64,000 nt of DNA, taken from assembly GCA_965645245.1 (NCBI GenBank), contig OZ287082.1, forward strand, positions 1,364,001-1,428,000. Direction: 5' to 3'. Position numbers and translations under genes: made by a program. Positions 1-64,000 of the stretch are shown here, piece by piece. A model generated the notes under the pieces. That model made no database searches. It had not been told where the DNA came from and saw only the letters and a program-made list of their open reading frames with translations. Numbering within the stretch: the stretch's first letter is position 1; every line of letters starts with the position of its first letter. The DNA is from Massalongia carnosa (lineage: Eukaryota).

Positions 1-5
1 GGCCT

Positions 6-815
6 TTAGAATAGAGAATGAAGTCTCGTCTCTATTGGATTAAAATCGGGTGAATACGGAGGCAAATGAACCAGCAAAACATTTGCATCCTGACACATGA
101 TCCTCAATTCCTCACTCCAATGTATAGAGGCATTATCCATAATCAAAACCAAACGAGGACCATTACCTCCAGCGCAGTATGGTAAAACCTTGAGCCTGAC
201 GAATTCATTCAAAATATCTGATGTTATAGAGCCATGATGCACCTCCCAAGCTATGAAACCGTCGATGATGAACGCTAGTAATATACTCCATCTCTTAGAA
301 CGTTTGAGCGCTTGAATCATGGTCGGTTTGATTCCTGGTGCGGCCCATCCATATCGACGATCACCTAAAGTAATAACAATTAGCAAAGAAACTGAAGTTC
401 TTCAAATAGTACTGACCAGTACGCTCGCATGCAGCGCTTTCGTCCAGAAAAATCAACTGATCAGCCCTTCATCCTCTCAGTCTAATCATCCACTCATCAC
501 GCAAAGATGGTTGCGTTGTTGTGCTATACGAATGGTCATCTTTCGATTCCAGGCCATCTGCTTCAGAGTTCGAGAAACCGTAGACTCGCTCGCCAAGACG
601 TCGAATTCATCATACAAAAATCCGCACATCTCGTCCAAATAAGAGATAGGTCTCTGATCCAGATACACGAGTAGTTGATCGATTTGTTGTTGATTCAGTT
701 TCTTGCGCCGGCCAGCAGTAAGCTGAGGTTTTGCAACCTCATTGAACCGTTCTCAATTACGTCTCATCTTACGTAGTTGTCTGATGCTGACACCAGCAGC
801 AGTTATGATCGTGAT
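6..815 (-). mobile_element. IS630/Tc1-like DDE transposase remnant (frameshifted)
   Basis: ORFs 6-386 (MDNASIH...LPPYSPDFNPIE) and 486-668 (HTH-like YLDEMCGFLYDEF..SESTVSRTLK). Same type as 56922-57964. Confidence 0.8.
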
Positions 816-829
816 ATCCTCATGATATT

Positions 830-1976
830 CTCATGATGTCGCTAAGCGTGAGGGGCTGGCCATGCGACCTTAACCCAATATCAATCTTATTTCCCATACC
901 GGACATAGAAAGAAATTCCTCGGGGTGTGTGAAAACGTGGAGGTTGATGTTGGCGGAGTAGCGTCGCTTAACCACATATTTGTCATTGATGCTGCGGACC
1001 ATCAACTAGTGCTAAGACAACCTTATCTTCACCAGATGCGTGTAGGCTTGGACTACCGTAACAACGAGGTAGAATGCACCATATATGCTGAAGATGGGAA
1101 ACGAACTTCTAAGTTCACAGCGACTTCCGATCCTGGTAGCAAACTCCATACAGCAGAGGACCTGTTTCCGGAGGACCGAGACGAGAATTTGAACTAGCTA
1201 GCCATCATGTGCAGAACAGGTCCATGGCTGGTAGCAGTAATAAAAATCTGGAGAGAGCGAAAGTGTCGAGTTTAGGGTTGGACTATCGGAGAATAAATTT
1301 TCCATTCCATTTAACAGGCCCGGCCTGTTAAATCAAATAGCCCTAACTCCTGCAGCGACTAGTGCGGAAGAGACAGCGATGGACCACTATATGCGCGCCT
1401 TCACACCGTCGCGTTCAACTGGCTCGGTCGGACTTTCGGCTCTGAGGTTTTCTCGAAAATTCGACGTGTACACGATCTATCAGAACAGGATGTTCAGGCG
1501 ACGGAGTAGTGTGTGCCGAAACTGAATTCACTAAGGGCCTGTCCAATTTCCGTTAACTCCGCAGACGAAGTGCCAGACGAAAAGGTGCATAACTACACAG
1601 TAAGTCCGAGAGAATCGCTGCATTTCTAACATCACTACAAAAGCCGGTGGGACTAAACCGCAAAGAGTTTAGGGCGTTTAAGAGCGAGGCCTTGCGCTAT
1701 CGAGTACAAGATGGCCATCTTTATAGACGAAACAGCAAGAACGTACCTTCAAGGCGAGTGATAGACTCCGATGAGCGGAAGTTGGAAATATTGAAACTGC
1801 TACATGACGAAAGTGGACATAGAGGCAGAGAGGGCACATAGAGACGCATAGCAGACAGGTACTGGTGGGAACAATTGCACGATGATGTAAAAGGCTATGT
1901 TCGGTCCTGCGAGGAATGTCAGAAACGTGACCCCACTAGGCTCGAGGAAGCACTTCATCCGACATGGGTTACCTTC
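830..1976 (+). mobile_element. Ty3/Gypsy retrotransposon pol remnants (protease part and integrase zinc-binding domain)
   Basis: Retropepsin-like FLGVCENVEVDVGG..HIFVI..LVL (~860-1197). Integrase H-H-C-C zinc motif LHDESGHRG...RYWW...VRSCEECQKR (~1780-1930) with an internal stop. RT is missing. Confidence 0.7.
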
Positions 1977-2189
1977 TATTGAGCTTGCTTTATTGATCTA
2001 AGCTCTTGGTGATTGGAGAATGATTTACGTTTTAGATAGATACTTGGAATTGACGTGATGATTGGCATTGAAAGGATTTTCCCCCCATTCTCTCCGTTAC
2101 TAAGTTTCTTGGAATGTTGGGATTCGGTTGATAGATTACCGTATCCGAGCTACATATCGCTTACTGCTTGACCACTAAATTGGCTGACA
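1977..2189 (-). repeat. 3' LTR of Copia element (TG...TA termini)
   Basis: On the minus strand it starts TGTCAGCC immediately after the PPT and ends GCTCAATA at the junction with the Gypsy integrase. Confidence 0.65.
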
Positions 2190-5100
2190 CATCCCCTTGA
2201 TGAAGATTTTCTCCTTCAGTGGAATCTTCATCATTTCCTTTCTTGTATCCTAGGCCTAATAGCCTGATGAATTGATTTTGACGTTGGGGGGATCATGACT
2301 TTGTTAGTCCATCAGCTAGAATGTTATTTGTTGAAACCCATTCTATACCGAATTTTCCCCTAGATATTTCCTGGCGGAGCCAATGCTTGTAAATATCCAC
2401 ATGCCTAAGCTTGGTAATAAGGCGGTTAGTGGTTAGGGCTCGAATGGTTTGACGGTTATCGCATTGAATTCTAGTTGGATGATCGAGGTGGAAATTTATT
2501 GATTAAAAAAAGCGAGTCCACCATATCAATTCTTCCCTGCGGCTGATATGGCTAGCAATTCGGCCTCGGTTGAGCTAGTTGTGACTGTGCGCTACTTAGA
2601 GGCCTTCCAATCGATCATTCCATTGAATAGTTTGAATTCATAGCCTTGAGAGCTATATCTAGTGCTTGAATCATCTGCGAAGGATGCATCGCTACTGGCT
2701 AAGAATATCTCTCGTGAATAAGTAGCCTGTGTGTTGAATAAAAATGCTAGATGCTTAGTATGGGCTAGATATTTAAGGGTAAGGTTGACGCAATCCATAT
2801 GATGTTTGGATGGGTTGGTAAGAAATTCCGATAATTTGGAAGCTGCTTGGGCCACATCGGGCCTAGTGATGACTGCGGCAAAATTCAATGATCCTACCCG
2901 CTGTTGATAGGAGTGAATTGCTTGAGCTGTTGCCATGGAATTATTTTTGATTAATTCTTCTAGTGGTAGTGGTGATTGTGTTGAACGCTTGGTGAGGTCC
3001 AAGTTGATGTTGAACTTGGCTATTAGCTTGTCAATGTATGAATCTTGGCATAGCCATAGCTGACGAATATTCCTATCCATGATGATGTGAATTCCTAGAA
3101 ACCATTCCAATTGACCTAAGTATCGCATTTCGTACTTCTGAAATAGTAGAGCTTGAAACTGATCCACTTGATTGGTGTAGTGGCGACCATATAATATGAC
3201 GATATCATCCACGAAGAAGAATAGCAAGATATGGGTATCTTGACTAATGAAAAGGCAGTCCACCCCCGGGACGGGTTCAAGATTCATCTCGATTAGGACT
3301 TTTGATAGATTTTGGTACCATAGGGCCGGTGATTGCTTGAGACCGTATAGTGCTCGCAATAGGAGTAGTAGAATATTGACTTTTTCTGATCCAGGCCACC
3401 CCGCGGGCAATTTACAATAGGTATGTTCATCAATAGAACTATTTGCAGATGCATTGACTGCGTCGTACTGGCGTGTTTCAAGGTCAAATGCGGCTAGTAT
3501 AGCCATTAGCGCTCTAAAAATCCGTGCGGCCAAGGTGGCTGCAAAGGTATCTTGCTCGGTACGTTGAAGATCACCCCTAGCACATAGTCTTGATTTGTAT
3601 TTGACTAAATAGCCCTTTTCATCGAGTTTGTACTTGAACACCCACATGGTTGGAATAGGTGTTTTTCCTGCTATTGTTGCTGCATTGATGTTGATCTAGG
3701 TCCAGGTGTTCTTTGCAACAGGCGCCTGAATTTGCATCTGCATGGTTAATTTGAAGCCCTCTTCATGCGGATGTTTTAGCATTTGACGATAGTTTTCAGG
3801 TTCAAAAGGTAGCTATCTCTATGAAAGCGAGTGCTTTGAGTCGGGGTATGGTCCTTTTTAGGCTCTTGATTGGAGATGTAGTAGGAACTTACCATGATAT
3901 TGGCCGAGAATGCAGCATGATATGAATTCAACTCGCCATTCTTGGCTTGTGTTAAGGCGGTTGAATAGGCTTCATAGCGTCTATTGCGATTGCGACTTCT
4001 TTCCATCCCCTCAGGTAAGATGTTATCCATATCGACACTTGAATTGATATTCCTTGATGCTTTTCTAGACTTGTTACTCTTTGCGGTGATTGATTCTGAT
4101 GAATTTGGATCACGAATTGATGAGTTTGGGGTTGGTGAGCTGATAATGGAGGGGCTTGGTGTTAATAGGTAAGTGTCGTCTGATGAAATTTCGGCAGCAT
4201 ATCCGTATTTAGAATTTTTGTCCAGAATTATTTCCTCCATATTTTCTTCCGTGCCTTGTATGTTTTCCCTCATGCCGATTCCCCTTTCCTCCTCTTCATC
4301 ATCCGATCCTATTTCAGTGATAAGGGTGATGGGATCCAGATCATGAAGCTCATAGGTAATTTCAAGCATAGGTTCGTTGACAGCTTGTAGTAGGTCAATA
4401 TCGTGTGCATCATAGTAGATGTTCTCATTAAACATCATATCCCTCGTATGAATTACTTTTCTTTGACTTGGTATCCATACTCGAAAGATATTTCTGGCTT
4501 CATACCCTACTAGATGACCGATATGTGCTCGTTCTTGAAGCTTTTGCTTCTTTGGTAGCTGCTTGTTTAGTGTGTATACTTTACATCCATAGTAGTGGAG
4601 ATGGCTGAGATCGGGCGGGTTTCCTATGACTAGCTCGTAAGGTTTTTTCCATTGGTGCTTCTTCATTGGTGTGCGATTAGCTATATATCCTGCGGTGCAC
4701 ACGATCTCCGGCCATAGGAAAATTGGTAGTCCCGCGTCAGTTCTCATTGCCCTTGCTTTCATGGCTAAAATTCCCCCTTTTCTCTCAGAGTGGCCGTTTT
4801 GCTCCGGTGTGTCGGTTGTTGATGATTCATAGGTGATGCCCTTTTCAACAAGCAAATCATTGAAATTATTGCCCAATGACCGTTCTCCATCTGACCGAAT
4901 AAACACTACCTTAGCCTTGAAGCGAGTCTCAATAAGATTGATTGCCTCCTTGCATATTTTCGATGCATCCCCTTTGCGTGGGTGGGTAAATACCATATTG
5001 AAATCGATCGCATGGCATGCAAAGTTTGAAACCCATTCATCTTTAATTCTTTAATCATCGTGGTGTTGAGCTGCATTAAATCATAAGTGATGCGATAAAA

Positions 5101-5878
5101 GGGCTCATTTGATGTTTCTGCATTTTCTGATGAATGAGAAACAACGCGATTTGCTTTGGATAATGCGCAAGGTTCGTACTCGCTGATTTTGGGGACTTTT
5201 CCTTCTGATTCTTCTGATATTTTGACTCCCCTAGTAGATGACTCGAGATGTTGAATAGATTCATCCGAGGCATGGGCTAGCATCTGATGCCATTCGTATG
5301 CTGTTGCAGTTTTATTGATAGCTATCTTTGATTTCTGTTGCACTGGGAAAGCTGATGCTTGATCTGATGATGTGTTATCCTCTAGCAAATAATGGCCGTT
5401 ATAACGCTTTACATAAGCAACCGTTTTTCCTTCCCGATGGAGGTGATTCTTCCAATTATCGAAGTAAAGGCCTTTCACATAGAGCAAGTCCTGAGAAACT
5501 AGGTTGGTCATGAAGTTGGATACATAGGCTACATTTAGAAGTGTGATGCTTTGAGGTCCGGTAGGAGTTGATACGGTGATTTTGACCGTACTATAGCTTT
5601 CTATTGCTAGGCGTTGGATGCCCGCAGTTAGATACTCTCTCATTGATTTCCTTTCCTGTGTGTAGCGCGATTTCATGGTGTAGTTGCACACATGGATATT
5701 AGACCCGTTATTCAATATCCATGAGCTCTTGATTGTGTAGCTATCTGCCGAGAATGATGACGATATTTTAGTAGATGTAAAAGCGCCTAACTCCTTCTCA
5801 GTAGTGTTGGTGTTGGTGTTGGTGGTTTTAGTGACTTTTGTTGGCTGACACCTAATAAAGGAGGCAAAGGCTGGACAC
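1977..5878 (-). mobile_element. Ty1/Copia LTR retrotransposon, degenerate and 5'-truncated
   Basis: Protease/GAG-pre-integrase (WHQMLAH, 4906-5715), integrase (RSDGE..TPEQNGHSER, 3776-4996), RT (ARGDLQ, LYGLKQSP, FFVDD, 2592-3647) and RNase H remnant. PPT AAGGGGATG at 2190-2198 abuts the 3' LTR. Confidence 0.9.
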
Positions 5879-8800
5879 CGTTTCTAAACACTTCGATATT
5901 GCCTTGTTCCGTCATTTTCGTTTGATCGTTACAAGGTCGCGGGAAGTCAAATCGACATTGGCCGGTGGCAGCAGCTCCATATTCAAAGCACGTTGCATTG
6001 TGAGACGACGAATGCAACTGACACTTGGAGGCAACGGCATTGCTATCATCCTCTAGTCTTTGGGCGAATTCCTGATCAGTCTCATTTAGAGAGGCTAATG
6101 GAGCGTCCAGCTTTGGGCCATCCGACCTTCGTGCAGGAACAATGGAACATTTAATTATACGGTCGATAAATTGTATCATGCGAGTTGTGTATGCAGGATC
6201 GGAACGCAATTGATTGCGTAGCTTGGATATGTGAAAAACACCGCGAAGCCATACGAGGCAATGCAAATGCAACATTCCTCGGCCGTTTGTCTCCACAGTA
6301 CCAAAATATGTTGATACAGGCCCCTAAAGACCTCTGCGGCCAATAAATGCTCAAAAATACCTCTGCAAGTACCGCAAAAAATTGAGCCACTGCTACTGGA
6401 TTCATTATTGCTGTTGTTCTTGCAAATTCTTCTGCAGAATTGTCTTTACTACTGTCCTCGTAACGCATGCCAGCAAGAACCAATACTAAAACACTGCGAA
6501 GATCAGATGGATTAATCGTAATCCACAAAACAGGCATTCCATCGCTCAGCATCAATGCTTTCATATAAATTGCTTGATCCGCGCATTTAGCGAAGGAGTG
6601 TGGTGTCTTGACGGCCACTACCTGAACCTGACGCTCCAATATAAGAAAGGTCGAATCGGTACATTTCCCGGTTGTTTTAATCTCTGCAGCCGCAGCTTCA
6701 AGCTGTGAGAACGTGATAGCGTCCACTAAAGCATGTGTTTCCTTCCATTGTCTCGTCTTGGTAAGTAGAGAATATCTAATGATGCCTGACGTCGGTTGAT
6801 CACGTCGTACACAAGAAACATAAATGCAGGATGACGGGCAAATCTAAATGCATCAGCTAAATTCCACAGAAATGCAGATTAGCGTACCGTCTCGAATGAT
6901 GAGATAGGCCCATTTTGCCCAAGCCTGAAGCGACACTATTGTCTGTCTAGACTCATCCTTCTTGATGATATGACCACCGACGCCAAAGGGAAAAAGCGTT
7001 GGAAAGGCAGCTGTAAAGAAGTCTGAATTATCCCAGTCATTCAAGGGAATCGGATGACCTTTGCATTCGTAGGTAAGGATTGGTGAATCAGACGCACTAA
7101 TCGAATCCTCAGCGAGCTTATGATTCGTCATTGTTGCCACTAATTTCATTGTTAGATGCTCTCAAGTATCGTCAGCATCTGTGTATAAACATCCACTTAA
7201 TATACCTGAATCATCCAATCTAGCGTCTTCGACGGCATGATGCAGGTCGTTTTCGTAATTGTCATTTTCAAGGTTCGTAGTGTATCCTTCTCTTTCCGCA
7301 AAATCTGATCCACACTGTAAAACACGATCAGCAATACCCGCTGGAACGAATTCGTCTTCCCAGTTTTCTAATAAGTCGTAGTTGATGACAATGTTTTTGT
7401 ATAGTTGTCTTTAAGCCAGAGTAAAGCTTGTAGGACTTACAGTTGACGGCATAAAGTTGAAACTACTACGGAGGTGAGTGCTTATAGCAGCCTGCAGGGC
7501 TGAGCTAGAACTAATGGGGCTAAGCGAGTATTCCAACAGGACTTTGTCTCTTCTGATGCGAGCAAAAGGATAAATATCTTCAACGGTATGAGGCCTTTTG
7601 CTAGCCCACACTATTCGGATCATATCATGCAGCACTAAGGAGCTCGACGGTAAGATATCGAGCAACGGTCCAGGATTTTGGGGGAGTACTACAGCATGAC
7701 CGCGTATTCGTTGATAAGAGATGAAACGGCTGGCTCCACTAGTTCTTAACTTCATTATAGAAATCACCGGATGAGCTCGAGCAATGACAGCTTCTTCTAC
7801 CGATGTCAAGTCTTTAAGAATCATGGGATAACTTTGACAAGTAGACATGCTGACAGCATTAACGGATCCGAATTTTGGGATTTTCGATTGCAAAATCATT
7901 CCATAACAGGCTTTGCAGAAGTAAAACGTGTCATCCTTTAATCCACACCAATCAAGGTCAGCTTCCACGAGTGTCTTTGACGACACGGCCCTTCTAAATA
8001 CAGGATCTGTTTTATGTAGCATTTTAATGAAAGTATGATGTATGAACTGTCCACAAGAAGCGCAGACATTCGTAGTGTCGGCTACGATAGTCTCTACATG
8101 AGTCTAGAAACGCCTGATAGCTTCGCGAGTAGAAATATCGGTTAGAACAGGCGGAAAGGACGAAGCGGCGGCTTTCCTTCTAATAAAATCATTAATCAAC
8201 ACATCTCTGGCATTGAAGTTAACAATAGATCGTGCAGGGACATTGCGGGATGCTGGTTGAAGAACGGGTCGATGTGTAGAATAAGGGCGGCGATCTTTCA
8301 GCCCAATGTTGCTTGGTGCGGGTGAAACAGCAGATTGAAATATAGAAGCAAGGCGGTCTTCTGGTTCAACACTGGGAGGCACCAGCTGAAGAACAGATTG
8401 AAATGAGAAAGAATGACGATCTTCCGGCCCAACGTTGCAGGGAGCGAGTTGAAGAACAGATCGAGATGTAGAACAAGGGCGGGCTTCTGGCCCAACGCTG
8501 AAAGGCATCGACTGAAGAACAGATTGAGTTGAAGAAGAAGGAAGCTTCTTCGACCCTCTTTCATTTAATTCGGACGGTCCTGGTAGTATTGGGCGAAAAG
8601 AGGTCGGTGCACGTGAGGGTCGTCCTCTTTTTTGAATATGTGTAGAAGAAGCATTAAGCAAATGCTTTGGCATAGAAGGATTGAAAGAACTGGCCATTTT
8701 ATAAAAGCTGTAGGCGAGAGAATTAACCTCGAAAAAACAGCTCTTGCCACTTTAAAAACATAAAGACGGAGAAGAAATTGCAAAGGCACTCCAACCTTTT
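5879..8800 (-). mobile_element. Helitron RepHel gene, N-terminal half, degenerate
   Basis: HUH Rep motif ETNGRGMLHLHCLVWL, WITINPSD...NPVAVAQFF, AFPTLFPFGVGG, CxxC pairs (CASCG, CKACY) and LTSVEEAVIARAHP. Several frameshifts; helicase absent. Confidence 0.85.
8230..8535 (-). repeat. ~60-bp coding tandem repeat (about 5 copies) in the Helitron N-terminal ORF
   Basis: ORF 8104-8697 repeats the ~20-aa unit SVLQxxPxxV(G/E)PExR. Confidence 0.7.
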
Positions 8801-9054
8801 AAACAAGAACATGAAATTTCTTCCATCGGCAGAATCGGACACGTGAAGGTCAATGAACCATCGATGAACGTTCCATCTACGGATGCCCTAGATGGACCGT
8901 TGAGGTTAGACTAAAGGCTTATCGCATCCATTCATAAATAGTCCATCGTCATATGTCTACCACATGATAGATTTCCTTGAGACCATGACCACCGTGACAC
9001 GAAGATTGTTCGGAACGACAAAATCCGAATGTCCGTAGTAATGACCAATTAGAG

Positions 9055-9136
9055 CACAGAACCGGAGGATCGAGAGCCAATCGTTTCGCAAAACCCGACC
9101 AATGAAAACACAGAACCGGAGGATCGAGAGCCAATC
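9055..9136. repeat. 28-bp direct repeat x2 (CACAGAACCGGAGGATCGAGAGCCAATC), 54-bp period
   Basis: Exact copies at ~9055 and ~9109, upstream of the Helitron ORF. Confidence 0.75.
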
Positions 9137-9706
9137 ATTTCAAAACGCTGAGCGTCAATCATTTGCGGAGGCCGAGCCCACCCCGTTTCTTCCTTCCATA
9201 ACCCTTTCACTTACGTTTCAGGACACTTACGTTTCAGGGCAATGCTAATTTTGCTCAACAGAAGTCTTCTTCACTTCATTCCCGACTCGCAAAGAGCGAG
9301 GATCAAGCATGTTGACTAAAGACCGCAAATGCCAAGTCAGCGCTATTAGTGCGAGATAGGCGCATGGTTCGGGCTACTTGCTGGCTGAAGGGTTTTGCGG
9401 ATACAGTCTGAAACGTGGCCAGTAAGGAGGAAACCAGCGGGGACTGGGTGTGATATATCTGTACTGTGTACATGTGTCTCGAGACTTCGTTAATCAGACT
9501 TGTGCACAGAGGCCAAGGTTGAAACTCGTTGTTTAGTTATGTTTCAGGGATTACTTATCTTCTCAAGTGAAAAGTCCCATTATCGTAGTTCTTCTTTCTC
9601 TCCGCTTGATTCATTTATCCTTTCTGTGCTGTTGTCGGTTTATTATGCTTTGTATCGTTTGTGATCGGTTGCTGACTTGTTCTGCTTTCGTCTTTTCCTC
9701 TGAAGC

Positions 9707-9996
9707 TGTTGAAATAGTTATATTACTATGGGCTATATGGCTATGATAAAATGGTATGTATGACCGTGATGTTAAAAATGAAGAGTACTGTTCAGCAGTC
9801 TTTGTCCCATAACTGGTCACCCTCTGCTAAGCGAGGTGATAAGATTATCCGAGCCGATCTTATCTAATCTCTAGGCTAAGCCTAATACGGCATCTACGGT
9901 TTCTGTAGGTGCTCTGTCCATCTTGGGCAGTCGTAGGTGCTATGTTCAATGAACTGGTAGGTGTTCACTGTACTGGTAGGAGTTGAATATTCAACA
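9707..9996. mobile_element. Solo LTR, copy 1
   Basis: TGTTGAA...TTCAACA termini with a 5-bp TSD GAAGC (9702-9706 / 9997-10001). Homologous to 10111-10373. Confidence 0.9.
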
Positions 9997-10110
9997 GAAG
10001 CATTGCCTAAAATGCAAATGTAACATCTCTCTCTCTTACTGAAGACAATATATTAATAACGATCAAGTTCGCATTACTCTCCGCTACTTCATGATTCTAC
10101 ATAGCTATGA

Positions 10111-10373
10111 TGTTGAAATAGGTATATTACTATGGCTATATGGCTATGTAATAATAAAGGTATGTATGACCGTGATGTTAAGGATGAAGAGTTGCTATGC
10201 AGCAATCTTTTCCTATTACTGGTCACCCTTCTAAGCGAGGTGATCTTATCTTATCTTGGGACTAAGCCTAATGCGGCATCTACGGTTTCCGTAGATCATC
10301 TGTCAATCTAGGGCAGCCGTAGGTGTTGAATTGATAGGTGTTCATTGTGCTGGTAGGAATTGGATATTCAACA
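10111..10373. mobile_element. Solo LTR, copy 2 (same family)
   Basis: TGTTGAA...TTCAACA termini with a 5-bp TSD TATGA (10106-10110 / 10374-10378). Confidence 0.9.
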
Positions 10374-10783
10374 TATGATTTTCATCTAAATATCTCCCGA
10401 CTAATTCTACTCTCAATGCTTTAAATCCAAGATTGATTTCTCGAACTCTCACGATTTTGGCCAGAGATATTATATTCGATTTCTGAACTACGTTAGATAA
10501 AAGCATTAAAACAAGCCTTTTTCTATTACTCCAAATCCTTTTGAAAAGTTCAACGCGGAAAAAATAATAACCTTCAAGGAGAAATGGCCAGAAATCAAGC
10601 AAGCCGAACGATAGGAAAGCATCGCTAATCTGCTACGCTAGGATTTCTCAATTACAAGCTCCTGCGTTCTCAGAATGTCTCGCGCTGCGCCTACTTCTCT
10701 CGAGAAGAAAATAGGAGACTGATTTGAAAGCAGCTGTATATGAAACATCGCCGTTGTAATAATGATTGATAAAGGACTTGATA

Positions 10784-11228
10784 TCAAGAAGATTTCATGG
10801 CTGCCTCCAGCAACTGTAAGACCCTATCGTGAGATTTCCTCAATACCTGCAGCGAGCTGTCTTCCACGTTCATGTTCTCTCCTTCATCCTCTTCCACGTT
10901 CATGTTCTCTACTTCATCCAACAACCACTGCATCGTCTTCTCGTAACCTTCCCTCGATGCCTGCAGCGAGCTGTCGTTGACGTTCACCCCGTTATTCAAC
11001 AAAAACTGCACTGCTTTCTCGTGATATCTCGATGATGTAGTCAGTAATACGATATCGTCAATTTCCCAATTGTATCTCAATCTGCACTGTATTATCCTTT
11101 TGTGACCTTCCGACAATGTCATCACCAGCAACTTGTGGTTAACACCATTTTTCAACAACAACTGCATCACCTTCTCTTGACCTTACATGCATGCCTTCTG
11201 CAGCGCGCTATCGTTAACTACCGCTCCG
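10784..11228 (-). pseudogene. Degenerate ankyrin repeats downstream of the NLR stop codon
   Basis: Shortened units (VNDSSLQASREGYEKTMQWLL; EKAVQFLLNNGVNVND) with a frameshift and stops. Confidence 0.7.
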
Positions 11229-14195
11229 TTATATCAACAGCTGCACCACCTCTGCATGACCTTTCGATGATGCCCCCTGCAGCGCGTTGCCATACTCTCC
11301 GCCTTGCGCGTTCATGTCCGCTCCGCTGTTCAACAGCAATTGTACGATTTTCTCGTGACCTTCGTGCGATGCCCCCTGCAGCGGGTTGCCATAGTATCCG
11401 CATTGCGCGTTCACGTCCGCTCTGCTGTTCAACAGCAACTGCCCGATTTTCTCGTAACATTCGTGCGATGCCGCCTGCAGCGCGGTGTCATACTCTCCGC
11501 CTTTTGCGTTCACGTCCGCTTCGTTATTAAACATAAACTGCACGATTTTCTCTGGACCTTCGTACGATGCCGCCTGTAGCGCGTTGCCATACTCTCCGCC
11601 TTGCGCGTTCACGTCCGCTCCGCTATTCAACAGCAATTGCACGATTTTCTCGTGACCTCCGTGCGATGCCGACTGCAGCGCGTTGCCAAAGAATCCGCCT
11701 TGCGCGTTCACGTCCGCTCCGCTGTTCAACAGCAACTGCACGATTTTCTCGTAACCTTCGTGCGATGCCCCCTGCAGCGCGGTGTCATACTCTCCGCCTT
11801 GCGCGTTCACGTCCGCTTCGCTGTTCAACAGCAATTGCACAATTTTCTCGTGACCTCCGTACGATGCCGCCTGCAGCGCGTTGCCAAAGAATCCGCCTTG
11901 CGCGTTCACGTCCGCTCCGCTGTTCAACAGCAATTGCACGATTTTCTCTGGACCTCCGGACGATGTCGCCTGCAGCGCGTTGCCATACTCTCCGCCTTGC
12001 GCGTTCACGTCCGCTCCGCTGTTCAACAGCAATTGCACGATTTTCTCGTGACCTTTGTGCGATGCCCCCTGCAGCGCGTTGCCATACACCCCGCCTTGCG
12101 CGTTCACGTCCGCTCCGCTGTTCAACAGGAATTGCACGATTTTCTCGTGACCTCCGTGTGATGCCGCCTGCAGCGCGTTGCCAAAGAATCCGCCTTGCGC
12201 GTTCACGTCCGCTCCGCTGTTCAACAGCAACTGCACGATTTTCTCGTGACCTCCGGACGATGCCGCCTGCAGCGCGTTGCCATAGCCTCCGCCTTGCGCG
12301 TTCACGTCCGCTCCGCTGTTCAACAGCAATTGCACGATTTTCTCGTGACCTCTGTACGATGCCGCCTGCAGCGCGCTGCCATACTCTCCGCCTTGCGCGT
12401 TCATGTCCGCTCCGCTGTTCAACAGCAATTGCACGATTTTCTCGTGACCTCCGGACGATGCCGCCTGCAGCGCGTTGCCATACTCTCCGCCTTGCGCGTT
12501 CATGTCCGCTCCGCTGTTCAACAGCAACTGCACAATTTTCTCGTGACCTCCGGACGATGCCGTCTGCAGCGCGTTGCCAAAGCGTCCGCCTTGCGCGTTC
12601 ACGTCCGCTCCGCTGTTCAACAGCAATTGCACGATTTTCTCATGACCTCCGTACGATGCCGCCTGCAGCGCGTTGCCATAGTCTCCGCCTTGCGCGTTCA
12701 CGTCTGCTCCGCTGTTCAACAACAATTGCACGATTTTCTCGTGACCTCCCGATGATGCCCCCAGCAGCGCGTTGCCAAAGAATCCGCCTTGCGCGTTCAC
12801 GTCCGCTCCGCTGTTCGACAGCAATTGCATGATTTTCTCGTGACCTCCGTACGATGCCGCCTGCAGTGCGTTGTCATAGCCTCCGCCTTGCGCGTTCACG
12901 TCCGCTCCGCTGTTCAACAGCAATTGCACGATTTTCTCGTGACCTCCGTACGATGCCGCCTGCAGCGCGTTGTCATAGCCTCCGCCTTGCGCGTTCACGT
13001 CCGCTCCGCTGTTCAACAGCAACTGCACGATTTTCTCGTGACCTCCGTACGATGCCGCCTGCAGCGCGTTGTCATAGCCTCCGCTTTGCGCGTTCATGTC
13101 CGCTCCGCTGTTCAACAGCAATTGCACGATTTTCTCGTGACCTCCGGACGATGCCACCTGCAGTGCGTTGCCATACTCTCTGCCTTGCGCGTTCATGTCC
13201 GCTCCGCTGTTCAACAGCAACTGCACGATTTTCTCGTGACCTCCGGACGATGCCGCCTGCAGCGCGTTGCCAAAGTGTCCGCCTTGCGCGTTCACGTCCG
13301 CTTCGTTGTTCAACAGCAACTGCACGATTTTCTCGTGACCTCCGTACGATGCTGCCTGCAGCGCGTTGTCATAGCCTCCGCCTTGCGCGTTCACGTCCGC
13401 TCCGCTGTTCAACAGCAATTGCACGATTTTCTCGTGACCTTCGTACGATGCCGCCTGCAGCGCGTTGCCATAGCGTCCGCCTTGCGCGTTCACGTCCGCT
13501 CCGCTGTTCAACAGCAATTGCACGATTTTCTCGTGACCTCCGGACGATGCCGCCTGCAGCGCGTTGCCATATTCTCTGCTTTGCGCGTTCATGTCCGCTC
13601 CGCTGTTCAACAGCAATTGCACGATTTTCTCGTGACCTCCGTACGATGCCGCCTGCAGCGCGTTGTCATAGCCTCCGCCTTGCGCGTTCACGTCCGCTCC
13701 GCTGTTCAACAGCAATTGCACGATTTTCTCGTAACCTCCGTACGATGCCGCCTGCAGCGCGTTGCCATAGCGTCCGCCTTTCGCGTTCACGTCCGCTCCG
13801 CTGTTCAACAGCAACTGCACGATTTTCTCGTGACCTCCGTACGATGCCGCCTGCAGCGCGTTGCCATAGCCTCCGCCTTGCGCGTTCACGTCCGCTCCGC
13901 TGTTCAACAGCAATTGCACGATTTTCTCGTGACCTCCGTACGATGCCGTCTGCAGCGCGTTGCCAAACACTCCGCCTTGCGCGTTCACGTCCGCGTCGCT
14001 GTTCAACAGCAATTGCACGATTTTCTCGTGACCTCCGGACGATGCCGCCTGCAGCGCGTTGCCAAAGTGTCCGCCTTGCGCGTTCACGTCCGCTCCGCTG
14101 TTCAACAGCAATTGCACGATTTTCTCGTGACCTCCGGACGATGCCGCCTGCAGCGCGTTGCCCAAGTGTCCGCCTTGCGCGTTCACGTCTGCCCC
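11229..14195 (-). repeat. Tandem array of 30 x 99-bp ankyrin repeat units
   Basis: Unit [33 protein letters not shown] counted 30 times in the translation. Confidence 0.95.
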
Positions 14196-17075
14196 TTCCT
14201 TCAATAAAATCATGATAATGAAAAGATGACCGTATCGACTGGCAATAAGCAGTAATGATTCATTATTGTTATTACGTGTCTCGACATCGAAAACGGCCGT
14301 TTCCCACCAATCGAATATGATATTGTTGAATCCGAACGCTGACATTGCCAGTAAAGTTAAAGAAGATGGACTAATATCATGACGAACTTTATTTACCAGA
14401 CTAGTATCAAACACCTGCATATAATTAAAATATTTCATAGTTTTATCCTTGTCTATTATTTCATGCCAACTCTTGTACGCTGGGCTGCTTTCGTTGAAGG
14501 ATCCAAGGAATTGCTTTAAAATTATCGTTAAACGAGAATCAATCCTTCCTTTATCATGATTTTTTATGTGATCTGCCCAATAGAATCTTGCGTAGCGAAT
14601 AATGTCATCGAGTTCTTTGTTTTCGTCTTGCAATTCGGTATCCCGTTTTTGCTGAACTGAATCATTCAACAAAGACAAACATACTTTCGCTATTAGAGCA
14701 TTCGCGTCATGGTATCCCCAGTATTTTTCCAGATATTCCTGAACTGATAAGTGGGAAAATCGACATATATCTAGCTTAGAATCAACGACGATTAAGTTTT
14801 GGCAAGCGTCGAGAACAAAACCGATCTCGACATCCACAGGATCGACGACGTCCGTGTTGGGATCTTGACAAACCCCAGCGACTAAAGCTTCTGGCGATAA
14901 GGGGATAACGGAATACATGATCCATTGAAATGCACGATTGGCAATTTCGGGCGCACTTCCGTCTTGAGCCTTAATTCTGCGATATATTTCGTCATATGCC
15001 GCATCAAGGTCCTTCGGAAGTTTGCCTAGTCGCTCTTCAATATCGCGTCTACGGGGCGGAAGTTTATGGAGTTGAATAATCTGCAGAGACGCCCACTGAA
15101 ACCTATTCTACTCTTAGAAAATCAATGCTAGTGGCCGACAGTTATAGAAACTTACATTCCGTCACTTTTGCTCACCAACGTCTCGGAGATGAGCTCTCTA
15201 AGTTCGGAACTTATCTTGCAATACCATTCCTTTTTATCTTTGATCTTGTCGTCAACAAACTTTGCTATGTCCTTCTCATTATCCGTTGCCCTGATTTCCA
15301 TGTTTGGTCCACCACTAAAGCGGTGTTTGATATCTAGGTCTGGCCTGCTCGAGATGAAAATTTTTACCAAGTTAGAAGACTTGCCGCTTACCAAGATGTC
15401 TAACATTTCCATGAAAGGGGCCCTCGTTTCCTTGTTGCACTCATCCAAAGCGTCCACAACTAACGTGATTTGAGGATAAATTTCAACTAGCTGACGTAGA
15501 AGATCAAAACTTTCCTCAATCTTGAGCCCTCCTGAGGCAAAGGCATTTCTCTGCTTCAAATCATAACTTTCAACGATCGGACGCCGAAGCTTATTGGTTT
15601 TTTCGACTCCTGATAGTTGTCGCACAAAGCTGCTCATGATTAATGTTGGGTCTTGACGATTAGGCTGATTGCGATCGCAATAAAAGTAAGCCAGCGCTTC
15701 GTCATTGGGTTGCTCGGCAAATGTTTTAATCAAGTCGTCGACGACTGTTGACACAAGTTTAGTTTTGCCAGCGCCAGCTAATGAACACAGTCAGTAAGAA
15801 ATGCTAGATATTGTATATACACTTACGCATTCCGTGTAGCCATAATATTGTAGATGCGCTAGACGCACGCCATTCTACATGTCGTTCATGATTCAGCAGC
15901 CACTTTCCTGTTCCTTTTGTCCATCCTTTGCGAGCAACATAGTGGATTTCCTCGTATGGAATGTCGGATACCCAAGAAAGTATTTTATTTCGCTTGTCCA
16001 CTTCATATTCATCGCTCAAAGCACTCACTCGAGGATCGACGCGCAAGATTGGACTTCTCAAGTCTTCAAATAAGCTCTTTAGCTTCATATTTGCCTCTCG
16101 ATCTTGTATGCGATCCAAATTTCTTGCCTCCGTATCTACTTGGGTTTCTAAGTCCTTACAACTCTCAACAAATTCGAGAACTTTCGAACGCAACACACTC
16201 CCCAGAGTTCGAGATACAGATCCTTTATCATATAATTTCTTCGCACAGGCGAGGAATCTTAACACAACGAGATACAAGGCTGTCAACGCCGTTGTCAAGT
16301 TCTCCATAGCAAGTGTGGACGGTCCGGATACCTCAGAAGAAAGGTAAAGGAGTTCATATACTGTGCACCGATTGATAAGTTGCGTCACCTTCTCTCCCCC
16401 AACAAGTAAAGCTGCCATCAACTCGCTTTCTCCCACCGCCATCTTTTTCAGAGTTAGATCTTTTCAAGATCATGTCAAAGGAAGATCCAATCTCACCTGA
16501 AGCAAAAACCTAACTCCCGCCCATGGCAACGCAGCATGAACAGGATCAAAATTTACCGCGACGTCTCCAATTTCCTTGAATTTGTTGAGCCCAAAGATAA
16601 TTTTCTCCGCTAAATCGCGAAGTATGATTTCTCGGCCTTGGAAACAGAATTTCCATTGCTTTTCGCGGCATTCATCTCGTTTCTGCTGAACAACACCGTG
16701 TAATTGTTCCACGATCTCTAGTTTTGAATTCAAGGATGTCTGTTGAACAGCCGCTCTGTCTTCTGATGATAGTTTCTGCAGCGTTATGTCCCAGAGACTA
16801 CTCCGAACATTCAGAACTTGCGCACCCGCTGAAGAAGATGTTTTGATCGATCTCGCCTCTTCAGTTGAATTCGGAACCGATCCGGAGCCCGTGTTCACCT
16901 TGACAGCTGATGTCGGAATAGAGGCAGAATCAGGTTTCGTTGATTGTGATGTGGAAGATCCTTGCACTGAAATTCCACTAGAGTCCTGTTTTGCCTTATT
17001 AGCCTTGTGACTAAACAAGGACCTCAATCGCTCCCGTTTCCTTTCACGCGAAGAGCTTTCCATCGAATCCTGCAT
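11229..17075 (-). CDS. Fungal NLR-like STAND protein: N-terminal helical domain + NACHT NTPase + 30 highly conserved ankyrin repeats, ~1896 aa, 4 exons
   Basis: Exons 17075-16497, 16442-15827, 15777-15156 and 15102-11229 are joined by GT-AG introns of 54, 49 and 53 bp and give one open frame. Splicing restores Walker A LWLHGMPGAGKT. Also present: Walker [25 protein letters not shown] and N-terminal [11 protein letters not shown]. Confidence 0.92.
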
Positions 17076-18969
17076 CAAATAATGATAGTCGTAGACTAAG
17101 GTATTGCGCTGGCAACAGTAGACTCATCAAAACAATGCTGAGGTGTACTGGTGGTCAAGAGAGAGTAAAATTTCTCCATGACAGGTGGGCGCAGCTTGCT
17201 GCTTTCTTAGCACTGATTGGTCCAGCACGTTTCACCGGATGCATCTAGGCGGCGTAGTCCAGACATGTCATCGCCAATGATTTTCGAGGTCGTCGTTGGT
17301 AGATAAGATAAGGCTGCATGTTGTTGCGCATGAAAGATCATCTTTACAATAAGGATTCTTCACAAGAGCATAATCGAGTTAAACGGGAACGAAGACATTT
17401 TATGTTATCAGCACTCCATCAAGTCCATCAAGTCCATAGAATAACTAGTACTAATGATTCAACTTATCCGATTATGCATAACGTGATTCTAACGCTGCTT
17501 GACGTGGAAGTCGACTTGTCGAATAACGATGTTCACGCACTAAGCATTCGCTCACTTTGTGTCACAACTTTCACGTTCTGTGCGCGACAGCTCAATATCA
17601 AAAGAATGCATTCTGCTTTTAAAATCTGTTAACCGATTAGACCACACTAATTGGTAGGTGGCCTGCCAATATCACCACTAATAGAAGTGTCACTCGGTTA
17701 GCAAGTGTTGCACTTAGTGAATGGCTGGCTACCGAGTACACACAAAGGTGATGGGATAAGATAAAATAGATATTTAGCTAGAGATGATTTCTATCATCAA
17801 CAACCATCCTAGATAAACCAGATCAATTTATCAAATCCAAAACGAGTCTCCTTTAGAACGTAAACCTACCTAACAAATAAGCTGGAAAGCTTACACATAT
17901 CTAAGCGATAACCAGCTTGATAAAATCTATTATGCTTTATGCTTACGTACATTGCACTTACTCCACGAGGTTCGAATCGTGATTACAGAGTACTACCTCT
18001 TGCTTTGGCATTATTCTTGTCATCATAATCGTCCGTTCTATGTATTGTCTCTTGATCCATCACTGGGTCATGAGCAAGGTGTTCCTTTAGTCCCAACTTC
18101 GCGCCAAGGAACCCAAGCTTCAGCAGATCGTTGTCGATAATCTCCTGCTTGTGGGCCTTCATTTTGTTAATCCTAATTCACGAGATATGTTTGGAGCGGG
18201 TAGAACGCGGAGTATATAAACTTGCGACGCGAGTTAGTACAGTAAGCATCAGGACCGATTGATGTTGAGCCGACATGATCATTCAAGACGGAATCTATCG
18301 CATTCGCGTGAGAATTGCTCATGAATGAGTTCTCCGACGGCTCCGAGAAATTACAGAAGCAATGGGTTGAAATAATTACTGATTACATTTGGGGCTCTCA
18401 GAGCAACAGCTTCTTGAGGGTCATTTTGTCATGGGACTTCATCCTTGCCATCGATGGCTCGATTGGGTCCGTTTCACAGATTGAAGGAAAGAGGGTCCAG
18501 TCGCTGGCAGCGTAACAGTAGGATAGCAGGCTTCTCTCGGTCTCGTTGAAGCGGAAAGCCTTTTTGCGTGGTGTCAGAGCGCGGATATGGGCGGAACTGC
18601 CGTCAACGTGATTATTGCTACAGGTGTAGTGGGTGGAGGAGTTACCGCGCTCGTGATAGCGGCGGTAGTAGGATAAAGTGGGACCTCGGATGTAGACGGG
18701 CTTATGAAAAAGTTTAGAGAGGTATATAAAAGGGGAAATCTCAGAGACGTCCGAGGGCGTAGCTCGATAGAATAGATAAAGAAATGATAGCTGCGGGCCT
18801 TGTGAAGATCTTCAAGTTTGATGATGAAGTATGAGGGGAAATACATGGGAGAAGGTGGTTCTTGTGAGCGCATAATGCAGCGAGCCCTGATGTCCTTCGG
18901 ATGCTTTCCCCATTCAGCCACCAATCCCCGGAAGAACAATTAAGGAACTGCTCCCGCTAAACTGGCGGT

Positions 18970-20656
18970 TTGCTGTGCAAATGGCCTCTTTAGCCGCTTC
19001 CCTCAGGGCCATATATTCGGCCTCGCAGGTGGATAGGGCGACGGTGGGTTGGAGCTTGGAACAGTGAGAAATCGGGGCGCCTGCTAATAAGAATTTATAG
19101 GCCCCTGTCGATCTTCTCCCATCTTTCGTTCCAGCATAGTCGGAGTCCGAGTACCCCACAATGTCATCCTCAGTGTCTTTTCTAAATACGAAGCCTGTAT
19201 CTAGGGTACTGGAGATATAGCGCATAATGCGCTGAAGATATTTGCAGTGTAATGGGCCTGGGTTCGAACAATATCGACTCAGTACTCCCACTGTATAAGC
19301 GATGTCGGGGCGAGTATGCATGGCTGGCCACATCAGCGGGCCTACTACCGATTGATAACAGGTAATTGTTTTCTTGTCGTCCTGGTCTTCCGACGACATG
19401 AGTGTCTTTCCGGCACCGAGGTCCATGGGGGTAGATATAGGCCTGCAGTCGAGCATATCAAATAGCTGCAGTACCTTCAGATATGTTGTTTGAAGGAGAG
19501 TTATGATCGATTTTTCGGTGTTAACCTTCACCTCAATTCCCAAATAATGGAAGACTTCTCCCAAGTCCGTCATGCGGAAACGGGACTTCAATTCGTGTTG
19601 CAATTGCTGCAATTTCGAAGTATCTTTTCCGAAGATGAGAAGGTCGTCAACGTAAATCGCTATAAACATATGATCCGAAACAAACACTCCATGATCCGAA
19701 TATGTTCGTTTAAAACACATCTTTTGCAGAAAATCCTACAGGGTCTAGTACCATACACGAGGGGATTGTTGTTGATGTTAGCCTGTGTTAGCCTAACTAG
19801 ATTGTGGTCAGGAAGTTGGTGACTGCGATTGCCCAATTAAGCTAGCTTGCATTTTAAGAGTTCAGGTAAAATCTCTGCAGATAGTAAAAAATGAACTATC
19901 CCTTCCAAATATTCGTATCATGCACCAAGGTGATCAATTCTCCCTCCAATAATTGTTTTAGGCCATATAGGGCCTTTCGTAGCAAGTAGACCTTGTTCTC
20001 CCATTTTTCGAACAAGGTAGGTTGTATGACATATATGGCTTCATCTAGGAAGCCATACAGGAAAGCAGTCACCACATCCATGTGATAAATGGACAGTCCC
20101 TTCTTTACACTGATTCCCATCAGTGTCTTATAAGAGTCTAGTTTTATCACTGTAGCAAAGGTGTCAAGGTAGTCCAGGCCTTCCTTTTGTTTATAACCAT
20201 GAACTACCCTTCTCGCTTTGTACTTCAGTACTTTTCTATCTCTGTCTTTCTTTATTTTGAACATCTAGCGACCGGTGATCACCTTTCGATCAGTCGGTGC
20301 CCTTTTGTCAACCTTTCTGACCAATCACATGGATTCAGGAAGGATGAAAAGACTGTATTCTGTATGTGGGAAATGCCCACATCTAGCTACCTATATAGAA
20401 GGGAAAAGGGGTCATGGCGGCAACGATATCAACCCCGGCAAATTGAGGGTAAAGGTGGGAAAGAAATGGCGTAGTCTTAGCGGCATCTGCCGCGACAGGG
20501 GGTCGAGGATCGGCGATGAGAATCGACCGCATTCAGGTTTGACACCTTTCTAGTGTCCAAGTTTCGTTCTTCACTAGCGATTGATACTCGGTCTCCATGG
20601 CCTTTCTGCATTGATCTCAGTGGGGTGAGGACATAGCCTCTTTCAGTGTCAGAGGT
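18970..20656 (-). mobile_element. Ty1/Copia remnant (RT-RNase H), interrupted by a solo LTR and truncated by a younger Copia
   Basis: YKARRVVHG, HMDVVTAFL, LYGLKQ|SPRVWY, IYVDDLL, GYSDSDYAG, ALSTCEAEY. Confidence 0.88.
19770..19951 (+). mobile_element. Solo LTR (TG...TA)
   Basis: TSD ATTGT (19765-19769 / 19952-19956). Removing it restores host RT motif LYGLKQSPRVWY. Its 3' ~55 bp are nearly identical to the LTR at 27168-27353. Confidence 0.9.
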
Positions 20657-23600
20657 TATCAAGCTGTATGGGCTAATGTGGAATATGGGTGAAAAGGAGT
20701 GGTGTGTATTGATCTATGGGAGGTCTAGGCTAGCTAACTGAGGGATATCTCATAGGGGTTCGTGGGTCATGTGACCCATGGCGGGTCATGTGACCCCTAA
20801 TCGCCTGACACACCCCCCCAGCTTTGACCAAAGCTGCCATGACCGAAAAACCTATATTAGGTGAAAATTTCCATGTTTTACTTTGATTTCTAGTGATTTT
20901 GGCCGATTCAATTTGTGGCCGTATTTCCCTTCTTCTGATTGGCCAATTTCTTCTGATTGTTGACCAGGTCCATGGCATTGACTAGCCCTAATAGCTTGAC
21001 GAAATGTTGATGCTTTTGAGGAGGTAGGATCTTGGTTAAACCATCTGCGACCATCTGATTGGTCGGCACATAGTCAACACATAATTCCCCCCTTTGCACA
21101 GATTGCCTAAGCCAGCATTGGGCGACGTCTATATGCCTCAATTTAGTGTCAGTTTTTCCCATTTCGGAGGTTAAAATGCGAATTGTCTGTAGGTTATCGT
21201 TATAGATAACTATATCTTGATCCGGGTTAAATTGTAGCTTTTCAAATAGATGTATCCACCATATGAGCTCTTTACCCGCATGAAGCATAGACAATAACTC
21301 TGCCTCAGTGGTTGACGTGGTCACGGTCAGTTGCTTCCTAGCGGCCCAGTCAATCATCCCACCAAATAGCTTGAATGTATAGCCCTCGGAGCTTTTCCTA
21401 TCTGGGTTATTTGCATAGGATGCATCAGCCGTTGCCTCAAAAACCTGCTTATTAGCCGGAACCGGTCCATGATTTGCCATAGTAGTGATTTCACCGCCCC
21501 CTTTGGCCGAGTACTGGATTCCCAGATATTTCGTCCCATATAGATAACGTAGGCAATGGTCTGCAGCCCTCATATGACTAGGTCCCGGGTTGGTAAGATA
21601 TTCAGCTAATTTTGAAGCTGATTTTGCTATATCTGGCCGAGTCATAATAGCTGGGTAGCATATTGATCCAACTTTCTTCCTATATAGATGCATTCTGGCC
21701 GGATCCACCTCCCCCTCATATGGCGCCAGTTCTTCATTGAATATGGGCGTTAGAGGTGTTTTAGCCTCCGACTTTTCATCTATGTCATACTCCTTGGCTA
21801 ATTTGTTCATATAGGAGTCCTGAATCAAGTGGATCGTCTTTTCTTCTATGTTATGAATGACCCGTACGCCTAGAAAATAGGTTAATGGACCCATATCCCG
21901 TATTTCGATCATCTTCATGAAACGTTGCACATATTCCTCGACTTCGGCTTCTTTTTCGGGCCGATACGCCATTACTATGTCGTCCACATAGAAGAATAGT
22001 ATGATTCCCTCCGTATAGAATAGGCATGGTTCGCCTGGCACCTGTTTTAAACCTAGTTCTATGCATTTGCCTATTAGCATTCGTAGCCATAGAAGGGGTG
22101 ATTTTCTTTGACCATATAGCGCTTTTTTCACTTTTAGCACATTCTTTCTAAGCTTAAAACCATCAGGCAAAAAGCAGTAAATAGGCTCGTCATTGTGAGC
22201 GTTTAGAAAGGCGTTAATAGCGTCCAACTGCCTCGTTTTCAGCCTGAATGCAGCAACTAATGCCATTAATGCCCTAAACACCTTGAAGGCTAATGTAGCT
22301 GCATAAACATCTTGAGCATTATCTTGCTGTAGGTCACCTCTAACCACTAGACGTGCTTTGAACTTTGCCAAATAGCCGTCCGAATCAGTCTTATAGGTGA
22401 AAACCCATTTGAGGGGCAATATTGGCTGTATAGCCTCATCTTGATCAACTATTTCCCATGTTTCTTTGTGGAAAAGTGCCTCCCATTCAACGTTAGCTGC
22501 TTTCATGAAGTCATCTGCATAGGGATGCCTTAGCAGAGCTCGCCAATGAGATGGGGGGTCGGGCAAATCATCAGTTCGGAGCTGATTAGTCATTCTCGCC
22601 GTCCCCGCCATAAACGCTGTATGAAATTGAGGGAATTTCGACATTTCTTCTGCTGACCAAGCTCCATTTGCAGCGTATCTAGGGTTTGGTTTCCTAGTAC
22701 GTTTTCCCTCTATAACGTTTGCCTCATTTATCCCATCGCTCCTTTTTCCTGATGATTGCTCTATTTCCGTCACATTGAGGGGCGTTCGGCCCGTTTGCGG
22801 GAGTTGTGGAGGGTCAATTGTTGATGCCCTCACCTTTTTGGCCCTTCTTTTATCTATGGAGACATTAGGGCTGATATCTGGTTCAGGTGTTTCTATTGGC
22901 GTTTCCAGTTGCATGGGCGTTGATGAGGGAGTTATTTTCTCCTGTATTTCGTCCTGACTAGGTGAGTTATCTTCTATGGTCAATTGCTCTATACGCTTAT
23001 TGACTGATAAGTCTAGCCATTCTTCTTCCTCACTATCTATCTCCTGAAATGCGAGGCGTGGTTCAACTACATGAAACTCTATAAAGCTCGCTTTTTCAGT
23101 CTCCTTTAGCAATAGCTCCTTATTCGACGTATAGGCGCTATAAAGCTCATCTTCGTTGAATATGACGTCTCTATAACCGCTGACATATCCCTTTTCTGGA
23201 TTCCATATCCTGAAGATATTGGTTGAATCATAGCCAACCAAATAGCCAACAAATGCCCTAGGTTTCAACTTATTGCTTTTGGGAGGAGCATCGGCCCCTT
23301 TTAGCAATGAATACGCCTTGCAACCAAACACTTTTAGATGAGCCAGCTCGTATCTGACTGATTGACCCGGATTGGTCAGTTTCTGCAATTTGACCAATGG
23401 GGAGTCCCATTCCAGAGCTTTATTAGGGGTTCGATTCATCAGATGGGCTGCAGCTAAATAGCACTCCGGATACAGGTCTTCTGGCATTTTTGCATATTCC
23501 CTGATGCATCGAGCTTTTTCAGTTAATAGGGCTCCGAAACGCTCCGAAACGCCATTTTGCTCAGGGGTATTCTTTGCTGACCATGACCATTCTATGCCTT

Positions 23601-25887
23601 GCTGACTGATCCATGCTTCTAGGGCTTTTCCTATTGATGTTTCTTGCCCCGTGCGAATCGTGGTTACCATTGAATTAATGGAAATGCCAGCTCTATCGCA
23701 TTGATTGATCAAGCTTTTGAAGATGGGCAATAGGGTCTTTTCCTTATGATCATTCAATGGATAAACCCATACATATGAGGTAAATTCGTCCGTAAAATGA
23801 GCTATACAGCTCGTTCCATCGAACCCCTTATCATTGATGGTTAGGTCAAAATGAAGCACCTGATATGGCTTGATGGCACGCCCTGACGGAGCTTTATTGA
23901 TGACTCTATGCATTTTGGAGACTGCACACGTTTCGCATTGAATGGTCCTAGGTGCGTTTTCACCCCCTACGCCTTTTGAAACTGTCACCTCATCGATCTT
24001 CTTTAGCTGGTCAATCACCTCTGGCCGGCAATGACCGAGGCGAAGATGCCATTTCCATGGAGTTGCTTTTGACGTATCGCGTGGCTGCACTGAGTTAGCA
24101 AACCCTATATCTATGGATTCAGGGTTATATTCTATGATTGAGAGCCCATAGTGCTCCTTTATTTCACATATTTGTTGCCCTGTCTCCTTAACTATAAGGG
24201 TATCAGTGAACATATCCCAGAAAAAGCCTCGTTTTTTCAACTTATTGGCCGAAACCAACGTCACTGATGAATCAGGAATATAAGCTGTTCCTTCGAATAA
24301 TAGCTCCCTTTTCTGGCCATTCAATAGGCCATTTACCCTCATTGTGCCATGACCATGGATTTTCATCTCCCCGTCGGGGGTGTCCACCCACATGTCTGAC
24401 GAAGTTGGGGTTATCTCTCCTATAAACCGTGATTTATCATAGGTCAGAGGGTTATCGCATCCAGAGTCAAAGATGACGCTTTTATGCAAGGGGTTATTTG
24501 CCCTAGATGTAACGTTCGCAAACGAGAAGGATTGACTAGGCAATTCAATGTGATTGCCCTGATTATGTTGATATTTCTCTGCTTTTTGAGAGCTCTTTTT
24601 GACTGACTCCTCAGTTATTCCATCTAGTATGTTGGTGTCGGTGACCTTCTTAATGGCCATGAAAAACCGAATGTTTGACTGAATTTTCTGACGTATTTCA
24701 TTGCGTACGGTTTTATCTTCCTTCCATGCAGGGGGGCGAGCTGATTTGACGATATATGGGCATAGCCTGAACAGGTGTATTTTCCCACATACGCACTTTC
24801 TATCCTTGAATCTGGCCTCTTTTGATTGGCCATTCCATTGACTTGATTGGCTAGGCCCCGGACCTTTATTTTCGTCCTGCATTTGCCCCTGCAGCGAGGC
24901 TGCATTAGCTTGATTTCTAGACGTTGCTTGTGCCTCATTCAGGAATGATTCCACGGCTAAACGATATTCCCTGGTTGTCTCGTAAAATTCAACCGTCGTC
25001 TTAGCAGCCCTATGCTGCATTACCCAGTTTTCACAGAAATTGGGCGCCCATTTCTTCCCTGATTGGAGAAATTCATTGATGAATATGGTCTCGGAGCCAA
25101 ATAGGCCCGTTACATTGAGCTCAACAATTTGTCCCTTAATATTCTCCCAATCAGCTACCCATGCCTCTATTTTACCTTTAATGGGCGGGGTTTTTAGGGC
25201 TAGAAATTGCTCATGCAATTGCTCTATGACTTGGTCATCTGACCGCTTATATCTTGCAGCCAGAATTTTTCACTATTTCTCTAACCGATGAAGCCATCTT
25301 ATTGGGGGGGATGTATGCTCGTGCGGAGCTCTTTAGTGCATTGTCCACTATTCTGAGTCCTTGGGCGACCTTCTCCACCTGTTTTTCCTTCATCTTATAG
25401 GCTGATATCTCCATTTTATAGTCCTCCTTTTGCTCAGCCGATAAATCGCCGTATTTCTCAGCCGATTTCGTGGCTATTACAACTCCACCTTCTATAATGG
25501 GGTAAGCAATTCCACCTGCTGGCTGTGCTTGAATAGGGACTTGATATTGTGAAACTTCCGGATATTCTCCCTCTTCGGGCTCCGGTTTTGAACCATTGGG
25601 GTCCACATATTGCCATACCTTCGCTTTCTTGGATATTCCTTGTAATTCCCTAATCCATAGATGATAATTCTTGGGAGTTAGGGCGATCATCGTTGCTTTG
25701 TTGGTCTCCTCCATTTTGATCGTTTGGTTGGATCGTTTTGGGAAGAGGGTTTTATTCAACTAGATCAATGAGTAGGAATTGAAGCTTCTATGCTCTCCGG
25801 GCTCATAACTATCAAGCTGTATGGGCTAATGTGGAATATGGGTGAAAAGGAGTGGTGTGTATTGATCTATGGGAGGTCTAGGCTAGC
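20657..25887 (-). mobile_element. Near-intact Ty1/Copia retrotransposon
   Basis: 3' LTR at 20657-20810 with a G-rich PPT beside it. 5' LTR remnant 25810-25887 is identical to the 3' LTR over its length. PBS GTTATGAGCCC at 25799-25809. gag-pol runs 25759-20908. Confidence 0.95.
20908..25759 (-). CDS. Copia gag-pol polyprotein (PR-IN-RT-RH) with one frameshift at ~25265
   Basis: IFDSGC (protease), WHLRLGH..CETC (zinc motif), TPEQNGVSER (integrase), FYVDD (RT), ADASYA..STTEAE (RNase H). Gag ORF 25247-25759 is out of frame at an A-run. Confidence 0.9.
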
Positions 25888-26483
25888 ACGCGGGGGACAA
25901 AAAAAAAACTACACCAAAATTTAACCGGGTTCAACCCCCCACCAAAACACAAGCAATTTCCATACAATTTTGATGGGATAATCACCATTTCAACAACCAG
26001 TCATCCAATTCATTCAATCTATTCAATAACCAGTCATTTTACCCTCACCATCCAAAACAGCTCTCAATCTATCTGGCATAGTAGACACCCGTTCATTGAT
26101 AAATGCCTGGGAAACGTTCGCCCACCCCTCATAAATTAGCCCCTTGGTCGTATCATCATCCCAATGAGGATATTTTTTTAAATATTGCTTCGGGGCCTGC
26201 CAGCAATTTTCTATGGGGGCCAAATCAGGTGAACATGGACAGTTGAAATAGTGCTTCAGATCGTTGTTCTGCTTCCAAGTGCGTACAATGTTTGATTTGC
26301 CTGGTCCATGTCCAGAATCACCGTCTTCTTCTAAGACGAAATCGTGTTTTGCTTCAATCCAGGGCTTCACAATAGGCTCCAATATAGAGTCGATATAGAC
26401 TCGTTGACTCATCTTTCCATTGGAGTTTCCAGGAACTCTGTAAAAGTAGATATCTGACTTGAAGTCATGACCTGCAGCAGCCC
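25887..26483 (-). mobile_element. 3' part of a CACGCGGG-terminus Tc1/IS630-type element (DD37E)
   Basis: Terminus CACGCGGGGGACAAAA at 25887 truncates the Copia LTR. ORF 26023-26412 has EEDGDSGHG...SPDLAPIEN and ends MTGY, like the copies at 49-52 kb. Confidence 0.85.
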
Positions 26484-27167
26484 AAAAACATTGTCATCAA
26501 CCACGGCTTGTTAGAAAACTGGGAAGACGAATTCGTTCCAGCGGGTATTGCTGATCGTGTTTTACAGTGTGGATCAGATTTTGCTGAAAGAGAAGGGTAC
26601 ACTATGAATCTTGAAAGTGACAACTACGAAAACGACCTGCATCATGCCGTCGAAGACGCTGGATTGGATGATTCGGGTATATTAAGTGGATGTTTATATA
26701 CAGACGCTGACGATACTCGAGAGCATCCAACAATGAAATTAGTGGCAGCAATGACAAACCATAAGCGCGCTGAGGATCGATTAGTGCGTCTGATTCACCA
26801 ATCCTTACCTACGAAAGCAAAGGCCATCCGGTTCCCTTGCATGACTGGGATAATCCAGACTTCTTTACAGCTGCCTTTCCAACGCTTTTTCCCTTTGCCG
26901 TCGGTGGTCATATCATCAAGAAGAATGAATCTAGACAGACAAGGGTGTCGCTTCAGGCTTGGGCAAAATGGGCCCTATGTCATCATTCGGGACGGTACGC
27001 TAATCTGCATTTCTATGGAATTTAGCTGATGCATTTAGCTTTGCCCGTCATCCTGCATTTATGTTTCTTGTGTACGACGTGATCAATCGACGTCAGGCAT
27101 CATTAGGATATTCTCTGCTCACCAAGACGAGACAATGGAAGGAAACACATGCTTTAGTGGATGCTAT
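26484..27167 (+). mobile_element. Helitron internal fragment (second copy, inverted relative to ~6720-7400)
   Basis: Close match to the reverse complement of 6720-7400 (ENWEDEFVPAGIADRV; FFTAAFPTLFPF). Confidence 0.88.
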
Positions 27168-28475
27168 TGTTGGTGTTATGCTAAAATGTTAACCTAACGG
27201 ACAAGGTCAGGCAACTGGTGACTGCTTAACCAGAATAGGCTTAGAGTAGATTAGCCAGTAGGTGTTCATAAACACCCACGATAGATAATAATCGAAATTA
27301 TCCCTTCCAAATATTCGTATCATGCACCAAGGTGATCACTTCTCCCTCCAATAGGTTATGAGAACCCAGATGCGTTGACAATAGTATGATTAATTAGACC
27401 ACGAGTATTCTAATCAGGACTGTTGACCAGCCAATCAGCTTTTCCTGCGACCACAGTGGTAGTTGACCAGCCAGTTAGCTGCTACCCCGACCGACCAGAC
27501 CCGACCGACCAATCGTTTTCTGTGCCGCAGCGATGGCATCAGACTCGAAAAACGATTATAGCTTTAAAAAGCTTACCGGCTCGACCGACTACAAGCAATG
27601 GACGCGTGACATGTCCTTTGCTTTGGAGGAGGCAAAGCTCTGGGACCATGTCCTAGGAACAGCTATACCACCTCCGGCACTGACAGCCAAAGATGATGAT
27701 GATGAGGAAAGGGTGGAAAGAATCTACCAGCGATCCCTCAAAATCAAAGACTTTTCTGACGACTCCCGCCGAACGGTGGCGAAAATTGGGAGAATGTGCA
27801 CAGAGACCGGGCAAAAGGAATTTCTCTCCAAGAATGAATTAGCAAAATAGACTCCAAAAGAGCTGTGGGACCATTTACAAATCCGCTATACACTACAAAA
27901 TTGGGCCTCCAAGTGGAACACGCTTGGAAAATTACACTCCATCCATCAAAGAGATTGCAAGAATGCTGCGGAATTTATCAGCAAAATTCGCGATATTAAA
28001 TCAGAAATCAATGACCTGAAAATCACCATGGATGAGGCAATCACAATTCATACCCTTAATTCGCTAGACACTCAGTTTATGTCTTACCTGGCCATCCTCA
28101 GTCATGAGTCGAGGGAGAAAGCAGAACTTCCAACTCTTGAGGTCTTAGCAAAGGCCTTGGAGGATGAAGAGTTACGACTAGCCAATCAGGACAAAGCGAC
28201 TGCAAATTACATGCAGAAAGGAAAGAAAGGAGGAAGGGACTCCGGTAAAAAGAAATATCGGGGGAGAACTCCAACTCTAATAATTCTACCGACAGCAAAG
28301 ACTCATATGTCTGCACCGGATGTAAGAAAACACATGGAAAAGGTGATTGCTGGATGGAAAACGTGGAATGTAATGGATGTGGAAAACACGGTCACATCAA
28401 GAAGTTCTGTAAAAAGAACAAGACGAACAAGGAAAGCGAGGCGACCATCCCCGACGTAACCACCAAATTTTGACT
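27168..28475 (+). mobile_element. Copia 5' LTR, PBS and degenerate gag
   Basis: LTR 27168-27353 (TGTTGG...CCAATA), PBS GGTTATGAG at 27354, gag from 27533 (KLTGSTDYKQW) and zinc knuckle CNGCGKHGHIKKFC at ~28368-28410. Confidence 0.85.
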
Positions 28476-28787
28476 TGTCATGTGTTCGTAAATGTTGATA
28501 TCAGAATAATTGTGTCTGCGACCACGTGTTAGGTTAACAGCTGTCGCTAGGTCTAATTAAGCTCTTGTTACGATATGTCGAAGACGAATCGTAACAAATT
28601 AAAAGAAGATTGCTTTGTAACAACTCTTCATCTTATATATCAGAATCATACAAATTGACATTTTTTACATGGTCATATACCTATTGTAATGACAAAAGTG
28701 AACTTAATAATTGTCGATAAATTCAACTTTTTCATCGGATTAGACTTCTTTGTAGTGAAATACCTAGAGCTATTCATCAGGACACTA

Positions 28788-31301
28788 CTCGAGATGACTG
28801 GGATATGCAACAAACCTAGATATGCAACAGCACTAGTAGGGGTTTACCCGAAGTTTGACCGATAATCTTCTGATTAGCATTGACAGTCTTCCTTATCGAA
28901 TTTGGCTGCAGTATCTTCAGAGCACTAAGAATTGCAAGCAACGGCCGAATTAATGGTTTAAACAATTGAAGCTATAGAAAGCTTTGGTGCTTAGGCCCCG
29001 CCCGCTAGGCCGGCTCAGTGCTATATTATACATGATGTAGTATATAAAGCAGTCAATCTCGCCTTCTAGGAGGTCTCACTATCCTCCCAGAAGCCGTATA
29101 TACAGGCAATACCGTCATAGCGTCCTTGATTTTATGTATTCCCTCACTTCGGGCCTTGACTGACTTCCTGCCTCTTTTACCTCTCATCCCTTTATTCCTA
29201 ACATTCTGTACCTCAGTCTGTATAGCGAACTCCGGATCCTCATTCACTAAGCAAGGCTCTGGCGGAGCAAGTTTTGAAGGGTCTAAATCGATGGAAATTG
29301 GCTGGATAGCCTGTGCCTTCTTACTTGTCTTGTTTTTCAGACTTTGAGGTTTGGGCTCTGCAATGAGGCTCCACACAGATTTCCAGGCCTCCCAGAACTC
29401 CTTCTCTTGTTTATCTGCACGCTTCTTCTGCTCCTCTGTGTGCTTTTTCATCTCCCGTTCTTCGAGGACGTCATGATTCATTATACGTCCTTTACCGAGC
29501 TGTTGATTTGAACGTTTGGCCTTCTCCTTTTTACACTGTTGATTCTCCAACAATTCAGTATTTGTAGTCTCTAGTAACACCTTCTCGAAGTACGCTTTTG
29601 ATCCAGCCTTGCCTAGCCTCATAATCTCTTGCTGAGTAGCCTTCCCATCAATAGCTTGTGGACGATTTCATCGAATTCAGCTGCATTTCTTGGAGTCTTG
29701 ATAGGAGCGGATATAGTGACGCCATCCGACGATCGGTAGAATACTTCTGGTGGCATATACGGCCTTAGAGTAACAGTGTTTATCACATCTTTCGGCTGTG
29801 GCAATGTCTTCAAAAGACTCTCCGGATCCAGAGGAAATGAAAGTGCTTTCTGCCAAGCACTGAGAATAGTAGTGAGTTTGACTGTCTCACTCCGAGCTCG
29901 TTGATATAAATCAATGAAATCGACCTTATCCACGTTAGCACTGCTATCTCACTTTATCAGACGCAGTAGCTTGGTCCGATAGAGACTCCCCAGTGGCTGA
30001 AAGAAACCCACATCTAACGGCTGGAGTACGTGAGTCGTGTGAGCTGCTGGAAGGCAAGCAAGAATAATCTTCTCATTGATACAGAATTGGATAACTTCCG
30101 ACATAATATGAGAAGCATGCCCGTCGAGGATATGCAAGCGATATTCGCCTTGTTGTCGCTTCTTCGAATATGGATCAAATACACGTTTAAACCATTCGAA
30201 AGCGAGTGTATTATTGGTCCAGCCCTTGTCACTGATAGCGATGTTATTACCTCGCTCCAATTCATTCATCCAGGCCTTCCTTTGAGTCTTTGCTTTAATG
30301 ATGACGAAAGCAGGAAGAAGTGTTCCATCTGCAGAGATACATTCAAGAAGAGACACTCATTCCCGGCTCCCATTCTGACACATGTATGCATTGAGGTTTG
30401 CCTTTGAAACCACTACTTTCTGCTTGCCTGCTTAGCCTATTGCAAAGCTCTTCTCGTCCATATTATATACGTATCTTTTTTCAATGTTGTATTGCTTCAT
30501 TGTGTCCGAAAAGAGTTTACACCAATAATTGATTGTTTCGTAATTGACAGCATTGATGCGCTCTTTATCTAACGGAGTGCAAAAGCGAGATTTTACCGAA
30601 TGATGTCGATTCAAGAACTTCTCCACCCAGTGACATCCCAATGGGGTATGATTTCCTCTTTATTTGAGAATCTCTTCTGCTTGTAACTTGATTCGATAAA
30701 TCATTGGAGGGAAGCCCCAATTGGCCAATAATTTGATCCAGTTTACTAAGCATCCCCTCCTCAATGACAGTGAGGCGTTGTTGGGCTTGATGAGCTTTGT
30801 GATGAGGTAATTTTTCTCCTTTGTATCGTCGATATAATGTTGTATGACAAACATTGTATTTGTTGACATATTGGCGGAATGAAGGCTAGGCTTCTCTTGC
30901 TTAGGCTTTATTTCAGGCTAAGGCTTTATTTCAAGCTAGAGTTCATATTCATCCCACCGCTTGATAGCTTTGGCACAGGAGATCAGAGCAAGCTCCATGC
31001 GCTCACGCCTTGGGGTGACCTCTGTATCTGATTCCTCTTCTAATGGGTCTTCCTCAACAGATTGCATGATATGTTGGTAACGGAGGGATGGCTAGGCCAG
31101 GCGCTGAGACCAATTATAGCTTCAATGGCCAGGGTTTAGGGTTGGAGAGTAGGTATAGGTCAACTGGCTGATTTGTAGAGACGCTACAGTATAAATTTTG
31201 GTAGGAATGCTTCATGATAAACGCATCGGATAAACGTCGGATATAAACCCCTACTAGTGCTGTTGCATATCTAGGTATGTTGCATATCCCAGTCATCCCG
31301 A
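28788..31301 (-). mobile_element. pogo/Fot1-type DNA transposon, full length, transposase pseudogene
   Basis: ~58-bp TIRs (GATGACTGGGATATGCAACA.ACCTAGATATGCAACAGCACTAGTAGGGGTTTA) flanked by TA. Motifs YNMDEKSF, LDGHASH and HTTHVLQPLDVG. Confidence 0.9.
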
Positions 31302-31505
31302 TATGTACTAAGAGTAATGAAAATGCAGAGAGAATATGAAAGATGCTCGATCGTGGGTGCTATGTAGGCTGCAAGCAAGCGCTAGGCCTAGTCGAGATAC
31401 CAGGCCGAGAACGAAGCGGCATATGGTAGAACCAAGATAGTCTCCTCCTTCCATTCCCCAAGTATCGTCAAAAGTGCCTTTCTACAACTATTACGGGATT
31501 CTCTC

Positions 31506-33240
31506 CTACTCGAAAGAAGAGTTGTCGTGCTCATGTTTTCTAAGATGTAGGTCCGAAGTGTTGCTGCGTTGCAATTTGTCCCGAGACGAATGGGTCCGAT
31601 ACTCGACGAGAAATGAGTGGGGTCGCGAGCTGAAGCAAGAGAAGAGATATTTATGGAGAGAAGCGAAGCCCACGAAACGTTTTTTCGATACGGTCGTCTG
31701 GTCACGGCGGAAAAGCGAAGCGAGGATGGGCATGCAGCTGCAGATGATACCAGCGTCAAGTTCCGCGGCGCTGGAAGAGAGGGAAAACGGGTTAGATCTC
31801 TTGATCTCAAGACACGGCTCGGGACCGACTAGCCCGACCGGGATTTTTTTAAAATATAGAAGAGCAAAAGAGAGAGAAAAACATGCCTGAAAATATAAAG
31901 TGAGACGTCGAACCAGCTATGGTCCTTGATGTTCATTGTCTTGACGCGGTATCCGAGATTGCCTAGCGAGCATATGATGGCGCTGGGCAGAGGCAGAAAA
32001 ACAGTAAGTAATTTTCTCAACAATCTTGACTAGGCAAAGATGAAAACTCACATAATCCCAACCATGAAAATCGCGCTAATTCCGAGCTTTCTCTGCTTGG
32101 GCAGTTGCAGCTGAAAGACCGCCTGAATTGGAACAACAACTAGATAGATGTCGCTCAACGTGCCAAAAACCCCGAAAACAACCGCCAAACGCCGAGATGG
32201 GACCGAACATTTCTGTTCGATTGTTGACCAAATATATATATCGTTTTTGCCGGGGGGAGGCACGCAAAGCACACAATTGGCGATAATACACGACGAATAA
32301 AAAATGCCGCAGACAAGGATGCCCAGGTAGACGAGCCATCGCGTCACTTTGTTCGGTTTAAAAACACGGAGATAGAGCAAGAAGAGAGAGAGTTTGACGA
32401 AGAAGGCAGAGGCGGCGAAAAGGGTTAGTGTTGCTAGTAAGACCTGGATTTCAGTATTAAAAATTAGCAACAATTAAGTCGACTAAGAGTTGGAGAGAAC
32501 GAAAGAGAGATCTTTGGATCCGGTTCGAAGTTACTGACTTCAGGGGTGAGGAACTCTCAGAAAGGGGGATAATCAAGAGCGTATATATACATACTTGAAA
32601 AACGCCTTTTGTGAAGCGTGTCAGCGGAATGTCCCACATATGCCTCCCCAGCCATTTTTCGGAGCTCATGCCTGTGAAATCATAGTCGACGTTAGATAAC
32701 TTAACGTTAATTTGTTACTCTTCCCTTCACCTATCTATAGAAAACACCCACTTCTGGGATTGGATTGATTACTTACTAAAAAATGAAAGAGCGTTATGTC
32801 CCACAATCAGCGCCTATAGACAAAACATGTACATCATCAGAACTTTGATGGTTCTACAAATCTCTCAATATGTGGATTGATAAAATCTCGTTTTCTTACA
32901 TAGCCCAAGATACAAGCCCCTATATATCCCCATCACCTCTTAAATATTAGCATAGTTTGTTCTCGAAGAAATCAACTTATGAACAAAACAGCTAATCTCT
33001 ATATAAGTCTGAGACCGAAACAAAGAGGAATAACTTACAATCATCCCATCCCCACATATGTGTCACCGCTAATTTGACGTAAACCCTCAAAGCGACAAAA
33101 ATAGTGGTGAGGCCAATGCATATCCCCATGGCAACATATGCTTCAATTGCCCTAGATTCGCCATGGTCGAAATTGGGTCTTATCCCGGGCGGAGGAGCAC
33201 CAACTGGAATATGCGAATAGTCTATCACTTGAGCCATCAT
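31506..33240 (-). CDS. PTH11-like integral membrane protein (fungal GPCR, no CFEM), multi-exon
   Basis: PPPG..PNF, FVALRVYVK..WGWDD, GRHMWDIP, FVKLSLFLLYLRVF, SDIYLVVVPI..V..LQLP..RKLGISAIFMVG, AELDAGIICSCMP. Exon boundaries not all resolved. Confidence 0.85.
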
Positions 33241-33857
33241 CTACCTCGAGGTATCTTTCTCGCTCACTCTCTCGGATCACAACAAGAAGCGAAAGATCTT
33301 CTTCGGGCTAAATATACAAGATATGTCCCTCTATATTTCGTCCGTTACTTGATTGAAAGTTCCCGCAGAGACACGAAAACAATAACTTGAGAATGTCGGG
33401 GCTGTAGGAGAGATTATAGTCAGTGGACGAGAAGTACTATTTTTTGGATTCCATCAATAGACACTTAAACCGAGAGGGAGGGAAAAGACCGCAGGGCATG
33501 AAGCGTGGAGTTCTTTTGCGCCCGTAGGCAGGTCGAGGAAGGGCCTTGAATGGCTGAAGGGGCGTTGACATTGCGTGCGGAAACTCGTTTGAATGGAAAC
33601 CATTCATCTGACAAGGCGGTGAAAGGCGTAGCCTCAGTACACAGTGGTAACTCCGATGGACCGCACCCGGAGCTACGGTCCGGGTCCGGTCCACCAAAGG
33701 GGTTTCCTCGGTCGCACGGTTAACTGATGTTATGCAAGGGGCTATGCAAGGGGCTATTCGTTAAAGAGATAACCCAATCAGAGACACGTCCTTCGCGAAC
33801 ATGTAGCTTCCGAGAAGTAAGATATGCACGACGCATTCGTGCCGCCTAGAAGGGTTT

Positions 33858-35428
33858 ACGTAATTGCCACCTATTCGGGCCAGCCACCTATTCGGGCCAG
33901 CCACCTATTCGGGCCGGCCATCCGCAAATTCCACCATCATCTCCAAATAGAGAAACACCATCAGCGCATTACGTCTGTCAACATCAAAACTAGCTAAAAA
34001 CATCACTGTCCATGGCCAATTCCTTCCAGGCAATGGCAATCAATTCCTGATTGGTATGCTGTAGAATAATTCTATCAGCAACAGCATTCAAAGCGGTTGT
34101 TTTTAGAACATCAACATGCGCGCGGAGAGACGGAGTCATACGAGTGAACAAAACGTCGCTAGCCTCTTGAATCCGTTTGGTCGTTTTGGGAGTGTCATTA
34201 TTGACGTCGCGACAAGATGGAGGAGTGACTGGTCTAGGTAATTTGTCTATAACATGCTGAGAATTGTACGGAACCAGACCTGTTCCTCGCCAGGCACTCA
34301 AGATGTTGGTGGTGGACATGGCCTGTTTTTTCTTGCGACCTGAAGAAATTCCACCTTCGAGAAGTTTACGGGCCCCGTAACGAGATCTGCTAGAAACTAA
34401 GTGCTTGTAGGTCTTACTCAATGATCCAAAACACCCACGTCCAATGATTGCAATGGATGAGTGGAATGAGGAGATAGACACAAGGATACAATCTTGTTTT
34501 TTTTGATCGCAGAACTCCATGGGTTCCACTGTGATGTGACTGTCATGCCCATCGACATCAACAGTCTATAAACCCCTTGAGTGCGACTTGTTTGCGGATG
34601 AAAAACTTCTTTTAACCAATGCAAAGCTATTTCCCGATCCGTCCATCCATTGGGACTGACCCGAATAGTTGTTTTCTCGTCCGCAATGGCTGCATACCAG
34701 GCTTGCTGAATCTGAGCACCTTGAAATATGAAATAAGCAGGAAGAATACTCCCGCGAGAGGATATACACTCAATTAAAGTGACCCAATCCCTGTTTCCTG
34801 AATGCACATTGAAAGATGCTGTATTACCTCTTATTATGACCTTAAAACAGTCCGCAATGCCCATGACAAATCCTTTTTCATTCATGTTGTATATATCTGC
34901 ATCTGCGACACCGTATTTCTCGCGAGTGATCATGAACAAATCAAATCAGTCCTTCATGATAACAGGGTCGCTGACGTCTTTTCTACCTGATCCAAATTTC
35001 TATTGTATTATAACTTGAATTCAGGATGTCTGTTCAAAAAGTTTTTGTACCAATGATGTCCAAGCGCTTTTCGATCCCCTTTGACCTCCATCAAACTCTT
35101 AACCATGCCTTTGAGATGTATAGTTCGAGGGGGCCAGCCCCATGCAGTCTTTCTTTCAATCCATGTAATCAGTGCTTGTTCTTCTTGTACGAATAGTCTT
35201 TGCATAGTTTGATGATAGAATTTTGCAGGTTGTCTCCCCCGTAAACGAGCTTGAAGCGTCGATGAGGAATGTCATAAACACGAGCGATTTCTCGTTGTGA
35301 TACATTAGGATTTTCCCGCAAATATTCAACAACTAATTCTAAACGATTATTAGAATCTGATATATCTAATTTGTGACGAGACGGACTCGGTGAGATAAGT
35401 TCAGGTGGTACGAGGTCTTTGCTATAGG
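33858..35428 (-). mobile_element. pogo/Fot1-type transposon, 5' end missing at the boundary of the 10.8-kb element
   Basis: Terminus ACGTAATT followed by three 17-bp repeats GCCACCTATTCGGGCC(A/G) at 33867-33917. Motifs EEQALITWI..WGWPPR, IYNMNEKGF, GWTD and HSTHPLQSLDVG. Confidence 0.88.
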
Positions 35429-36834
35429 TACCTTAAGGGCGGTTGGGGGTTTTCGGACATGGTCATGGAATGATCTCAAGATCCAGGACATGTCTTCGCT
35501 AAAATGGTGTCGATATTAATAGACCGTGGTTCAAGCCAATTCCCGAAGTAAGATCCTGTTGAAGGAAAAGCACGTGATTTCGGACTAATAACCGAGGCCT
35601 CGATCTTTCAGATGCTATTTCTTTCTATGCCATATATCTGATTTCTAATACTCAATGATTTCAAAGCATTGTACCTCGCGTGGGTTCCGGATCACTAATG
35701 ATCTATTAGTAAATAGAAGTGGCTGGAAGATATCTAGATTATGAAAGAATGTGGCGAAATGGTCTATATAGCTAGCTAGAATTTCCAGTTGAGATAGACA
35801 AGGAGAACATCATTTTCCAGATCAATAAGAACGGTCCGACAAATGGGTACAACGGCAGGTTCCCGGTTTGAATGTTTTTTTGAGCGCTTTCCTGATTGAT
35901 ATGACTCAACATTGTCCTGCACGTGTAAGATAGCTTAAAATTCTGCTTGTGTCTGATGAGAAATATCTGCGGATAATATAGAGTCTGAAATCATTTTGAA
36001 AATATTATAGTCTTGAAAAGGATATATCTTAGTGAACATTCATATTGGTATGAACAGTGCTTGCAGTAAAAAAGCATCTGGCAATGGTTTGGAGATCGTC
36101 TCAGTTTTGACAAGATCTCAAGACCTTCAAGATCGTGTTCCGGATAAAACGATCAGAAAACAATATTATAAAAGAGATATCACGTTCATGCAACCTCGTT
36201 ACAGCTGAGTTGTATTCGGGTTCACATGATGTATTCGCCCAGTTGATGGTTAGAGAAACAAGTTATTGATTTAGTGACAGCTTCTAATCTACACTCTATG
36301 AATGCTATCATCCTCATGCCATGTTTCTCGTTCTCGTTGCTGTCTCGCACGATCTAGTCTTGAATCACTCCATCGATTCCTTCCCGTACCTCCTCTCACA
36401 ACATGTATGAAACTGATGAATCAAGGCAGACAAGAGACGTGCCTTGAGGATCTGAAGAATAAGACTGTTAGCTTGAATTGCAATATGCACAGAGAACATA
36501 ACGTACCAAGTGCCTATGTAGAAGATAGGGTAGCCTAACGCAAAAAATAAATTAGTCTCGGTCCTTTCATACAAGTTTGAATGCGAGAGATCAATCACCA
36601 AATTTATAATGGAGAGTGTCAGCAAAACTCAGCTGTTCTGACCTGACAAAGCCTTCTCGCCTGAGGAGATTCTAGAGGAGGCTTCTAAGACTGCCTTCTC
36701 GGGGGCGTCCTTCTCGGAGGCGTCCTTCTCGGAAACGGCCTTCTCCAATAAAGCCTGCTTTGGCATGACTCTAGGTTCTCTATCGTCTGTTAGCTGTAGT
36801 TGCATCATCATCGTCAGCAGAATGGGAAGAACTC

Positions 36835-39800
36835 TTACAAAACTCCAGCAGCATTGAGTATGCTCAAATATTGCTTGGCATGTTGTTCCTCCACCCGTAA
36901 TTTAGCTTTGATGGCATTCGACACTTTGCTTGGTAATTTATCGTAAGTGACGTGAGGACTAACTAATCCTCATATATTGCTGATCTTGACCGAACCGAGC
37001 ATGAAAGAGCAGCCTCAACGCTCGATCAAGTACTTCGATGTCGTCCATGTCCTCGACAGTGTAGATTCTTGTCGGTGACAAGCTCAACAAGTATCGAAAG
37101 TTCATTTCATCTTGATTGTATTGCTCCTGCTCGATGGAAGTTAGTTTGCTGTAATTTTGTCTCGACTTCTTGGTCGTTGTCGTCTCCAAAACAATATCTT
37201 TCAAGGCAGTTATCTCATCTCCGTCTCCATCACTTTGAAAAGCATCATCACTATCATCCGATATCACCTCGGATTCCTCGTCATCGTTCTCCTCTTCGTT
37301 CTCACTGTCTTTAAATGACGAGTCTTCCTCAAACTGATCTGAAAATTCTTCGTCCACATCTTCATTCATGGATGCTTTGCCCTTCAACTTACGGCGCTTA
37401 CCTTGACCATACTCTTGATAAACATCATCTTGCAGCATTGTATCCGCGAATCTGTCAGGTCTCAGACGTTTTCGGGGTGTAGGATTCGTGACTGTATCGA
37501 GATCAAGATCCAATGGATCTTGCACCGTGATAGCTAATCTACCGCCGGTCTCCTCGTCAAACTCGACATTTATCGAGTTATTTGAATCCTCTGTGGGAAG
37601 AAAATTCTTTTCCTTCAGAATCTCGTGTCCTCTCTGACTCTCGTGTGCCTCTTTTACGTATTTGTTTGACTTATTTAACAAGTCAACTAGTAGGTTCTGC
37701 ACCTCTGACGAGAAGGATCGAGAGGCTAAGTCCACCACGGCCTTGTCTGTTTGCTTGGAGTCTCGATATTGATCATGAGAATTCTTTGTTACAACTCGAA
37801 CAACCAACACGGGTTCGGTTTGAGAAACCTGCATGAAAATGCAACGATTAGACTTTCGTCTCGGTACGAAGAAAGGTCACGCTCTTTTCAGATAACATAC
37901 CCGGATTACTCGAGACCAAGCTTGAATTCTGACGGTGCATTGATTGCTGGCGTTGCCACTAAAACCCGACAACAACATCTATCCAGATTTACTCCTTGTG
38001 CCGACACCTGATACATTATTATCAAAAGCAGTAAGGAATCTTTAGGATCGTTGAATCTTTTAATAAGATTCACGCGCTCTAAATCCGTCAATCCAGCGTG
38101 TAACACTTCGGTCTCCACGTATGCAAAATTACACACGCTATCCCAGAAAAAGGCGTTGAGTGGTACATCTTCTGTGATCAATAGCTTCCGTGGCTTGTCC
38201 GTAACGATATGAGGTAATACATAAGTATGAATTTGATATAGTATGTACTTCATGGTGGGAGAACCGTAGGTCAGAAATTTGAGTTTTTCCGAACCAGTAG
38301 TAACATCAGAGTCTCCTTCTCGTTTCACAAGATTAATGATATGATGAGCAGTCACGCCTTTTGCTCGAAATCGGTTGATATCGTTGACCAAGGTGTTATG
38401 GCCTATTTTTCGAAGCATGCGGTCGAGTCTACTGAGAAGAAGGGAGGCACTGGCGAGAGTTAAATGTCGTAATGGTGCTATGATGTGTGGAAAAATTATC
38501 GGCTCAAGCTTTCTTGATAGCTGTAATTTGTGGCTTCTCCGTCTTCTTGCCCTTCCAATCTTTTATGGCTTGAACAAATTACCTGCATCCATACATTAGC
38601 TTTTATTTGTTTCTCAGATTCATATCGATATGAAGAATAAGCTAACCGAGCGTGAGCTCTATGTACCCATTGGGATTCCGCTGCTTCTTCTTCTTGATAA
38701 GTGAGCTCAACGGTTCTAACTTCGTGGCTTGGGATCATGGAGCGCATAGAAACAGTTTCATCATCATTGATCTTCAGGATGGAGGCAGTGGAGCGGCGAA
38801 TCATTATCAGCTCGTCCATGTAGTGATAATGTTTTGCAATAAGCTGCACATCTTGAGTGAGTAACAAAGCTTCGATTCTGTATGATAGTTAATAAATGAC
38901 GAAAAAGAGGTCGAGATTCGATTGTGCATGCCTCTTAGGATCCATGACGATACGTCGTTTAGAATCCGTTTCGGACAACGACTGAATCGCTTCAAACCTA
39001 TGATAGGACTCCGCCGCGTGCTGCATTAGCCATTCACTCGAAGTCGGATTCATCAATATATCTTGTTTTACCCGTGGCCATAAGATTAATAAAGGTCCGA
39101 GTATGTCCTAACAGACTCGTTAGAAATCATCAGCCCTTTTCATATCAATATGAAAACATTACCAATGAATCGTTGATGACGGGTGTAGCGGTAAAAAACC
39201 AGTGTACCTCAGCCTCGAGCTGCTTGATACTGGCAAAGATCTTGGTGCCAGGATGTCGCAATTTGTGGCCCTCATCTAAAAGAACTGGTCCAAATACTCC
39301 TGTCCATTTAGAATTAAAGGTTTTCTTTTCTCTTCCAATTTTGCTCAATTTCGTATGTACAGAAAGAGTTCGGCGCGCAAAAGTATCGTAAGACGAAAGT
39401 ATTACGACCTGTGAAGCGGTTGGATTGCTTTGATCAAAAATGTACCGCAAATGAGGAGGCCAATGCGTCAGCTTTCTGGGAGCTTCACGCATTGCTGTTG
39501 CTGAAACCCAATTGATAGCAAATTTAGCGTTAATGAGTTTGTCTCCATGTGCGATTATTAGTGTAAGGGTTGGGAACTGTATAATTGCTTCTTGCCATTG
39601 ATGCAAGACAATTCCACTCGGAGCAATGCAGAGTGCCGGTCGATGCGTAGCTATGATGTTCACGTCTCACTCTGTCATGCATCGCGCGTAATACGCCAGA
39701 AAAAGTAATGCTGTATAGGTTTTTCCAAACCCCATTATGTCAACAACTATTCCACCAAATGTTTGAATACCCTCTAGTTTTTTTGCTGCCTTGGCCAGTT

Positions 39801-39935
39801 CGGGATCATTGACGCGTTCCGAGTCGATAGGTATTCTCCCACATGATCGCTGTAGCATGAAAAGTGCTCCATTTATCTGACTGTCAAGAAAGGAGACTTT
39901 GCAGTCTCCGATGAGGGTATAAACACTTCTGTCAA
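36835..39935 (-). pseudogene. SNF2-family (SF2) ATPase/helicase region with acidic C-terminal tail, frameshifted and spliced
   Basis: GGIVVDIMGFGKT (I), LCIAPSG..QW (Ia), SYDTF, LLDEGHKLR (II), FTATPVIN (III), IRR, AQGVNL (V) and QAWSRVIR (VI). GT-AG introns at 39108-39162 and 37829-37900. Confidence 0.85.
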
Positions 39936-41575
39936 GTAGCTGTGCTTGACCGTGCTTCGAAATGAACTTCATGCCGAGTATTATCTTGCAGATAGCAATA
40001 GGTGGACCGGTCTGTGATGCGCTCTGTAAAGGCGTTTTGAATGTCGAAATATCGTTTGAGATCATGAACGGAATCGGGCTTTTCAAGACATGTTAGAGAC
40101 AACTTCAAACTGATATGAGATTGAATAAATACCTCAGCTGAGAGAAGCGCGGTCTCGCTATCAGTTTGAGCTTGTTGTAGCTCTTCTCGCACCTTTTTAT
40201 TAAGCTTCAAGATACTATTATCCTTCAAAGCCTTCGGCATTTGACCGCAGACTTTGTCCAGTACATGATGTTGCCAGCGTAGCAGACCTTCTTCGGTAAA
40301 AACCTCAAAGTTTTCATGATATAGAAGCATTTCCGAGCGTTGCGTTGAGTCAAAATATGACTGCGGAATGGATTTTTTTCGAGCAATCGTGGATCCATCA
40401 GACAAAAATTGCCGCAGTTTATTGTGCAAAGACGGCGAATAGGATCCTTCCATTAAGCTAGGGTTCATGTTTTCCGGGTCATTTTGCATTGGCATAGTGT
40501 CCTCGAGCGCTTGTGAAGTTTGTGACATCTTCTCGTAAGCTTCATCAATAGATCGAGTGCTCACTGGATCGATCACAGATCTCACAGCTACATCGTTGTC
40601 TTCCGTCACCTGAATGTCTTTCAGAATTGCCAAGAGTGGTCCGTCATGCTCATAGTCAAAGTCTTCATGTTCCTCAATGACATGCAGAGTATAAGAGAAT
40701 ATGAACTCGTCCACATCCTTTTTGGCAAGAAATTCCTGGACCTCCGACCAGGAAGCTGCAGTAGAGGGGTGATTTAGGTCGTAGATCAACAACTCTCGTA
40801 TCGGTATGACTGTATTTCTTACAGTAAGACTCATTGTCAAGAAGTCTACCCGAAGCTGTTCAAAGTGAAGCTGTCGGCGCAGAGTATCTCGCCACATCTC
40901 ACCCGTTGGATATGCACGTGGATCTCGCTCTACTTGCACATTGCTCTCGGGAAGGCGTAAACCATTGAACACGATAAACTCTTGAACATGCTTGTCAAGC
41001 TTTGAACTGTATTTGGTCTTCTGCTGACGATTCAGATACAATATGAAGGATTTTCGTATCAATTCGGTTGGCTCGACAGAAGCAATAGTAATAGAAAGAT
41101 CATCTTGCGGCTCCTCAGGCCGCATCCAAGAGGGTATCATGTCAGCAGAGATCAAAGTGGATGCGTATGGTGAACTTTTTGCATTGACGAATGTTTCCCT
41201 CCACTTTGTTGGCGCGAGGACACATTGCAGAGACTTCAAAATTGAGTTGGTTCGGCTATACCTTTCTAACTCGTCTTCTTTGAAACTTTGCAAGAGATCC
41301 AGTTTGGGATACTGTATGACAGTGTCGTTGAACGCGGGAATCTTTATACTGATAGGAAGACCTTGATTTTGTGCATAGGAAGGTTTGAGCTTTCCCCGCA
41401 CTACAGGTTTTAGATATGAGGGAGATTCTAATAGACAAGTATTTGTCGACTCCTGATCGTCTGTTTGTGAGCGATCCCCGTGGAATAATAGACTCTCAAG
41501 AAGAGCCGGGCAGTTCCACTTCAAACGAATCATTTGCAGAAGTGATCTCCAGATCGGTATGACGAAACGAGCCAT
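39932..41575 (-). CDS. 547-codon open segment linking the transposase and SNF2 regions (unknown domain)
   Basis: Long stop-free ORF that overlaps the transposase C-terminal ORF (41496-41789) and the SNF2 N-terminal ORF (39667-40086). Confidence 0.6.
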   Translation of the reverse strand: MARFVIPIWRSLLQMIRLKWNCPALLESLLFHGDRSQTDDQESTNTCLLESPSYLKPVVRGKLKPSYAQNQGLPISIKIPAFNDTVIQYPKLDLLQSFKEDELERYSRTNSILKSLQCVLAPTKWRETFVNAKSSPYASTLISADMIPSWMRPEEPQDDLSITIASVEPTELIRKSFILYLNRQQKTKYSSKLDKHVQEFIVFNGLRLPESNVQVERDPRAYPTGEMWRDTLRRQLHFEQLRVDFLTMSLTVRNTVIPIRELLIYDLNHPSTAASWSEVQEFLAKKDVDEFIFSYTLHVIEEHEDFDYEHDGPLLAILKDIQVTEDNDVAVRSVIDPVSTRSIDEAYEKMSQTSQALEDTMPMQNDPENMNPSLMEGSYSPSLHNKLRQFLSDGSTIARKKSIPQSYFDSTQRSEMLLYHENFEVFTEEGLLRWQHHVLDKVCGQMPKALKDNSILKLNKKVREELQQAQTDSETALLSAEVFIQSHISLKLSLTCLEKPDSVHDLKRYFDIQNAFTERITDRSTYCYLQDNTRHEVHFEARSSTAT

Positions 41576-44500
41576 TCAAAAGAGCGACAACAGTGAAGAG
41601 GATAGCGGCTTTCACTAAAAGCTGTCGCTCTGGCTTTCGATGATTTGTTGACAATACAGCTTGCTTAAAAAAAGCGATGTTTGTCTTCTCCAAAGAGTAC
41701 ATTAACGTTCCACAGAACACCATACTCCTGCATGACTCTTTCGAAATGCATACCGATATGAAAGTTTGGCAGCTTATTGGCCTCGCCATTCCGAGCAGTC
41801 ATTGATGCAGAAAGTCCCATGTTGGTATCTGATGCAAGATTATCAACGGACGCCTCTTCAAATGGAGTGTCCGTGTCACCATCAAGGAAGTTTATGGATG
41901 TTTCAGAAATCGATGCTCGTCTAGAACTGGAAGACAACTCTTCAGTGACAAAATCACTTTTCTCGTTGTCTTTCTTCTTTCCTTGTCCTTTTGGATTTTG
42001 TGCTGCATTCATCAGACCTAAAAAATATTGTCGAGCATTGATGATTTGACTGTGAAATTCTTGACGATCTTTAAGGAATAACTCGAAAGACGAGATTAAC
42101 GTGTTACTCCATGCGAGTTTCCCAAAGCAAAACACTATCAAATCTTCATCTGAAGCGCAATGGCGACATTCTTTAGGAAACTGGATTTTTAATCCATTTC
42201 GAAAAGGCTGTCGTACATGATAGTTTCTTAACCAACAGCGAAGAAGTAGAGGTATTACGACTGAGGCACGAGCGCATTCGCTCATACTCCATGAGGCCAT
42301 ATGTATAGCCGGAGACTGTATTCGACCCCAGCCAGGTGGAAACGGAAAACAGTGCAAGGCAGCTGTAAACTCTTCAGCAGCCCGTTTCGTGAGTATTTTC
42401 GTGTAAAGAAGAGGGTACAATCTTCGTACCAGTCCGTAATACTCGCTGCCGGATCCGGTGGACAACTCATGATAAGATCAAGCGCCGGGGTTAATGTCTG
42501 AAGCGCAGAAGATTCGGATTTGAGCCCATTTCGTGTAAGATATGCCAGTCTCTTTGTCTTTCCTTTTATTGCTAGGCTTTTTTTTCGTATAGCCAACACC
42601 TCATGATGATAACGACCATGAAGTAGAATATCCCGCTGCAAATCTCCTCGATTATGAAGGCCCGCATCACAAAAGCGACAACAATAGTTGGCACGAGGCC
42701 CAAGAAACCCTCCGGAGGCTTGCTGCTGCTTCATATCACCAAGATATGCTAGAATCGGGGCCCAAGCCGCTTGTTTCTGTCCATTGATTTCAAGAATGCA
42801 ACCACGATCCATGTTTCCCAAACTGGTATGAAGACAGTTCATCACATCGTTAAACTCGGATCCGTGCGGGCCAAGAGCAATGGTGTAAGCATTAAAACTC
42901 TTTTGACGTTCCGAGGCGGGCAAGCCTGCTGGCATGGCATAAACACCTGTGATGGAACGATACATGTTTCGATAACCCGAAATCGTCGATGAAAATGACT
43001 AGAGGATATTACTGAACTCCTTTAATTAGCTGTGAGATTAGGTACTCTCGACCAAAGACCTCCAATTCTAATTCCGCTCGAATCGGTGATGAAAGATTGA
43101 TTGATCTAAGATCTCCTCGCGTGACGTTGAATATCTGAAGAATTAAGACAGGCGTTGTAGACCGTAACTGATCATCCCTACAAACTGCAACATCGAAACG
43201 GCGAGCTAGAACATGCTCGGATAAGACATCTTGATCCGCGTCTTCTATCAAAAGCAACTGATCTTCGGGCCAGTCAAACGTGACTGGAACTGAATATTCG
43301 TCGACGTTCTTTCTACTTATCAAAGGACGAACCCTGACAAGAGTTTGACCTAGGGTCAGAGATCGCGATCTTTGATCACGTCCAAAAAATATGACCTGTC
43401 CGCAGTGACTATCATGAATAATTCCACATTTATCATTGCCACAGCGATACTGCACAATGTCAGAGGGGAAAATAGGGGATGAATCGGGAAATCTCGCAAA
43501 ATCAGTGGAACATGTGCGAACAGAAGAACCCCAACTGTTTGAGTGCCAGTATTCCGAAGGACTATCAACGATCTCTGCTATACCGATATGAATGTTTCGT
43601 TGAGTCGTGGCTGAAAGTAAGATACTGATGACAGTTCGAGTATCAAAGTAATAGACGTTCGCTTGAGCCGGTCTTGGTGTTCTGGTGGGTTGTTTTTCTC
43701 GTCGTACTGATATCGCTGCCTTCTGAATGGATGGAAGGGGAAGGCGCTTACGGCACCAGGAGTGCAAAGTTGATAGTCGCTTTGGCAAATTTCGCACTTT
43801 ATGAATGTCTAACAGTTGCAAAACTTCGAGCAGGCCATCATAATTGCGTCGCTTGATGCCTTCTTTATCACATCAGAGACCAAGAGCCAAGCAAAAATCC
43901 GATATTTCTCATCGTACTGGGCGAGAGGGCACCCGGATATCATCATCAATCGTGCTTTCAGAAGCAGAAGGGGCAATCTCGTTGAAAGACTCAGCGGTGT
44001 CTGTGCTTTCTATATCAAATTCCGCGAGTTGATTCGATGATAATGTCATGATAGCATTTGAAGAAATTAAGCCGACAGCAAAGGCCGATGTATCAGCGAT
44101 TGAAGTAGGTCGAGTATTAACCTTTTGAAACTCTTCATCAGTTTCCCGCTCATAATAACTATATTGATCGAATGCCGTCTTTATATCGGCTGGGAAATTG
44201 TCTTGAACGTGTTGTTCAGGAACTTGATTAGACGATGATTGAATTTTATCGAGATTCTCTATGGTTCTCTTCTTATGCGTCATTGCTATTGGTTCTGAGC
44301 TCTGAATCTGCTTTTGCTCCTCATGAATATGTGCAGAATTGTGTTGATATGAAGAACCGGCTTGCATAGACTCATGATCGGGGAAGTCTATCGGTTGACT
44401 TTTGAAAGGCTGTGGGTTGGCCTGTGGGACACTGCTTTGAACAGTGGATGCTGAAACAATCAATGCCTTTTCCACAAGAGGAGGACCCTGGAATCTTAAT

Positions 44501-44660
44501 TCATCAAGGTCCGGATTATTCAGACTGATATGAAGAAGGCTTACTGCTGAGATGATTGAAGCAGTGTCAATGGTTTAGGCTTTCTTCTCTTCCTCAAAAC
44601 ATGACCTTCATCGATCATCATATTCTCCGTCACATCATCCTGAAATACACGACGAGGCAT
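41500..44660 (-). pseudogene. En/Spm(CMC)/Plavaka-like DDE transposase region, frameshifted
   Basis: Probable ATG at 44660 with basic RKRRKP. Motifs SEYWHSNSWGSS, FIDDFGL-YRNMYRS (D1, ~42985), YLGDMKQQ (D2), CRFC, DPA-SEYYGL and LPNFHIGMHF..EYG..GEDKHRFFK (E). Confidence 0.72.
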
Positions 44661-44833
44661 CGTGTCTTATGACTGAGTTCAATTCTGTGCGCAGGTGAGG
44701 TATTCTCATGAAGAACTGCTTGTGCGTTGATATTTTAGTTATTAGGGCTTTAGCACACTGTTTCAGAACATTACCATTCTTTAGGCTTTCTTCCGATTGC
44801 ACTATCGTTCATGCTGATATCACAAATACAATC

Positions 44834-45757
44834 ATGAATATCTCATCCTCAAATGAAGAGGTCCTTGAACCTATGACACAATCCGAGATAGAATCAGGGC
44901 CAATAGCGGCAGAAATATCAACAAAAAAGAGGCGGAGAAGACACGCCATTACGTCGGAATGGAAAATAATAGCGATGCGATGCGATTGGAGGCTGCTTTG
45001 CGGCCATTTGCGCTTGGTTATGGCAAGTTGGACGCAGATCAGATAGCGCATATCGTACGTACTGCAATCAAGGAAAATGTGGATGACGAAGATATATATT
45101 TCAGGAAAGGACTCACCAAAGCGCAGTCCAACGTTTCAACGTGGAAACATCGCTCTCTGACCTGTATGGAAGTATGTAGCTTGCTATTAGCGTTTATACT
45201 CGACTTTGAATTTTGTTAGGACTATGTGAAGTCTGCGATGAGGAGAGACAACCTAGGGCTGCTGGAATCCGAGCATGACTCGAGCAGATTATTCAAAGCT
45301 TTTGCACAGCAATACGATCCTCACGATGCTGAAACTGTTTTTCCATGGGCTGCAAAAGATTTGATGTTTCATGAGTCTTCAAAAAAGGGCGTAATGCCTC
45401 GAGGACCCTATTGGATTAAAGATATGTGACAAGGCATGGGAGAACTGATGATATTTATATACTGATATGAAACAAGTGTTTTTTCTTAATTTAGCGGTGA
45501 AGACGAAGCTGTTCTTGGATGCCCCCAGAGCAGAAGGGACAGATCGAACCTCCCTGCTAGAGTTCTATGATACGTTTCCCCAAATGGCGAAATACCAAAA
45601 CATCAAGCCACACCATTTCAAATTGAAACCAGCTCGGACAAAACATCTGAGAAAGGAATCATCAGACAAACCAGAGACGGAGGAATTTGGTACCATCATG
45701 GATGAGATGGAGGTCACCGAGGCCGAGAACGAAGACGAGGATCAGTTTAGCTCGTGA
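44834..45757 (+). CDS. Hypothetical spliced gene inside the 10.8-kb element (possibly frameshifted)
   Basis: ATG at 44834, basic KKRRRRH, intron 45171-45219 (GTATGT...TTAG) joining ORFs 44959-45219 and 45226-45429, and a last exon with an acidic tail ending at 45757. Confidence 0.55.
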
Positions 45758-46205
45758 ATGCTTTGCTTTTTTTGTACTGGTATGAAGAAAAGATGTTTTG
45801 CTTGAAGTTGTTGGTGCAATCCTATTTAGCTTCTCATAGCTTGACCGAAGAAAATATTTTGCTTGCACTTGGCTCTAACACAAACTGAAACTTGAAATCT
45901 TGTCAACCAAATATCACACTGTTTCAAAGCACTCCTGATTCGAAAGAATCATGAGCTAATCTGATGAAATTCTTCAAACGAAGATCGTCCTGAGATGATG
46001 TTGTTAGAAACATGCATTCCACGTCATAAGATATCTTACATATAACAAAGTCACGAGATTGTCTTGAAAACAAAATATCTGAACACTATTTGCTTTCTTG
46101 ACTGACGTAACCACTATGTAGATAGACTAAGACAAGAACGTTCTAGTGGATAATATCTTGAGACCATCTCAAGACCATGTCCGAATACCCCAACCGCCCT
46201 TAAGG

Positions 46206-46586
46206 TGTGACGGTTCAACCAGGATGTGGAATTGTCTATCTACTGGGAAGCTATGCACTAGAAAATATCAAAGATGCAGAAAGGAAACAAGCAAAGGCTG
46301 CCCTCCCTAGGAGTCTATATAAATTTTCGCTTGGCCCGATCCAGCTGCTTGTGTCTTCATCAATAAGTGAACAGTTTGGTCAAACAGTCTTTCTGTCCTT
46401 TATCCCTTTCATCCATTTGTGTTTGCTTTAGAAGGTCGTTCCGATACGTCCCTTTCAGTCCTTTCAGACCTCCGTTGATTGCCCCTATGATTGCTAAAAG
46501 GGTTGAGTAACGGAAGCGGTTAGTTCGCCGGCAGATGCCGTACTTTCCTTTGATTGGCCTTGGGTGGATATGGTTGAACCGTGACA
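46206..46586. mobile_element. Solo LTR inserted at the tip of the right TIR
   Basis: TGTGACGGTTCAACC...GGTTGAACCGTGACA termini with TSD TAAGG (46201-46205 / 46587-46591). An inverted homolog lies at 55067-56764. Confidence 0.92.
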
Positions 46587-46794
46587 TAAGGTATCTAGTT
46601 AAAAAATCCTGAGAATAACTAAGGCAAATAATCCCCATAATGATGATACAATTTCTATCGTATGAATGTTTACATAACGTTGACGCTTTCCATGACCCCG
46701 TACTGTATCAAAAATCATACACGAAGTTGATGAGATACCCTTCTCCGCCCTTCTCCGCCCCGGCCGTGCATTCCTGTGAAACAGTTGAGTTTAG

Positions 46795-47365
46795 TTACCC
46801 CGAAACATCGAATCCGGGCACAAGGCGAGACACGTCCAATGTGAGCTTGCTCTCGTCGGCCATCGGGAAATCCTGTTGGGCCATGGCCAGCTGGACGTCG
46901 AAGCGGAGGATCAGCAAAGTCACCAATCCGAATATCTCCTGCATCGCGAAGAACCGGCCAGGGCAGTAGGTCTTATTGCCGTATGGCTTGTAGCTCGCGC
47001 TGCTGGCCAGAGCTTGCCGTGTCAGAAAGCGGCCGGGGCAGAAAGCTGAGGCATCCTCGCCAAACACGTCTTCGTTGTCATGTAGCTGACAGACCGGCAC
47101 GATGACAAAATTGCCTGCCCGCAGCAGTTTGCCTCCTAGTTTCGTGTCGCGCTCGACCTTGCGGAAGGCTAAGTCTCTCTTTTTGAGTCTTAGCGCTTCG
47201 TAGTAGACTGCACGCAATTTCAGACAGCAGTCTGAAAGATACTTCATATCGAGACCGTCATTCCGAACTGCTTGTACGGTTCCTAAGCGGATGACCTCAT
47301 GAAGCTTTTTATCAGAAAGTATATAGGACGTGATTCAAAAGGCTAGCTTGAAAGCATTTGCATAG
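46795..47365 (-). pseudogene. Cytochrome P450 C-terminal fragment
   Basis: ExxR (YYEALR), PERF-like (FCPGRF) and a degraded heme motif PYG...YCPGRFFA. The 5' part is lost. Confidence 0.85.
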
Positions 47366-47899
47366 CCTCTAAGAATTCTTGAAGGGAGAATTGATCACCT
47401 TGATGCATGCATGCATGATACGAATATTTGGAAGAGATACCATATTATTATCTAGCAAATAAGACCCTGCTTTTGGGTAAGACCCTCCCGGATATAAGAC
47501 CCCGTTCAAATTGCTTATTTCCGAACATAGGGGGGGTCCTGCACTATAAGACCATAATTTCGAGATTTTGGGATGACAAATCATCAACAGGGCAATTTTG
47601 TGCAAAACAGTAGTAAAAATTCTCTAAGTATCAGTAAAAATCCCCTGCAAATCAATCGTCATCAATATCCATCTCAGTATCGCTATTTAAAACGGCCCCA
47701 GATTCATCACTCAAAAACATACTCCCTAACCTCAATGACGCCTTCAGTTTCGTCATCCTTCTGTGTCAGGACTCGGGTGTGGGAGCGCTAAATCCAACGG
47801 CTCTTTCCGACCGAAGCTTCGGAGATAAGCTTCTAGAGCCGGATAGAAACTTCGAGAAGAAGGGCAAACGGGGCATATAGATTTCACATTCTTCTTTGT

Positions 47900-50885
47900 A
47901 GATAGATTTCTTCTTCATGCTTAGTCACTTAGGTAGCTGACTACTATTCGTCTTCCCTGGATAGTGGTTCTTACATTCTGCACCTCCTCGCTATTATCAG
48001 TTGTATCAGGCTCCTCTACCTCTTGTTTATCCTCCTGACCGGTAGAAAGCTTCCAATCGCCTACCGTTATGCCTGGTATATCTTTAACTGACAGCTCATC
48101 ATCCTCCGACCCGTCTACAGCAAGAGACAATCCCAACTTTCGAAAGGTTTGACAAATCAAAGAAGATTGCTCCAAGTGCATTTCCCTCCACGCTTGTCCC
48201 ACCCATTTTGTTAGCATAGTTCGTCGATCACCCACCGTGTATGAGCTTTATTCCATTTCTCGAAGTGCTCATCGTAATGAATGTCGGCTAGCTCCGATAT
48301 TCGATTCTTCAAAGATATATTAATGGCGACGTCTAGAACTTGATTAAACCCGGTGCAGCCGGAAGGAATAAATGATGCTGTGACGTTTAATACTTTAAAG
48401 GCTTGTTTAACCTAAAATTTGTTAGCAAATATGAGCAGCTTAAAAACAAAATGCTCAGTTATTTACCTCTTCGGTTTTTTTTCCCGCAAACACATCTAAT
48501 GACAGAAAACGCCGTGTATTAGCGTTATGAAGTTCCAGAGTAGAGTATTTATACTGCTGTTTTAGCCATCAACACATGACTTTTCCATTGCAGTAGGCCT
48601 TTGGATCCCATTGAACTACTACTCCCGAGTCGTACTGCGTCATCTCCTTCTTGATTCGACTGCATTTTGTGCTATCTTGGCCTTTAAATATGAGAAGAGG
48701 TTTGCATCGATTAATGCCGTCAGCAGAAACATAAATCATCAAAGTGGCTTGTCTTTTGTCCCATCCAGACCGATGGGTTTTAATCCATACAGTTTTGGCA
48801 CCTTTAAAATCGTAGCATTAACCCTGCAGGAACTCGTAAGCAATAGGAGTCTGATCCATATTGCCGACATCGCAAAGACGAAAGAATTTGAACTCGGCAT
48901 ACTCAGTCATTCTTCCGGATGCCTTAGTCACTCGATGAGGATATAATTGACCATACACCCGACGACCCTGACGAACAAACCAACATTTATTGATTTTACG
49001 TCCAGTGTTACGGGCTTCCATGAATAATTCCAAAAGTCGCCTTTCAAGCTAAGGCTCTTTACATACACCCATAGCTTTGCTCTCTTTTCGTTTACCTTTA
49101 GGTTGAGCGGCGATTCTCGAACTACTTTCAATCCACTTTCTAAGCATCCACGCGGGTGACAAAATAAATTGCAACGTGTAAGCGAATTTACCCCTGAATG
49201 CCCCATCAAAACACACTCCTTTTTTCAACTTTTTATCTCATTATCAATGTCTCGACCCAAAAAGCCTCATTATGATACTCCCACAAAGGCCAAAGTTCAA
49301 GGAGCTTATCAATTTCTCATCTCACATGCAATTCCATTCGATCCACGGGCCATTTTTCAGGAATTTGGCGTGGCCGAGCGCGCGGGCTATAACATCATCA
49401 AAAGCGGAGCTTCTTCTCGCACACGTCACAATTCTTCTCTCGTTGAGACTCGGGGTCGAAAGCGAAAGATTAGTGATGATCAGCTGAAGGAGGCAGATCA
49501 CATTCTGCAGGATCAAGATCTACAATTGGAAGGAAAACGCTACACATGGGATGCTTTAGCACAGGAGATTGGGGCCGACGTGATGGGACGTACAATGAAG
49601 AGAACTCTTACAGCTGCCTTGAATTATCACAAATGTCTAGCCTGTGTCAAAGGGTGGCTGGCAGTGGCATCAGAAGAAAGAAGAGAAGAATTGCTACAGT
49701 TATGTTAAATAAATATCCTCGGTCCGAAGACTGGCATCGCGTACGATTCAGCGATGAGATTCATTTTGGCTACGGGCCTGAAGGACAGTTACGAATCATT
49801 CGTAAGCCCGGAACAAGATATCGTTGGGATTGTATTCAGCATCGTGATGCACCACCTGAGAAAGATCGTAAAAGAAAGCACTGCTGGGCAGCAGTTGGTT
49901 ACAATTTCAAGTCGGATATCTACTTCTACGATGTGCCCAGCAATAGCAATGGAAAAATGACTCATCAGGTGTATATTGACGCTATTCTTGATCCCGTTGT
50001 CAAGCCCTGGTTGGAGCGTGGAGATGACTTCGTACTTGAAGAAGATGGAGACTCTGGTCATGGCACGGGCAAGACACGAAACGCGGTCAAAAAGTGGAAG
50101 TTAGATCACGATTTAGAGCACTATTTCAATTGTGCTTCATCTCCTGATCTAGCCTCCATTGAAAATTGCTGGCAGCCCGCAAAGCAGCATGTTCGTAAAT
50201 TTCCTCATTGGGACGATGCAAGTTTGGAGCAGCTGATTAGGGAGGGATGGGCTCGAGTCAGTCAGGAATTTATCAATGAAAGGGTGTTATCCATGCCCAA
50301 AAGATTGAAAGAGGTAAAAGATGCAAAGGGGGCGATGACTGGTTATTGATCTCATGTAATTTAGATGAATTTTATCAGCTATGCAGATGATGGTTTATGA
50401 TGAGATGAAAATTTGAATAAAAAAGGGGGGGTAAATTCGCTTACACGTTGCAATTTATTTTGTCACCCGCGTGGCATCGTGGTAGTAATTCCAAGATTGT
50501 TGGCTGCAGCATATTTACTGATAAGCTTCATACTTCCATCCTTCTGAGACTTCCAGGTAGTTTGAGCATAGCTAATAGCAGCTAGCTTCTGCTCTCTGGT
50601 GTAGGATACTCGATGTCGAGGAGCATCATATTCGTCGTCAGAAATATCGCGAAGTGTAGGATGATCGGCCACCTCTCGATGCAGACGAAATTGTTTAATG
50701 ATAGAAGCATTATCATTGGAAAAACCGGGCATGCTAGGAATTGAAGGCTGCATAAACGCTTTCTTGGGAAGTCGGGCTGAATACAAGCTGCGAAGACTGG
50801 TGGACTTTGAATTAGGCCCAGGACGAGGCTGGTTTTGAGCCTGCATAGGATTCTGGACGTGCGAGGGAGCCATGAAATAAAGCAA
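47900..50885 (-). mobile_element. pogo/CENP-B(Tc5)-type transposase remnant that hosts a CAC-terminus element
   Basis: HTH SYTREQKLAAISY..NLGITTTM|LRKWI, then LERRLLELFMEAR, NMDQTPI, IPSGCTGFNQVLDV and RRTMLTKWVGQAW. Element ends not defined. Confidence 0.8.
49149..50473 (+). mobile_element. Tc1/IS630-type element (DD38E) with perfect 46-bp TIRs, CAC termini and 5-bp TSD GCATC
   Basis: TIR CACGCGGGTGACAAAATAAATTGCAACGTGTAAGCGAATTTACCCC. GCATC at 49144-49148 and 50474-50478. Transposase 49247-50349 with one frameshift at ~49690. Confidence 0.93.
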
Positions 50886-50934
50886 TGAAAAGATGATAAA
50901 GGTGGATAAAATGATGAAGGGATACGTAACTGGG

Positions 50935-52278
50935 CACGCGGGTGAAAAAAAAAGGGCAAGGTGAGCCGAAACTCCCCCACCAAAACTCCCCCCTTTTCTT
51001 CCCCTTTTTCTTCCCCATCTTCTTCCTCATTCAACATTTCAAATGCCATCCCACTACGATACACCCCAAAAGGCCAAGGTGCAGGGAGCTTATGAATTTC
51101 TTCTTGCAAAAGGCATTTCCATCGATCCTCGAGAGATTTTTCAGCATTTTGGCATTCGAAGCGAGAGACAGGGCTATAAAATCATTCGAAACGGAGCATT
51201 TTCTAGAAGAAGACATCATTCAACGCTCGTTGAGACACGCGGTCGCAAATCAAAAGTCACGGAAGCACAAATACAGGAGGCAGATCACATTCTACAAGCT
51301 TAGGGGCTACAGTTGGAAGGAAAACGATACACATGGGAACAATTGGCTATGGAGATTGGGGCCGACGTTGTCGGTCGTACAATGCACAATGTTATGTCGG
51401 CTGCTCTAAACTATGAGAAATGTCTGGCCTGCGTCAAGGGATGGCTGGCCGACCCACCTATGGAAAGACAGGTCGAATTTGCTCACATGATGCTAACCAG
51501 ATATCCCACACCGGAGCAATGGGATCGCGTACGATTTAGTGATGAGATTCATTTTGGATATGGGCTGGAAGGACAGTTACGAATAATTCGTCAGCCCGGA
51601 ACACGATATCGTTGGGATTGCATACAGCATCGTGACCCGCCTCCTGAGAAAGATCGAAAACGAAAACATTGCTGGGCTGCAATTGGCTACAATTTCAAGT
51701 CGGATATTATCTTTTATGACGTGCCGGGCAACAGCAATGGTAAAATGACTCATCATGTGTATATTGAATCCGTTCTTGGCCCCGTCGTCAAGCCCTGGCT
51801 GGAGCGTGGGGATGACTTCGTACTTGAAGAAGATGGAGACTCTGGTCATGGCAGGAGCAAGACAAGAAATGCCGTCAAGAAATGGAAGGAAGATCATCAT
51901 TTAGAGCATTATTTCAATTGTGCCTCATCACCTGATTTGTCCCCTATAGAAAATTGCTGGCAGCCGGCGAAGCAGCATGTTCGAAAGTATCCTCATTGGG
52001 ACGATGTCAGCTTGAAGCAGCTGATTAGGGATGGATGGGAACGGGTGACGCAGGAATTCATCAATGAAAGAGTTCGATCAATGCCCAAACGATTGGAAGA
52101 GGTAATTAGGGCTGAGGGGGCGATGACTGGCTATTGAATAGAATGTATGTAGAATTTCAATGGTCATACTAATTGAAATGTTGAATGGGGAAGAAGATGG
52201 GGAAGAAAAAAGGGAAGAAAAGGGTAAGTTTTGGTGGGGGAATTTCGGCTCACCTTGCCCTTTTTTTTCACCCGCGTG
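50935..52278 (+). mobile_element. Related Tc1/IS630-type element (DD38E) with ~105-bp TIRs and CAC termini
   Basis: TIR CACGCGGGTGAAAAAAAA(A)GGGCAAGGTGAGCCGAAA... Transposase 51043-52137 is in one frame with a single TAG at 51301; motifs FSDEIHF, EEDGDSGH and SPDLSPIEN. Confidence 0.93.
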
Positions 52279-52599
52279 GCAACGTAACTGATACATCTAG
52301 ATGCCTTTTTTTCTATCATACGTGCATCTTCACCTGTCAAATGTAGCAATGTGGCCCGCTTAATTAGTAAGTTCGATGGCCCTATCTATTTGGAGTAAAT
52401 GCTTCCGTAGATCATTAGGGCTCGACATGTTTTTTTCTATTGGCCTTCGAAACCACCATCAACGATGGCGGTTTCGATACAAGAAACAATCGTAATTCAA
52501 AAATTCATACACGAGTACGACGGTCGGTGAAGGGGATACTATTCACATACCGCATGTACAGCATGTGCATTGTTGTGTTTGAAGGTTGATAACCCTCAT

Positions 52600-53900
52600 A
52601 GCCAAGAAGTAATCCATCACTGAACTTGTTGCTCCTTAGTTGGTTCGATCATTTCTGCCGCAGCCGTCAACTCTCGAATATTTATTGTTGATCGAGCTGT
52701 TGCTAGCGTTGGAGCAGCGGGTCTTCTTCAGGGTTCCCTGAGTATCATTGACTACGCCGTAGTTTTAGAGATGAGGCCTCTATATATGGAAATAGTGATC
52801 AGTGTATTCGTCATATCAATCTGCATAGGGCCGATTATCGGCGGTGCCTTGACAACACATAGCACATGAAGATGGTGCTTTTGAATGTGCGTCTGTAAAT
52901 ATATCCTACAATCGATTGCACAGGGATTAATAATAGCTACAAAAACGTCCCTATTGATGCGGTGATGTTGATGCTGATGTTTTTCTTTCTGAAAATCAAA
53001 GGCACGAAAAATGAAAACAGAAAACTGTCAATCAAGGAAAAGTTGAAACATACAGACTCATTAGAATGCCTGATGTTTATCGCCGCCGTTTGTTGTAAAC
53101 TTCCTGCGTTACAATGAGGCGGGCAATCTAGGCCATGAAAGTCTTCGATCGTCATCGATCTTCTTGTGAGGTTAGATTGACTTTCGTGTGCCTTTGACTA
53201 GAGTACATTCAGTGAAAGCTTGATTGAATGAAAAGACTACAACATCTCTTCGCGTGCTTTGGCAACGCTCCATTCTCAATGAATCCGTGATTCTTTTCTT
53301 TTTGAGCGCATCAACTTAGGTGATCATTGAATCTTACTTCTTTGATGCGCACGGAATTTCCAAACAGTGATGCAGAACTTGTTCAATATATCATTCTGGT
53401 TTCAAGCTGTATAGGGTGTTGACCCTATAAGTAAGCGGGTTGCGGTTCATTCTGCTTTTTGTCGCCCAAATGATAGCCTTGATAATCAAAGGAGCGTGCG
53501 TGACTCGATGGGGCTCTTATGTAAACGTCCCGGTTCAAGTCCCGATGAGACACGTTTGGCGTTGACAAGCATTTATAGATGCCGAATATGGTTTTTGGAG
53601 AAGTGGTCTGCATAGTTAGAACGGCTCTACTCAATCGTCTGGAATCAACGACGTCTACTCTTGCTTGGGCATCTTTCTTAGTGATCATCGGCTTAGGGAT
53701 GGGAATTTTCATGCAGCTGCCTTACACAGCCGTTCAAGTCGTTTTATCGTAAGTCGCAACGAATCCCTCTGTTATCTCAAAGCTAACATCGTTCACAGAG
53801 AGGATGATATTCCGACAGGCAATGGTAAGTTGGGTCTCTCATCAACTGACAGCGTATTGACTCTACCAGCTATCTCAATTTTTGTCTGGCAGCTTGGCGG
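52600..53900 (+). pseudogene. MFS drug/toxin efflux transporter (14-TM DHA2-like) pseudogene
   Basis: GSIISAAAVNSRIFIVDRAVASVGAAGL.., IGPIIGGALTTHST*RWCF*, LPALQ*GGQSRP*KS and IGLGMG..MQLPYTAVQVVL. Multiple W-to-TGA stops. Confidence 0.8.
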
Positions 53901-55066
53901 GTACGAAGTGTCCAAAGATGTGTACTAAATTGTTTTTCTTAATGAACAACATGACTGACCGGCCATTCTCCCAACAGTTGGCTTTTCGAATTACACAGCA
54001 TCATACGCTAGATCAGGGAAAGACAGTTCTGAAGTATTGTAAAGAAACTGCATAACAGCTCTTGTCATAAGAAGGGTTTTATCGACATGTCAAACATGAG
54101 TTCTATGCTTAAAGCATGTGACTACCATAAAAGTTCAGTCCGCATTGTATATCTCGTATCCCTTGCTCCTCAAAAGAATTACAGTAACATACTCAGTAAA
54201 CTTTTCAGACGAAACTAATAATCAATGAGCGACACCTATGAATATACCACAGCCATATCTATAGCAAACACAATGACAATTAATCGTGATGAACATTGAC
54301 CGAACATGAAGAACATACCAAGGCGCAAAGCACCACATCTGCCTATGTTAGCGTTCGTGCACATAGCTCAGGCATCTCGCAAGTCAGGAGGTTACAGTCA
54401 ACCCAACACAAAAGCGTGCTACCCAAATTACTCCGATCCAGCGTCCTCGCAAGAACTAGCACCGCGACCAAAGTGGCGGAAACACGGGTGATGAGCGGCC
54501 AACTACCGTTCCTGCGCCCGGGAACGAATAGTGCCTTTTCGCTGTTGGGAGGCGGAAAGCTCGATATGTCGAAAGGCTGCATGATCAGGTAGGATGACGG
54601 ACGACGTGACAGAGACAAACAAAGTATGGACGTATCGACATGACAGTTATTTTAAATCTTCCCGGGCCTCAACGTTCTCGAAGATCAATCAAATCGAATC
54701 ATTCAGCTTCAGGCAGGTCTACGGTGAGGCGTGGGAGCTATCGCGGAGAAGCGACAATGCTTGGCCTCCTTTGCTCAATTATGCAGTGCATTGCCTCCTT
54801 CAGGCAAATTGACAGCACAAATGAGGTTGGCTGTCGACACTGTAACGTTACAGCTTCAAAGGCTGACGAATCGAGATAATGGATTGCGCTCAGTTATGCA
54901 CGTCAGCGAAGCCTTTCAAAGTGGAAAGATCGACCGTTGCAAAGAGGCACGCTGCGCAGTGAGACTAGACATTAACGTTAGACGGCAACGAGGCAAGGCA
55001 TACTCGTAAGGCGGCTGGCGTTGCGTGAAGGCAGCAATGAAACTTGTATTTTATTTTCTTACTCTT

Positions 55067-56764
55067 TGTCACGGTTCAACCACATCCACCCATGGCCAAT
55101 CAAAGGAAAGTACGGCATCTGCTGGCGCACTAACCGCTTCCGTTACTCAACCCTTTTAGCAATCATAGGGGCAATCAACGGAGGTCTGAAAAGACTGAAA
55201 GGGACGCATCAGAACGACCTTGTAAAGCAAACACAAGGACAAAGGGCAGAAAGACTGTTTGACCAAAATGTTCACTTATTGATAAAGTCACAAGCAGCTG
55301 GATTGGGCCAAGCGATTATCTATATAGACTCCTAGAGAGGGCACCTTTTGTTTGTTTCCTTTCTGCATCTTTGATATTTTCTAGTGCATACAGTCCCGTG
55401 CCAAAAGTCTGCGGCCCAACCCGTAATTTTCGTGATTTCGCGTTTTCAACTCATCAACCCCCCATCTTCCACCTCATCACTTCGCCATGCTTCGTGCTTC
55501 TTTGACCCCCATAAGTGGTAATCGGCCTCGTAACACTGAATTGACGCCATATCAACGTGGTATGATTGTTGGGGCCCAGGCGTTGGGGCACACACCGACC
55601 GAGATTGGGATGACTCTTAATTTCACTAAATCGACCGTGCAGAGCACCATTCAGAAGCACTCAATTCGCAACGACGGCGTGTCTAAATCACGTTCTGGAC
55701 GGCCTGAAGTGCTGTCAGAACGCGATCGACTTTATATCATCAAGCATGCACGAATCAATCCACGATTCACTTATGCACAAATCAAACTAGAAGTGGGGCT
55801 CGGCTGCAGTCGTACGACTATTTATCGGGCACTCAAACTGTATGGTTTAACCAACTGGGTGGCTAAAAAACGACCTTTATTGACGCCTGAGGTGGCCAAG
55901 AAACGATTGGATTGGTGCTTGCTGCGGCGTGAGTGGACTTTTGAGCAGTGGTCAAGAGTTATATGGTCAGATGAGTGCTCGGTGGAAAAGGGGTCAGGAA
56001 AACAGCGTCAGTGGGTGTTCAGATTGCCGAAAGAAAAATGGAATAAAGAGATGATACAAGCTGTCCCCAAAGGCAAAGGAGTCAGTGTCATGGTCTGGGC
56101 AGCTTTTTGGGGAGATGACAGGTCAGATCTTTACAAATTGGCTCGTGATTTTGCTGCGAAGAAGATGGAGTACTCGGCGAACTCATATATGGAATTATTG
56201 AACGATAATCTGCTTGGAATTTGGCAACCGGGCCTCATTTTCTTGCAGGATAACGCACTATACATAAGGCTAAAAAGGTGATGGAATGATTCAATGAGAA
56301 CGGCATAGAGGTCATCGATTGGCCCCCCTATTCACCTGATTTAAATCCCATCGAGCACGTTTGGTATGTGCTCAAAAAGCTCGTCTATCAAGTCAACCCG
56401 AACATAGATTTGGTGATCGGTAGTGATGAAACTGTTCGTGAGGTACTTTGGAAAGCGTTAGAAGAAGCCTGGACGTTGATAGATGTGAAAATGATGAGGA
56501 GGTTAATAGAGAGCATGAATAGGAGGATAAAAGCGTGTATAGCGTCGGAAGGATGGTATACTAAATATTAAAAATCAATTTTTGGGGGAATTCTTGTTTA
56601 GTATGTATGTAATCATTATGTAAAGTTTCAAGACATTTCAGCAATCGTGACGTGGTTGATTGTCGATTGAATAGAATGATTGAAATGTTGGTGGGGTGCG
56701 GGGCCGCAGACTTTTGGCCTAGTACTGTAGCTTCCTAGTAGATAGTCAATTCCACATCCTGGTT
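55067..56764. mobile_element. LTR of the 46206 family (inverted), split by a Tc1 insertion: 55067-55390 + 56730-56764
   Basis: Matches the reverse complement of 46206-46586 on both sides of the Tc1 element. The last ~11 bp are missing. Confidence 0.85.
55391..56727 (+). mobile_element. Canonical Tc1/impala-like transposon with TA TSD
   Basis: TA|CAGT...ACTG|TA and ~27-bp TIR (GCCAAAAGTCTGCGGCCC core). Transposase 55487-56571 has WSDECS, QDNA and WPPYSPDLNPIE, with a frameshift and a stop at ~56260-56290. Confidence 0.93.
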
Positions 56765-56921
56765 ATTAGCGTATGCAAAATGATTTGCAATTTCGCTTAT
56801 GAAAACACATACCACCAACATGACCCCACCATTCAAACTCCAAAATCTCAATTTTCCTAGATATTCCCTATACCAAAATCCTATATAATTTGGTAGACAC
56901 ATATATATATTAATCGTCAAT

Positions 56922-57964
56922 ATGGTCGAATCCCTTCCTCCATCCATGCGATCGCGAATCATTCGATATTTATTCCTTCATTGGCGCCCGGATGCCATAG
57001 CCAAAGAGGCTCATTGCAGTGTCCGAACTATCTATAATTTCCAAGAGAATTTATTCATGTATGGTAGCATATCCGCTCCTCGAAGACGTCATCTAGGTCG
57101 CGCATGCAAAATTACTAAAGCCGCCGGCGACTCCTTGATCGAATATCTAAATCGTCAGCCATGGGCCCAACAAAAGGAGATGGTCTGGTTTCTTTGGGAG
57201 GAGTGGGGTATATTCGTGCATCAATCAACCGTTTCTAGGGAAATAAAGAAACGGCGATGGAGTCAAAAGAAAAGTCAAAGACATGGGCGTAGGAACGACG
57301 AATTGAGGGAAAATTGGCATGCTAGCATGCTTAATGTGACTGCAGAGCAGTTGGTTTTCGTTGATGAAACAGCATTCAATGAGATGACCGGTTGGAGGAT
57401 GAGGGCATACGCACCAATTGGCCAACCGGCTCGATACCAGGGGGACATTAGGAAGGGTCATAATTGGACCGTTCTTCCTGCATATACTGTTGATGGCTAT
57501 CTGCCATGTACGAGCATTCGGGAGGGGTGGTTTAATGCAGATGGTTTCTTTCAATGGATAACCGACGAATTACTTCCATATTGCACCCCTTATCCAGGCC
57601 CCGAAGCGTTATAGTCATGGATAATGCCGCTATCCATTGCAACCCACGCATTGAGGAGGCCATTCGTGGACACGGTTGCGAAGTACGATATCTGCCCCCC
57701 TATTCACCGGATTTCAATCCAATCGAGTTGAGTTTTAGTGTATTAAAGGCTTGGTTTAGAACCCATTATACCTCAATTCGCTCTGAATTTGAGAGCACCT
57801 TCGGCGATTTAATTCGATATGCCATCGACAGGAGCCATTATAACCGTTTCGCTAAAGAGCACTTTCGTCATAGTGGTGGGGGTGGGGGGTATATATTCGA
57901 GGCCGACATCATTAAATTGGAAAGGGAGCTATATGGGGGTGAGGTGCAAATAGATTTTGATTGA
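56922..57964 (+). pseudogene. IS630/Tc1-like transposase (one frameshift at ~57600)
   Basis: LVFVDET, VIVMDNAAIH and YLPPYSPDFNPIE (DD34E-type), with an N-terminal HTH. Confidence 0.88.
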
Positions 57965-58401
57965 ATTATTCAATCTGGACCAGATCTGGACCAGATTTGG
58001 GCTAGATTTTACATCTGACCTACATCTAGGCTAGAACCCCTGAATCCGAAATCTTTGATTAAATTAATCACTCCTGAATCTACTCCATGACACAATCGAA
58101 CTGAGCATATTGAGAAGATCTATTGATCATTTATAGTGTTTATAAATATTGATTACATACAGAATCGAGAAAAAAGACTTCATTTGCATGTAAACTAATT
58201 AGTAAAACCTCACCAAAAACAGGTGTTTTTGCATAGTGTGATGCCATTCGGCTGTTAGAATTACGAGTGTTGATGTATGCAAATGTTTCCATCATATTAT
58301 AAGCATGAAAAAAGATATCGATTAACCCCGAATATCCATAAACGCATAATCCTTCCAACCCTTCCAACCCTACCTATATAGCCAATTATTCCCACCTCTT
58401 C

Positions 58402-60132
58402 CTATGGCACATCCCCCTCATCAACTCCATGTCGCCATTGCGGTTTGAATGTACGGAGATCAGTTCTGAATTCTCGTGCCCATCCATCAGGTATGCCCAG
58501 TTGAATAGCCCGTTTATATATATGTGAGCTCGTTTCTGACATATCTCTCAAATCCTCCAAAGACCACATCTCGTTTTGAACAATCTCCTTAATCCCATTC
58601 CATCTATCCTTGGCTCTTTGACTCTGCAATGCCTCCCCTTTCCAATTGAGGAAATCCTCTATAGCAAACTCATCATCCTCGGGGTTCTCGGGGTTGCATA
58701 TGGGGCTTGACCTAGTCAACGGTTTCGAGCGAGGCCTTGGTGCCGCAGGGGGTGGGGGGATGATGGGTTCGGGGACCGAAGAAGATGATGGTTGAGAATA
58801 AACAGGAAGGGGAGGGGGGCGACGAACATTACTCATTCTTTCACCCATTCTTTCCATTTGGTCCATCATCGATTCCTGCATACGCATTTCTATCGATTGC
58901 TTTGTGAATTGCATTTTTTCACCTATGAAGCTTTTCGTCTCATCGCGATCTTTTCTGGAATCCTCCCGTCCTTCCTGTATTCTCGTCTTCCTAGAGTTGA
59001 GACCCACCGGCCCCTGTAGTAGTATGAACCTATACAATGTTGGTGGTGGATTATCTAGGGAAGCACTGATGTCGCCGCGAGCGAGAGCCTTAGCCCAATC
59101 TCTTTGCAATGTATGAGAAAGATCATAATGAAGCCCATCTTCATCAATGAAACAGAAGTTATTTTGATTCGTACATCGAGCATCGTGACAAACCCATCGA
59201 TTCACCAATTGTCTATCAAAATCACCTGCATTAATAAGGATCTCACCTTGATCTCGTTGACGTTCTAATAGTTGATGAGTTCTAGTCCTTCGGCCGGTAG
59301 GTGTAGTAATAATAGTAGATGATTCAGTTGCATCTAGTAATATGTCAGGGGGATTTGATTGCTTCGGTTCTTCCATCGAAATTTCGATCTTAATAGTGAT
59401 ATCTGGCTTCCATTTACGAGATTCATCATCAATGACAGTTAGAACCTTTTCCCATTCAGTCTCAGTATAATTATCAATGGTTTGATGGACATTCCTGGCC
59501 CGACTATGAATGGCCTTAATAATGACGACGATGGAGGTCGTCGTCCATCCTTTAGTATGCCCGTTCCTTTTCTCAATCTCAGTCTCCAATGTCTGTTCGA
59601 AATCCCATATACTGAAAGCGCTTCGTTTTTTAGAACCTAGCGATGAGGTCCATATAACTCTACCATTGACACGAAGTCAAGCATGAACGGTCAACATAGG
59701 ATCTGATACTAGATCTTCGGCCTCATCTTCCTCAATGTCCGATGTAGTCAATTTGTCTAATTCTTTATTAACCTCTATTTCTTCCAGTCGTCGTCGTCGG
59801 GCTTCCGGTTCCCCGAATTGATTGACCTCCGCTTCCCATTCTTCATCCTCCCTATCTCGTCTCGCTCTTGCTCGCGCGGCGGCCTCCTTGCTTCTCTCCA
59901 AATGTGCACGCCATAACACACGTTCCGCCTTCCCCTCGCGAGTATTGCCGGGAATCCTGGGCGTTTTCATGGTGAATACCGGTGTATGGTCGTCACGCGC
60001 ACTCGGGCGGCGTGGAACCGGGGGGGGGGGTCTAAGCAACGGTCTAGTCATCGCCCCAGTCATCCCATCGATAGGTCGCATCGCTTCCTGCCTATGGTAT
60101 ACGTAACAGCGTGTTCTTTAAACGCGAGGCAT
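58402..60132 (-). pseudogene. Hypothetical protein gene (~577 codons, two in-frame stops) with a C-x4-C-x6-C-x7-H putative zinc motif
   Basis: ORFs 59677-60081 and 58402-59589 share a frame across one TGA. Upstream ATG at ~60132 is followed by a TAA. Motif RWVCHDARCTNQNNFCFIDEDGLHY. Confidence 0.55.
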
Positions 60133-60471
60133 GTTCATTGAACCTTCTAACCCGTATGTCAGGCTGGGACCCTGACAATTAGATTTGACGTCTCGAAGTT
60201 TTCGGTTCCTATGTTCGTTTAATGATGATGATGATGATGATGTATTCATACTCCGATATGACACCGGCCGTAGGCCGGCCCATGCGGGCAAAGCTATCTA
60301 AGTTATGTTACATGGAAAACCTTTCACAGGTGTAAAAACCATGTCCCTTGATACCCGTCCGATGTGACTACGTGTCGACGTCGGGCGGGAGACGCAGTGC
60401 AAAAGACGTGTGGGAACTGTAATGCCTTGTGAAAAGAGAAGAAAGAAAGAAAGGTTCAACTATTGTTGATT

Positions 60472-63400
60472 TTACAATAATGTTGATGCTAGTGAGAATT
60501 GATTTAATAAGCCTGTTTTCATTAGCCAAGCAGTTAGTATCTTCAGAGTTTTTGATGATTTGGTCAGCTGCTGATAGTCGCTCGTGCCGGCGGCGCGAAA
60601 CATCTGTTCTCTATTGTCAATAAGTCTGCAGAACATGATTACATGTTCTGGAGTTTGTCTGTGCCAGCCACATGAGCAGGCCGGTGAGGTGACGGAGGGC
60701 ACCCGTCGCTTGTAGAGGAAGTCAGCTAACCCGATCTTGCCAGTGCGGATTTGAGTTGTTAGAGCGCTTTCTGCCTTTTTTAGCTGCGTGTGTATTTTCA
60801 GCCGTTTTTTGCTCAGTGGGACTGATTGTGCTATGGAGGGTTCGATGACGCGATTTTGATATGCGCTCCACGAGTCGTTCCAGACCTTCATTTGTCGTGC
60901 TTTGATTGTTTGCATCTGCTTATGTCGGGCCGTTGCCGCAACGGTAGCTTCGCGGTGCCACGCCGGGTAGACTTCGAACCATGGTGGGTGTGCCTTTGGT
61001 GGTTGAACTATTTTTGAGTCGATCAGTAGGCTTTTGGCCCAGATGTGTTTCAGCTCTCCCGGGGTGGGCTTTTGAAGTCGTTTGCGACCTGCCTTGCCTC
61101 GAAGTTTGTCAGCTATTTTGTTGCATGCGGAGGAGATGATCTTCAATTGGCCTCCGGCTCGGAGCCGGTGCCTTGCCTGTGCTTGTAGCATGTCGAGATG
61201 CGTGTCTATGGGCGCTATGAATGTCTCTGCTTCTAGTACTGAGATGGGAGTGGCTTTAAAGGCACCGGCTATGGTGCGAAGGCAATTGTTTTGCATGACG
61301 GAGAGCTTGCTCGTTGACGTTTTTGACTTTTTGACTTCTTTGGGCATTTGCCATACGGTTGACCCATATGTCATGGCCGGACGCACCACGGCACTGTAAA
61401 CCTGCCTTGCCTTGGCGAAGGTGGCACCCCAGGTTGATGTGGAAATTTTTGTCAATGCCATGGATTGTTTGACCATTTTCTCTTGCGTTTTGCGAACGTG
61501 CGGTCCCCATTTCAATTTGGTGTCGATTTGTAGGCCCAATACTCTGATGTCCGTTTTAGGTTCAATTTCGGTGCTAGCAATATTGATGAATGCAGTCATG
61601 TTGAATCTTTTGGGATTTCTGGACAAGTGTATGAGTTCGTACTTCGTCGGAGCGAATACGGACCCGTGCCGGGAAGCCCACGTCTCACATTGTCTGTGTA
61701 TTGCCTCTAGAGTTTTGCAGTTTTCCTCGGTGCTTTTTCCATATGCCAAAATGTTTGCGTCGTCTACGAATCCTATGGCACTTGTGTTTTTGCCTGGTCG
61801 ATCACATATTTCCAATAGATCTGCATTGTAAAATAGGTAAAGAATGGATGACAGGGGAGAGCCCTGCGGGATACCCGTTCTTACCGCAAACCGCCCAGTG
61901 ACTTTTCGATTTATTGCTAAAGTGGTGCTTCGATCGCTCAGAAAGCTGTTTAACCAGTCGGTGATCCATTTTGGAATTTTTCTTTTCCGTAGGTTGTGCG
62001 TTAGTCGTTGATGTGATACCGTATCGAACGCGCCGGCGACGTCCATGCTTAGCAGTGTGGCTACTTTGTCTTTTCCCTGTCCCCAAATCGTGTGAACCTG
62101 TTCAGTTAGCAGTTCCAGTGCTGACTCTGTGGATCTGCCCTTCCTTGCTCCCATCTGTGTATCGGGTAGGAGCCGGTGTTTTTCCGCCAGATAGGTTATT
62201 TTCGATCCAATGATGGATTCCATAACTTTACTGAGCGTATTGAGCAGTGCAATTGGTCGATAGGCTTTCGGCGTGGTATAGTCTCCTTTGCCTATTTTTT
62301 TCAGCGCTATTGTGTTTGCCATTTTGAAGGCCCGCGGGTGGTACGAGTGTGTGACGCACGCCTGAAACAGAGGTGTTAGTAGTTCGACAAGTATTCCGCT
62401 GCATGCTTTGAGTATTCTGTTAGATATGCCGTCTGGGCCCGGTGCCTTATCGGACTTGAGCCGACTCAGGGCCGTCGATACTTCTGACTTGGTGATGATT
62501 ATTGGGCAGTGCGGCGATGTAGGATAGAAGGATCCTTCTATGTCGCTTAGGTCGGCCGGTGGTGGTGCGGGAAAGAAGACACCTTTCAGCATTTCGGCTT
62601 TTTGGTCAAACGTGTCTGCTACTTGGTCATTGAATTTTAGCATCGGCATTTGGGATACTTCTCTAGATTGATGACTTTTGTCTTTGGCCCATTTCGCTAG
62701 CCGCCATAGTCCCTGAGGCGTTTCGGTGGCCTTATTGATTTCTTGACGAAAGTTTGTTCTCTTTGCCTTTTGAATGATTTTCTGTTTTTTATCATTGGAT
62801 TTCATATAGTTAGACCAGTCCGTTAGGTCTAACGTGCTGGACCATATGCGGCGTAGTTTCCGTGTGGCTTTGGTGGCAATGCTGCATTCTTCTGTCCAGA
62901 ATGGCTTAGCATATTCGCTAGATTTTGCCCATGGAACTGCTTCGTTGATGACATTTTGTAGAAATTTTTGAATCGATTCCGTGTACGCATCAATCTCGGC
63001 AGTGGTACGGGGAGACTCCGGTATAGGGGCGTGTCGTTCGGCCTCCCTTAATTTTTCCAGGTTTAGAAGTTTCCATGCTCTGGGTTTGATTTTCGGTTGC
63101 GGCTCGCTTCCGAGTAGGATGCCGGTTGATATCGGCACGTGATCGGACGATTGATTCAATTCTGGTCTGGACATGCAGTGTTCGAGTCTTTCGACTAGGT
63201 ATTCTGACATGAAAACCAAATATATCGTGCTAGACGTGTTTCTTGCTTCCCATGGTACGGTGCCTTTCGGCAGTGTCAACGAAAGATTATGATCATCGAT
63301 TATTTCCAGTAATTGATCAGCAGCAGCGTGTTGTGTGGGTCTTGAGGGACCATTCCAAAAGGGATGATGCAGGTTGAAATCTCCAAGTAGTATGTGATGC

Positions 63401-63825
63401 GCATCGGCGCTAAGCATGCTCCGAGCCGCCGGTAAGGTCGTGGGACTGTCAGTGGATGAATAGGAAGCGAGAGAGGGGTTATACACATTATGGACGTGAA
63501 TTGTTTCCATAACGCCTTCGGTGTAGGTCTTTATTTTCAAAGTGCACATGTCGGCCGAGGTGAATTCCACCTCCCAGCTGTCAGTGTCTATTAGGTCGTT
63601 GACATAAAAGCACACTCTGGTGTCACCTCCTGGGCGGTATAGGAGGTGAAAGCCGCTTTGATGAGAACTAAGCGATGTGGGGGCGGATGGATTGCGCCAC
63701 GGTTCCTGTATTGCAATAATATCATAGTCCTGGGTGTTTGTGTCTGCTAAGAGGGGTATCATAGTACTCACTCTGTCATTTCTGACATTATACTGCAATA
63801 TAGAGAGGGGTTTTGTATCCCTCAT
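60472..63825 (-). CDS. LINE ORF2: APE endonuclease + reverse transcriptase + CCHC finger, 1117 aa
   Basis: ILQYNV, IQEPW, GDFNLHH, SDH, KAPGPDG, YRPIALL, PQGSPLS, FVDD and CSCG..TPEHV..FC. Confidence 0.95.
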   Translation of the reverse strand: MRDTKPLSILQYNVRNDRVSTMIPLLADTNTQDYDIIAIQEPWRNPSAPTSLSSHQSGFHLLYRPGGDTRVCFYVNDLIDTDSWEVEFTSADMCTLKIKTYTEGVMETIHVHNVYNPSLASYSSTDSPTTLPAARSMLSADAHHILLGDFNLHHPFWNGPSRPTQHAAADQLLEIIDDHNLSLTLPKGTVPWEARNTSSTIYLVFMSEYLVERLEHCMSRPELNQSSDHVPISTGILLGSEPQPKIKPRAWKLLNLEKLREAERHAPIPESPRTTAEIDAYTESIQKFLQNVINEAVPWAKSSEYAKPFWTEECSIATKATRKLRRIWSSTLDLTDWSNYMKSNDKKQKIIQKAKRTNFRQEINKATETPQGLWRLAKWAKDKSHQSREVSQMPMLKFNDQVADTFDQKAEMLKGVFFPAPPPADLSDIEGSFYPTSPHCPIIITKSEVSTALSRLKSDKAPGPDGISNRILKACSGILVELLTPLFQACVTHSYHPRAFKMANTIALKKIGKGDYTTPKAYRPIALLNTLSKVMESIIGSKITYLAEKHRLLPDTQMGARKGRSTESALELLTEQVHTIWGQGKDKVATLLSMDVAGAFDTVSHQRLTHNLRKRKIPKWITDWLNSFLSDRSTTLAINRKVTGRFAVRTGIPQGSPLSSILYLFYNADLLEICDRPGKNTSAIGFVDDANILAYGKSTEENCKTLEAIHRQCETWASRHGSVFAPTKYELIHLSRNPKRFNMTAFINIASTEIEPKTDIRVLGLQIDTKLKWGPHVRKTQEKMVKQSMALTKISTSTWGATFAKARQVYSAVVRPAMTYGSTVWQMPKEVKKSKTSTSKLSVMQNNCLRTIAGAFKATPISVLEAETFIAPIDTHLDMLQAQARHRLRAGGQLKIISSACNKIADKLRGKAGRKRLQKPTPGELKHIWAKSLLIDSKIVQPPKAHPPWFEVYPAWHREATVAATARHKQMQTIKARQMKVWNDSWSAYQNRVIEPSIAQSVPLSKKRLKIHTQLKKAESALTTQIRTGKIGLADFLYKRRVPSVTSPACSCGWHRQTPEHVIMFCRLIDNREQMFRAAGTSDYQQLTKSSKTLKILTAWLMKTGLLNQFSLASTLL

Positions 63826-64000
63826 AGGATTTCCATCGTTTCGGCCGCTGTGTTCGATGTGACCTGAGTTCCTGCCGTTAATGCTACGGAATCTGCACGA
63901 GGCCTACCCAGCACTGGTTTTGCTAAGGCCTTTACCATATTTTCAGGATTCATGATGCCTATATTAGCCCAGGTAGGTGCGTCGTCTCCCTGATGAGGGC
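63822..64000 (-). CDS. C-terminal end of LINE ORF1 (partial)
   Basis: Open frame ...TAAETMEIL* whose TGA (63824-63822) overlaps the ORF2 ATG (ATGA). Confidence 0.6.
   Translation of the reverse strand, partial: PHQGDDAPTWANIGIMNPENMVKALAKPVLGRPRADSVALTAGTQVTSNTAAETMEIL

Follow-up and report, generated by a model that had tools for sequence, protein, structure and literature searches.

A Tc1-type DD38E transposon clade of ascomycete fungi that carries 5-bp target duplications in place of TA

Classification schemes and annotation software use duplication of a TA dinucleotide as a hallmark by which the IS630/Tc1/mariner superfamily is recognized. Within this superfamily, the DD34E elements Tc1, impala and Sleeping Beauty (SB) are about 1.3 kb long and carry a single ORF between terminal inverted repeats (TIRs) that start C-A/T-N and become A-rich a few bases further inward, and their transposases combine a helical N-terminal region, a DDE_3 domain and an SPDL(x)PIE motif. 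Intruder is a TA-type Tc1/mariner family. The available sections of PMC7731502 describe it from animals, with DD38E spacing and kinship to the Tc1 family. Among fungi, Sagan represents a divergent branch of the Mariner/Tc1/IS630 superfamily; according to the excerpted description (PMC3164196) it duplicates TA, and a long insertion separates its second D from its E. The Zymoseptoria Tc1-Mariner family DTT_Birute has CTCGTG-type ends, and in the relevant excerpt of PMC7174668 its duplication was read as TA by its authors. A 5-bp target duplication together with CAC ends is found in the Transib/RAG1 group (PMC1131882, in its accessible part).

Here we analysed a 64,000-nucleotide stretch of Massalongia carnosa DNA (contig OZ287082.1, positions 1,364,001 to 1,428,000), referred to below as the window. 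It contains an element, copy 1, that shares with Tc1, impala and Sleeping Beauty the features of size, coding content, TIR composition and transposase architecture listed above, but differs from them in that its clade duplicates a variable 5 bp rather than TA and has DD38E rather than DD34E spacing. Like Sagan it is fungal and belongs to a divergent branch, whereas its family has a spacing of 38 residues and a 5-bp duplication. By description, the DD38E spacing and the Tc1 kinship are common to copy 1 and Intruder; the common spacing may be convergent. Our main reading, to which we assign a probability of roughly 0.86, is that copy 1 is a Tc1-branch DD38E cut-and-paste element and that its clade joins its ends to the target with a 5-bp stagger instead of at TA, the stagger being deduced from the duplications themselves.

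Copy 1 spans positions 49149-50473 of the window (1325 bp). Its left TIR (49149..49194, plus strand), which opens with CACGCGGGTGACAAAATAAA, and its right TIR (50428..50473, minus strand) are each 46 bp long and 100% complementary to one another, and GCATC stands next to both of them, at 49144..49148 and 50474..50478. Complementarity without a mismatch in fact covers 47 bases (49148-49194 against 50428-50474), 46 of them being the TIR and the extra one a C/G pair that the flanks happen to supply. The TIR of copy 1 begins with CACGCGGG, in keeping with the termini of the family (CACGCGGG...CCCGCGTG), and the position of its end was set by comparison with copies 2 and 3 of the window and with relatives, in which the preceding base varies.

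Empty sites for comparison with the occupied one came from public contigs of runs X2 and X5 (organism A) and of run X3 (organism B); these three runs may include the window's own sample, X3 being different in both organism and study label. In the empty-site contigs, position 49143 is joined to 50474, so that 1330 bases (1325 + 5) are missing, and the joint contains five ambiguous letters that can be assigned to either side. The contig from X3 is 414 bp long, with 220 and 194 bases on its two sides. The unoccupied host repeat in the public contigs has a single GCATC, and since 1330 bases are skipped in these other copies of the repeat, the GCATC pair of copy 1 is a true 5-bp duplication, marked on both sides by the flank letters and the empty-site joint. 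A preliminary description, made from the letters of the window, had proposed perfect 46-bp TIRs flanked by GCATC and a 5-bp duplication; the arm complementarity and the flanks bear out the former, and the empty-site contigs the latter. It had also argued that excising the element with one GCATC restores the host reading frame, and removal of 49149-50478 does leave one open frame on the minus strand, which includes NLGITTTMLRKWIESSSRI. The interrupted host is a degenerate, pogo/Fot1-like repeat on the minus strand, multi-copy in public contigs, whose left part runs from around 47921 to 49143 and whose N-terminal coding and 5' region, delimited by ORFs, public contigs and the restored frame, fills 50479..50934 between copies 1 and 2. 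Its fragmented ORFs match Pfam only at DDE_1 (E 0.018, below the cut-off), and the name pogo, which we take from this match and a motif resemblance, is presumptive.

The 47 complementary bases would also accommodate a duplication of 3 bp (CAT) around an element ending CCAC...GTGG, and the resulting arrangement, AAGCAT/CCAC...GTGG/CATCG, fits the 1330-bp joint with its five ambiguous positions. We consider this very improbable, since the base before CACGCGG is G at the left end of copy 2 and in copy 3 and varies among the relatives, and since, in the survey of relatives given below, identical 5-mers directly adjoin the C that opens the conserved terminus in 21/39 insertions while flush 3-mers stay at the control level (4/39 against 33/1482 mismatched flank pairs). 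Copy 1 with its 5-bp duplication is a real, recently inserted Tc1-type transposon, and it is now frameshifted.

The transposase gene of copy 1 (49247..50349, plus strand) is broken: a 1-base deletion or frameshift near 49690, where contigs of four runs have an extra T, distributes it over two frames (49247-49708 and 49480-50349). Its product contains the motifs FSDE, EEDGDSGH and SPDLASIE. An intact relative, P0004 (367 aa), stands for 43 member sequences clustered at 90% identity; in this protein 38 residues separate D267 from E306, which defines the spacing as DD38E, and D170, D267 and E306 are each conserved in at least 90% of 71 homologues. The Pfam domain DDE_3 was recognized in both window copies and in P0004 at 38-41 bits, well clear of the 28.6 set as its cut-off (E 1.6e-9 for copy 1). 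The Pfam search did not find HTH_Tnp_Tc3_2 in P0004 and scored it at 25.4 and 21.7 bits in relatives, below the cut-off of 31.5; precomputed annotation places this domain on many homologues. When the PDB was searched with a 15-homologue profile, SB100X was the sole match (E 5.9e-18), with DGDSGH aligned to DNDPKH and SPDLSPIENCW to SPDLNPIENLW. An AlphaFold model of the transposase (pLDDT 84, residues 11-125 helical) gave as its top Foldseek matches Mos1 transpososomes (4u7b, 5hoo and 3hos), which aligned over the full length, and SB (5cr4), at E about 1e-11. The TM score against the SB catalytic domain was 0.74, and retroviral integrases reached E 1e-4 or weaker, seven orders of magnitude below Mos1 and SB. 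With DDE_3, the SB match and a predicted fold like that of Mos1 and SB, the transposase belongs by descent to the Tc1 branch of IS630/Tc1/mariner, and the preliminary assignment as a Tc1/IS630-like DD38E enzyme stands on the motifs, the domain, the SB match and the spacing of P0004. The element is accordingly a member of the Tc1 branch that lacks the TA hallmark, in insertion as well as in duplication.

A total of 343 homologous protein clusters was retrieved, some of them from Pyrenophora, Botrytis, Clathrospora and Bimuria, and the clade is widespread in ascomycete fungi. Searches of bacterial and archaeal genomes returned 105 pattern matches and of viral contigs 14, with no confirmed relative in either set. 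The CAC ends of copy 1 had been put forward as a Transib/RAG signature, and most clade members do have CAC ends beside the 5-bp duplication. Across the clade, however, the terminal bases vary (CAC, CTC, CAA and CTT/CAT), so the likeness is superficial; the transposase is of the Tc1 type and not RAG1-core-like, and no RAG or Transib chain is among its listed PDB sequence or fold matches. It is extremely improbable that an unrelated Transib-like transposase making 5-bp duplications mobilised these elements in trans, with the Tc1-like ORF as a passenger or relic. Such an origin could draw on the resemblance of duplication length and CAC ends to Transib (PMC1131882, in part), but every full-length relative has the Tc1-like ORF between its TIRs, the element is only 1.3 kb long with no other ORF, the ends (CAC, CTC, CAA) change in step with the transposase along the tree, and the catalytic triad is conserved in the 71 homologues.

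To see how far the Tc1-type reading with a 5-bp stagger extends beyond copy 1, we turned to relatives in metagenome contigs. Eighty loci were fetched, of which 74 had enough flank; 25 of these were left out for want of a usable TIR, and the 49 kept had TIR alignments of 22-117 nt with scores of at least 44. The test set consisted of the 39 distinct insertions whose TIRs scored at least 44 and which had a flank on either side. With the raw algorithmic ends, flush identical 5-mers were found in 13/39 insertions compared with 6/1482 mismatched flank pairs, and with ends placed on the conserved terminus they were found in 21/39 compared with 4/1482. Eleven ends were curated by eye, and the uncurated test was likewise decisive. 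Other lengths hardly occurred: with raw ends, none of the 39 had a flush repeat at k=4 or at any k from 6 to 9, and with curated ends k=4 gave 0/39 and k=6 and k=7 gave 1/39 each. The chance of 21/39 exact 5-mers at the control rate of 0.3% is about 1e-43, and none of the 39 had TA on both sides. These fixed-end tests replaced a scan that shifted both ends symmetrically in search of the longest flush repeat, because inward shifts into the palindromic CGCG created artefactual 4-mers and inflated the control. Loose public-contig ends, which are unpaired flanks of other copies, were left out of the duplication counts. Near-identical elements at different sites had different 5-mers (L053 CCAGC and L054 ACAAG; L001 CCTGC and L005 ACCCC; L047 CCATC and L055 CGAGT), and the repeats therefore derive from the target.

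A clean 5-bp duplication was absent in 18/39 relatives. Eleven of these had unrelated flanks, in five the repeat was displaced by 1-7 bases or contained one mismatch (L010, L013, L014, L025, L075), and two had flush repeats of 6 or 7 bp (L056 and L046). In the set with 19 perfect pairs, the differences between the two 5-mers were bimodal (0 in 19, 2 in one and 3 to 5 in 19), a pattern that would fit chimeras or recombinants better than decay; metagenome contigs may be chimeric across repeats. The offset or longer repeats in L010, L014, L025, L046, L056 and L075, together with a 9-bp repeat, ACGTAACTG, that is offset from the ends of copy 2, could suggest that the 5-bp repeats arose by chance, by microhomology capture of excised DNA, or through a preference for pre-existing tandem 5-mers. 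This appears highly unlikely, given that the empty host repeat has a single GCATC and that the length is exactly 5 in 21/39, with none at 4, only two longer and a control rate of 0.3%, whereas break capture predicts variable lengths. A 32-row tree placed carriers of the 5-bp duplication to either side of its midpoint root; one of these carriers was sister to a Pyrenophora protein (100/99) and another to the window's type (100/100). Judged from sequence, the 5-bp duplication is a trait of the clade in place of TA. The changed target geometry that the preliminary description had envisaged for a Tc1-fold lineage is upheld by the empty site and by the counts of 21/39 for 5 bp and 0/39 for TA.

We also considered that this family, with a genuine 5-bp duplication, may already have been catalogued, for example as a fungal 'Mariner/Tc1' entry in Repbase or Dfam. 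The family is abundant in sequenced Ascomycota, as its 343 protein clusters attest, its consensus sequences are very likely present in curated repeat libraries, and the CTCGTG-type ends of DTT_Birute (PMC7174668, excerpt) point the same way. On the other hand, a full-text literature search found no published description of a Tc1/mariner lineage with 5-bp duplications; recent superfamily surveys, in their accessible portions, take TA as general, and for Sagan, the divergent group of fungal elements, the excerpted PMC3164196 gives TA. The portions at hand of the yeast Tc1 paper (PMC9977792) and of the S. nodorum repeats paper (PMC3017866) are silent on 5-bp duplications. Prior cataloguing is a serious possibility, if on balance a doubtful one.

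The 5-bp duplications of the clade fall on a non-random target. Of the 22 sites that define the motif YAN/CCWRB/CTA (slashes bound the duplicated bases), 17 have A at -2, 16 have T at +2, 16 have C at the first duplicated position and 15 have C at the second, each at P between 1e-5 and 1e-6; the A at -2 and the T at +2 are placed symmetrically. We lean slightly towards the view that an ascomycete clade descended from Tc1 widened its stagger from 2 to 5 bp and exchanged TA for an 11-bp asymmetric motif that keeps YA and TA outside the cuts. YA and TA lie one base outside each cut, as if the two subunits had kept a TA-type half-site contact while their active sites moved apart. The two active sites of the transposase dimer would be spaced more widely on the target than those of canonical Tc1/mariner enzymes. 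A candidate for the responsible change, suggested by one sequence alignment and a monomer model, is the segment right after the second catalytic Asp, where the clade has a near-invariant DGDSGHG and a 4-residue insertion in contrast to the DNDPKH of Sleeping Beauty. In Sleeping Beauty this segment includes P247 and K248; according to the available text of PMC8934666, a model puts H187 and these two residues close to target DNA and their mutants alter target choice, and the DPKH region has been tied to target choice as well as to excision becoming uncoupled from integration (PMC8934666 and PMC6943129, both in part).

Annotation tools that seek TA will mis-bound or mis-classify members of this clade. 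The question of what fixes strand-transfer spacing has so far been approached mainly via unrelated superfamilies, and the clade and Sleeping Beauty, with one fold and about 27% identity, form a comparison pair for the residues concerned. The Gly-rich DSGHG(x)4 against DPKH of SB offers a specific, testable segment, and intact members such as P0004 make a functional test feasible. If undescribed, the clade would be a natural experiment in how DDE transposases fix the length of the target duplication, and a source of compact Tc1-type vectors free of the TA requirement.

Other elements of the window were identified as well. Copy 2 (50935..52278, plus strand), delimited by alignment, ORF and flanks, has ends CACGCGGGTG as in copy 1 and is 78.6% identical to it over about 1090 bp. 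Its ORF (51043-52137; intact relative P0001) has a TAG stop at 51301, and public contigs differ from its letters at 51299 and 51301. The flanks of copy 2, CTGGG and GCAAC, form no duplication, its right junction is not host repeat, and beyond 50934 other copies of the host repeat run on differently in public contigs. The duplication does not extend to every copy; most relatives (21/39) do have it, and the outcome that the preliminary description had named as refuting, a lack of 5-bp duplications in most copies, is not seen. The 9-bp repeat near the ends of copy 2 is an oddity of that copy. Copy 3 (25887..26495, minus strand), recognized by alignment, is a truncated and more divergent relative, 69% identical to copy 1 over 467 bp, in which a single end (CACGCGGGGG) and the transposase's C-terminal half survive. 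Finally, an ordinary Tc1/impala-type element with CAGT... ends lies at 55389..56729 on the plus strand (TA/CAGTCCCG...TACTG/TA); its transposase is frameshifted and only 23-28% identical to that of the copy 1 family, and with TA on both sides it serves, as the preliminary description had suggested, as a canonical internal control.

The Tc1-type element under study (copy 1) occupies positions 49149-50473 of the window (1325 bp) and is bounded by perfect 46-bp terminal inverted repeats (TIRs) starting CACGCGGGTGACAAAATAAA; the repeat finder paired 47 bases at the ends, since the flanking C and G pair by chance. The direct repeat GCATC abuts both ends (49144-49148 and 50474-50478), which confirms the observation made in the preliminary description. 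Copy 1 sits inside a degenerate, multi-copy, putatively pogo/Fot1-like host repeat on the minus strand, and once 49149-50478 is omitted this repeat reads as a single open frame through ...KYAAANNLGITTTMLRKWIESSSRIAAQPKGK..., so the regained host frame also stands. Position 49143 is joined to 50474 in contigs of three public sequencing runs (X2 and X5, labelled organism A; X3, labelled organism B, from another study), of which one may be the window's own sample, so that they are not all independent; X3 carries another organism's label. At this joint 1330 bases are skipped and five letters fit either side; the X3 contig has 414 bases, 220 on one side and 194 on the other, and in two X5 contigs ...AAGCATC runs directly into GTGGTAGTAATTCCA. 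Since the empty-site contigs skip 1330 bases, the unoccupied host repeat holds GCATC once, and the insertion of copy 1 added 1325 + 5 bases. GCATC is thus a true 5-bp target site duplication (TSD).

The sole gene between the TIRs (49247-50349) encodes the transposase in two frames, opening MSRPKKPHYDTP... in one and continuing in the second, with FSDE, EEDGDSGH and SPDLASIE, to ...GAMTGY. One base is missing near 49690, where contigs of four public runs have an extra T. The uninterrupted form of this protein is the intact homologue P0004 (367 aa, from a cluster of 43 member sequences); given the single-base break and P0004, copy 1 is young but no longer functional, while its family has intact members. 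A 5428-base contig of run X6, labelled as a third organism (C), holds a copy that matches window positions 49148-50420, with 8 letters and 4 gaps differing over 1273 bases. This copy has a different left flank, diverges before the right TIR and has a depth of only 2.1; it could reflect close kinship, contamination or horizontal transfer.

Tabulating the flanks of further copies had been proposed in the preliminary description, and we carried this out on relatives from metagenome contigs. Scanning with a 15-protein alignment gave 577 matching stretches, 239 of which encode relatives, and the best 80 of these 239 were kept (40-63% identity). Inverted repeats around each match were sought by script, aligning the sequence before it with the reverse complement of the sequence after it. 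Flanks were too short at six loci; 25 others, without a usable inverted repeat, were left out, and 49 had an inverted repeat score of at least 44. After dropping repeats of the same insertion (L006, L007, L009, L063, L039, L040, L034, L038 and L057) and L033, whose left end is the contig start, 39 distinct insertions remained. As a control, the left flank of one locus was paired with the right flank of another (1482 pairs). With raw algorithmic ends, flush identical 5-mers were found in 13/39 insertions against 6/1482 control pairs, while lengths of 4, 6, 7, 8 and 9 each gave 0/39 and TA on both sides 0/39. We then curated the set by re-ending 11 loci, in which the local alignment had stopped short or entered the flank, on the conserved terminus. 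The 5-mer count rose to 21/39 against 4/1482 in the control, with no insertion at length 4, one at 6 (L056) and one at 7 (L046). The binomial tails for flush 5-mers are ~1e-22 and ~1e-43 for raw and curated ends, respectively.

Near-identical elements at separate sites carry unlike 5-mers (L053 CCAGC and L054 ACAAG; L001 CCTGC and L005 ACCCC; L047 CCATC and L055 CGAGT), so the 5-mers originate in the target, not in the element. A 3-bp CAT duplication with CCAC...GTGG ends would fit copy 1 alone; it is ruled out because relatives differ in the base that precedes the conserved first C. A maximum-likelihood tree was built from 24 loci, leaving out 15 that had more than two stops, together with 8 proteins that were either named or of the window's types. 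Duplication-bearing elements fall to either side of its midpoint root and occur in most of the supported groups; one is sister to a Pyrenophora protein (100/99), another to the two types present in the window (100/100). The 5-bp duplication is a clade trait, and we put the probability that the family makes such duplications at about 0.86. The earlier reading of a Tc1-fold lineage with changed target geometry is supported.

With curated ends, 18/39 insertions lack a clean 5-bp duplication. Flanks are unrelated at 11 loci (L002, L017, L019, L022, L030, L031, L043, L058, L068, L076 and L079). At five others (L010, L013, L014, L025 and L075) the repeat is shifted by 1-7 bases or has one mismatch, possible causes being inexact ends, old footprints and filler at the junction; at L025, for example, GACCC and then CA stand ahead of the left end. 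The last two carry longer flush repeats, GCCGCC (6 bp) at L056 (1597-2975) and CCCAGGT (7 bp) at L046 (662-2030), and duplication length or true ends may differ in their subfamilies. L046 has CAAGGCC-type and L056 CTCCATC-type ends, and the family mates of L046 (L058 and L068) have no repeat. Slow decay of the duplications looks unlikely, because 5-mer differences are bimodal (in the set with 19 perfect repeats, 0 in 19, 2 in 1 and 3 to 5 in 19). The misses would fit the left flank of one copy joined to the right flank of another, through repeat-spanning assembly or recombination.

We derived the target preference from the empty sites reconstructed for copy 1 and 21 loci (22 in all), each read in the direction of the transposase gene. 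C or T occupies position -3 in 16/22 and A position -2 in 17/22; within the TSD, C stands at position 1 in 16/22 and at position 2 in 15/22, A or T at position 3 in 19/22, and A at position 5 in 0/22; beyond it, +1 is C in 12/22, +2 is T in 16/22 and +3 is A in 14/22. Single-position P values run from 2e-3 to 9e-7. The consensus of the 22 sites, YAN-CCWRB-CTA (hyphens bound the TSD), is far from random. The sites come from many families, and because several lie in CCTA-rich sequence they are not fully independent. A at -2 and T at +2 are mirror-symmetric about the duplication, and CC at positions 1-2 has no mirror. The copy 1 site, TAA-GCATC-GTG, agrees with the motif, as does the one surviving end (CTAGC-CTA in sense orientation) of copy 3, a truncated, more divergent relative on the minus strand (25887 to ~26495). 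CCTA/TAGG-rich sequence, such as AGGTAGGTAGG and CCTACCTACCTA, surrounds the sites at L016, L023, L036, L042 and L048; in those genomes the element may prefer one kind of simple repeat or a different repeat family.

Copy 2 (50935-52278) shares 78.6% identity with copy 1 over ~1090 bp, and the two begin with identical ten bases. Its TAG at 51301 is replaced by other letters in contigs and read through in P0001, an intact homologous transposase. Its flanks, CTGGG and GCAAC, show no duplication. The left flank, TAA-CTGGG, agrees with the target motif, and other host-repeat copies go on after 50934 as ATACC... (contigs from three runs), which would place T at +2 and A at +3, as the motif predicts; this 30-letter continuation is absent from the whole window. 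The right flank, GCAAC-GTA..., is a different, lower-depth sequence, also compatible with the motif, and read depth falls past ~52340. Both flanks (50920-50934 and 52279-52300) contain the 9-bp direct repeat ACGTAACTG, 2 bases (GG) from the left end and 3 bases (GCA) from the right. Judged from these sequences, copy 2 could plausibly be a hybrid, with its left junction from one insertion and its right junction from a second, which lay within a few bases of that position in a related repeat.

For the identity of the transposase, Pfam DDE_3 matched copy 1, copy 2 and P0004 above threshold (38-41 bits against a cut-off of 28.6); Tc3-type HTH matches in some relatives scored under threshold. A PDB profile search with 15 homologues returned one sequence only, the catalytic domain of SB100X (Sleeping Beauty, SB; E 5.9e-18), in which DNDPKH and SPDLNPIENLW align with DGDSGH and SPDLSPIENCW of the clade, with a 4-residue insertion in the clade directly after DGDSGH. 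The AlphaFold model from 71 homologues (mean pLDDT 84) best matched Mos1 transpososome chains and the SB catalytic domain (E ~1e-11, 27-28% identity; TM 0.74 against SB), and retroviral integrases were weaker matches, from E 1e-4. D170, D267 and E306 (P0004 numbering) each reach at least 90% conservation in the 71 homologues, giving DD38E, and the initial assignment to a Tc1/IS630-like DD38E transposase holds on all these grounds. Named homologues come from Ascomycota (Pyrenophora, Clathrospora, Bimuria, Botrytis and Rutstroemia); relatives were not found in the bacterial/archaeal genome collection or in viral contigs.

The family belongs by descent to the Tc1 branch of IS630/Tc1/mariner. TA duplication is the operational hallmark of IS630/Tc1/mariner, but none of the 39 insertions has TA on both sides, so the clade is a departure from the TA rule within a known branch. 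Its termini are CAC in most members, including all three window copies, and otherwise CTC, CAA or CTT/CAT. Ordinary Tc1 elements start CAG. As only C plus A/T is constant in the clade, as in ordinary Tc1, the likeness to Transib heptamers is superficial; the earlier suggestion that CAC ends with a 5-bp TSD mark a Transib/RAG signature is set aside, and Transib identity is rejected, the clade protein being of the wrong kind. Animal Intruder has the DD38E spacing in common with the clade. Sagan was also rejected, since that group has TA and a long insertion (PMC3164196). Our search of the full-text literature turned up no Tc1/mariner lineage described as making 5-bp duplications; there is a modest chance, well below even, that the family is already described in Repbase or Dfam, the likeliest place of record. 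A Zymoseptoria Tc1-Mariner family with CTCGTG-type ends, read as TA-flanked by its authors in the accessible text (PMC7174668), may or may not belong to the clade.

Taken together, a Tc1-descended transposase gene lies within its own TIRs, and its insertions favour one motif, where five bases of the target are duplicated. A DDE transposase duplicates as many bases as are spanned by the stagger between its two points of strand transfer, so the paired active sites here would act on phosphates separated by 5 bp rather than 2. We hypothesize that the segment just after the second catalytic Asp may cause the wider stagger. Within it, conservation is at least 90% at D267, D269, S270, H272 and G273 among the 71 homologues, and at G271 in the 15-sequence alignment; the AlphaFold model shows residues 267-279 as a coil, with lower confidence. 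By alignment, the clade has Ser and Gly at the positions of SB P247 and K248, and four additional residues. The duplications that HIV-1 integrase makes are 5 bp long. SB H187, P247 and K248 adjoin target DNA in a model and their mutants alter target choice, P247 coincides with S119 of HIV-1 integrase on superposition (PMC8934666), and a K248 change uncouples excision from integration (PMC6943129).

The internal control named in the preliminary description, an impala-type Tc1 at 55389-56729, does have TA on both sides, with 29-bp imperfect TIRs, a first base at 55391 (CAGTCC), a frameshifted DDE_3 and an HTH_Tnp_Tc3_2 match of 58 bits; the clade transposase is only 23-28% identical to it. Directly after it, at 56889-57964, lies a third kind of DDE_3 gene in two overlapping frames, with the motifs VFVDETAFN, VMDNAAIHC and YSPDFNPIE, and a 424-aa open frame (58402-59676, minus strand) is found near this transposon cluster.
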